Below, piece by piece: positions 1-59,395 of a stretch of 59,395 bases of DNA. The translations under genes were made by a program, and so were the position numbers. Source of the DNA: Octopus bimaculoides. Lineage: Eukaryota. The notes beneath the pieces are model-generated. The model searched no databases. It was not told where the DNA came from and saw only the letters and a list, made by a program, of their open reading frames with translations. Numbering within the stretch: the stretch's first letter is position 1; each line of letters begins with the position of its first letter. The DNA lies in contig NC_068992.1 of assembly GCF_001194135.2 (NCBI RefSeq), forward strand, positions 61,843,436-61,902,830, read 5' to 3'.

Positions 1-316
1 CTTACCCACTCCGATACGACCTACAAGTTTAAACAGATGCAATTTCCCATCAAACTGCTTTCCCATGACAATCAACAAGGCGCAGGGACAACCAGTGCAA
101 GTGGTTGGTTTGAATCTGACAGATCAAGTATTCTCACACGCACACGTAAGTCCAGTCTTGCTTTGCTCTCCTTACTAACTCACCATGACATTCTTTTTTT
201 TCTACCAAGATCCGTCACCCAAACACCACTTCGTATCCACTTCTTCCTCTTTTTAATGTCTTCGTTTCTCTCTTCGCATCGCTCTCTGACCGGGTGAAAC
301 CGGGCTTAGCTGCTAG
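1..316 (+). mobile_element. Helitron 3' remnant (PIF1-like helicase C-terminal motif plus 3' terminus)
   Basis: Frameshifted translation of 20-150 gives FKQMQFPIKL/FPMTINKAQGQPVQVVGLNLTDQVFSH, matching the Helitron helicase motif QFPxxLxFAMTINKxQGQ...GL...FSHGQLYVA. It ends in CCGGGTGAAACCGGG followed by CTAG|T at 313-317. Confidence 0.85.
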
Positions 317-419
317 TAAACCAATAAAAACAACACAGTTAAAATTTGGCTAACTCACAGTTTACTGCCATAAACTAGTGAAAGTAAATTGTGCTAAAAA
401 AAATGAAAGTAAATTGCGA

Positions 420-720
420 TTGAAAGCGGGAGTGATGACAGTGATATACCAGAATTTCATAAAACACGTTGGATATCTGATGAATGGGCTTCCTAAGTGG
501 ATCTCGGTAACTTCTATACTCATGAAGTTGTCAACCATTCATCCAATTTTGTTGATCCAGAAAAGGGAGATATAAGCTCGCCAATAAATAAATAAATAAA
601 TTTCGATAACGAATTTGGATTAGTGATGATTTACTTACATCATTTTTACGAGCATGCGTAACGAAGGGAATTTGGAAATCGTAAGAACTATTCACGAATT
701 TTATTTCTCTATTAATCCAT
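420..720 (+). pseudogene. Decayed Merlin/IS1595-type transposase, C-terminal half
   Basis: Translates to ..WISDEWAS*VDLGNFYTHEVVNHSSNFVDPEKG.. then ..DDLLTSFL/EHA*RREFG.., the ISXO2-like SDxW..VNHS.NFVDP..YL.EF.WR motifs, with stops and frameshifts. Confidence 0.8.
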
Positions 721-3700
721 CTCTCAAAAATCGCTTGGCCTTTTAAAGTTCCGAATCTTCTGAACCTTTGAACTTAGAAAAAAAAAAAAAAAAAAAAAAC
801 TTTCTGCGTTTTCTCAAACGAACATCACTCTTCATATAAATATATTTATATTAATACCGCAATATCTCGTCATCGTTTCATTTTCATTTCATTTTCTGAT
901 TTTTTTCTTTTTTTTTAAGATAGTTTTTTGATATTTTTACCTTTTCGTTTTTCAGTTTCTCAATTTTTCATTTTGTCAGTTCTCCACGGCTTTCTCATCA
1001 TTGCTCTTTTCTACCATCGTTCACCCTTAGCCTTTGGTTTCCCCTCGATAAACCGCTAAACCCCTCCTCCTTTTACCTGTTCATTCTTTCCTCTTATCTC
1101 AGCTTTACTTCTCTTAGCATAGCACCCATTTTCACCATCCTACTACGGCGTCACCCCATGACATCTCTTTGTACTTATTTCATATATCAATGACTTGTGT
1201 TTTCCCGTAAATGTGACTGTTTTCATCTTACGTAAAATATATGTACGGTTATCATGTTTTTGATTTAGCACCAGTGTGTGACACCAAATGTCTCCTACTA
1301 TAGGCCCGTGTGTACTTTTGTGTGTGTGTGTGTGTGTGTGCTGTTGTGTGTTTGTGCTCGTCCAAAACCTGAATGGGTACCATTGCAAAGAGATTTTCTC
1401 TTTTGAGCAAGAAACAAGAAATTTTATTTCACCTCACCCATCTTTCTCTCTCACACTATACACACACAATCTTACACGCGCACGCGTGTGTGTATGTATT
1501 CAAGTCCCCACAAAAAAAACAAAAAAACATATACATACAATCATGAACATAAATACAAAAACCTCAACCAAACGACTTGAACTTTTAACCATTAACGATT
1601 GTAGCCAAAATGTTGGCACTCCGTCGGTTACGACGTCGAGGGTTCCAGTTTCGGACTCTCTCAACATCATTAACAAAAACTATGCTTACCAATTTTTGTT
1701 TCTAAAGATGACGCAACAACAGTACAAAATGATGAAGCAATACTTGCAGTGTAATGATTTCAAGCACGTAGGGAGAAAATATCGAGAAATCAGGATTTAC
1801 TCATTTTAACCTAGTTTCTAATTCCCCTCTCTCCCCTTTTACGGATGTGTTTAAAATATCAGTTAATGTTATTGTTTTGAGCAGTATTAATGGTTATTGG
1901 TATATTTTTGCAGCTATACGAATGAGGAATTTCTTAATTTAATCTAATTTTAATTTAATATTCTTATTTTAAAACTTTGCAGTCCTTATTTATTTTTACA
2001 TTAAGCATTATAAAATTTTAATAAGGTGATCTTAAAGTGAGCGTATAGCACATCGAACATTGCTTGATAAAAACTTACACTTGCAGAAGTGTAACTTCTT
2101 CATTATTCGTCAAATTACTCTAGTTGAGACATGCACGACAAGCGAGGTCATTCTGCACAAGCTATTCATCATACACAATATATGCCGCTTTTTATATTGT
2201 GGAATATTTATTAGTACAAGGAAGAAAATACGGTGGAGTTTCGGATCTGGACGCCCACATAAGTTAAATTTTCTCCGTTTTGATGGGATTTTCCCAATAT
2301 TCTCTCGCCATGACTTTCGAAAAGTGGGAATGGGCGGGGCATCTTTTTATGAAAAATAATTTCTGAAAATTCATGATCCTTTTCACCTCTTATCCACCGT
2401 GCACTCCTTCTGATAGATTTTGACCAATTCTTTTGGCATTAAAATCTATGTGAGGTAACCTTGGTTTTCTTTTTATGTTTTCCGTTGCCCTTAACGTTTG
2501 TCTGTTACATAGAAGCGAGATAACTCTGGATTTTATTTATTGACTCACGTCCCTTGGTTACTATTTACACGTAATGAAATGCAATGTGGCTCATTGGTCA
2601 AACTGGGAAAAGACAAAAACAACGAACGAAGTGGGACTGAGTGATAGTCACAGACGCTGAAAGTGGGTTAAAAACATTCAAAAGTTTTTTTCTTTCTGAA
2701 GTCACGGGTATTTTAATCACAATAAATCTGCAAATTTGCATCGCAAAGTGTATTCAGTTAATCAGTTTCATACGCACGAGAGAGAGAGAACGTGAGGGAA
2801 GTTGTTTATTGAACGGAACAGCGAAAAGTGCTGTTTGTTTACTATGCTTTGTTTTTGCAAACTTCACATTAGCTGTCAGTTAACGCATGCGCTTTAGTGA
2901 ATTAATTGTCGTCTGCTTACTGAGAACTTATAAAATATGTCCAACAAATGATGTAAAACTAGCAAGAGAAAGGTAAGGTGTTCTTATAGTTTTTTTTCTT
3001 TCTTTTCAAATAACCGTATTGAGATTTGTTATAAATCCACTAAAGTAGTGAAACAATAATACAGATAATGTCTTTGATTTTGCTCTTAACATAAAATGAA
3101 ATCACAAAGTAGAAGACGTGAGAATATAGAATCTTTCAGAAACGCTGTATCTTGAGATTGTACATTTAATATTACTTATATAGAATTTTATACCATTTCA
3201 CGGTTCTTATGGTTCAGAAAAATATACATTTTTATCTTACAGTTTTCAAAATAATCGTTGAGTTTTCACAGGATACTAGTAGTTTAATAATTACCTATCA
3301 TATGATAGTCTTCATTATAGGGAGGTGTGTGTGCTCAATGTGGAGTTTCTACTGTAGTTTTGACTTTGAAACAAAATATATTTTTTACAAATGTTCACTA
3401 CCTTAGAAAAAGTATATCAGCTAAGTGAATGACCTTTCCTCTATGCATTAGGAGCATTATAACAGAATGTGACTATTATTTCTGAAATTTCATTCCCATT
3501 TTCTTTGAGCCCCTAAAAGACAAACTTGGCTGTGGCAGAATGAATAAGACAATGCGTATAAGACAAGCTCATACGCATCAATATCCATCTCTAGACATCA
3601 GAAAGAAATGTAAAACAAAAAATAAAAATATTTAAGTTAAATGAAAGGGAATCAAGGAAAAATGGCACATGATATGAAATTAAGGAAACACGACTAAATT

Positions 3701-6459
3701 AAAAACAAAAATCTGTATAACATCTCCTCTATAGCTTTTACACGATTTTCTGCGCGATATATTTACACACAATGCAGTTAGAGAGAAGAGGAAAATAGAT
3801 ATTATTCATTTTACTTCGGTTTTAACTTCATTTTTTTAAAACTTGAAAATGATCAAATTAGACATTTGTGTCGCCAAAATATTGATTGGATTCCAACAGA
3901 GAATAGAATATTGATTGTTGAACACCAGATATTTTATTAGAAACCTCAGTTACAATCGGGCCGATTTTGAAGAAAAATTTCTTGCAAGAAGAGTACCTGT
4001 TAGCTGACTACGTTTCGGACTCTCTCAACTCCAATAACAAAAACTATGCTGACCAATTTTTATTTCTAAAGATGACGCAACAGTACAAAATAATGAAGCA
4101 ATACTTGCAGTGTAATGATTTCGGACATGTAGAGAGAAAATATCAAGAAATCAGAAGTTATTCGTTTTGTGTACAACACATCTAACATTGTTTTATACAA
4201 ACTTACGCTAGAAGTGTACCTTCCTTATTATTTATTAAACAACTCTAATCGAAATACACACGACAAGCAAGGTAATTCTGCATCGACTATTGACCATACA
4301 CTACGTATACCACTTTTTAAATTGTGAAATATTCAATAGCTAATAGCAGAAGGAAGAAAATACGGCGGAGTTTCGAATTTGGACGACAAGTAAGTTAGAT
4401 ATTCTCCGATTTGACGGGAATTTTTCGAATTTTCTTCGCCATGACTTTCGAATATTATACCGTACATAGACACTGTGGAGATTTGGAATAATTCTTAGAA
4501 GATATTTAGGTGCTTTTCTTGTATCCCATACATTTATAAGTGACCACTCATTAAAACATGTAAACATAAAAACAAAACTGATATAAGCAATTTAAGGCCA
4601 ACAATTTTGATTCTTAATCACTGGATTTTAGTTTGAATTTCTTCAGAGAAAGACAGGTTAAACAATGCCATTTTAGGCTTAACTTAATGTGCTGGTTGAA
4701 AATCATAAAAAAAATTCTGGGTTCGTTACATTCGACTAAAAGTTCTTCAAGATGGTGCCCCAGCATGGTCGCAACAAGTAAAAAGAAAAAAAAATTCTGG
4801 GGTCGATACGGTCAACTAAAAATTCTTCAAGGTGGTGCCCCAACACGGCCTCGGTCTCATGCCTGAAGCAAGTAAAAAATGAAAAAAACCAAAACTAATC
4901 GAAAAATATAACCGTGGAGCTTTTGTCCACTTTTGCACTTTAACTATGGTGCTTTTGTCCTACACTCGGCGAAAACATTAGCACGCCGGACAAAATGCTT
5001 AGTGGTGTTTCGTCCGTTTTTACCTTCTGAGTTCAAATTCTGACAAGGTTGACTATCTGTTCGGTGTCGATGAAAGAAGTTCCAGTAAAGTACTGAGGTC
5101 GATAAAAGCGACGAGTCCCCTTCCCCAAAATATTAGGCCTTGTATCAAAGGTGAAATATTAGTCCTGCAATGTGGTAAAATCGTACCAGACAAAACGTTT
5201 AGGAGCATTTCATTCAGTTTTTCATGTTCTGAGTTCAAATGTCGATAAAACAAGTGCTCAATGTCTGTAACTGATGTACTTGACTAGCCCTCCCTAAAAT
5301 ACAGCAGACCTTGTACCTATAGTGAAGAGGATTGTTAATCCCACAGATATAGGCACCCAAAACCAAAGATCACTTTTATTTTTTCTCAATAAATAGAAGC
5401 GAATGGGTTTCTACCTCAAATTGTTAAATGGTGATGTGAAAACCTGTCGCTTAAAGTTCGCTTCGTAGATAGAGATGCTTCACTATTGTTACTCATACTT
5501 AGTGCCACCTTACAACGGCAGGCATCCAATGATCCTATGAAGTCTTAATATACTGTGATAGTTGACTCTCGGGCACTGCTTTTACCCAGGGGGGTTACAA
5601 TGTGGTAAACTTTCGATCTTTGTACATAGAAAGTGTCAAACTATAAACCGAAGTAAACAGAAACGAAATTAAAACGATAAAGAAATAATCATGATATCTC
5701 GAATTTGAGGCTCCGAAAAGAAAAAAAAATTAATTTCATCCCCCTACAACCTCTTTTTTTACCTTCAGGGTTACATTTCTTCAAAGAGCAAAGATTCTTT
5801 TCTACTCTAGGCACAAGGCCCCAAAGTTTTAGGGAGGTGGAGCAGTCGATTAGATCGACCCCGAAAGGATGAAAGGCAAAGTCGATCTCGGCGGAATTTG
5901 AACATAGAACGTAAAGAGCAAAGATTGCAATAATCCAAAGTTTGAAATAATGTAAATTGATATGAATGAATAAATAAATAAACTATTTTCTGCTTTGGTC
6001 TTTCTTTTTTCATTCTTTTTTTCCGTCGCTCTTCCAGTTTATCTTTTACAGCGAAGAGAGATAACTCTGATCTCCATTTTCATTTATCTCCCTTGGTTAC
6101 TATTAACCTTCTCCGCTGCAATTTTTTCCCCACGAGAGTTCCGGACCTCAACAATGAACTCATTTGCATATAGCCAATTGGAGCAGAGTCACCTTTATCC
6201 TTTCTAGTCAGGACCGTGTATTCTTTACTCTTTCCCCCCTCTACTGGCAGACAGCAACGTCTCCGTCTAGGTTAATGTTTCTTTCTTTTTGTCCTTGAGC
6301 ATTGAGATGGCTGTGAGGTGTGCTAAAAATAACAGCTAAATAAGATATTTTGGATAAGTCTTTTAAATTAAAGTTTATTTATAAAACCTTCAAGCAGTTT
6401 CTGTACTTTCATATTCATCCAAAACATTATCTTTGATTGCCATAGTAATTCAAACCTAC

Positions 6460-6537
6460 CATTAACAAGCGTATGTGTTCAGTATCGATGATATTGGCTT
6501 CTGAATACAATACAAGATTCGCATTGGAGGTCGCCAT
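6460..6537 (-). CDS. Probable first coding exon of an unidentified gene running leftwards (MATSNANLVLYSEANIIDTEHIRLLM, phase-0 donor)
   Basis: CAAAATGGCG start context, 26 open codons ending exactly at an ATG|GTAGGT donor, and promoter motifs immediately upstream. No homologue recognised. Confidence 0.55.
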
Positions 6538-6840
6538 TTTGAATGCCAACATTTGTTAACTTGGTACGGTGAAGGTGAGATCTGATTGGCTTGTATGCAA
6601 ATGAGTACTTTACTGGTGTCTGAAACTCTCGTGGGAAAAAAAAAAATTTGCTTCCCCACTCTGTTAAAAATATACGTTTACTACTGTTGTCTTTTACGCA
6701 CCGCCTTGAATGGTTTAGTCAAACAAATCGATCACAAAGCTTATTTTTAAGCCTAGTACTTATTCTATCCAGCTTCTCATTTGCCAAACGTCTTAGTTAC
6801 AGAGACGTAAACAAACACAGGTTGCCAAACGCTGATTGGA
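6530..6840 (-). promoter_or_regulatory. Putative core promoter: YY1-like CAAAATGGCG, two CCAATCAG boxes, octamer ATGCAAAT, TCTCGCGAGA-like motif
   Basis: Plus-strand ATTGG at 6585-6589 and 6835-6839 (CCAATCAG on -), ATGCAAAT at 6595-6602, TCTCGTGGGA at 6627-6636, in non-repetitive DNA next to the candidate exon. Confidence 0.5.
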
Positions 6841-7134
6841 GAAAAACACACACAACACATTGTGTCTGTGGCTATGTTGGTATATATATGTATAAGGGTA
6901 GAAAATTTAGCGAAATATTTTACCGGTGGCCAGTATGCATAATAAAGTCAATAGACAACATATTTTTCATATAAATCAGTGTACGTTTTTATACACAAAA
7001 GAGGTGACCTTTACAGGACATCTCACATGCTGGAAAGAGCAGTTAAAGCCCAAGGGTATATGTTCTGTAAAGCATAAATCAAAAAAAGCAGCACAAGTAT
7101 ATAATATAAATAAAGTTCAATAAGGCCGGTTTAT

Positions 7135-7200
7135 GGGATAACTCTGGGTTTCGTTTCCCGTCCATGAAGTGCTTAGCTTCACAGCGTATCGTCAGATCCC
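7135..7200 (-). ncRNA. Type I hammerhead-ribozyme-like motif
   Basis: Minus strand: GGGAT-CTGACGA-[stem II TGTGAAG/CTTCATG]-GAAAC..GTT-ATCCC. Helix I is perfectly paired, the core is intact and the triplet is GUU; the base of helix II is irregular. Confidence 0.45.
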
Positions 7201-7892
7201 AAAACCTGTTGGCTTAAGACTTCTGTAGTGAGTGGGCTCTCTGGAATATGGAGAAAAAGACCTCACTACTCAATGTCAACAACTGGGGATTGTCTCTCTT
7301 TGGCTGTCGATTGCCAGTGACCCTGTTATCTTGTGGGTTCCAATAGGCCAGCAGGAATTTCCTGAAATGCAAGCACAGTTTGAAGACCTCTGTTCCGGAG
7401 TTAAAGATGTTTTTTTTCTTTTTAGGAAGATGTTTATAAATCTATATTTTGGTTTGCAATTAATGTGTGTTGTTGTAGTTGTTAGAGGCAATCTTTAAAT
7501 TAGTTTTATATTTAATTCCAGTAGTCTTTCTTCCACTGGCCTTTTCCATTCTTTTGCCTGTCTCTACCACAAAATTTCAGTTTGTTTTTAGATTTATTCC
7601 ATTCAGAATTGTGTAGACAAAACAGATAAATTTCTACATTGAATCCACTGGCATAACTATAGATGTGTGCTCCACTCACACCACCACTGTTGCTGCTACC
7701 ACCACCACAGGGGATATTTTTCAGATGGTGTAGATTATGATTATGTCAGAATTTGATTTGAAAAAACTGAGTGAGGATGACTCAAATAATTCACACACCT
7801 CGACTTTGTTTCCTCATATCTTTTGATGAGACTGTCAGAATTAGCCACCTCCATCATCAAAACATTTTTTTTGTACATCAAATTCCAATATA

Positions 7893-8190
7893 TAGGTACC
7901 AAATCTCTTATCCGGAATCCAGATATTTTTGAAATTGGCTAGCTTTGAATTTCGTGGGCTGCAGTAGTTCGCCTATACATTATATGTAGTGCAGTATTCT
8001 ATATTTAAGTTTTAAGTAGCTTAATAAGGAACAGACCCTGCTTTACAAATTTATTAATTAGTATATGTTATACAGTTTTGTTCTTTACTTTCTGTTGTTT
8101 ATTTTATATTTTCGGTATATATTTAGCCTGTGTCCAGAAATCTAGACCACCTCTGGTCCCAAGGTTGCCGGATAAGAGATTCAGTACCTG
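7893..8190. mobile_element. pogo/Tigger-like MITE
   Basis: Imperfect ~28-bp TIRs (TAGGTACCAAATCTCTTATCCGGAATCC / GGTTGCCGGATAAGAGATTCAGTACCTG), with TA on both flanks. Confidence 0.7.
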
Positions 8191-8711
8191 TACTCAAAAT
8201 GTACACCAACTAGAAAATCTCATGATGAAAATATACATTTTTGCCAAAGGTTATGAAGAAACAAAGTCAGGGTGGGGCACACTTGTGTAGATATGCCAAT
8301 CCACCTCTAAATAGTCAGGAATCTGTCAGCTGGCAGAAACGTTAGTATGAGTTCAAATTCCGTCGTGGTCGACTTTGCCTTTCATCCTTTCGCGGCCGAC
8401 AAATCAAGTGCCAGTTGCATACTGGGGTAGATCTAATCGACTAGCCCACTCCCCAAAGATTTCGGGCCTTGTGCCTAGAGTAAAAAAAAAAAAAAAAAAT
8501 TAACCAGTGCAAAAACAACTAGTGGTCAGTAGAGACAGCTGAAAACTACTGTTAAAGTGTGTGTGGTGGTGGGGAGCACAATAGCAAAAGTGACAGATGG
8601 AAATTACTGATGGGGAAACAATGAAGATAAATGAAAAGTTCTTTTATGAGAAAGTGTTAAACAACAACATTACCCATTCATACATACACAAAAATACATA
8701 CATATTGTACC

Positions 8712-9066
8712 AGCCATGGTTGCGTAGTAAGAAGCATGCTTCCCATCCACATGGCTCTGAGTTCAGTTCCACTGTGTGGCACCTTGGACAAGTAAGTGTC
8801 TTCTACTATAGCCTCAGGTTGACAAAAGTCTTGTGAGTGAATTTTCATAGATGGAAACAGAAAGAAGTCCATCCTGTGTGTGTGTGTATGTATGTGCGTG
8901 TGTCTGTGTTTGCCTACCACCTCGTAACCTAGTAGTTCAGAAAAAGAGAATGATAGAATGAGTAACAGACTTAAAAGCAAAAGTACTGGGGTCGATTCAT
9001 TTGACTAAAAATTCTTCAAGGCGGTGCCCCAGCAAGGCCGCAGTCTTACGACTGAAACAAGTAAAA
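8712..9066 (+). mobile_element. tRNA-derived SINE, long family with central microsatellite
   Basis: Head with GAGTTCAGTTCC B-box-like motif and tail ending ATGACTGAAACAAGTAAAAGA-like sequence; many homologous copies in the window. Confidence 0.8.
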
Positions 9067-9070
9067 GATA

Positions 9071-9385
9071 CATATACATGCACAAAAATGCATAAATGCA
9101 CACAAACATATACATGCACAAAAATGCATAAATGCACACAAACATATACATGCACAAAAATGCATAAATGCACACAAACATATACATGCACAAAAATGCA
9201 TAAATGCACACAAACATATACATGCACAAAAATGCATAAATGCACACAAACATATACATGCACAAAAATGCATAAATGCACACAAACATATACATGCACA
9301 CAAATGCATAAATGCACACAAACATATACATGCACAAAAATGCATAAATGCACACAAACATATACATGTACAAAAATACATACAT
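9071..9385. repeat. 36-bp minisatellite, about 8.5 copies, at the SINE tail
   Basis: Unit CATATACATGCACAAAAATGCATAAATGCACACAAA, near-identical copies. Confidence 0.95.
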
Positions 9386-9671
9386 ACTCGCATATTAAGC
9401 AAATCGTACAGAAATAAGTAATTTTCATTTTATTGAGAAAAAAAATTGATGTGAGGGACTAATCTCAATCGCTGATTAGTAGACTGGGTAGATAGCGAGA
9501 ACGTGTGTGTGTCTTTGACTGCTCAGATCAAAGACAATGTCGGCCTCACCAGCAAACACCAATACATGTGTTTGTATTGAAAGAATGAAAGTATTCAATA
9601 ACAAAATTATTTACATTCTTGATTTTTTCATCTTCAAAAAAAAAAAAGCAAGCTTTTCATCACTAAAATCA

Positions 9672-10613
9672 TTACACAGGATAATAGTGCCGAACCCAGT
9701 AGATAAATGACATAAATGTATTATCTTTGTGAACACGACGCCAACTGAATTCTTGTAAGTAAGTCGAGAAGAGATTATCAGAAAGTCCATACAAATGTTT
9801 ATATCTATTTTTCACGTTATTCCACGTCCCTTCTATCTTGTTTCTGTTGAGTTTTTCATCTTTGGGATCGATAAACTGAAGATTGCGATCAGCTGATTCT
9901 TGAAGTTTTTCATAGGAATGACAACCATCCGTTACTATGCAGGTGCCTGGTAACACATGTTCAAGGATGATAGGTAACAAAGTGGCACCACTTTGATCAG
10001 GGACAGGGACAAGGACGGAATTAAGACTGTGGCGCTCCACCATCCCAAGAATCAAGTGGCCTTCCTTATAATGACCACGATGATATTGGCGGTGCATAAA
10101 TTTTGACTCGGCAATATCTACCTTCACTCCTTCTCCTCCAATCTTTATAGGATGATCAATGCACCACATGGCACAGACATCACGAAAATAGTTATACCAA
10201 TTAACTATGGCCTCTGTACCAACACCGACCTGATTCATAACAACAGACTGCGTGGACTCAATTGACGTCCACCAATAAATAAGTTCAAGATGGCGGGTTA
10301 GACGGATAGAAGACTTAGAAAAGAAAGAATCATTCCTAATACTACGATGAGATTTGCACATAGAACAGTACCAAACTTTCCCGTCTGAACATTGTTTACG
10401 AGTCACAAAAGTCATGTGCTGAGTACAACATACCACTGAATTGTGAAGTAAACCGACCGATGCAAGGAACTTAATTGTACAATCAATATTCTTAGTTACC
10501 TGTTGAATATCGTGTAGAGTATATTCCTTTTTAATTAGATCTTCTTTATTAATGATCTCGTCCACGATTTTTACCCGAATTTTCGGTTTCTTACGTTCAC
10601 ATATTTCAGTCAT
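9672..10613 (-). CDS. Merlin/IS1595 (ISXO2-like) transposase-derived protein, 313 aa, first catalytic Asp replaced by Ala
   Basis: Uninterrupted ORF with a Zn-ribbon-like region (CCTQHM..CSDG.VWYCSMC..RSIR.DSFF), IGGEG.KVDIAESKF, LLPIILEHVLPGTCIVTDG, IEGTW and YLQEFSWRR. Splice acceptor TTTTGTATTTTCCATTATTTCAG ends at 10669; AATAAA lies at 9434-9429 (-). Confidence 0.85.
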   Translation of the reverse strand: MTEICERKKPKIRVKIVDEIINKEDLIKKEYTLHDIQQVTKNIDCTIKFLASVGLLHNSVVCCTQHMTFVTRKQCSDGKVWYCSMCKSHRSIRNDSFFSKSSIRLTRHLELIYWWTSIESTQSVVMNQVGVGTEAIVNWYNYFRDVCAMWCIDHPIKIGGEGVKVDIAESKFMHRQYHRGHYKEGHLILGMVERHSLNSVLVPVPDQSGATLLPIILEHVLPGTCIVTDGCHSYEKLQESADRNLQFIDPKDEKLNRNKIEGTWNNVKNRYKHLYGLSDNLFSTYLQEFSWRRVHKDNTFMSFIYWVRHYYPV

Positions 10614-10795
10614 AATTAAAACACTTTCTACGAACTTCTCGGAGAAGCGGCGTACTTGAAACTGATAACTGAAATAATGGAAAATACAAAACCTCGAATT
10701 GCCGAAACGAATAAGTATGCGTTTCAAAATTAGTAAATCATTACCTCTAGCTTTTTAGTTAGCGAAGAAATTGCATAATTTATATACATACGTAC

Positions 10796-10833
<38 letters not shown>

Positions 10834-12387
10834 TTGTTTTGATCTACTTTAACTCTGGTCATAAATAGCACTTCCAAAAAATTTAAAATAAATAATTACA
10901 TCTGAGTTTCAATTCTAATTTTATCGATGCGATATTTATTTTTAATAACAAGTGTTTACTTTTCGGTAATGTTAATTCATTAAGTGAACCGAATTTTTTT
11001 TGTTTGTTTGTTTTACCTTTGTGTAAAGAAATGAAAACAATATAATATCATGAACTATTTATATGTACTTATTCGTTTCGTTTAAGAAAACCAAGTTACT
11101 TTTTTATATTCACCATTATTTTTTGTCTACTTTTACTTTCCAAATGCAGAATGAATGTAATTAAATAACAAAAAATTAACACCACTTTTTTATTATTTCG
11201 ATTTTTTCTTTTTTCAGATCAATTAAAATTTTTTTCCTTTTACTATATATCTATATGAATAAATAACTTTCAGCCATATAGTTTTGTAAACCAGGGAGAT
11301 AACTCCTGAAAATATAGTAAAACGTGACAGATTTATTTATATTGAATTGGGATTTATCCGTGTTTTATTCTATTTTCTTCTCTATACTAGAAAACAGTAA
11401 TTGTTGTTGATCAAGTTTTCCTGTTTAAAGACGTAGTCGTCACTCTGCGATGGAGTAGCAATGTTAAGAGTTCCGTTCCTAATGACGGTCGATAGAATAA
11501 GCATCAGTTGAGCACTGGAGTCGATGTAATCGACTTTATCCCCCGAAATTGCTGGCCTTGTGACAAAATTTGAAACAATAATTAATACGACACTTTTCAG
11601 AGTTAAAGATAGTTGACTCTGAATTAATTACATAGAGAGAGAAAGAGAGAGAGAGGCAAGGGGCATGAATCACTAACGTAGGTGGAACAATAAAGGACGA
11701 AGAAAGGCTGACAAATGAAATGTTGCCAAGTAACTCTTCACCCCGCCATAAAAAGGTTGGTCTCAAGGGATGGGTGGAGTCGGTGTGAGAGAGACATTTG
11801 GAGGGGTGGATATTCAGAGAATACTGAATGAGGTACTTATTTGTGGCATATACAAGCATGCAGTGCTTCCAGTGGTCAGTTTTGTAGCGGTGGATGGATC
11901 TCCATTAGAAATTCATATCACCAGACATTCTAATCCTTCATTTCTCCCTCTGACCAAGGTTGTAGCTGGTCAGCCAGACTTCGTTCTCAATGAGTCATCA
12001 CCATGTGACTGAACTCGTTGAGTCGTCACAGACTGGTGACTGAACTCGTTGAATCGTCACAGACTGGTGACTATACTAACTTTTTGCTTGGGGTTTCTTG
12101 CTTTTATAACTATCCAGAAGGATAGATATATCATTGAGAACAATAGATTTAGTTGGTGGTCTTGTTATCTCTATCTTAGCTTTTGGTGGACTAGAAGAGG
12201 TTAGAAAGGGTCAAGTGGTGAAGACATTATTTCAGCCTAGCTAAAGGCATCTGGAAAATGTAAAACTGCTGTCAGAGAAAAACCATTGTTCCACCATGGG
12301 AAAAGTTCTGTCGCAGTGTTAATTTAAATTTGGCTATGGTGGATCGAATCCACTTCATGCATGCAAGATCCACCACATGTATACAAA

Positions 12388-12615
12388 CTAGCTGACCGTG
12401 TGCCGTCAAATATGACGGCTAATTGTAGTAATAAGGTACATAATAATCACTGATACAAACATTCACATACTTCCCTTGTACATGCTCACACACACAAACA
12501 CGCACATATACTCAAACAAAGTTGAAATGCTATTTGATTTTTTCGTTTGATTTTTTCGTCCAACGTAACTGGTNNNNNNNNNNCCCTTCTTTTCTCAGTC
12601 ATATGCTGTGACAGA
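12388..12615 (-). mobile_element. Short non-autonomous Helitron (3' end clear, 5' end tentative)
   Basis: Hairpin GCCGTCA-AATA-TGACGGC at 12402-12419, then CTAG|T on the minus strand at 12388; possible A|TC start at 12615. Confidence 0.6.
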
Positions 12616-12659
12616 TAAAAATAGAATATACACGACGCGCCCTTTGCCACTTCCTTTCT

Positions 12660-13985
12660 CTCAATCACTCCCAGGCAGAGCTCTCTCAAAGGTATCAATC
12701 CCCTCATTAACCTGCTTCCTCCATCTGTGGCGATGACAAGCATTGCTCTCCCAGTCAGTCTCTTGGGAGCCCTTAAATCGCAACCTTGGTTTCTGCCAGG
12801 GTCTCCTTCTATTCACAAGTTCCCTACATAGCATCTGCTTAGGGATCCTGTTAATAAGGTGTCCAGTCCAACGTAACTGGTGCTTGTGCACCATTGCCTC
12901 AATAATCAAGCTATCAGCTCTCCTCAGGACCTGCATGTCTGGAGTTTTTATTGGTCCCAGCCACCAACATTCAGAATGTGTCTGATACAGCTCTGATGAA
13001 AACGTTCAAGGCCCCTTACATGACGTTTATAAAGGGTCCATGTCTCACATGAGTAAAGGAGCGATGTCAGTACACATGCACGGTACACAGCAATATTTGT
13101 TTGCTCTGTGACACGAGACTGAAGAGACCGGAAGGAATAAGTTCCTCTCTGCAGCTTGAAAGATATTTCATCATCCAGGGAGCAAGAACGGCTGATTGTA
13201 CTTCCCAGGTAGGCAGACTTGTTTACCACTTTCAGAAATGTGCCTTCAACCAGGATAGCTGGTTCCAGATATGGTGCAGGCTAGAACATTACAACAGTCT
13301 TGTCCAGGCTAATGCTGAGTCCAAATTCCTTGCAAGAAGCAGAAATATAATTCATAAATATTTGTATGTCATACACTGTATGAGTGACTAAGTCACAGTC
13401 ATCTGCATAAAAGAAGTCATGAATAAGAGACTGGATAACTTGGCAGCAAATCCGTGCAGATTAAAGAGGCGGCCAGAAGATCGATACCTGACATATATTC
13501 CCAGAGAGCTAACCTTAGCAAAAGCATGAGTAAAAGCAGCAGCAAAGTACAAAGAAAAGAGTGTTGGGACAAAGATGTTACCCTGCTTGACAGTATTCTT
13601 TACGGGAATGGGTCTCACAGTGTCACCACAACATTGACCCAAGCTTCCATCCCATCATGAAATGCTTTAATTATAGATTCAAAGTGATCCGGACATCCAA
13701 GTTTGCTAAGTATTTTCCATAGCAAGGCCCTATTCACAGTATCAAAGGCCTTGGTTAAATCAATGAATACCTGGACAAGATCCATATTCTGCTCATAGCA
13801 CTCCTCCTGCATCTGTCTTGCTGTGAAAATAATATTCATTGTCCCTCTACCAGATCGGAAGCCACATTGAAATTCAGATAGGACATCATTTACGAGACAC
13901 CCATTCAGACGGGTAAGAAGAATATTTGCCAGAACCTTGCCAGCAGCTGATAGTAGAGCAATACCTCTGTAGTTACCACACATTG
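12660..13985 (-). mobile_element. RTE-clade LINE, 5'-truncated and degenerate reverse transcriptase
   Basis: CGNYRGIALLSAAGK, QCGFRSGRGT, FIDLTKAFDTVNR, VKQG, LLYSCETWT and QLRWTGH motifs spread across frames with stops. Confidence 0.93.
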
Positions 13986-14387
13986 TTTTGGATCCTTTTC
14001 ATGGCTTTTCTCTGACAGCAGTTTCAAATTTTCCAGATGCCTTTAGCTAGGCTGAAATAATATCTTCACCACTTGACCCTTTCTAACCTCTTCTACTCCA
14101 CCAAAAGCTAGAATAGAGATAACAAGACCACCAACTAAATCTATTGTTTTCAATATGTCTATCCTTCTAGATAGTTATAAAAACAAGAAACCCCAAGCAA
14201 AAATAAAGTAGTCACTTAGCGACAACAGAGCGAGGCAGCTCGTGACAACTCAATTAGTTAGGGAACGGACTGCTATAATCATGACCACAATGGATGCAGC
14301 TACTAAGAAAATACTCAGCGGAGAATTCGGATTCGACGATAGCTTTTTCACAGCCATATACTACTGCCAGGAGTTCCCTTTCAATGT

Positions 14388-15600
14388 TTGCATACCTTGT
14401 CGCGGTTGCTGATGCGCAAATATGCGCTCAGGCTACGACATCTCAAGCGTTTCCTAGACGGTGAACAAGTGTGGTCACCGTTCGTCAGACGCGATTTTCC
14501 GCAGCTCGTTTCTTTAACAGAGCTGCAATCCTGGTTCAAACGTAGACCGAGAAAGGGCGCTTGGCACCTCGAGTGCCGCCAAGCTCTCACAACCCTCAGT
14601 CAGGCGGGCAATGCGATCGGTAGAGGGTTAGTGGAGGAAAAGTGTGACGACGTTCTCGGGGAAACTCTAGGCGTTGAAGATAATCAATTAAACAGTCTGT
14701 TCGGAAGAACTTTCGGGCCGGGGCCCATGGATAACTTCCAAAGGTCCCTCGCCTGGCAGTGCTACCGAGGGGCGCTGCCTGTTTGAGATAAACTCTACCG
14801 GCANNNNNNNNNNNNNNNNNNNNNNNNNNNNNNNNNNNNNNNNNNNNNNNNNNNNNNNNNNNNNNNNNNNNNNNNNNNNNNNNNNNNNNNNNNNNNNNNN
14901 NNNNNNNNNNNNNNNNNNNNNNNNNNNNNNNNNNNNNNNNNNNNNNNNNNNNNNNNNNNNNNNNNNNNNNNNNNNNNNNNNNNNNNNNNNNNNNNNNNNN
15001 NNNNNNNNNNNNNNNNNNNNNNNNNNNNNNNNNNNNNNNNNNNNNNNNNNNNNNNNNNNNNNNNNNNNNNNNNNNNNNNNNNNNNNNNAACCGGGAGGGC
15101 AAAGCAATTTTCCTATATCAAGTGGCTGCAGCGAAAGAGGTAGTATGGTGGACCCGTTTGAAAGGGCTAAAGTCAGACACTTTCCTCTTTGGCCAAAGCC
15201 TCATTAACTTTTTCAAGTTCCACTTGAAAAGGAAGATGAGAGTAGAGAGGGAAGTGCTGTCTGATGGCAAATTTGTTGAAAGATGGGTGACTGTTGGAAG
15301 GATGGCCAGTATGAACGGACCAATTCTGAGGATACACTTGTAAAAAAAAAGAAGGTAATATAAAAGGAGAAAGGGCTCTATACCCCTTTCTTATTTTCTG
15401 ACCAGGCTCCCGTGGCTTTTATAGGTTTTTCCACGCGTAACCTTTCGATGCACCTCCCTTTATTGGGAGTTTTATTTGTTATATCTTTCTCTGTTTTCCT
15501 CAGTTTACACGAACATTTTCTTTTCGGACAAAACCCTTTGTAATCTTCGTCCTGTCTTTGTCCTTACATGTTTTAAATTTATATTAGCCCTTGTGGCCAT
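14388..15600 (+). mobile_element. Tx1/L1-clade LINE 3' fragment (ORF2 C-terminus and 3' UTR), gap inside
   Basis: LAWQCYRGALPV (zf-RVT region) and AAAKEVVWWTR..FFKFHLKRKMRVERE..FVERW..HL* followed by an A-rich tract. Confidence 0.75.
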
Positions 15601-15837
15601 TATTATTATATACACGTTTTTTATTGTTTTCTTGTTTTCGTCACCAAACCCCACCTGTGTGTGTGTGTGTATATATTATATTATATTAGACGTATTATAT
15701 ATATTCTTTAATTATTCTATCGGTTTCAGCTGAAAGCTGAGGCCATGCTTGGGGAGCGCCGTTAAATATATATATATTAGAAATGATACATTTCTAAATC
15801 TCTCAGAGAGACTTAAGCAGTAGTGATACGATATTTG

Positions 15838-16474
15838 TTGTTGGCACTCCGTCGCTTACGATCAACGGAACAGCCTGCTCGTGAAATTAACGTGCAAGTG
15901 GCTGAGCACTCCACAGACACGTGTACCCTTAACCCATAAACTGCTGGGATTTTGCTGTATGTAACACGAACTGCTGAGCCTATTTTGGGTAAAGATCAAC
16001 ATCGATCTATCACTCGAAAAATATACTCAGTGTTTCTTAACACCTTCTGTGATTTGGCTACACTGTTTCTGGGGTGAAAGGGTATCGTGTGCATACGTTA
16101 TAAGTCATCAAAATTAGGTCAGATCATGCCCTACTTCCGTAGCCACGAACGTGGCCTGTCGCACTGTCGCGTTGGCCACTGAGGTGGCCTATCGCAGTTT
16201 ATAGGTTAACGTAGTTCTCGGGGATATTCAGCGTGAGACAGTGTGACAAGGCTGACCCTTTGAATTACAGGCACAACAGAAACAGGAAGTAAGAGTGAGA
16301 GAAAGTTGTGGTAGAAGAGTACAGCAGGGTTCGCCAACATACCCTGCCGGAGCCTCATGGAACTTTAGGTGTTTTAGCTCAATAAACACTCACAACGCCC
16401 GGTTTGGGAATCGAAACCGCGATCCAATGACCGCGAGTCCGCTGCCCTAACCACTGGGCCATTGCGCCTCCACA
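15838..16474 (+). mobile_element. SINE (TGTTGGCACTCCGTCG family) split by a MITE
   Basis: Removing 15933-16209 restores GTGTACCCTTAACGTAGTTCT, which matches the copy near 39465-39490 (-). Confidence 0.85.
15933..16205. mobile_element. piggyBac-type MITE, 273 bp
   Basis: TTAA duplicated at 15929-15932 and 16206-16209; TIRs CCCATAAACTGC / GCAGTTTATAGG match 11/12. Confidence 0.85.
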
Positions 16475-16906
16475 GTGCTACGATAAAGTAGTTGTATACT
16501 GTCAACTTAACGTGACAGTCCCAATAAGGGAATCATACTACTGCTATTTAGCCCTAGGAATCTACACCGCTTCCTGTCGGCCTTGACACATTTCCTGTGT
16601 TCTTATGTTTACGAGGGGGAGAGAAGCACCTGCACCTTCGCGTAGGTATTGCGAGACTGTGCATAAATTATACACTAACACATGCAATATATTCATTCAC
16701 ACACATACATATTTAGATGAAGTTAAATTATGTTGTAGTGCATCTGAGTACTGCATACAATAATTTCATTATTATTATATGTCCGGTCATAGAGTGGCCA
16801 ATGGTTAAAATATATATTTAAAATATATATTTATATATATTATATTATTATATATAATAATATTATATATTTATATATATTATATTATTATATATAACAA
16901 AATATA

Positions 16907-17804
16907 TAGCGAGTCGTGACTAGTCGATCCTACGACGGTCAATTTAAAGCGTTTGACCCGGTGACAAAAATAAAAAATAAAAATTAGTCTAATAGGTGTA
17001 AAACAACTTGCTGGGAACGAATATGAAGAAAAAAATGCGCGCTTGCGAACGTGTGGGGTGGAGAGAGGACTCGGAACATTCACATCATGAATGTTCCGAG
17101 ACGCCTCACCGGAGCCAAGAAACAAAAGAAAAATAGTGTAATAGATGTAAATCAACTTGCTCTGAAAGAATATCAAGAACACACACACACACACACACAC
17201 ACATATAACATATATATATATATATATACATATATATATACATATATACATATANNNNNNNNNNNNNNNNNNNNNNNNNNNNNNNNNNNNNNNNNNNNNN
17301 NNNNNNNNNNNNNNNNNNNNNNNNNNNNNNNNNNNNNNNNNNNNNNNNNNNNNNNNNNNNNNNNNNNNNNNNNNNNNNNNNNNNNNNNNNNNNNNNNNNN
17401 NNNNNNNNNNNNNNNNNNNNNNNNNNNNNNNNNNNNNNNNNNNNNNNNNNNNNNNNNNNNNNNNNNNNNNNNNNNNNNNNNNNNNNNNNNNNNNNNNNNN
17501 NNNNNNNNNNNNNNNNNNNNNNNNNNNNNNNNNNNNNNNNNNNNNNNNNNNNNNNNNNNNNNNNNNNNNNNNNNNNGTTTGACCCGGTGACAAAAATAAA
17601 AAATAAAAATTAGTCTAATAGGTGTAAAACAACTTGCTGGGAACGAATATGAAGAAAAAAATGCGCGCTTGCGAACGTGTGGGGTGGAGAGAGGACTCGG
17701 AACATTCACATCATGAATGTTCCGAGACGCCTCACCGGAGCCAAGAAACAAAAGAAAAATAGTGTAATAGATGTAAATCAACTTGCTCTGAAAGAATATC
17801 AAGA

Positions 17805-17844
<40 letters not shown>

Positions 17845-18864
17845 TAACAGCAAGTTGTTTTACACCTATTGCACTAATTATTTTTTGTTCTTGAGCTCGG
17901 GTCAAACACTATAGTTTAGAGGCCAGGGACTAACGATGTGTGACGATGTGAATGTTTCGAGTCCTCCCCGCCCCCCGGTCGCGAGCGCGCATTTTTTTTC
18001 TTCTTCATATTCGTTCCCAGCAAGTTGTTTTACATCTATTAGACTAATTTTTAAAAAAATTTGTCACCGGGTCAAACGCTCAAGTTTGATCAATTTTTTA
18101 ACACAAAGTAAATATTTTTTTTAAAAACAAAGTAAATAAATTATGGCNNNNNNNNNNNNNNNNNNNNNNNNNNNNNNNNNNNNNNNNNNNNNNNNNNNNN
18201 NNNNNNNNNNNNNNNNNNNNNNNNNNNNNNNNNNNNNNNNNNNNNNNNNNNNNNNNNNNNNNNNNNNNNNNNNNNNNNNNNNNNNNNNNNNNNNNNNNNN
18301 NNNNNNNNNNNNNNNNNNNNNNNNNNNNNNNNNNNNNNNNNNNNNNNNNNNNNNNNNNNNNNNNNNNNNNNNNNNNNNNNNNNNNNNNNNNNNNNNNNNN
18401 NNNNNNNNNNNNNNNNNNNNNNNNNNNNNNNNNNNNNNCCCGCCAAATCAGAAAGATCCGAGTCCATTAAAAAGTCGGTCTTTCAAAATCCACTGTTGTT
18501 CAATGGTATCAGTACATGAGGGACATTGCAAGTAACTATCTTTTGCGTAACCCCTACCAAATTGGTGGACTTGGGCACATCGTAGAAATAGATGGGATTA
18601 CTGAAATAGATGTGACACCAAAATACTCCCTGGAAGAACATAAAACGACGTTTTAAGAGTAAGATGGGGAAGATTCAACACAAAAAATTATTTACTTTGT
18701 GTTTTATTTACTGTTTAAAAAAAATTATTTACTTTATTAAAAAAAAAAACTCATACATGTTTTGCGTATACGCGCTAGATAGTCGTTGTAGGATCGACTA
18801 GTCACGACTAGCTAGTGCGGATGCGCGAGTGCGCGCACCGAGACCACTAGTTTTGAGTAGTACG
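16907..18864 (+). mobile_element. Internally deleted Merlin element with a nested inverted-repeat element
   Basis: Subterminal IRs at 16907-16936 and 18782-18814. Transposase remnants KVGLSKSTVVQWYQYMRDIASNYLLRNPYQIGGLGHIVEID and PWKNIKRRFKSKMG at 18490-18670. Right TIR at 18836-18864 is 23/29 identical to the TIR at 31826-31854. Confidence 0.85.
16948..18080. mobile_element. Nested element with ~150-bp inverted termini (TTAA|AG start, Kolobok-like, tentative)
   Basis: AGCGTTTGACCCGGTGACAAA..CACATC at 16948-17090 is mirrored at about 17935-18080; the left flank is TTAA and the right flank is CAAG. Confidence 0.55.
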
Positions 18865-19038
18865 TATTATATTATTATCAAAAGGACAAGATCTTAAACA
18901 TATATATATTTATATATAAACATATCCGCTTCTTTGCTGTTCGTTTTGAGTGTTCCTGTCGATAGCAGTAGTGACATTGATCTTGATCGTAGTGAACTGA
19001 GAGAGAGAGAGAGAGAGAGGAAACAAAACAGTGACACC

Positions 19039-19836
19039 ATGGCAATAAAACGTGACAGGAAAGTCTCTCACCATACAGAGCAAGTTACGGCCTCACCCCT
19101 TTCTTCTTCTTTTACTCCTTCAAAAATATCGAATCTATCTTTGTATATTTGCTTTTTTCACCTGATAGCATTCATTCTTTTAGCTTTTGGCACCTACACT
19201 GACACCTTCGAAATTCAGTACGGTTGGAATACATATTTTGGTAAATTTAAATACCTCACATACTGGAATATATGGATACAAACGTTATATTTTGTCATTT
19301 CTTTACTGTATGACCTCATGAAATGGCGAAGCGTGAACAAATACGATCAAAACAAGGTAAGACAGCTGCAGATCGTCATAGATCACGTTCATGCTACTAT
19401 AGTTTTCCCAGTCGGAATTTTTGTGGTGATCACATTCTGGTTAATTTATCATTTCGATCGTGAGTTGGTGTTTCCTTCTTTCCTTGATGAAATCGTTCCA
19501 GGTTGGTTGAACCATATCTTGCACACTTTACCATTGGTCCTTCTCTTTTTGGACAAGTACCTCGTCCCTCATTGTTATCCTCCCAAACTTCGTGGAATTG
19601 GTTACACATTCTGCTACACTAGCATCTACGTGGTATGGATCCTTTTCCTGGCCTTCGCTAAAGGTATTTGGGTTTACCCGATCCTTCAAATCTTAAATAA
19701 TCAACAGAGATTTGTCTTCATAGCTCTTCTATGGTTGTTTGGAATCAGCATTTACCTAGTCGGAGATGGTTTTACCTGTTTCATGTGGAGGGCTTCAGCC
19801 CAACCTATGAAGACCAGAAAGAATAAAGTCAAATAA
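19039..19836 (+). CDS. AIG1: AIG1/ADTRP (FAR-17a) family multi-pass membrane hydrolase, 265 aa, single coding exon
   Basis: FGKFKYLTYWN (Thr74), FPVGIFVVITFWLIYHFDRELVFP, WLNHILHTLP (His162), GIWVYPIL, and about six hydrophobic segments. AIG1 versus ADTRP orthology is not resolved. Confidence 0.92.
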   Translation: MAIKRDRKVSHHTEQVTASPLSSSFTPSKISNLSLYICFFHLIAFILLAFGTYTDTFEIQYGWNTYFGKFKYLTYWNIWIQTLYFVISLLYDLMKWRSVNKYDQNKVRQLQIVIDHVHATIVFPVGIFVVITFWLIYHFDRELVFPSFLDEIVPGWLNHILHTLPLVLLFLDKYLVPHCYPPKLRGIGYTFCYTSIYVVWILFLAFAKGIWVYPILQILNNQQRFVFIALLWLFGISIYLVGDGFTCFMWRASAQPMKTRKNKVK

Positions 19837-19878
19837 ATGAACAATTACATAAATTGAATGACTCTTAACATTCCATAT

Positions 19879-19928
<50 letters not shown>

Positions 19929-20021
19929 GGGAGAATGTACGAAAAAAAACAACAACAGACGAGGACAAGTGGTGTAAACAACAAAAGGATGTATTAGTAT
20001 GACGCTCGGGAATACGGAAAG

Positions 20022-20058
20022 TCTTTTACGTTTCGAGCTACGCTCTTCAACAGAAAGA
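20022..20058 (-). ncRNA. Minimal Penelope-type hammerhead motif
   Basis: Minus strand: TCTTT-CTGTTGAA-GAGC GTA GCTC-GAA-ACGT-A-AAAGA; helix I 5 bp, helix II 4 bp, palindromic helix III, GUA triplet, A6>U variant. Confidence 0.6.
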
Positions 20059-20715
20059 ATACGGAGACAAGGAGAAAAACACGGAGAAAAAAAATTGAAG
20101 AGTGTCCAAAAACAAACAAACAAAAAAATGAAATGAACAAATCAAAAGAAGAAACAATTTTTTTTAATTAAAAAATTCCGTATTTGTTTTCATGGAAGTA
20201 TGACATTTTTTATAACAAATTAATTTAACAATTAAACGTCTCATTAATGCTAAATCTTATGTTTTTTGTTGAAATTTGAAATTAATGTTATCATTTTATT
20301 TTGCGTGCCACTGTGTGTGTGACTAATTTGCTCAAAGGAGTATAAAAGTGCTAACTATGACATTGTGTTAGAAGTATGTAGTATGTCTGTCTATCCTATC
20401 CTATCTATCTATCTATCGATTGATCGTGGTCAGTAGTTCATATATCTGAAAAAGACGCACACTCTAAAACACCAGAATAGAAATATTTAGCAGGTTGTTT
20501 GTTATGGCTGGTCACAAAGTGTCTATTGGATTTGCACCTATTAAACTCTTAGCTGTTTAGGCAACTCACCATTTGTGTCTGAGTTGCCTAAACAGCTAAG
20601 TGCGAAACCAATGGTCATTTTGACCGGCTGTAACAAACAGCCTTCTAAATATATATACAGAGAGAGAGAGAGAGTCATAGTGTCTATATATAAGACACAC
20701 ACACACACACACTTG

Positions 20716-20884
20716 GTTCAATTTCCACTCATTTATTTATTTATTCCAGAAAGCTTTTTCGTCGCTGCATTTGCGACCATATCAGGGGAGTTTGACTGAC
20801 TGTCCAAGTCAAAATCCATTGATATGGTCGCAAATGCAACGCCGAAAATGATTTTTGGAATAAATAAATCTGTGGAAATTGAAC
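20716..20884. repeat. Foldback / MITE-like long hairpin
   Basis: Arms of about 65 bp (GTTCAATTTCCAC..TGCATTTGCGACCATATCA and its reverse complement); the inner 19 bp are perfect and the spacer can also pair. Confidence 0.85.
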
Positions 20885-21468
20885 TGGTGTGTGCGTGTTA
20901 TATTAAGGTACTATGACTTTCCCCAAACACAATAAAATTTGTTTCAACACACGAATTCACATAAAGAATCTTGCAAACCACATACAAAACACACACACAC
21001 ACACACATAGTATGTATATATATGTGTGTGTGTGTATAGGCGAGGCTGTGCGGTAAGAAGCATGCTTCCCAACCACATGACATGGTTCCAGGTTCAGTTC
21101 CATTGCGTGGCACCTTGGGTACTTCAGCATGGCTGCAGTCAGATGACTAAAACAAGTAAAAGAATATACATGCAGTTAAGTCTATGTCCAGTCATAGTGA
21201 CCATTGGTTATAACTGCATATAAATACATTACTGCCCAATGCTTTAGAGCATAGGTTCTCAAAGTGGGCACTACCCACCCCCACCCCCGGTGGCCATTGA
21301 GAGGGTCCAGATGGGTGCTGGTGTCTAAGGGGGCAGTGCAGGGGGAGGGGACACATTAGAGAAAAAGGAGGCATTGGAAAGGCAGTGGATTGGGGGACGC
21401 TATGAATTTTTAATATTATCATAGTATTGTATACAAATTACATAATATATTAAATATCAAATGATTCA

Positions 21469-21610
21469 TCTATATATATAAAAATGAGAATGTGTGTCTG
21501 TCTGTCTGTGTGAATCCCTAAAACTCGAGAACTACTCAACATATTTCATTCAAATTTTACACATGCCTTACTTAGGGTCCCGGTTGTGTTTTAGTCAAAA
21601 AAATTCAACG
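21469..21610 (+). mobile_element. Helitron 5' end
   Basis: A|TCTATATATATAAAAATGAGAATGTGTGTCTGTCTGTCTG is a typical non-autonomous Helitron start; no 3' end was located. Confidence 0.6.
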
Positions 21611-24123
21611 GTACAACAGTGTAAGACTATCCTCTCAGGTATACTTACATTGTGATTTCTGCAATGTGGTGCATAAATTGTCAAGTAAATGAGACGCATC
21701 TTTGCCTCCACTGATTCACTTGCAAATGTAAGATGATGCTAGACATGTTGAACCGGCATCGATGGAAAACACTGAAGAAAAGATAGGAATGTAGTTTACA
21801 TTGTTTATTTCGTCACAGTTACATTCACGTTGTTGGTTACTTGAAACAAATATGCTGCTACATAATGCAGCCAACTACTTTGAATCGGTGAAGTTGTGTA
21901 CTCAGAGAAATGTGCATAGTAAAACGGAGGAAAGTGAATGTTGATGGGATGAGACAGTACAAAGACATACTTTGTGTCTGTGTATGCATTTGCCCATTGC
22001 TTCGGCTGTGTTGTCTCTCTTTACATTGTTGCCCTGTCTGGTCTGTAGCATTCTATCTGGTTGCTCTCAGCTCACCCTGTTGACTCACCTTGCTGACTGT
22101 TGGCTCACCCTGCTGTCTGTTTGTGTCGCCTATGGAACTCATATTTATAATGGCCCATTCTAGCTAAAAGGATAGATGTACCATTATAAGTGTGGCTTGT
22201 ATCTTTTTAGGTCTCTTGCAGTCCATCTAAACTTTCTGTGACACAGCCAGGTCAGAAGTCGAGTGGAAACTCATCCATCAGTTTTGATAGAACAAAGAAA
22301 TTTTTCCCACCTGGTCAGCCAATAACAAGCAAGAATTCTTAGATTTGGATTAGAATCTCAGCTTGGAAAATAAAATGTAGTTTCCACACTACCTCCAGTG
22401 AGTGAGCCAAAGAGATTGAACAATACAGATGTGTGTGAAATTGAAAATACATGTACAAACAATAATTGAATACTTGTCAAAACAGGTGAAGGAAAAGAAT
22501 GCAAAAATATGGAGCAAAATGTTTTGAAAACAAAGCAAAATATATGTGCATGCAAGAAAATGTTATTTCATAGAAATAAAAATGGTCAAGCAAAAAGTTT
22601 GTTGATTAAATGTCCAATTTTGAAAGGTTATTTGTTGGTGAAGGTAATACAAGGCTGAAAAAAATTGTGCACATCAGGAGAGAGAATCGTGAGAATGTGT
22701 AGAGGACAGGCATCTATTCATGTGAGTCCAAATAGCAGCGTCACTTTGTGTGTGCGGAACGCAAAGTATGCCAGTTGGTGTGCACCTGTGGTAGTAAGTG
22801 AGCATATGCAAGGGTGTATACATGAGAGCGAGAGAAAGTCCTGCAGCTGTGAAATAAACTGGGGCGAGTGAGTGTGTGCATTCTCAATCAATGATATCAG
22901 CAAAAGTTTTCTTGCAGGATTGCATTTTGTGTGAAAATACCTTGAAAGGAGTGCAGAAGCAAAATGTGTCTGGTGTTGATGTATTGTGGGCATTTGCTAA
23001 GATTAGCCAGGACAACAACAGTGTGGCATGTTGCATAGGACAGACAGTTTTCTCTATTGACTTTGTGACCGACAAGGGTTGAACAAAGGCAAGTTTTGTC
23101 TGATGGACACAGAAAGCATGAGCTGACAACTGACGTGTGTCGAGTCAAGAAAAAGAGTTGAGTGGGCACAAGACATGAGAAAATTACTCTAAAGGTATTA
23201 TATTGTGGTGCATGTGGGTGAAAGTAAAGAATATGTACACCACCTTTTTTTTTTCTTTTCTAAAATTTTTTCAGATTTCTGTTTTCAATATAAGAGAATA
23301 CAATTTTGGCCAAAAATCACATTTTCAAAATTTTAATTTCCCCCACCCTACCCCAATTTCTTAATTTTTAACTTTAAAAAAATTTTTTTTTAATCCACAT
23401 AGAAAAATACAGAGATTACATAAATCTGGAATTTTTATATTTTTTAAACTTTTAATTTTTCTTTAAGAAGCATTTGTTGCCTCTTCCACCCAACTACCAG
23501 TGCGTAACTGATATTTATTTGATCAACCCAGAAAGGATGAAAGGCAAAGTCGACCTTGGCGGAAGTTTGCCTTTCTGCAAACATAACTTATTCTACCAGT
23601 CACTTTTGCCAAACTGCAAAGTTGCAGGAATGTAAAGAAGCTGATATTGGTTGTCAGCAAGTGGCATGGGATACACACACTCTAGTGTGTGTGTGATGAT
23701 GGTGGCTATCCACTCATGACTGCAACAGACCATCACAGACTATTGTCCATGCAAAATGTCAGCAATGACTGTGCATAAGGTTATTGCGCCAGCAGTCTCC
23801 TTCACCTGGGTTCATGCCTGCAGCTTCCATGCTCATCACAATGCCCGCCTACTCGACTGGACATCAGAAAGTTGCCTTGCCAGTGATTGCACAACCGAAG
23901 ATTCTTGGTCCAATAAGGCTTGCACAGCACCTCACAGACTTTCTCCAGCGTGCTGACATGATCCCGAGGTAAGCTAAGGCAAAATATCCAGTGCTAATGT
24001 GTTGAAGGCTCAGGAATGTGGGAACACCATGACCTTAAGTGCTTTATTCTTATCAACTCCCCAACCCAAAAAAGATGAAAGGCAAAGTTGACTTGATGGA
24101 ATTTGAACTCAGAATGTAAAAGT

Positions 24124-24281
24124 GCAGGCATGGTTGTGTGGTAAGATGCTTGCTTCCTAACCACATGGTTCCAGGTTCAATCCCACTGCATGGCATCTTG
24201 GGCAAGTGTCTTCTACTATGGCCTTGGGCCGACCAAAGCATTGTGAGTGAATTTGGCAGACAGAAACTGAAAGAAGCCTGT

Positions 24282-24316
<35 letters not shown>

Positions 24317-24515
24317 GTGTGTCTGTGTTTGTCCCACCACCGTCACTTGACAACTGATGATGGTGAGTTTACATCCCCATAAGTTAATGGTTTGGCAAAA
24401 GAGACTGATAATATAAGAACCAGGCTTACAAAGAATAAGTCAATTTCTTCATCTAAAACCCTTTAAGGTGGTGCTCCAGTATGGCTGCAGTCAAATGACT
24501 GAAACAAGTAAAAGA
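24124..24515 (+). mobile_element. tRNA-derived SINE, long family, near full length
   Basis: GGCATGGTTGTGTGGTAAGATGC..GGTTCAATCCC head, (TA)n core, ATGACTGAAACAAGTAAAAGA tail. Confidence 0.85.
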
Positions 24516-27500
24516 GTGAAAGAGCTGGAAGAAAAACTGCTCAGCATTTTGTCTGATGTGCCAACTATTCTGCCAGCTTGCTGTCATTTTCTTATTTCAT
24601 CACAAACCCAGCAGTTTTAGGACAGTCTCAGTCGATTGTATCAAAGCCAATACTTGCAGCCTTAATGATATTATCGTAGAGAGTGCATGGGTACACCAAA
24701 AGCTATTGGAAAAGGATAGAATGGGACAGAAAGCAGCAGTAAGTCATGTAGAGAAAGACAGCAATGAAAGACAAAGTTACCTGCTCAGTATACAGCATAA
24801 AACAAAAAGACAGCGAACAGTAAACAAGCCATAACTTGCTGTTGACTTCTCTCATTCATCTCCTTTATACAAGTCTGTCTGTCTCCCTCTCTCTCTCTGT
24901 CAGCCTGTCTCAAATTCTATGGCTACCTCTTGAGCAGCCACAGTTTTATATTGGGTTCATTGCATGGAATTCCTACCTGCATTATTTCTATATATCAAAT
25001 ATGGCCTCTGTCTAGATGGTGTCGAAATTTTGTATTTTTTTCTGCTGAAACTTTCGTCCTTGCTAGGTTAACTTTTCAACAGATTTTCAGAAGAGTTACC
25101 TCATACATCGTGTTGAAGGAAACGGTTAGAAGAAGTAGATGTCAGGGAGGGTATAAAAATCTTTCTATCTTTTATCTTTTACTTGTTTCATTCATTTGGC
25201 TGTGGCCATGCTAGGACACTACCTTGAAGGGTTTCAGTTGAATAAATTGACCTCAGGACTTATTTTTATTCTTAAGCTGAGTACTTATTCAATTGGTCTC
25301 ATTTACTGAACTGCTGAATTATAGGAATGTAAACACACCAACATCTGTTGTCAAGTGGTGGTTGGGGAAAATCACCAACACAAAAACACACACATAAATA
25401 TATACATATACAAATGCGACAGGCTTCTTTCAGTTTCTATCTACCAAATCCACTCATGAGGCTATTGTAGAAGACACTTGCCTAAGATGCCATGCAGTGT
25501 AAGTGAACCTGGAACCATATGGTTGGGAAACAAGTTTCTGACCACACAGCCATGCCCATGCCTCCATACAACTGTACTCATGAAAAAACTGTTTTTTCAT
25601 AATTGTTATTAGTGAAGTATGAAATACAGGAATACTTTCCAAGTGGACCAAAAAATTTTAAAGAAGAAAAGGAGCTGGAACTAATCTATGAAATGTAGGA
25701 CATTTGCTGCGAAACTCCACCCTGACTTTCTTTCTTGATTAAACAGTTTATTCCATTTAAGAATTGTTTCATCATCATCGTTTTCATGTCACTTATTCCA
25801 TGCTTGCGTGGGTTAGACAGAATTTGTTGAGGTAGGTTTTCTACACCTGGATGTCCTTCATGGTACCTGACAAGCTTTTAGCAGAATGTTGGAAGTGAAT
25901 GAATCCACTTATATGACAGTGACACTCATTTACAACTGTTCCACAATGTCAAGGCAAGAAGGTAGACATGCACACACACAAACACACACATGCACGCGCG
26001 CACACAAACACACGTGCATGCATGCACACACACACATATACAAGGGCACACACACACATGCACAAAAACACATATACATGCACACACACACAAACACATA
26101 CATAAATGCACATAAGCACATGCACACACACATAAACACACATAAACACATACACGCACACACATCACCACCACCACCACCTCCCACTGAAATTATGTAT
26201 TTGGAAAGTGAACTTAACTACATAGTTATGCCTTTTGCTGATTGAGACCACTATTAGAGTCTGGGTGGGGGTTCTTTGTCTTCTTTTATCTTATCACACT
26301 GCTACTGATAACCTTATTTTTATCTTATCAAAAATAGTCATATCTAAATTGCACATTACTGAGAAAATGACATTGACCTTTGACTTCTGACCTCGTTAAA
26401 AGTTCAGCTCAAATTTCAGTTCTCTCAATGACACTACAACATAGATCTGAAAGTTTTTCACATGATAATTTTTGTAAGGTAAACCTCTTTCAAAATAACA
26501 TTTTTGGGACCCAATATGCTTTCAACACAATGCGCATTGAATAAAACACTATTTTAAGATATTAATATGTGTGTGACAGAGAGAGAGAGAGAGTAAAGAA
26601 GTTACAATTATGTGTTGAGGTAGTTATTTAGTTTTATACTTAGAGGTTTTATGTCAATATAACAAATGTGGATTATTTTTTAAAGCAGAACAGATCAAAA
26701 CAGTTTTTAAAGCTGACAAACCGAAGTAGTTTGTAATTAACCCACACTAGAATAATTATTAAACAATTATAAAAAAAAACTTCTGAAATTGTATGTCATT
26801 ACTCTTGCACACAATGACTCACAAAGAGTGACATACACAGACAAACATAATACAGGGGTTGGACAAAATAATTGGAACAATAAAAACTGATATAATGTCG
26901 GATAAATATAATGTTATATCGGATAAATATAATGATAATAACTAGAATGAGATTGCATCTAGAAAGTTCTCCTCTGAGACACAAGTGTGGGCAAGGTTGT
27001 TTTATGGAAGACCAACAGTAGCCCAGACATACCAGTCCCCACTCCTTGCCACCAATGTTGTTCAAGGGGAAGGCAAAAACTGATACAACTTGGTACCATT
27101 GATGTCGAAGTTCATTTCTACAGCTAAGTGAACTGGAACAATGTGAAATAAAGTGTCTTGCTCAAAAATACAATATACAGCCTAGACAAGGAATGAAACT
27201 CACAACCTCAGAATTGTAAGCCCAACACTCTAACCACTGAGCTATATGCCTTTTGAGTGTGTACACACACATATAATATACGCAATACAAATGGACTTCC
27301 TACAGTTTCTGCCAATTACATTCTCTCATAAGGCATTGGCTAGCTCAGAATTATAGTAGTAGACACTTGTCCAAGATGCCACACAGTGGGACTGAACTCA
27401 AAACCACATTGTTACTAAGCAAACTTCTTAACCTCATAACCATGCCTATACATAGGTGTGTGAGTGTGTTTGTATTTCTGTCTGTCCTGATATTGAATTG

Positions 27501-27564
27501 ATTGTGCCATGGGAAAATAATATAATCATATTTCTTCTATTAGCTTTTATTTTTTGTATTTTAC

Positions 27565-28030
27565 TTGTTTCAGTCATTAGACTGCGGCCAGGCTGGGGCA
27601 CTTCCTTGAAGAATCTTTAGTTGAATGAATCAACCCCCAATCCTTTCTTTTTTTTTGCCTTGTATGCATTCTCTTGGTCAGTTTTGCTGAACCACGAGGT
27701 TACAGAGATGTTAACACACCAGCACTGATTGTCAAGCGGTGGTGGCAGGGTAAACACAGACAGAAAGATACACACACGTGCACACGCGTGCACACACACA
27801 CACACACACACTCAAACATACACACACACACTTACACACTACACATATACACACACACATGAGATATACACAACAGGCTTCATTCAGTTTCCATTTACCA
27901 AATCCACTCACAAGGCTTTGGTCATCTCGAGGCTTTAACTTAAGACACTTGCCCAAAGTGCCATGTAGTGGGACTGAACCCGGAACCATGTGATTGGGTA
28001 ATAAGCTCCTTACTACACAGCCATGCCTGA
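27565..28030 (-). mobile_element. tRNA-derived SINE, long family
   Basis: Reverse-complement homologue of 24124-24515. Further copies lie at about 25190-25560(-), 30143-30515(+) and 30855-31075(-). Confidence 0.85.
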
Positions 28031-28966
28031 GCCTATTTCATAGGAATTCATAAAGAAATTCATGAAATTGACACTCTGTCAGTTATAATGATGGGTGCTC
28101 TAGCTGGTCCAATCAACAGGACAGCATATACATGAAATTAACATGCAAGTGGCTGAGTACACCCACGGCGTATATTCCGTATGGGCAAAGTGTGTGCTGC
28201 ACACCCATCGAAAATAGTAAATTCATTATAAATATTAATATTACTCATTAATTTAATCACAAATCTTAATGGAAGATTTTTGTTGTACCCCTTACTTGAA
28301 ATTTGGTGGTATTAGGTGTGGCAGCATACTCAGTACAACGACCACCATACACCACTGCTGAGCACTCCATAGTTCTCAGGGAGATTCAGTATGGCACAGA
28401 ATGTGACAAGGCTGGCCCTTTGAATTACTGGTACAATTCATTTTTGCCAGCTGAGTGGACTGGAGCAACATGAAATAAAGTGTCTTGCTCAAGGACACAG
28501 TGTGCGGTGGGGTATCAAACTCATGACCTGATGATCATCCGCCAACTACCCTAACCACTAAACCATGTGCCTTCAACAAACACTTAATTGACATAGATAA
28601 TTTTATTTGTTGTGAACTGGGTTAGCATGTGTTTTGATTCAATGAATAACTAGGTCAAAATTGGGAGTGGGGATTTGACACCAAATAATGTCTGTACATG
28701 TGGCCTAACAAGTAGGAATGTGTTGAAAGAAGTTCTTTATTAGAGAATTAACAACTGAAATGTAAGACTCAGGTCACACATCAGATCATGTTATAGTTGT
28801 AAACCCCCCCACCCCGCAAACAAAAAATCCCGTGGGGGGGGGGGGGNNNNNNNNNNNNNNNNNNNNNNNNNNNNNNNNNNNNNNNNNNNNNNNNNNNNNN
28901 NNNNNNNNNNNNNNNNNNNNNNNNNNNNNNNNNNNNNNNNNNNNNNNNNNNNNNNNNNNNNNNNNN

Positions 28967-29010
<44 letters not shown>

Positions 29011-29367
29011 GACATAGTAATCAAAGTACCTACTCCTAATGACCTCACATTAAGACCTATAATAGCAGGTCTTACACGCAAAACTCACCGCCTCAGTAAC
29101 TTTTTAGATTCCCTCTTAAAACCATTCCTCAACCATATCAAAAGCTACATAAGGGATGACCTTGATATGTTCAATCACCTCCCTGAAACAATAAATAAAA
29201 ACACCCTACTAGTATCCTTTGATGTAGTCAACCTCTGTACTAATATCCCCCACCGTCTAAGAATAGAGGCAATCCAATTCTGGTTAGAGAATTACTCCAA
29301 TGAACTCCCACACTGCATCAAAAAAGAATTTGTAATAAAAGGGCTAGAATTCATACATACATCTCCA
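29011..29367 (+). mobile_element. Penelope-like element reverse transcriptase fragment
   Basis: LRPIIAG..THRLSNFLDSLLKPFL..IKSYIRDD..LVSFDVVNLCTNIPH is the PLE RT signature. Confidence 0.88.
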
Positions 29368-29851
29368 CACACAACCCCCTTAACAATGAAGCTTTGACAC
29401 CACCCTCCGAACATTCCTCTACTAAAAAGAAACCACAGAATGAATCTAACTCTCCAAATGCAAATCATCATAAACATCATAAAGAGCAAAAGACAACCCA
29501 AGCCAATGAAAATTTCCTAACACAAGCCCAACTTCTTTGTCTTCAAAGACAACTTCTAACAACAAAAATTGGGGACTGCAATGAGTACAAAACTGGTACT
29601 AAAATGTTCTTCATGATAAAATTATTTTTGCATTTTCTATCTTGTCTTATTTACAAAAAAATGAACTGTAAAAGATCCATAAAGAGGAAAAGCTGTATAG
29701 GCATGTGATGAAGTGGTGATGATGAATTTCTAGAAGAACGGAAGTTTTGAAGGATGTAGTGTCCTGACAACTAATAACAGATGTGAATAGCTTATGCCAT
29801 ACTTTGTAAATTCTGACCATGAAAAAATGAAACGTTTCTGAATGTCATGAA

Positions 29852-29891
29852 TAGGGTTAGGGTTAGGGTTAGGGTTTGAGTTAGGGTTAGG
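29852..29891 (+). repeat. Short interstitial (TTAGGG)n-like array
   Basis: TAGGGTTAGGGTTAGGGTTAGGGTTTGAGTTAGGGTTAGG. Confidence 0.85.
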
Positions 29892-31499
29892 TTTACCCTG
29901 TGGATCTATATAAAAACGGGGGGGGGGGGNNNNNNNNNNNNNNNNNNNNNNNNNNNNNNNNNNNNNNNNNNNNNNNNNNNNNNNNNNNNNNNAAAAAAAA
30001 AAAAAAAAAAAATAAAAATAAGGGGGGAAAGGTTCAGATTACATATAGTCCGTCTCCGCCCATTTAGATATTTGGAATAAAGATCACTGATTCTGCCACT
30101 TCATATACAGTCATAAGGTTTTAACTTAGTATTTATAATACAGGTGCTAGCGTGTCCGTGTGTTAAGAAGCTTGATTCTCAACCACATGATTCCGAGTTA
30201 AGCCCCACAGCGTGGAACCTTGAGTAAGTGTCTTCCGCTATAGCCGACAAAATTCTTGTAAGTGGATTTGGTAGACAGTGACTAAAAGAAGACCATCGTA
30301 GTGTGTCTTTCTGTCTATGTTTGCCCCACCACCACAGCTTGACAACCGGTGTTGGTGTTTTTAAGTCCCCCTAACTTAGCGGCTCGGCAAAAGAGAAGAT
30401 AGTATAAGGTGATACATTCGATTTAACAAAAAAAAACAAAACAAAAAACCCCCCAAAAACCTCAAGTCTGTGCTCCCGCATGACCGCAATCCAATGACTG
30501 AAACAAAAAATAAGACATAAAAGAAACTGCCATAGCGACATTCTTCTTTTTGACTTGGTTGCTATCTAATCTTGGGTTGTACTTTGAATTTCTTGATTTA
30601 GCTCCGTCACATGGCACTTTGAGTGGTTTGAGTGGTTTGGCGGATTCCAGTTTGGTGTCCTGGTTTGAGGATATCCTCCATCCCGTATTCCACCTGTTTT
30701 AAATGTCTGCTTCCTTATTTGACTAAAAGGTTAAAAATTAAACTGCAATAAAATCTCCCTTTTCTTTCTCATTAAATATGTGGGTGCGCATGTACATGAT
30801 ATTTAAATTTTTTTAATTGTTCGAACGAATCGACCCAATTACTCATTTATTTAAGCTTGATACTTTTTCTGGTGGTCTTTTTAGCCGAACCGCTAATTTA
30901 CGAGGACATAAAACAAACCAACACCGGTTGTCAAGTGTTGGTGAGACACACATAAACACAGCCGACTTCTTTCGGCTTCCTTCAACCAAATCCACCCAAA
31001 AGGTTTTGCTCTACCCGAGGCTATAGCAGAAGACATTTGCACAAGGAGTCACGCAGTGGGGCTGAACCCGGAATCACCTCCCATAACAAAAACACAGTTA
31101 CTGAGAAAAGTAAAGAGTTACATTTAACAGCAATGTCTTATGTCGGACCGCTATGATTTCTATTTATTCGCAGCCGCTTCGGGCTTTCCAGTTTCGTTTT
31201 CTATACAACATATAGTTCCTCAACTTTTCAACCTTGCATCATCTCTCTACTTATCACTCTTCCTCTCTTTTACTCTCTCCCTAATTCTCATATACCTCAA
31301 GTTGCAATATATTTAACTGTACAGGACTCGTGCAGCATTACTAAGGGGACATAACTCTGCATGCTTTCGCATGGTTTATAGCTTATTGTAAGTGGCTTCC
31401 TCGTCACTTTTTTATTATTTTTTAAAATTTCTTTCTGGTTTTGTTGAACTAGCAGTTTATTCATACATGGGCGTTTACGAAAACGGAAGAACAGCAACT

Positions 31500-32110
31500 G
31501 ATTACGACACACATGGCAATGGAAATTTTCGTGTTGGGAGCATATTGGAAATGAAGTAATTGGTACTATTCAAGAAGAGTGGTCCCGGTGCGCGCATCTG
31601 TGCTTAGCGGGTTGTAACTAACGAATCCTCCGACTACCTGGCGTGAGTGCGCGTCATGCGCAAAACATGTATGAGGGTTTTTTTAAAACAAAGTAAATAA
31701 TTTTTTTACACAAAGTAAATAATTTATTTAAACAGAGTAAATAAATTATACACTACCTGTTTTTGGTAAAGAGTCCATTAAAAAGTCGGTCTTTGAAAAT
31801 CTACTGTTGTTCAGTAGTATCAGTACACCGGGACCACTCTTCTTGAATAGTACCGAAGTAATTTGAGAACGGACTGGAATGAACGACGTAATTGTGGAAT
31901 ATAGAAAGTTGAAGTTCTGCTGTGCTGGATATGCTGATACAGTTGTCGAATGATATCCAAGAAGTCGGAAGAAGCTTCTTGGAAAAATCTCCAAGACGAT
32001 GGGGAAATGACTGTCAAAGAATTCCAGCCCAAATGGAAGAACAGAGAACAATTAAGGGAGAGTGGAAGTGGATTGTAACCAGCGATGTAAAAGGACATCT
32101 AAGATTCTGG
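31500..32110 (+). mobile_element. RTE LINE 3' relic interrupted by the Merlin MITE
   Basis: With the MITE removed: HIGNEVI*ERTGMNDVIVEYRKLKF..AGY..VE*YPRSRK../SPRRWGND, resembling the RTE C-terminus. Confidence 0.6.
31562..31854. mobile_element. Merlin MITE, 293 bp, perfect 29-bp TIRs and 9-bp TSD
   Basis: TIR GGTACTATTCAAGAAGAGTGGTCCCGGTG at both ends; TSD GAAGTAATT at 31553-31561 and 31855-31863; contains a transposase fragment shared with 18470-18520. Confidence 0.95.
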
Positions 32111-32112
32111 AT

Positions 32113-32144
<32 letters not shown>

Positions 32145-32145
<1 letters not shown>

Positions 32146-32326
32146 AGTAGTACCTCGGTTTCCGAACAACTCTGATGACGAATAAATCGTACTTTATCTC
32201 CTGTCTTTCTCATATTCATCTAATAGAGTAGTACCTCGATTTACGAATAAACCCTATCTGTCTGTCTGTCTAAATAAAGCACGATTTATTCGTGATCAGA
32301 GGTGTTCGTAAACCAAGGTACTACTG
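32145..32326. mobile_element. pogo/Tigger-like MITE, 182 bp
   Basis: 46-bp TIRs starting CAGTAGTACC (42/46 match), with TA on both flanks. Confidence 0.9.
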
Positions 32327-33257
32327 TATATACATACGTGTGTGTCTGTTTGTTCATCACCACCACTTGGTAATTAGTGTGGGTATGTTGAAGTTCTTGT
32401 AACTTAGCGGTTCGGTATGAAAAAGACCGATAGAATAAGTACCAGACTTAAAGACAAAATAAATACTGGGGTCGATTCGTTCGACAAAAATTCTTCAAAG
32501 CAGCGCCCCATCATGGCTGCAGTCTAATGACTGGAACAAGTAACCCTAACCCTAACTCAACCCCATTTCTTAAGTACTCATTTAATTGTTTCCTTATGCC
32601 AGACCGTTATGTTACAGGCATGTAAACACACCCTCACTAATCGTAAATCGGTGGAATAGGGCCAAACATGGATATTCGAATTACTTTAAAAAGAGTTATT
32701 TCCCTTGCATTCTGACAATCGAAACGTTTCGTCTTTCAAACTACATATACACTCGCACATACGTACATACATCCATACGTAAGTAAATATCTAGTTGTTG
32801 TTGTTTGTATTCGGGGAACGTTTTTTAGATGACGAATGTTTATCAACGACAAAAGTGAGAGTGATCAGATATTCACATTCGAATCTGCCAGAACATATGA
32901 ACAAAATCTTCGATCAATTGATGCAAGGGAAGTAACTCTCCATACAATTTGAAATACCAAATTATTTTCCTTTAATTCTTGTACGTACTTGATTAACGCC
33001 AAAAGTGACTATATATATTGGAAATAGTGTACTATGACCATTTAGATAACAATAACCGGCCGATTATATCGATTTCAGATTTTGGCACAAGGCCAGCAGA
33101 GTTGTTTACGCTAACCCCAGTGCACAACCGAATCTGAAAGAATGAAAGGCAAAGTCGAACTCAGAACGAAAATCTGAATAAATGCTGCTTAGCATTTTGT
33201 CCGGTACGGTGATAATTCTGCCCTCAGCTGGCTAATAATATTAAGTAGAGATGAAAA

Positions 33258-33467
33258 GGCGGTGAGCTGGTAGAATTGTTAAAATATCGGGCAAAATGCT
33301 TAGCGGCATTTCGTCCGTCTATACGTTATGGGTTCAAATTCCGCCGAGGTCGACTTTATATGTCATCCTTTCGGAGTCGATAAAATAAGTACCAGTTGAA
33401 CACTGGGGACGATGTAATCGACTTCTCATTCCACGAAAATTGTGCGCCTTGTGCCAAAATTTGAAAC
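33258..33467 (+). mobile_element. tRNA-derived SINE, short family, full length
   Basis: A-box-like TGGTAGAATTG and B-box GGTTCAAATTCC. Other copies lie at about 4968-5160, 5806-5935(-), 8325-8482, 33062-33230(-), 41777-41980 and 46537-46765(-). Confidence 0.85.
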
Positions 33468-34699
33468 AAATTTTAAGTAGAGATATAACATGTTTGGTAC
33501 TAATGAATTTTGATATCACACATTGTTTCATAACGTTACTCGTGATTGTAATAAGCGGCTTCTACTTTATATACTTAAAAAAATTTCTTGGTTTAGTCAT
33601 GCTGGGACACCACATTTGAAGAGTTTTAGTGAATTATATCGACCTTAATACTTACTTTAAATCTATAAGATATATATCTTACCCATCTCTAATTTTCGAA
33701 CTACAAAGTTACAAAACGTGAACAAAGAGCGCAATGGTTTTTCCATGCATTATTAGTGAAAAAACATACACGCATACATATACACTCGCACATACGTACA
33801 TACATCCATACGTATATATGTATACGTACATGCATGCATATACACACATATATACATATATACTAGGAAATTTGATTACACGAAAGCTTCGAGTTCAATC
33901 TACATAAAAGGGAGGATACGTTGTAGTTATGACCTAAGTGAGTTCAGCTTCCTTAGAGTGTCGGGAACTATTGGACCGAAAAGTTAGCATGATAGGAGTT
34001 CTTCTGAAAATTTCTTTTGTTGTCCGTTTGTCCCCTAGCGAGCTTCTGCTTAGCACACAAGCATAAACACATAGATACATACATGCATACCAAAAATCCT
34101 CCACCTGAGATTCGTACCTGAATAGATGTGCATACGTAGGTGTATGCATTGACAGCTCAACCAATACACCGACTCAACCGCATATTTAGAAATGCCAGGA
34201 ACCGGGAACTCTCTTCACTCAAAAATGTCTTGTTGCTTTGTTAACGACTGGCTTGAACACTTTCAAGAAGAACTGAAATAAAGCTCAAAGAAAAATCCGC
34301 CCGTCCATACGTCCGTTCCTTCTTCCCTTCTTCCATCCATCCACCCACCCATCTAAAAAGCATTTGGACCTCATTACTCAGTGTTACAAGAAACTTCAAT
34401 TGCAATCGAGATGTTGGCAGTCTATACTTCTCACGCAAGGATGGTGGCCATGGTCTCAAATCTAAACTGATGTCATATGAAACACGTGTGGTGACAATGA
34501 AACAACATTAGAAGTAGAGGTATTGATTAGAAGTATTGATTAACTTGTTAAAGTTTGTAACCATGAAATCAACAACATAATTAGGACAGCTAATGAGAAG
34601 TATAAAATAGGAGCTGAAACAGAACTCTCCTCAAGGAACATTGATAAAACTTGTTTATCAGAAGAAGAAAAAAAATTGGTTCACTGAGGAGATAGAAAA

Positions 34700-34990
34700 T
34701 GAGTAGATGACAGGAAAAGCACAAACCATAGAAGAGACCGATCGTGTCAAATGCTTGGTATGGATTACCGACAACTTCATGAAATCCCACTTTAAAGGCT
34801 GCCTCTACGCAATTCAAGAACTAGAGTACCTTGATTAGGACCTACATCATAAAAAGGCAGAAAATGTTGACAGACAACAAATGTAGGCTGTGCAAGACGA
34901 AGACTGAAAACATCAACCACATTATTGCCCATTGTGAGAGAATGTCTTCCAGATATTATCTTTCCATGCGGTATAATGTTGTGACCAACG
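34700..34990 (+). mobile_element. R4/Dong-like (RLE-type) non-LTR retrotransposon fragment
   Basis: YAIQE..DNKCRLCKTKTENINHIIAHCERMSSRYYLSMRYNVV is the CCHC knuckle preceding an RLE domain. Confidence 0.75.
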
Positions 34991-35370
34991 GCAGCAATTC
35001 CAGCTATTGTTTATAACATTCAAATTACAGTACATATTTAAGATTTACTTCCATATTCCTCGATGCCACTGGTGTTACATTTTGAATCTAAACAAACGTG
35101 CTTTCTCATTTGTAAATTCAAAGGTCTAATTTGTCTGGCTAGAAGTCGGAAAGTTACTTTAGTGTAATGGTACCACGATTGACTGCATACCAGTAGATGT
35201 ATGGTTCAAATCCTACGGATAGCTTTCTGCTTTTTTCCTGTCTAAGTGGCTTTTAACCGTATGTACTAAAAGCTGTAATTTATAGCTGGATTGACTTTCG
35301 AGGAGCATCTTAACAGTAAGCATCGTTCTCGATACTTCTATTGTTACATTCTATGTCTCTCTCTCTTTCA

Positions 35371-35414
<44 letters not shown>

Positions 35415-35424
35415 NNNNNNNNNN

Positions 35425-35468
<44 letters not shown>

Positions 35469-37284
35469 AATGCACACAGACGCCAACCATCCCTCAGTTT
35501 CTGCATATCTAGCTAATCATCCGACGAGGAACCCTCAAACAGCGCTGTTAATAATAATTACGTATCAAAATAAATTGATTTCAAAGATGAAATATATTGC
35601 AAACAAAACAACGCTAACAGAAAATTAAATACTATATGTGCAATCCTCTCTGTAACTGAAATTTCTGTTATAGTGTTATAAGTATTTTCTTAAAGCTTTT
35701 AAATATGTACTTCTTCGTACACCGTAGATACCATAAGGCTTAATAAGGATACTTTTAAAAATTATCTCTACAGATTTTCTATAGAAATTAGAGCCAGTAC
35801 TGAAAGTTACTACGTTTCGTATCACATTTATATAAACAATGCGACCGAAGATAGCAAAACAGGTAATTGGTGTATATACATATTTCAGGAATTCTTGCTC
35901 CTTTTTCAGCAACACAGCCCATTAACCATCCACGAACACATTGTTTCAATAGTCAATAGTTATAGCGATGTAACATAATTGGATTGACCAGTTTTACATA
36001 TTAAGTACACTCCTGGCAAGTGGCACGTACATATTAGTAAAAATGATGTTAAAGTAAGCTACAAATGCGCTAAGATCGTCGCTGTTTCCATAACACACGC
36101 AAAACTTCTCTATTCTTTGACAATGCGGCAACCTTAATATCGAACTACTCAGCGAAATGTATCATTCTAAAACGTTGGTTAAGCTAAGGTAGCCCATGTA
36201 AGTTTCCGTGAAACAAAAAAAGCGTTATATTAGTGTAACAGAAAACCTTTTAAAATAAGACTCTCGCAACATATTTATGCGTTTAGACATATTGAAAACG
36301 CCTCACCACTTCACAACCCAAATATACTTGAAATTTAAAAGGTAACAGTATTAATAGTTTTAAGATTGACTCAAGTTGTTCCAGAAAGTATGATCTTTGT
36401 CTTCTGCAAAATTAAATCTTTCTAAGACAGCTTGTCGATCTTGCCAATCGACCACTACGGGACAGAAACTTGGACAATGCATAGAACAATCATAAAGAAG
36501 CTAGAAACCTCTCATATAAAATATATAAATCATATAAATTATATATAAAGATCCAGCCTACTTGCTAAATTAACGCATAAGTGGCGGAGTATCCCACGGA
36601 CATGGGTACCGTTCATGCAAGTCTCAGTCTGACAAGGCTAGACCTTTGAATTACGGGTACAATTCATCCGGCGTGCTTCTACACAGTTTCCATCTACCCG
36701 ATTTCATTCACAAGGTACGAGCCAACCTCAGACTATAAAAAGGAATTATGGGTATAATCTATCCGACAGGCTTGCATACAGTTTCCGTCTACACGATTTC
36801 ATTCACAAGGCGTGGGTCAACCTCGATGGTAAAGTAAAAGACACATGACTAAAATTTTACGCTTTGGGAACGAACCCCAGACCTCACAACCAAAGAGGGC
36901 GTCTTAGCCACTCAGCAATGCATTTCAAATTGTTTCTCATCTAAAGAAGTACACAACAAGATACCTTTTTAAGGGTTTTCCTATCTCATACGCCTTGCAC
37001 AAAACCTTGTGCGTGTAAGTGCGGTGTGTGTGCGTGTGCGTGTGCAAGTGTGTATATATGTATGCATGTATGTGTGTGTGTGTGTGTGTGCATGCTTGTG
37101 TGTATGTGTACGGTGTATATGTGCGTGTAGTGTGTGTGTGTGTATGCGTGTGTGAGTGTGCGTAGGGACGGGGCTGTTACCAAGTCCTGATCAAGATGGT
37201 GGTGGTGGTAGTGGTGATGATGATGATGATGAATAAGAATAGCGTTGGTGGCGTAGTGGTAGAATAGGTGGTAATGTTGGTGTC

Positions 37285-37316
<32 letters not shown>

Positions 37317-37410
37317 CGACGACGATGACAACGACGACGACTACGATGATGATGGTAAAGATGATGATGATGAAGATGACGAAGATGATGATGCTGACGG
37401 TGAGGCTGCA

Positions 37411-37441
<31 letters not shown>

Positions 37442-37618
37442 ATGACGGTGCTGATGTGAATGTTGTCCAATTATCTCTTGTTAACTACATCACCAGCTGG
37501 TCCCGTCTTCCCCGACGTTTCCTGCCCCTTAAATGCAACAATGTGACGCCATAGCTATAAATATGGCGATGGTAATTGTGGTGGCGGTAGCTAGAGGTGA
37601 GGGTGAGTAATATGGGGT

Positions 37619-37657
<39 letters not shown>

Positions 37658-40290
37658 NNNNNNNNNNNNNNNNNNNNNNNNNNNNNNNNNNNNNNNNNNN
37701 NNNNNNNNNNNNNNNNNNNNNNNNNNNNNNNNNNNNNNNNNNNNNNNNNNNNNNNNNNNNNNNNNNNNNNNNNNNNNNNNNNNNNNNNNNNNNNNNNNNN
37801 NNNNNNNNNNNNNNNNNNNNNNNNNNNNNNNNNNNNNNNNNNNNNNNNNNNNNNNNNNNNNNNNNNNNNNNNNNNNNNNNNNNNNNNNNNNNNNNNNNNN
37901 NNNNNNNNNNNNNNNNNNNNNNNNNNNNNNNNNNNNNNNNNNNNNNNNNNNNNNNNNNNNNNNNNNNNNNNNNNNNNNNNNNNNNNNNNNNNNNNNNNNN
38001 NNNNNNNNNNNNNNNNNNNNNNNNNNNNNNNNNNNNNNNNNNNNNNNNNNNNNNNNNNNNNNNNNNNNNNNNNNNNNNNNNNNNNNNNNNNNNNNNNNNN
38101 NNNNNNNNNNNNNNNNNNNNNNNNNNNNNNNNNNNNNNNNNNNNNNNNNNNNNNNNNNNNNNNNNNNNNNNNNNNNNNNNNNNNNNNNNNNNNNNNNNNN
38201 NNNNNNNNNNNNNNNNNNNNNNNNNNNNNNNNNNNNNNNNNNNNNNNNNNNNNNNNNNNNNNNNNNNNNNNNNNNNNNNNNNNNNNNNNNNNNNNNNNNN
38301 NNNNNNNNNNNNNNNNNNNNNNNNNNNNNNNNNNNNNNNNNNNNNNNNNNNNNNNNNNNNNNNNNNNNNNNNNNNNNNNNNNNNNNNNNNNNNNNNNNNN
38401 NNNNNNNNNNNNNNNNNNNNNNNNNNNNNNNNNNNNNNNNNNNNNNNNNNNNNNNNNNNNNNNNNNNNNNNNNNNNNNNNNNNNNNNNNNNNNNNNNNNN
38501 NNNGTATATGAATAAAAATAAAAATGAAAATAAAAAAAGGGTTTTGTATGATCGTGTATAGAGGAATATATTATTTAAAAGAGTTCCAACTCTGTCTGTT
38601 TTTTATGTTTTATTTATATTCTTATAAAATTAATGTGGGATATAAAATATGGAATATATGATATGATATAAATAGTAAAATGAAATGAAGTATTGAATGT
38701 CTTATTGAATATATGAAATATTGAATATTAAATATAGAGAATTAAATATATAAAGAAAGGCTAGTATATACTTTCATGCCTATTGGCATTCATCAAGGCC
38801 CCGTCCATTTAAACACAAAAGAGGTGACCCTAACAGGACACCTTACATGCTAGAAGGAACAGTCAAAGTCCGAACTACATTTAAGAGCAATTTCAAAGGG
38901 AATGAAAAATAAAGACATTTACAATATTTAACCCCCGAACCTAGGTTTCGAATTCTAATTAACAAATAAAACAATCTGTGAGGAGAACTTCGCCTAACAC
39001 CGTTCACCGTTTTCCCAAGGATCTATTCATGTAAACACGGATTTCCTGCATAAAGTAAAAAAAAAAAGCCCTATTAACCGTTGTAATAAAATGGATGCTA
39101 AGAAATATAGGAGAATCCAGCTGTCTGCCATTAAACTAGACTTCTAAGATTTGTACAAAAGAAGAAAAAAAAAAGAAAGAAACAATTCTACAACTCATTC
39201 CTTTGACTTTCTTTCGTTTCCTTCTCTTTTAAAATGTATTTTTTTTCTTTTACTTGTTAAAAGGTTTGGTCGAACACTAATACTTACTCTATTGGTATAT
39301 TTTACCGAACCGCTAACTTACGGGGACGTAAACAAACCAAAACCGGTTGTCAATAGGTGAAGGGACAGACACAAAGACACACGCAAATGTATATACAACG
39401 GATTTCTACACAGTTTTCGTCTACCAAATTCACCAGCCTTGTCACACTTGTGTCATGCTGAATCTTTCTGAGAACTTCCTTAAGGGTACACGTGCCTGTG
39501 GAGTACTCAGCCACTTGCGTGTTAATTTCAAGAGCAGGCTGTTCCGTTGATCCCTCATCGTCGTAACCGACGGAGTACTTATGTATAATAAATAACAATA
39601 ATAATAAAATTTCTGAAAAAATTTGTGATGGCTATTTTCACTCTATTACCATAACATCGTAAGAATTCGTCCAGCATTTTAAGGGTCCGCGATGAAAGAA
39701 ATTTGAAGACCATTGCCTTGCTGTTTGTGTTGTATGGAGTACGACGCCATACTGAGAAGAGGTTGTATAAACTGTGTTACCTGCAGTGTGAAGCTGTACA
39801 CTTGTTCAAGGACATAATGCACTGCCCGACCAGGGAATTGCACCCGCAATATTATGATTGTGAACCGAACGCCGCAAATCACTAGGCCACCCGCATTCAC
39901 ACGCGCGCGCACACACACACACATTTAAAAGCATATGTATGAAATGTATGTGTATGTAAATGTGTATGTGTGTGCGTGTGTAAATGTGCATGTATATGAG
40001 CGTGGTGTGTGTGTGTGAAGGTCGCATTGTCGTATTGCGCATGCAGATATACATACATGCAAACATACGTAAATACATGTTTGCATATCTCTTTAAAAGT
40101 ATGTACTTGTATACGACTATTTGATGGATGGGGGAAAAACAGTTTTCTAAAGCTAAATATAGTTTAACAAATGCTAAATTAGTCTTACGCCATATTGTTT
40201 ATGTGTATATACATTATATACATACTGTAAATGCAACCATGCATGTATATATAGACATTCCACACTGGCTCTCTCTCTCTCTCTCTCTCC

Positions 40291-40331
<41 letters not shown>

Positions 40332-40457
40332 TTTCTCTCTCTCTCTCACACGCACACACTTTCTCTCTCTCTCTCTCATTCACATACAAAGACAAACATT
40401 CTCAAGTATGTTGCACCTTGGCTGGTTCGTTCATTTGCAATTCTACATCACGCATCC

Positions 40458-40479
40458 AGTCTATCTATCTATCTATCTT

Positions 40480-40510
<31 letters not shown>

Positions 40511-40515
40511 GTCTG

Positions 40516-40594
<79 letters not shown>

Positions 40595-40599
40595 GTCTG

Positions 40600-40682
<83 letters not shown>

Positions 40683-40707
40683 GTCTGTCTATCTATCTAT
40701 CTATCTA

Positions 40708-40777
<70 letters not shown>

Positions 40778-40855
40778 AATCTATTTACCTACCTACCAGT
40801 TTGTCAATCTGTCTGTCTGTCAATCTATTTACCTACCTACCAGTCTGTCTATCTG
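40458..40855. repeat. Compound (TCTA)n/(TCTG)n microsatellite
   Basis: Direct reading. Confidence 0.97.
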
Positions 40856-40873
40856 CCAATTTTGACTTATCTA

Positions 40874-41069
40874 CTGGCTTTCGGTAAAAGAAAATACAAG
40901 AAGATCAGTAAATTATGATTTTATTCAACATATTCCCCTCTCAGATTCACACACTTACTGCAGCAGTTCTTCAGTTTTTCTAGTCCTGTAAAAGAACTTG
41001 GAAGGTTGGGCCTTCAACCAGGTCTTTCGCGATATCCTTAAAGCGAGGAACTTTTCTGCACCCCTCGTA
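40874..41069 (-). mobile_element. mariner-derived MITE
   Basis: Reverse-complement homologue of 52889-53112; ends GGAACTTTTCTGCACCCCTCG|TA. Confidence 0.85.
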
Positions 41070-41698
41070 TACATTTATTAATATACGAATGCATGTGCCA
41101 GTGTATCTGCGAGTACATATGCGATTACATGTGATTATCATTGGATAGAAAAATCGAAGCCTTCAACTTTTTTCAATCCAATAAGTTTTTTTTACCCAAT
41201 ATTTATTCGCTATACACACAACACACACAGCATTTTATATTTTTATACATACATACATGTATACATACATAATACATGCATATATATATATATATATATA
41301 TATATANNNNNNNNNNNNNNNNNNNNNNNNNNNNNNNNNNNNNNNNNNNNNNNNNNNNNNNNNNNNNNNNNNNNNNNNNNNNNNNNNNNNNNNNNNNNNN
41401 NNNNNNNNNNNNNNNNNNNNNNNNNNNNNNNNNNNNNNNNNNNNNNNNNNNNNNNNNNNNNNNNNNNNNNNNNNNNNNNNNNNNNNNNNNNNNNNNNNNN
41501 NNNNNNNNNNNNNNNNNNNNNNNNNNNNNNNNNNNNNNNNNNNNNNNNNNNNNNNNNNNNNNNNNNNNNNNNNNNNNNNNNNNNNNNNNNNNNNNNNNNN
41601 NNNNNNNNNNNNNNNNNNNNNNNNNNNNNNNNNNNNNNNNNNNTCTAAGGGTGAACGATCTCTATCGTGTACTCTAATACGTTCTTAACTATATATAG

Positions 41699-41733
<35 letters not shown>

Positions 41734-43400
41734 GACAAAAAAACAAACATTTATATTTATGCATGAGGGCCACAAACTGGCAGAATCGTTAGCACGCCGG
41801 GCAAAATGCTTTACCGGCATTTCGTCCGTCTTTGTGTCCTGAGTTCAAATTCCGCGGGCGTCGATTTTTGCCTTTTGTCGTTTCGGGGTCGATAAAATAC
41901 GTAACAGTGGAGCACTGGGGTCAATGTAATCGACTTACTCTCTTCCTGAAAGTACTGGCTTTGTGCCAAAATTTTAAACCAATATGTGTGTGTGACTGTT
42001 TCTGTGTGTGTGTGATTGTGTGTGTAAAAAGAATATGATAATTTTGTTCTGCATTACATCTCTCTCACACTGTCACTATCATCAGCATCACCACCATCTC
42101 TATCACGATGGCTACTACCACCATCACCACTACCACAACACTGACCACCACCGCCGCCCCATCACTACCACCACCACCACCACTTTACTACCAAAGACAT
42201 TACAATTACGTTCCGTTCTCCCTAACTAACCGTTTCTTGGAAGTTTGTCTAAAATCAGAAAGGTTATCTGCCAGCTAATTTTAACCAAACCAAACCAAAC
42301 ACGAACTCCGTGACCCATTCATCTTCCTCCGCATCCATCTTACCTTCACCACAGACCCTACAGCACCGTCAACGGCNNNNNNNNNNNNNNNNNNNNNNNN
42401 NNNNNNNNNNNNNNNNNNNNNNNNNNNNNNNNNNNNNNNNNNNNNNNNNNNNNNNNNNNNNNNNNNNNNNNNNNNNNNNNNNNNNNNNNNNNNNNNNNNN
42501 NNNNNNNNNNNNNNNNNNNNNNNNNNNNNNNNNNNNNNNNNNNNNNNNNNNNNNNNNNNNNNNNNNNNNNNNNNNNNNNNNNNNNNNNNNNNNNNNNNNN
42601 NNNNNNNNNNNNNNNNNNNNNNNNNNNNNNNNNNNNNNNNNNNNNNNNNNNNNNNNNNNNNNNNNNNNNNNNNNNNNNNNNNNNNNNNNNNNNNNNNNNN
42701 NNNNNNNNNNNNNNNNNNNNNNNNNNNNNNNNNNNNNNNNNNNNNNNNNNNNNNNNNNNNNNNNNNNNNNNNNNNNNNNNNNNNNNNNNNNNNNNNNNNN
42801 NNNNACCACCACCACCACCACCACCACCACCACCACCATTGACTACAGAGTTGCCAGCGGCAATATACAATCATAGTTTTTCTTGTACACCATCACTAAA
42901 ATAGTGATTTTAAAGAAGCAAAACAATTCAATTAACTGAAATAATCAATGCAGTTAGTGAATAAAAACTCCCTCGATATAAGTATGTATGTTTAAAAAAC
43001 AACTAATAAGGGAGAGAATTTTAACATAATTAGATGACCTACATTTTTGCAAAATAAAGACGATGCTGGAGGGCGTAGGTCTGGAGTTTAATGCCAAGTG
43101 GTGAAAACCATAGACATGGTGTTTCGGTCTTCTAAAGTACTATCACATATTGGGGATGTACTTTGAGAAATGTATTTATGTGGTAATTATAAAAGCAGAG
43201 CGGAACAAAAATAAAATGGTTACAGCTAGAACAATTTCGATCCTACGTCTACTGGGTCAGAGCTAACCTGGTGCTAAGCAATACATACATACATACATAC
43301 ATACACATATATTTATACACACGCATTTAGACACACGTTTATATATACATAAATACATACATACATGTATATATACATATACGTACGTACATACAACACG

Positions 43401-43444
<44 letters not shown>

Positions 43445-44718
43445 TATATATATAAACCAAAGTTATTTTATTCCACATGGGTAGGAATATAGGAAAAATT
43501 GAAGTTGAAAATGTACTAAGAATAGTTCAAATATTTTTTATTAATACGTTTAAAGATTTAACGGTTTCACAGTTTTACACTGATTTTCAAAACGTTGAAA
43601 TAAAAAGACGTTGCTTATGTCGCAGTCGTCTTGCTTCTGACTGGTGTTTGAAGCTTGCCCTGTTTTTATAGGCATTTCATGGCTCAAATTAGTATATGTT
43701 TTGAATAGGATTTGATTCGTAGGGGATAGTCACATGACTGGTCTTAGAAATTTTTGTCGGTTCACCGCTACGTCCGTGTGTTAGTATCAAGTGACAATGT
43801 TTGGCGTCGTAAGTTAAAGCTGACGCAATTGACTGATCATGTCCAAACAATCAATGCTCTGAATGTTTACTGCCAAGTGTTTGTAGAGAACGAGCATGTG
43901 ATTAAGTTTATAACCGTTTGTACGTTTCCTGCTATGTCCGTGCGTTAGTGCCACATGACAGTACATTTTGCGCCTAAAAAGATGACCGACACAGTTGAGT
44001 GGACATGCTTTAGTTACAATCACGGTACATCAAATTTAATGTGTATGGCGGGAGAATTGACAGAAATCGTTCTTATGTGATCCTGTTGCTAAGTTTAGGT
44101 TGTTAGCTGTGTAGGTCCCTCATGTTAAGTGACAGAATGTATTTTGTGTGTGAATAGTTATTTGTGTATGTACTCTGTTAAAGTTTGTTAAGTCTTGGTT
44201 TGTACTTTTGTATGAAAGTATTTTCTTTGTTTATCCGTACTTCATTTGTGGTATTCGTTGAACATAGGTAGAGTGGGAAGGCCTGGAATTTGGAGGACTT
44301 ATTTTTTGTGCATATATGTCTATGTGTCTACTCAGTGGAATCTGTCTAGTACTGGGGTCAGTCTATTTCTTTGTTTGACCTATGTAATCTTCATTACATA
44401 CTTGACATTTGATAGCGTATATTAAATTCCTTGAAGAACATATAAAGTGACTTTTTTTTTTTACCATCACCACCATCACCACCATCACCAAGAACACCAC
44501 CAACATCTTCCAGACCATTATACGCTTCCGTCTCCGACAGTTTCAACCAACTGGAAGCTATAATAGAAGACACATGCACAAGGTGACGTACAAAGGTATC
44601 GAATCTGGAATTACTTGGTTGAGAACCATACTTACATATATACATGCATGAAAACATATATGCATACATGCATACACATATTTACATATATGTTGGCATA
44701 TCTATATATATATATATG

Positions 44719-44767
<49 letters not shown>

Positions 44768-45540
44768 CTATATACATATACATAAATATGTATATATATA
44801 TATATATNNNNNNNNNNNNNNNNNNNNNNNNNNNNNNNNNNNNNNNNNNNNNNNNNNNNNNNNNNNNNNNNNNNNNNNNNNNNNNNNNNNNNNNNNNNNN
44901 NNNNNNNNNNNNNNNNNNNNNNNNNNNNNNNNNNNNNNNNNNNNNNNNNNNNNNNNNNNNNNNNNNNNNNNNNNNNNNNNNNNNNNNNNNNNNNNNNNNN
45001 NNNNNNNNNNNNNNNNNNNNNNNNNNNNNNNNNNNNNNNNNNNNNNNNNNNNNNNNNNNNNNNNNNNNNNNNNNNNNNNNNNNNNNNNNNNNNNNNNNNN
45101 NNNNNNNNNNNNNNNNNNNNNNNNNNNNNNNNNNNNNNNNNNNNNNNNNNNNNNNNNNNNNNNNNNNNNNNNNNNNNNNNNNNNNNNNNNNNNNNNNNNN
45201 NNNNNNNNNNNNATATATATTTATACATATATGTCTGTGAATTTCTATATTTCTGTATGTATGCATGTATGTATGTTTATATATATATATATATATATAT
45301 GTTTGTGTGTGTGTGTGTGTGTGTACATATATGCGCATACTAATAGTGACGCACTTATGCACACAAAAGCATGTGTGTGTGTGTAGTTGGCTGGCTGCCC
45401 ACTCTTCAGGTACGAAGTGAATACAGTGTAACGAAAAAGTTTGCCAACATAGCTAATGTTATTTGATATTAAGTACCACATCCCACCCCATATCCTCCCC
45501 ATTGCACCAATACCAACAACACCACCACCACTCAGCGTCC

Positions 45541-45598
<58 letters not shown>

Positions 45599-45842
45599 CG
45601 CTGTAACTGCTGCTGCTGTTGCAAACTTTACTCAAAATATATCACCATTTAACAAAACTTCTTGCTCATGCAACAGACAGTTCACTCACTCATCCTGTTC
45701 TTTTTCACTTCTTTTCTTTTTCTTCCTTTCTTTCTTTCTTTTCTTTCTATCTTTCTTTCTTTTTTCTTTCATTCCTTCCATCTTTTCTTCTCTCACCAAT
45801 TCTTCAGACGAAAGTCCTGGTGTTGTAATCTGTTCTTCCTTT

Positions 45843-45893
<51 letters not shown>

Positions 45894-47480
45894 ATTCTCC
45901 AACGCGTTGCTTCCCCCCCCCCGAACACCTCTCTGCCATCAATTCCACAGACAAAAATAAAAAAAAAATAAAAGACTTCTTGTTAACAACGGAATCTCTC
46001 ACCTCTTTCTGTCTTCGGCATTTCTTACATTTGAACGCTGCAACCAAACCACCACCACCACCACCACCAACGACAACAATAGCAGCATTCTGCTCCACCG
46101 CTACCATCCTTTCCAGTTTTAAATGACGTCACCCCACCCCCACCATCATATCCTCCAATCATTCTCCAAGATAAACTCTCTTACACAACTATACTAACCC
46201 TAATTAAATCACCTGGAAATCTGGCTTCGCAACAACAGACTTTAAATAACACCAACCAATTCTGCGGTCTCCACTTCTTAACAACAACAGCAACAGCAGC
46301 AGCAGCACCACCACCACCACCACCACCACCACCACCACCGAACTTCAAATACAAGGTACAGGCATGGCCGTGTAGTTTAGTTCTTTGTTTCGGAACTTCG
46401 TGGTATTGAGTTCAAATCCTCTACGCACAACTTAAGTGTCTTCAACTATAACCCCGGGTCGACCAAGCCTTGTGAGTTCATTTCATAGACAGAAACGGAG
46501 TAGAAGGTTATCCTAATCAGTAATTTATTCCTACTGAAGGCACAAGGCCTGAAATTTTTCCTTTTGTCGGTTGTGTGAGTGTGTGGTAGGGGTGGGGGTG
46601 GGATGGAACAGGGGTTAGTCGATTACATCGACCCCAATGCTCAACTAGTACTTTATTTTATCGATCCCCAAAATGATGAAAGGTAAAGCTGACCTCGGCG
46701 CAATTTGAACTCAGAATGTTCGGTCAGAAGAAATGCTGCAAAGTATTTTGTCCGGCACGCTAGCGAACCTGCCAGCTCGCCGCCCTCATGCCATTTGGCG
46801 TTTAGACCATAACATATTCCCCAGAAGCGTTGGTGTTGGACTGTTGACGTTCTGCTTGCATCTGATGAGTTATTTTGCTAGACATCAGAACACATTAGCA
46901 ATTAATTCATTGTTTACTAGCTTAAAAGCCGCACTCCGTGCAGAGAGCTAGTTGGGCCTGCGGTCCAAAACTAAAAAGAACAATAATAATAAAGCATTTA
47001 TTGGTACCCGACCAATATATTATTACCCTACCCATATGGTATTACTTTAGATTCAGCTTAAATGAACCATTTGTAAGTTCACAAATTTTTGGAGTTCTTT
47101 TAATGTAAATAATGTAAATAATGTAAATAATTCCCCATCTCTTAAATATAGAACTGTAATATTATCTCAGTTTAAAAAAAACCATGACAATGTAAATATG
47201 TTAATGGTTACCATGGGTAGCAAAAAGCACACAAAAAAAGAACAGGGTATCACACCCGTTTTATAGGTAGAGATACCAAGTTAAAGCGATGCATTTTGAG
47301 TAGATATGAATAATATGTTGGTTCCCTGAAGATGAAAATATGTGCAATTCCAGCAGCTCGTACTTCTTTGGAGTAGAGTGCACATATATTTTGAAACATA
47401 TGTAGGAATTAAAAGAACTTTTATTTATATGCGTTTTGCTCCATTTATTGTTATTATTCATATCTACTAAAAATGCATCA

Positions 47481-47552
<72 letters not shown>

Positions 47553-48234
47553 AAGAGAGGTGGGTAGATAGATAGATATAGATATATACATATAGATGTA
47601 TATACGAGTGTGCGCGCGCGTGAGTGTGTGTGCATGTGCGTATGTGTGCGAGCGAGTGTATATGCAAGCACACATACCCTTATATACATGCACCCACACA
47701 CAAGACAAACGTTTATGTGCACGCACACACACATGCACACACAAACACGCATGCACACACACGCACACATTCAGAATGCTCTATTTTCTATGTAAAGGGA
47801 TATTTTTCACAAGCATATACACGTATCTACGTATATTTATGTGTGTGTGTGAGTATGTGTGTATGCTTGTGTTTGTGCGAATGTGTGTGTGTGTGTGTGT
47901 ATATATGTACTCCTCTCTTTATCTCCTTCCTCTCTCTCCCCCTCTCTCTCCCCCTCTCCCCCTCTCTCCCCCTCTCTCCCCTCCTCTCTTCCCCCCGTCT
48001 CTCTCTCTGTCTCTCTCCCCCTCTCTCCGTCTCTCTGTCTCTCTGTCTCTCTCCCCCTCTCTCTGTCTATCCCCCCTCTCTCTCTATATATAGATATNNN
48101 NNNNNNNNNNNNNNNNNNNNNNNNNNNNNNNNNNNNNNNNNNNNNNNNNNNNNNNNNNNNNNNNNNNNNNNNNNNNNNNNNNNNNNNNNNNNNNNNNNNN
48201 NNNNNNNNNNNNNNNNNNNNNNNNNNNNNNNNNC

Positions 48235-48267
<33 letters not shown>

Positions 48268-48471
48268 TGTATGTATGTATGTGTGTGTGTGTGTGTGTTT
48301 TTGTGTGTGTGTGCTTCTGTTTATAACGTTGTGCGAAAATGGCAGTGTATGGATGGCTAGCCAAAATATATTGGGCAGCAAAATAATATGAAAGACCCTA
48401 CGGCAAAATTTTGTCAGATTTATTAAGGCAGGCAGGGAAAAGTTGGTTAGACTTAATAGTCGGAAGGCAAG

Positions 48472-48519
<48 letters not shown>

Positions 48520-48582
48520 GTCTGTCTGTCTGCGTGTATATGTGTCTGTAAACTCATGCATACAATTATACATACATACATA

Positions 48583-48650
<68 letters not shown>

Positions 48651-48899
48651 CACGTACATACATATATACATGCGTACATATACGCATACACACATACCCA
48701 ACCAGACCACACGGCCACTTATATGTTTGTTTGGGTGTGTATGAGTGTGTTTAGGTGTGACAGTGTATGCTAGTGTGTGTGTGTGGGCGTACGCACATAT
48801 GTATATACTTAATAAATTTACGTATGTATACAGTCATACACAAACGCATACCGTAGCAAGCATGCACAAACACCCACACATATTATATTGAAGGTCCCA

Positions 48900-50182
48900 C
48901 TCCACATATCCAATATATAATTATGTTTATCGAAGCACAAGCATATGCAAGTTACTATCTATCTGGATCTGTGAAATCTTGCATGTATTAATTTCAACAC
49001 TTCTTATTAATTACTGCATTGTTCCTTTCAAGGTAAATTGACATGTGACAGTTCAAAGACGATTTCAAAACTAACTAGTGACGATTTCTCTTGAAAATGG
49101 ACGAAGTCTGTCATCGTGGTGTTGTCAAGTACCCGTAGAAAAAGGGTCTATCCCACAAGTACATTCATGCTGACATGGTTACTACATTAAGGGACGACGC
49201 TTCAGCTTTATCAACAGTGCAAAAGTTGGTAGCTGAATTTAGGTGGTGAATGGAGAGTCTGGATGATGACCCAATGTCTAGACGTCCTGCAACTGCCACC
49301 ACCGAGGAAAACATTGGCTGCGTTCCGTACATGGTGATGGATGACAGGTGATTGACTGTGAATCAAATAGTCAATGCTATTATCATATCCTGTGAGAGTT
49401 GAGATTATTCTGCAAATTGAATTTGGCATGACTAAGGTTTCTGCTCAGTGGGTGCATCTGATCAAAAGCGCACCAGGCTGATCACCTCAAAGGAAAATCT
49501 GACATTGAGGCAGATCCAGCTGGTTTCCTTGAACGTACCCTAATCCAAGATGAATGTTGGGTTTATCGCTTTGAGTCAGAGACAAAGAGACAATCTGTGC
49601 GGTGTAAACACTCCTCCTCACCCGCTCCAAAGGAAGCCGAGGTCGTTTGATCTGCAGGGAAGGTGATGACATCAGTTTTTTAGAATGCAAAAAGCATTGT
49701 GCTTATTGAATATCTTCAAAAGTGCCACATCGTCAATGGAAAGTACTAAGCCAACTTGTTGAAGCGGATACAGAAGGCTATGAAGACCAAATGCCCAGAG
49801 AAAAACTCATGTAAGGAATTTTATTTCATCAGGACAATTCCCCAGAAGTGCTTGCTTTTAATGGTTTACAGTGGATTTGAACTGGTTAATTGTTGTCCCT
49901 ATTCTCTCAAGTTGGTCCCATCTGATTATCATCTCTTCCTCAACACGATAAAACACTTGGCCGGGAAACAGTATCGCAGTGGTGATGACGTCATATCTGC
50001 TGTTGATATTGTTTGACCCACAGGATGGAAGCTCCTTCACCAATGGGATCCAAGCACTGCAACATCGATGGAAGAAGATTGTGTGGGTTGCGTGGGTGAG
50101 TGTGTTGAAGAATAAACCTCATTTGGTCACATTCCATGAGAGTATCTTGCTCAGCCTATAAACTTATCGGCCGACCCTCGTA
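48900..50182 (+). mobile_element. Degenerate near-full-length mariner (irritans-like DD34D)
   Basis: ATG at 49097 (MDEVCHRGVVKY), DECWVY..ETKRQS, SAGKVMTSVF, HQDN, YSLKLVPSDYHLF, with many stops. Right TIR ends ..AAACTTATCGGCCGACCCTCG|TA; left TIR not recognised. Confidence 0.9.
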
Positions 50183-50337
50183 TGTATGTATGTATGTATG
50201 TATGTATGTATGTATGTATGTATGTATGTATGTATGTATGTATGCAAGCAAGCACGTAACTTGTATGTTTTTATCAATTAATCAATCAATCAATCAATCT
50301 GTCTGTTTGTCGTTCTGTCTGTCTATCTATCTGTGTG

Positions 50338-50375
<38 letters not shown>

Positions 50376-50386
50376 CNNNNNNNNNN

Positions 50387-50417
<31 letters not shown>

Positions 50418-50714
50418 CCCTCTCTTTTCTCTCCCCACACGCCATTTATTTTGCTTATTTTCAAGCAAAACATAAACTTATTTATTCACTAAAATACTTC
50501 ATAAAATGGGCGAAAAACAAATAAGCAAACAACCAATGAAAACAAAACAAAAACAAAAAAGTTTAGAAAAAAAAAAAACAGGCACCCACCACCCTCCCAG
50601 AAATAAAAAAACAAAGCAACTGAAAAAGCAAAAGAAAAAATATAATCAATTATAAACAACCAACGAACCGACTTAAGAATTTCATACACACACACGCAAC
50701 ATACATGCAACACA

Positions 50715-50809
<95 letters not shown>

Positions 50810-51690
50810 TACACCCATAAACCAACACTCATCACACTTAAAGCCTTCCTAAGCGTACATATGTATATATGTGTGTGAGCAATTAATTACTCACATACAC
50901 ACACGTATATAAGTACATTTATCTCTTTTATATATGCATATGTGTACACACACACACACATATATATGCATATATATGTATGTATATATACACACATATA
51001 TATTATATAGACATGTATGTGTCAATATATGTATATCTTCTTCTTTCTCCTCTTCAATCGTCATCGTCATCGCAATCATCATCATCACCGTCGTCGTCGT
51101 CTTCGTCGTCGACGTCATCATCATCATCATCATTATCATCATCATCATTATCATCATCAATATATTTATGCACTTGTGCGCCTGTGATTATGTATATACA
51201 TAAATGTATGGGTATGTGTGTGTGTGTGTGTGCGTGCGCGTGCGTATGTGTGTGTGTGTGTGTGTAAAGAAAGAAAGACAGAAATAAAGAAAAGAAAATG
51301 AAATGAAAGAAAGAAAAAAGAAAGGAAAAAATAAGTTCTTGAGTAGACGAATGAGTTGCACCTGTTTTTACGTTTTTGTTTCTAAGANNNNNNNNNNNNN
51401 NNNNNNNNNNNNNNNNNNNNNNNNNNNNNNNNNNNNNNNNNNNNNNNNNNNNNNNNNNNNNNNNNNNNNNNNNNNNNNNNNNNNNNNNNNNNNNNNNNNN
51501 NNNNNNNNNNNNNNNNNNNNNNNNNNNNNNNNNNNNNNNNNNNNNNNNNNNNNNNNNNNNNNNNNNNNNNNNNNNNNNNNNNNNNNNNNNNNNNNNNNNN
51601 NNNNNNNNNNNNNNNNNNNNNNNNNNNNNNNNNNNNNNNNNNNNNNNNNNNNNNNNNNNNNNNNNNNNNNNNNNNNNNNNNNNNNNNNNN

Positions 51691-51739
<49 letters not shown>

Positions 51740-52043
51740 TATATGTATATATATACATACATGCACATACATACAACATACGTATATATTCGCATACATA
51801 CACACTAGCACACACACATATATGTGTGTGTGTGTGTATGCATGTATATATGTGTGTATATATACATATTATATAAAAACATACAAATATCCGTCAGCCA
51901 TTTTAATGAAATTTTTTTCTCATTCTCCCCATCCCCCGGAAAAGAAAATCAAGAAACGAAAATGGAAAAAAAGACGCAACTCGTTCTTTTTTCATATACT
52001 CCTTTTCTTTCTTTCTTTCGTTCGTTCGTTCGTTCGTTCGTTC

Positions 52044-52086
<43 letters not shown>

Positions 52087-52466
52087 TCAAAATCCAATCT
52101 TGTGTGTAATCCTTTAACATTATAACTCAGTGCTTTTGTGGAACTTATTTTACCGTTCCAATTTACTTAAAATGCATCTTCAAACTTGCTGATCATCATT
52201 TCTTTTTCAACTTAGAGGCTAACAACAACAACAACAGCAGCAGCAACAATAACAGTAACATCGTAAATCATATTCCATGATGGGTGTGATGTTTGTTTTC
52301 GTAGTCTTTGACTTTTAATGAATGCCATTTGAGATTATCACGAAAAAAATGACCAAAACGAAGATGTAATGATAACAATTTCCCTAATCAGCCATCTGAT
52401 TGTTGTTGTTGTTATTGTTCTTCTTCTTTTCGAGTTTGTAGCGTTCTTCCTACATATATACATGAT

Positions 52467-52499
<33 letters not shown>

Positions 52500-52888
52500 C
52501 ACTCATGCATAACATACACAGATTACACATTCATATGTATATTGTGAAAATCCAGTTAACTCTACTCCCCGAATAGAGTCAGATCGTCAATTACTTCTAA
52601 AATTGCTTTAAATGTAAAAAAAACAAAAAAAAACAAAGATACCGGTGTCTATAACATTTTATAATATTTATACGGACGTGGAGCGGCACCAGTTCTAACA
52701 CTTTGTTCCAGAGAAACTTCTCGAAGATATTTGTGTATTAAAAAGAGCAAGGCAGGGAAAAGTCACCGGAAAAGAATCACATTTTATTTAAATACTGTTA
52801 ACAATTAAAATAATAAAACAAAAGATATTTTATATAATTTATTAACTGACAGTTTCATAGCTTGTGTACAGTTTATATGTGATGACAT

Positions 52889-53112
52889 TACAAGAAGCTG
52901 GTGCTGAAAATTTCGTCGCTTTAAGGGTATCGTGAAAGGCCTGGTTGGAGGTCCAGTCTTCTGAGTTCTTTTTACAGGGCTTAGAAAAACTGAAGGACCG
53001 TTGCAATGTGTGAATCTGAGAGGAGGGGAATATGTTGAATAAAATCATGATTAATTGATTCTCCTGTATTTTCTTTTATTCAGAGTCAGGAACTTTTTAG
53101 TATCTCCTTGTA
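52889..53112 (+). mobile_element. mariner-derived MITE carrying the transposase C-terminus
   Basis: TA-flanked, degenerate TIRs; encodes KAWLEVQSSEFFLQGLEKLKDRC followed by a frameshifted RGEYVE*-type ending. Confidence 0.85.
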
Positions 53113-53512
53113 CACACATATGAGGAAAAGTATCAACGACCTTGTATTTCAATTTCTTAAGCAAATTAAGGCAATGAAAAAAAAAAAATTAAGTTAGATT
53201 TTTATAGACAATACATACATGCCCTAGATTTTGGTGCCCCCATACATATATGTAATTCAAACTATAGGCAATAATAAACCATGAAATAAAATTTTCCGCT
53301 CATATAAACAACATCGAATATTATTTTAACAAGTTTAACGTGATTTCTTTTGTGCTGTAAACCATTTACCATTTCTGTGGTGTACCCCTCCCCCCAATTT
53401 CCTTGATGTCCTAAGCACAAGCTTATTTTGCATAATGGTTAATCCAGAGGTGAATATATGACATGTACAGATTGAAATCACCTTTCACAGTATCGTGGCA
53501 TTACATGGATAC

Positions 53513-53652
53513 TCAGTATTTTAAATGTTGATTAAGACGAATATGCCAGCCGACGCCACGAAGAAACTCTGCTACGGTTTCGTGGTTCTTCAGTGTTTTT
53601 TCAGTGACTATACTTCTGTGATTTTTTTTCTTGAATTCTTTGTGGCCTGTAG
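53513..53652 (-). other. Possible terminal coding exon of an unidentified gene
   Basis: Acceptor TTTTCCTTTTTCTCACACACAG, then a single open frame xTGHKEFKKKNHRSIVTEKTLKNHETVAEFLRGVGWHIRLNQHLKY*; no family recognised. Confidence 0.25.
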
Positions 53653-54214
53653 CTGTGTGTGAGAAAAAGGAAAACAACTTTCTGTAATGAAGCCATATTG
53701 TCACAAAATATCCGTTGTGCTTTTTGTTTTTCTTCAAACAGAACAATTTTATTCATTAGAAGACGTTCAGCAATTCGCTTCACTCCCCACTTTCCATTAA
53801 CTTGCTCATCAGTCCTTGTTCCACTTCTAATGATCTTGGAGAAGGAATTGATTTTAACAGCTTGTGTTAAACTTATACATAATGTTTAAGCAACCAATTA
53901 GCTCATAGCCTTCTGCCAAGTTAGTATTTTTATTCTTGGCTAAAAGATTTGTCCTTTCTGTGCTGCCGTAAAATAAATAAATAGAATCAGTTTCGTGTAT
54001 CAATTTCACCTTCCATAGTTTTTTTTAATGTACCATAGAGAAAGAAATGGAGAGAGAGAAAGAGAGAGAGAGAGGAGAGAGGAGAGAGAGAGGAGGACGG
54101 AGAGAGAGAGAGGAATAGAACTGGAAAGAGTAAATATGTATGGAGAGTGATAGGAATAGAACGAGAAAGATAGATAAATATATATGGAGAGAGATAAGTA
54201 AAAATAGAGTGAGG

Positions 54215-54303
<89 letters not shown>

Positions 54304-54739
54304 GTGAAACATCAACGTTGTCGTGTATCACAACGTGTCGTGGCTCAACATCCAGTACCAATGTCTCGAACTATATTAAGTTTCTCCATGGTATATTTCG
54401 ATTCTGCAGACTTCCCCACAGATTTCCTGAATGCCCAGTGCATGTGTTGCATACGATGTTGGCACAGCATGCCTTCCTCATTGTAATACACTCATCTTTA
54501 TCTGTAGTTAATTTTTCTCTTGCTCACTCTAGCCCGGGTTGTTCTATGGGCACTTCCTTATTATTTTTTTGTTTACTAAAAGATTAGTAAATAAACTATC
54601 AGGAACAATCACCTAATTCATTGACCTTTTTATTCTCCATGAGGTGATGATACCATTTCGAAAGTCCACCGATTAACTGTTATAACTGCTTCACGACTGA
54701 GATAGTTAACTTATTGATTCTAGGAAAGTACCCAGTAAG

Positions 54740-56030
54740 TATATGTGTGTGTATGTATTAAGTGTGTGTACGTAAGTATGTCTATGTATATATGTGTATG
54801 TATGTGTGCATGCGTGTATGTATGCAGTATGTGTTTGTAAATGTATGTACAAGTATATGTCTATGTATATATAAAAATATGTTATATACACATGTTTGTA
54901 TGTAAGTACGTATATATAAATATATATAAATATATATATAAGTACACATGCATATATATGAGCGTACGTACACATGTATGTTTGCATGTATATATGAATA
55001 TATCTAAGAATATATGTATGTATGCGTGATGTATGCATGTATGTACGTTATGTATGTGTGTATGTATTCATATATGTATGTTTGCGTGAACATAAGTATG
55101 TGTGTATGTATGTATGTTCTTTTTCTGTTTTTGATTGAGAATAAACTCTGACCGGTCACCTACTTGCTGGCAAAGTTGTGAAGGAAAGTTTCAACCATTA
55201 CCATGTAAATCTTAAGATTTTGCAGATTTCTATAATCCCGGGTATCGTGAGCGTTTGTAGCATATGGATTAAAGATTTGTGTTCTCTTCCTAAGATCCCA
55301 AGTTCAGCCATATTTTTGCTCCAGACGGTGTGGTATGTATCCTGTTGCTCCGTTAATAAGTACGAAGCTGCAAATGTATCTTGGATACAGGATTTGGTTC
55401 ATATAAGTGGTCCATAGAAATCCTTTTTCTCTGTATGTATGCATGTATGTATGAATGAATGTATGTACGTATGTATGCATGCATGTATGTATGTATGTAT
55501 ATATGTATGTAGGTATGTATGCCTGTAATTATCTATGTTTGCAAGAACGTTTGAATTTAGGAGTGTATGTACGTTTGTATATATAAATGTATGTATGAAT
55601 ATATGCCTTTATGTAAGTATGTATGTACATATGTATGTATGAAGTAATGTAAGTTCGTATGTATGCATATATGAATGTATGTATGTTTATATATGAATGA
55701 ATGTATGTATGAATTAATCTGTCTACGTATATATGTATGTGCATCTCTGTTAGCCTGCATTTTATTACATGTGGAAATCTTTATATGATACCTTATGCAT
55801 ATGCGTATATATATATGCATATGCGTATATATATATGCATATGCGTATATATATATGCATATGCGTATATATATATGCATATGCGTATATATATATGCAA
55901 GTATGCATGCATGGATGTATTTATGTACTCATGCATGTATGCATGTGTGTATGAATGCATTAGTGTATCTATGTATGCATTATGTATGTATGTATGTATG
56001 TATGTACGTCTCTGTACCTATGTACCTGTG
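54740..56030. repeat. Degenerate (TATG)-rich microsatellite field, including a 20-bp x5 tandem near 55800-55900
   Basis: Direct reading. Confidence 0.9.
55118..55417 (-). mobile_element. R4/Dong-like retrotransposon 3' end
   Basis: GATGYIP../NMAELGILGREHKSLIHMLQTLTIPGIIEICKILRFTW*, short 3' UTR, A-rich end abutting (CATA)n. Confidence 0.7.
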
Positions 56031-56191
56031 TACGCACGAGTGTATATATCCTAGACACTCGTTGGCTTTCGTTGTTGTTAGTTTTCCACTTTGGTAGGTC
56101 AAAGAATTAAGAAATTGTCTGCGTGTGTATATGTATGTGTGTGTGTGTGTATGTTTATGTGTGTTTGTTTGTGTGCGCGCGTATGTATGTT

Positions 56192-56246
<55 letters not shown>

Positions 56247-56399
56247 GTATCAATAATGGACAAGTTTATTGATTAAGATTTCTCGCCTTAGGATAAATTC
56301 TATTTCAGCCAAAAGACCAGATCGATAATTCACTGGCAACCCTTCCAGGATAATGGGCAGATTTACAAATGTTAGGGACGGTTCAGATGTGGGACTATA

Positions 56400-57030
56400 G
56401 CAGCGGTGGTGGTGTTGATGGTGGAAGTGGTAATGTTGTTGTTGTTGGTGATGATGGTATTGTTGTTGTTGTTGGTAATTGTAATGGCGGTGGCAGTGAC
56501 GTTGATGTTGTTGGCGGTGATGGTGGTGATGGTAATGATGATGGTATTGGTCGTGATGATATTGGTGGTGATGCCGATGGTTGCAGTGATGGACGATACT
56601 GGTAAGGATAAGGCTTTTGTTACGGTGTGACATTGGCAATGGTTCTGGGTGAGGATGATGATGGTGGTAGTAGTGGTAGTATGATGATAGTAGTGAAAGC
56701 GGTGGTATGATATTGGTGGTGGTGGCATGACGATGGGGTAGTGTTGTTGTTAGTAGTTGTCGTATGACGGCAGCGGTGATTTTATGACGGTGGTGGTGCT
56801 ATGATGGTAGTTGGATCATGATGGAGGCGGTGATATGATGGTGATGGTGGTGGAGGTGTGATGTTGGTGGAGGTGTGATGTTGGTGGAGGTGTGATGTTA
56901 GTGGAGGTGTGATGTTGGTGATGGGATGATGGCGGAGGTGGTATGATGGTGATGGTGGTGGAAGTGCTATGTTGGTGGGAGCGTGATGGTGGTGATGGGA
57001 TAACGGTGGTGGTACTGGTAATAGATATTC
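56400..57030. repeat. GGT/GAT/GTT trinucleotide low-complexity tract
   Basis: Direct reading. Confidence 0.9.
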
Positions 57031-57750
57031 TACCGTTGTAGAGAGCGAACACTGTCCAGTGGCATAGCTTGAATTTTAGCCACCTTGTGTGCTAGAGAAA
57101 TTGGCCGCTTCCTTCAAGATAAGTTTGACACCTCAAACGCAGATCCAGCATCAAGTGGTCGCCCTGTGAGGTCCGTACACCCCGTAAAATTCGCAACCTG
57201 CACCCCAAAACACCCGACACTACATCTCTGGGATGGTAGATTTTAAGGGTCTCATAATGGACGAGCATATAAATGTACCGGTGACATTGATCTTAACTGT
57301 TGCGATAGCATCGATAGCGGTTGTTGTTATGCATATTGTTGGTATTGCTGTTATTGTTCTTGTGTTTGTTATCACAGTTATGGTTACTCTTGCTATTATA
57401 GTCATGTCATTGTTGTTGTTCTTGCTATTGTTGTGGTTATTGTTGTTGTTGTTAATGTTGTTATTGTTGTTTGGCTGGTTACATTCTTTTTCCTATCCTC
57501 TCACTGATGTTATGACCTAAGCGTATTTCTTCTCCGATTTTGAGGTTCGATTATTGACGCCTTAGTGATAGGATTGTTGCAAGTATTGTGTATGATGTAA
57601 GATACGAGTAATGAATAAAGTGGCGTGCTACTGAAACATAGGTAGTACAGGCCCACCTGCTATCTTCCTTTTCTTCTCCTTTATCATAGATAGGTAGATA
57701 GATAAATAGATAGATAGATGCTTACATACATTCATACATAAATACATCTG

Positions 57751-57848
<98 letters not shown>

Positions 57849-58254
57849 TCACACACACGCCACATTCATTCACATGTGTGTGTGCGAATATTATGTGCAT
57901 ATATATGCAGACACTGTATTTTTGTCCAAATAAAAGCACTGATTCAATATACAAACATATCTGCATACATAATATATACATACACACAGGCGCATGTATG
58001 TGTATATGTGTGTGCGTGCGTGGTTTTATATATATATATATATATACACAGGCGCATGTATGTGTATATGTGTGTGCGTGCGTGGTTTTATATATATATA
58101 TATATACACACACATACATGCAGATATACACGCGCGCGCGCGCACACACACACACGTATATATACATATATGTAACATTGTATACATATATATATATCTA
58201 TATACAAAGAGAAAGCGATCGAGTGAAAGGGAGAGAGGGAGAGAGAGGAGAGCC

Positions 58255-58359
<105 letters not shown>

Positions 58360-59356
58360 GCATGAGGAAATAGTGCATGAACTAAGAAAATATTGAATTT
58401 ATTGATAAATCTTTCGATAGATTTCATTTCTTCTGCTGAATGATCTAAGGCGAATCAAATTGATTTTCGATCGATACAAATAGCTGCATAATCTCTTATC
58501 AATTAATAAGTGAATCACATGACCGGACAAAAACAGGGAAAATGAGGGAGGGAGTGTGAAAGAGAGAGTGAAAGAGAAAGAGAGAGAAAAAGAAAGAGAG
58601 AAGTAAATTAAATGAGTTACTCAAGTTTAGGAAATATCACTAACTGAAGAGCTTTGTAGTTATATAGTGTTTTGCAGAATTTTGTAGAATGCTACTGAGT
58701 TTTGTAGAGTGTTGTATAATTTTATGATTTTGTAGAGTTTTGTAGTGTTGTAGAACTTTGCAGTGCTTTGTACAAGTTTGTTGAGTTTCATAGAGTTTTG
58801 TGGAGCTTTATCAAGCTTTACAGAGTTTTATCGAGGTTCGTAGTCTTTTGTAGAGTTGTATCGAGTTTTGTAGCTTTGCATAGTTTTATCGTTTTGTAGA
58901 GCTTCAAAGAATTTGTGGAGTTTTATTGAAGTATGGAAAGTTTTATAGAGTGACATTGTACATTTTGTTGCCGTTGTCAGCTCTCATCATGCTGATACTG
59001 GATCATAGAGTCTCCATCTGAGACCATCCTATAATTACTTAGCTTATTTACTTATTTAAAACGATGGTACGGTATATTAGAGAGAGTTGGTTACTTTTAG
59101 CAAGCCGAATAAACATGTAGAAGTTCTCCACTGGATTCGTAATGGTGTTTTTGTAGAGTTGTGTAGAGATCTTTTAAAGAATATTTTATAGTTTGTAGAG
59201 TGAGTTTGTAGTGACTTGGCCATCTTTACATATTGTCCATTGATATGGACAGGGCAGAGAGTTTCTAAACATCGACCATATTCTGTCTCCTCACATACAC
59301 ACTCATGCTCACACAGACAGGCCCACATACGTCTACATTGGCAAGGACGAGCGCGC

Positions 59357-59395
<39 letters not shown>

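Follow-up and report, generated by a model that had tools for sequence, protein, structure and literature searches.

Does the intact Merlin-type open reading frame (ORF) in a 59,395-nt stretch of the Octopus bimaculoides genome (hereafter the window) belong to a mobile element, or has it become a gene of the octopus? We consider it likely that this ORF, here called paralogue A, is a Merlin-derived host gene, probably catalytically dead, and one member of an old pair of paralogues, A and B. A preliminary description of the window had proposed an exapted, probably non-catalytic protein spliced to a host 5′ exon. The first part of that proposal is borne out by synteny, by dN/dS, by a conserved GCC codon in the catalytic site and by the lack of terminal inverted repeats (TIRs); the splicing to a host exon found no support.

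The coding sequence begins with an ATG at 10613 and, as had been described, continues uninterrupted and without an intron through 313 codons to a TAA stop.

9672 to 10613, minus strand: Merlin-derived coding sequence of paralogue A (evidence: the ORF, Pfam DDE_Tnp_IS1595, five loci of the same length and dN/dS)

Its protein matches the Pfam domain DDE_Tnp_IS1595 (PF12762) over residues 175-292 with 58.5 bits (E 1e-15; curated cut-off 27 bits), which makes it a member of the Merlin/IS1595 family and confirms the identity first proposed for it. Against the bacterial NCBIfam model NF033547 it scores 55.8 bits, under the 75-bit cut-off, and the Pfam search returned no additional domain. The window protein is identical to database protein P0020, and a stand-alone single-exon gene is annotated at the same locus in O. 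vulgaris and O. sinensis; in RefSeq the gene is annotated in O. sinensis and apparently not in O. bimaculoides. An exact-protein look-up found neither the window protein nor P0001 in any of the indexed Logan contigs.

Three parts of the coding sequence bear on what the protein can still do.

10110 to 10112, minus strand: codon 168, which reads GCC (Ala) where the first catalytic Asp would be expected; GCC in five of five DNA copies

9810 to 9929, minus strand: retained catalytic signature of Asp229, Glu261 and Lys268, with an altered H-x-x-VNH segment between

10356 to 10430, minus strand: Cys62/Cys63 ... Cys83-x2-Cys86 cluster, a putative zinc ribbon whose columns are invariant or nearly so

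The preliminary description had read most of these features correctly. The family motif VEIDES has become VDIAES, with Ala168 encoded by GCC at 10112-10110 and Asp at codon 166, where the family has Glu; SDxW reads TDGC, with Asp229 kept (9929-9927) and, relative to the family's TDGW, the substitution W232C. The second Asp, the Glu of IEGTW (Glu261, 9833-9831) and the N-terminal cysteines 62, 63, 83 and 86 are retained as claimed, as is Lys268 (9812-9810), and Asp229, Glu261 and Lys268 are present in all five copies. The H..VNHS segment, which had been called missing, is in fact there; it has been shortened by two residues and substituted, and reads SADRN. Since GCC occurs in five independent sequences, a base error for GAC is ruled out, and an intact D-D-E triad followed by Lys seven residues past the Glu is absent from all five copies.

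How much weight can the loss of this one carboxylate bear? Across 109 members of the Merlin family the DDE and Lys columns are 88-91% conserved, so D168A strikes a catalytic column, the first of which holds Asp in 96 of the 109. A triad change of some kind is found in about one-fifth of Merlin-family representatives, however, and the D-to-A exchange is therefore not diagnostic by itself. In transposases and integrases that have been studied, swapping the first DDE carboxylate abolishes catalysis. With D229, E261 and K268 kept and Asp166 two residues ahead of the lost Asp, some residual or altered catalysis is conceivable.

The predicted structure is that of a whole transposase. An AlphaFold2 model of the protein (pLDDT 80, pTM 0.77) has an RNase H-like core, and the best structural matches in the PDB are all retroviral integrase catalytic cores, with modest scores (E ~2e-3, probability 0.9-0.99); by sequence, no solved structure was matched. 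In the model, residue 168 lies on strand 164-171, Asp229 follows strand 225-227 and Glu261 starts helix 260-275. The predicted fold is thus integrase-like, with residue 168, D229 and E261 at the positions usual in RNase H-like enzymes. The Cys cluster, located in the N-terminal, putatively DNA-binding region, is predicted to form short beta hairpins (pLDDT 89-95), and distant relatives show CxxC...CxxC.

The protein might still be a nuclease or recombinase in the service of the host if Asp166 had replaced Asp168 in a shifted D-D-E(K) site, a reading to which we give very little credence. E166D is on the same face of strand beta-1 and occurs together with D168A in this clade only (4 of the 109 family members), and the core is the most constrained region of the protein, with an omega of 0.11-0.21 over residues 121-313 (0.31-0.52 in the N-terminal part). 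The unbroken retention of D229, E261 and K268 also fits such a site, but at 81-96% identity among the copies the keeping of three given residues is expected anyway. Three further motifs near the site are altered (TDGW to TDGC, HTN to NRN, and VNH lost), and there are no TIRs to serve as substrate. As a matter of general geometry, moreover, a carboxylate displaced two residues along a strand ends up roughly 6-7 Å off, which again argues against a working site.

Whether paralogue A is fixed in place can be judged from the same locus in other octopuses, for which two blocks have to be told apart.

7413 to 11804, minus strand: block colinear with the A locus of O. vulgaris and O. sinensis (blastn 86-94%), the evidence for orthology

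9556 to 11471, minus strand: unit of about 1.9 kb shared by A and B, from local alignments of the window, L001, L004 and L003

The A locus matches O. vulgaris OX597825.1 and O. sinensis CM016870.1 over 4.4 colinear kilobases, and both carry the same 942-nt ORF with 95.5% amino acid identity to that of the window. In the window, the unit shared with B reaches from about 860 nt ahead of the ORF to about 115 nt behind it; the colinear block overruns it on both sides, and the outer parts of the block have no match to the B locus. Because colinearity passes beyond the shared unit on both sides, the A locus is orthologous between the species, and the syntenic orthologue on which the preliminary description had made its proposal depend is present in O. 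vulgaris and O. sinensis. It had been imagined as single-copy, whereas we find two old paralogues. On the O. vulgaris chromosome that carries A, paralogue B lies 3.5 Mb away, and a fragment from O. bimaculoides matches it with 98% identity; A and B are 88% identical in amino acids (dS ~0.3), and each is conserved between O. bimaculoides and O. vulgaris. At an identity of at least 90%, A and B are the only members in the annotated proteomes. A third relative was found in sequencing run SRR11869394 (SRR below).

No host gene that could anchor the synteny was found within 10 kb to either side of the A locus. The AIG1-like ORF of the window was considered as an anchor and dropped, as the 10 kb flanking the O. 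vulgaris locus on each side do not contain it. At the B locus, an MSS51-like gene model stands head-to-head with the transposase ORF; its annotated start, a 23-codon ORF, falls inside the unit common to A and B and could be an artefact of gene modelling.

Evidence for selection on the protein comes from five DNA copies, none of which has a stop or an indel over the 942 nt. Their identity is 81-96% and dS reaches 0.37; about 4.9% of single-base changes in the ORF would create a stop. Across all pairs dN/dS is 0.17-0.30 (p 1e-5 to 1e-16), and 0.205 for the window against O. vulgaris (p 8e-6), far from the value near 1 that had been named as speaking against a host gene. We place 10 synonymous changes on the window's own branch and 9 that alter an amino acid, where neutrality would lead one to expect a ratio of 1:3.8. 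In a MAFFT alignment of the A locus, the ORF has no indels and an identity of 96.6%; noncoding sequence is 91-94% identical, and the flanks contain 22 gap events in 2.3 kb, or about one per 100 nt. An intact ORF kept under purifying selection between orthologues is what domestication predicts.

The TIRs of a mobile element, in turn, are lacking. A mobile Merlin is recognised by TIRs of 24-462 bp that start with 5′-GG and by a target-site duplication of 8-9 bp. At the ends of the A/B unit, no TIRs above shuffled controls were found at any of four loci, and a scan of the window from 8400 to 12400 gave nothing convincing, in agreement with what had been noticed before. The homology boundaries of the shared unit are fuzzy, so that element ends, and hence a duplication of 8-9 bp, are not definable. 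A perfect 15-nt inverted repeat (10703-10717 and 11066-11080) was rejected as an element terminus, since the whole of it sits on the upstream side of the ORF and the SRR copy lacks the distal arm (the O. vulgaris B copy was not scanned). Nor did the data examined contain TIR-flanked near-identical copies. With no TIRs and the first catalytic Asp gone, paralogue A has lost the means of mobility, as domesticated transposases do.

Merlin elements that look like transposons are nevertheless present in the same genomes. Other Octopus Merlin copies are 52-56% identical to the paralogue A protein and most keep DDE; two chromosomes carry the P0005 type within a unit of 7 kb or more whose copies are 99.6% identical, and intact ORFs that have lost the first Asp occur elsewhere in Octopus (P0003, P0008). 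In the tree, A, B and SRR form a monophyletic clade with a long stem and short tips beside these TE-type Merlins. A word-index search for deeper orthologues found none between 55% and 81% identity; in an exhaustive representative search, the A/B/SRR clade was folded into the P0003 cluster, and only distant Merlins were added. The window itself contains two Merlin relics with canonical motifs, as reported in the preliminary description, whose coordinates (420-720 and 18490-18670) were only approximate: one at 18444-18593 (plus strand) keeps VEID (E ~1e-8), and a weak one at 413-580 (plus strand; E 0.004-0.02) is interrupted by a stop and still reads SDEW...VVNHSSNFVDP.

Against this background one may ask whether paralogue A is a host gene at all, or instead a trans-mobilised non-autonomous or regulatory Merlin subfamily, or a dead copy left intact by chance. 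Two copies on one chromosome with a discrete common unit of 2 kb are compatible with such an origin, as are the ORFs of P0003 and P0008 and the frequency of triad changes in the family. We regard it as scarcely believable all the same. The in-situ orthologues have a dN/dS of 0.2 and no indels beside flanks gapped once per 100 nt, and stops are absent from five copies despite their divergence; TIRs are wanting, A and B have each been conserved between two species, and the annotated proteomes hold just these two close members.

The argument for a host gene had originally drawn on flanking signals as well, and here our results differ from the preliminary description. Four elements outside the ORF were considered.

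10696 to 10714, minus strand: upstream block of 19 invariant nt, TTATTCGTTTCGGCAATTC, at a distance of 83-101 nt from the ATG; candidate element of the promoter or 5′UTR

9565 to 9625, minus strand: conserved block of about 60 nt containing TGTAAATA, 47-107 nt after the stop; candidate 3′UTR element

10669 to 10683, minus strand: polypyrimidine-CAG acceptor of the preliminary description, in the A lineage only

9429 to 9434, minus strand: AATAAA, a possible and weak poly(A) signal 238 nt after the stop

An acceptor 55 nt before the ATG is indeed present: ttatttCAG ends at 10669, which would put an exon start at 10668. It is no conserved host signal. B and SRR read CAATCG(C/T)TGATG at this position, and a 10-nt indel separates the O. 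bimaculoides-type from the O. vulgaris copies between acceptor and ATG, so that this stretch cannot be coding; a second candidate, ttatCAG, is changed to CGG in O. vulgaris. We therefore rejected the acceptor as a conserved splice site. In Logan contig L003, 1.1 kb of upstream sequence is colinear with genomic DNA and shows no junction. Neither a conserved acceptor nor a host coding exon or domain, the marks of a host-transposase fusion, was found, and together with the single-exon annotation these observations lend no support to splicing to a host 5′ exon. A non-coding 5′ exon upstream of the paralogue A ORF may exist. The AATAAA is likewise where it had been seen, and its position is not conserved: owing to a 360-nt insertion or deletion it lies at +597 in O. 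vulgaris, and it has other positions in B and SRR, for which reason we rejected it too as a conserved signal. We estimate the chance of one AATAAA in 240 nt at 64% A+T to be about 1 in 4. What had been taken for host-gene signals is due to chance or is lineage-specific only.

The two conserved blocks behave differently. The upstream block is identical in A of three species, in B and in SRR, is unique in the window and is absent at the loci of TE-type paralogues. The downstream block is as well conserved as the ORF in four sequences, its adjoining flank is not conserved, and an 18-mer taken from it has exact matches in L001-L004 only; its hairpin is weak. Both noncoding blocks are thus specific to the A, B and SRR loci. 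A search of Rfam for known RNAs in them gave only sub-threshold matches to microsatellites.

How might a Merlin copy have become such a gene? In the account that we favour, that of a probably dead transposase kept by the host, an ancestral copy would have shed its ends and given up the first catalytic Asp through D168A, along with E166D, W232C and changes to the H-x-x-VNH segment, and its protein would then have come under purifying selection. The duplication of the 2-kb unit, conserved 5′ and 3′ blocks included, would predate the divergence of O. bimaculoides and O. vulgaris. The transposase architecture appears to have been kept whole, with N-terminal helices and a zinc-ribbon-like Cys cluster followed by the RNase H-like core. 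Judged by this architecture, the N-terminal region presumably binds DNA, and the disabled core, the most constrained part, may act as a scaffold for DNA or protein contacts and oligomerisation. The protein would then serve not in recombination but in sequence-specific regulation, either of host loci or of the Merlin elements resident in the genome. Transcription of the gene probably starts from the conserved region upstream of it and yields an intronless, stand-alone transcript, with no host coding exon fused to it.

One specific job for the domesticated gene would be to restrain resident Merlins, by competing for their ends or by poisoning the active oligomer; we think this possible and rather doubtful. 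Its DNA-binding and core architecture is whole while catalysis is disabled, and copies with an intact DDE coexist with it and look recently mobile, to judge from the nearly identical units found on separate chromosomes. For O. vulgaris, a published list includes two Merlin families with recent activity (PMC13282606). At 52-56% identity to the Octopus Merlin transposases, however, shared recognition of ends and hetero-oligomerisation are uncertain, and no Merlin-end-like sequences have been linked to the paralogue A protein. It is highly unlikely, in our judgement, that A and B make up an octopod-specific two-member host family, which would be the first of Merlin origin in animals, whose active site (Asp166-x-Ala168, Asp229, Glu261, Lys268) supports a DNA transaction. 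Should the reshaped site work in cleavage or in very tight binding of ends, the host would possess either a nuclease or recombinase of Merlin type or a silencer dedicated to Merlins, and not a mere DNA-binding relic.

Compared with known systems, paralogue A resembles Merlin and IS1595 elements in its DDE_Tnp_IS1595 domain, its length of about 300 amino acids, its architecture, its Cys cluster and its second Asp, Glu and Lys, and its protein is nested among cephalopod Merlin sequences. Merlin and the bacterial IS1595 and IS1016 elements have TIRs that start with 5′-GG and duplicate 8-9 bp of target (Feschotte 2004, as summarised in PMC8101967). The octopus gene differs from them in having Ala for the first Asp, no 5′-GG TIRs, no definable 8-9-bp target-site duplication, a fixed orthologous site, purifying selection and a low copy number in the annotated proteomes. 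Putatively domesticated genes with a Merlin/IS1595 domain have been described in Stentor, Symbiodinium, Perkinsela and Bodo (PMC8101967), and the macronuclear Merlin-type genes of Blepharisma have complete triads and are up-regulated in genome editing (PMC9942806). The protist genes lack TIRs and target-site duplications, some are syntenic between species and some are altered in DDE, and their domestication was proposed on conservation alone (PMC8101967, PMC9942806). Like them, the octopus locus preserves a Merlin-type ORF without TIRs; unlike them, it resides in an animal and not in a unicellular eukaryote, has lost a catalytic Asp to Ala, yields a dN/dS measured between orthologues and possesses an old duplicate.

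Among animals, domesticated transposases include pogo/CENP-B and the piggyBac-derived PGBD1 (PMC9538788), the Harbinger-derived MSANTD2 family (PMC9392472) and Kolobok-derived genes of Xenopus (PMC6004289). With these genes paralogue A shares a syntenic intact ORF, dN/dS below 1 and lost termini; in them, too, catalytic residues are often lost and DNA-binding domains retained. It departs from them in its Merlin origin, in lacking a fusion to a host domain and in being a whole transposase encoded by an intronless stand-alone gene. Dead or truncated transposases may also serve as repressors, as KP does for the P element of Drosophila; such repressors are encoded by the transposon family itself and move along with it. 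KP-type repressors and the octopus protein are alike in being derived from a transposase, in putatively binding DNA without catalysis and in coexisting with active relatives, but the octopus gene keeps to one place and its protein shares no more than 52-56% identity with the resident Merlin transposases.

Transposase domestication is a well-known source of new regulators and recombinases, and cephalopods are known for genomic novelty and for expanded transposons. In the literature searched, no Merlin-derived animal gene was found, Merlin domestication having been proposed only in protists, and the identifiers of the A-locus gene appear in no paper. The octopus case, a candidate finding at the level of annotation, concerns an animal and combines synteny with a measured dN/dS, a common loss at the catalytic site, an ancient duplicate and conserved flanking elements. 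Because active-looking Merlins reside in the same genomes, one could test directly whether mobile elements are regulated by a dead relative that the host has fixed. If the interpretation is correct, one more superfamily has fed animal genes and cephalopods possess a lineage-restricted gene pair; the gene would join a known kind, the domesticated transposases.

A Merlin-derived ORF, here called A, occupies the minus strand of the window, and, as the preliminary description had read it, its 313 codons are uninterrupted. Its frame continues open 5′ of the ATG as far as a TTG at 10727.

Merlin-derived ORF and its altered codon
9672–10613, minus strand: ORF A, ATG at 10613, 313 codons, TAA stop, uninterrupted
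10112–10110, minus strand: codon 168, GCC (Ala), changing the family motif VEIDES to VDIAES

The Merlin ancestry of the ORF is clear from its match to Pfam DDE_Tnp_IS1595 (58.5 bits, E = 1e-15; cut-off 27), and the bacterial IS1595 NCBIfam model also matches the protein, under that model's own cut-off. UniRef and MetaClust already contain the window protein (P0020). The motif readings made earlier hold at nearly every position: VDIAES with its GCC codon, TDGC in place of TDGW with Asp229 retained, IEGTW with Glu261 (and Lys268 seven residues on), and the N-terminal cluster Cys62/63...Cys83-x2-Cys86. The exception is the H-x-x-VNH segment, which had been described as missing but is present, shorter by two residues and substituted to SADRN. 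In an AlphaFold2 model of the protein (pLDDT 80, pTM 0.77), residue 168 lies on a strand, Asp229 directly follows one and Glu261 begins a helix; the model's top PDB matches are without exception retroviral integrase cores, with modest scores.

Four further DNA copies were compared with the window ORF.

Copies related to the window ORF, with amino-acid identity to it
O. vulgaris CAI9731350.1, chromosome OX597825.1 (locus L001): A orthologue, 95.5%
O. sinensis XP_029643493.1 (L002): A orthologue, protein identical to that of O. vulgaris, 95.5%
O. vulgaris CAI9731413.1 (L004): paralogue B, on A's chromosome 3.47 Mb off, 87.6%
Logan contig of run SRR11869394 (L003): the SRR copy, 80.6%

In all five DNA copies the ORF is exactly 942 nt, free of premature stops, and codon 168 is GCC. 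Ala168 is therefore no base error, and the possibility raised beforehand that GCC stood for a miscalled GAC falls away. Other Octopus homologues share 52–56% identity and mostly retain VEIDES, TD(G/S)W and VNH. Neighbour-joining groups A, B and the SRR copy as one long-stemmed, short-tipped clade that adjoins the transposon-like copies. A 188-aa O. bimaculoides fragment, A0A0L8HZX8, is closer to B (98% identity) than to A (91%), so both paralogues are older than the O. bimaculoides/O. vulgaris split. The first catalytic Asp was lost in common across an old clade. Among 109 full-length family members, conservation is 88–91% in the catalytic triad columns and in that of the Lys, and Asp166 is restricted to the A/B/SRR clade; the protein could, though improbably, have built a shifted active site on this residue. 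From general knowledge of DDE enzymes, we infer that the A protein is catalytically inactive.

Positions 7413–11804 of the window are colinear with the A locus of both O. vulgaris and O. sinensis, giving the syntenic orthologue that had been proposed as a check. The part shared by A and B spans only ~1.9–2.0 kb, from ~870 nt upstream through 150–220 nt downstream, and since colinearity extends beyond it, the outer flanks show the window to be orthologous to A rather than B. Between the window and O. vulgaris, noncoding flanks are 91–94% identical with 22 gap events in 2.3 kb, against 96.6% identity and no gap event in the ORF.

Selection on the protein was assessed by Nei–Gojobori dN/dS and by Fisher tests of synonymous versus non-synonymous differences. 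Ratios across pairs (0.177–0.29) are not near 1.

Pairwise selection estimates
Window vs O. vulgaris A: dN/dS 0.205, dS 0.096, Fisher p = 8e-6
Window vs B: dN/dS 0.177, Fisher p = 1e-16
B vs SRR copy: dN/dS 0.194
A vs SRR copy: dN/dS 0.29

Polarised with B and the SRR copy, the window's own branch carries 10 synonymous and 9 non-synonymous changes, against a neutral ratio of 1:3.8. Stop-creating changes make up 4.9% of possible single-base changes, and none is present. The core (residues 121–313; omega 0.11–0.21) is more constrained than the N-terminal third (0.31–0.52). The gene combines a fixed orthologous position with purifying selection at the protein level. Selection on a copy that does not leave its orthologous position acts at the level of the host, which is the customary criterion for domestication.

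As first noted from the sequence, no TIR is recognisable: inverted repeats joining both ends of the A/B shared unit did not exceed shuffled controls at any of four loci. TIRs are absent, and the duplicated unit carried conserved flanks with it. The proposed splicing to a host 5′ exon fared less well. The ttatttCAG acceptor (exon start 10668) is kept in all three A copies but B and the SRR copy read CAATCG(C/T)TGATG there, and in O. vulgaris the alternative site, ttatCAG, reads CGG. A 10-nt indel between acceptor and ATG in O. vulgaris indicates that the upstream open frame is non-coding, and the SRR contig is colinear with genomic DNA for >1.1 kb upstream of the ORF. With the acceptor confined to A, the indel before the ATG and this colinearity, fusion to a host exon is unsupported. 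The AATAAA reported about 240 nt past the stop is indeed at +238, but shifts to +597 in O. vulgaris A, +244 in B and +14 in the SRR copy.

A, B and the SRR copy share two conserved noncoding blocks that transposon-like Merlin loci lack.

Conserved noncoding blocks
10696–10714, minus strand: 5′ block, 19 nt, TTATTCGTTTCGGCAATTC, 83–101 nt before the ATG, invariant in five loci
9565–9625, minus strand: 3′ block, ~60 nt, 47–107 nt past the stop, conservation matching that of the ORF

Neither block has an Rfam match. The 3′ block forms only a weak hairpin and includes TGTAAATA, a Pumilio-type consensus. The two blocks are better promoter/UTR candidates than the acceptor and AATAAA first listed. 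A perfect 15-nt inverted repeat (10703–10717/11066–11080) lies upstream of the gene, its proximal arm overlapping the 5′ block; the distal arm has one mismatch in O. vulgaris and O. sinensis A and is missing from the SRR copy (the scan covered loci other than L004). About 290 nt past the stop, a 36-nt minisatellite (9070–9382; 8.7 copies, 98% identity) accounts for several long ORFs, on both strands, that are spurious.

Numerous N gaps and microsatellite-rich tracts also occur in the window, together with the following.

Other features of the window
413–580, plus strand: Merlin relic, SDEW...VVNHSSNFVDP retained, internal stop, weak (E = 0.004–0.02)
18444–18593, plus strand: Merlin relic, ...IVEID retained, adjoining an N gap (E ~1e-8)
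18934–19836, plus strand: AIG1-like ORF, 300 aa, single-exon, intact, full FAR-17a/AIG1 domain (PF04750, E = 7.6e-49)
13615–13983, minus strand: RVT_1 fragment of a non-LTR retrotransposon

Both relics, already picked out as broken (that at 413–580 is recovered weakly), are ordinary decayed copies, unlike the intact gene. The AIG1-like ORF lies 8.3 kb from the Merlin-derived gene in head-to-head orientation, perhaps as a retrogene, perhaps as a true neighbour; a search of 10 kb to each side of the A locus in O. vulgaris did not find it. At L004 1–9273 (minus strand; OX597825.1 ~79.97 Mb), paralogue B is likewise head-to-head, 728 nt apart, with a 538-aa MSS51/zf-MYND gene model whose annotated start is a 23-codon ORF within the A/B shared unit. 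Either a promoter common to both or an artefact of annotation may explain this arrangement.

Elsewhere in Octopus, a unit of at least 7 kb carries P0005, a Merlin ORF whose DDE triad is intact; the unit is 99.6% identical between O. sinensis CM016860.1 (L005) and CM016861.1 (L007) and 98–99.8% identical in O. vulgaris OX597829.1 (L006). It resembles an element that was mobile or was duplicated not long ago, and far exceeds a typical Merlin element in size. The full-length ORFs P0003 (O. bimaculoides LOC106877575; VELLES) and P0008 (O. vulgaris CAI9720272.1; VEIGET) likewise lack the first catalytic Asp and could be more domestication candidates or young dead copies. Our exhaustive representative search was led by P0026 (1611 aa) and P0027 (1750 aa), with 11–14 separate Merlin-like stretches at 38–39% identity, probably gene models spanning arrays of Merlin copies.

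Taken together, the preliminary description was largely right in what it observed, and the domestication of A that it proposed is well supported by comparative data, although its splicing is not. The Cys cluster and the helices of the N-terminal part are predicted to bind DNA, the core serving as a putative scaffold, and the protein might regulate host loci or resident Merlins.

For Stentor, Symbiodinium and kinetoplastids, preserved ORFs have led to proposals of Merlin domestication (PMC8101967), and domestication has been proposed too for IS1595-domain genes in the Blepharisma macronucleus (PMC9942806); Octopus and mollusc repeat papers list Merlin solely as a transposon (PMC13282606, PMC10294476). 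We found neither an animal Merlin-derived gene nor a paper naming the A or B proteins in the open-access literature, within which A would be a clean candidate for the superfamily's first in animals.
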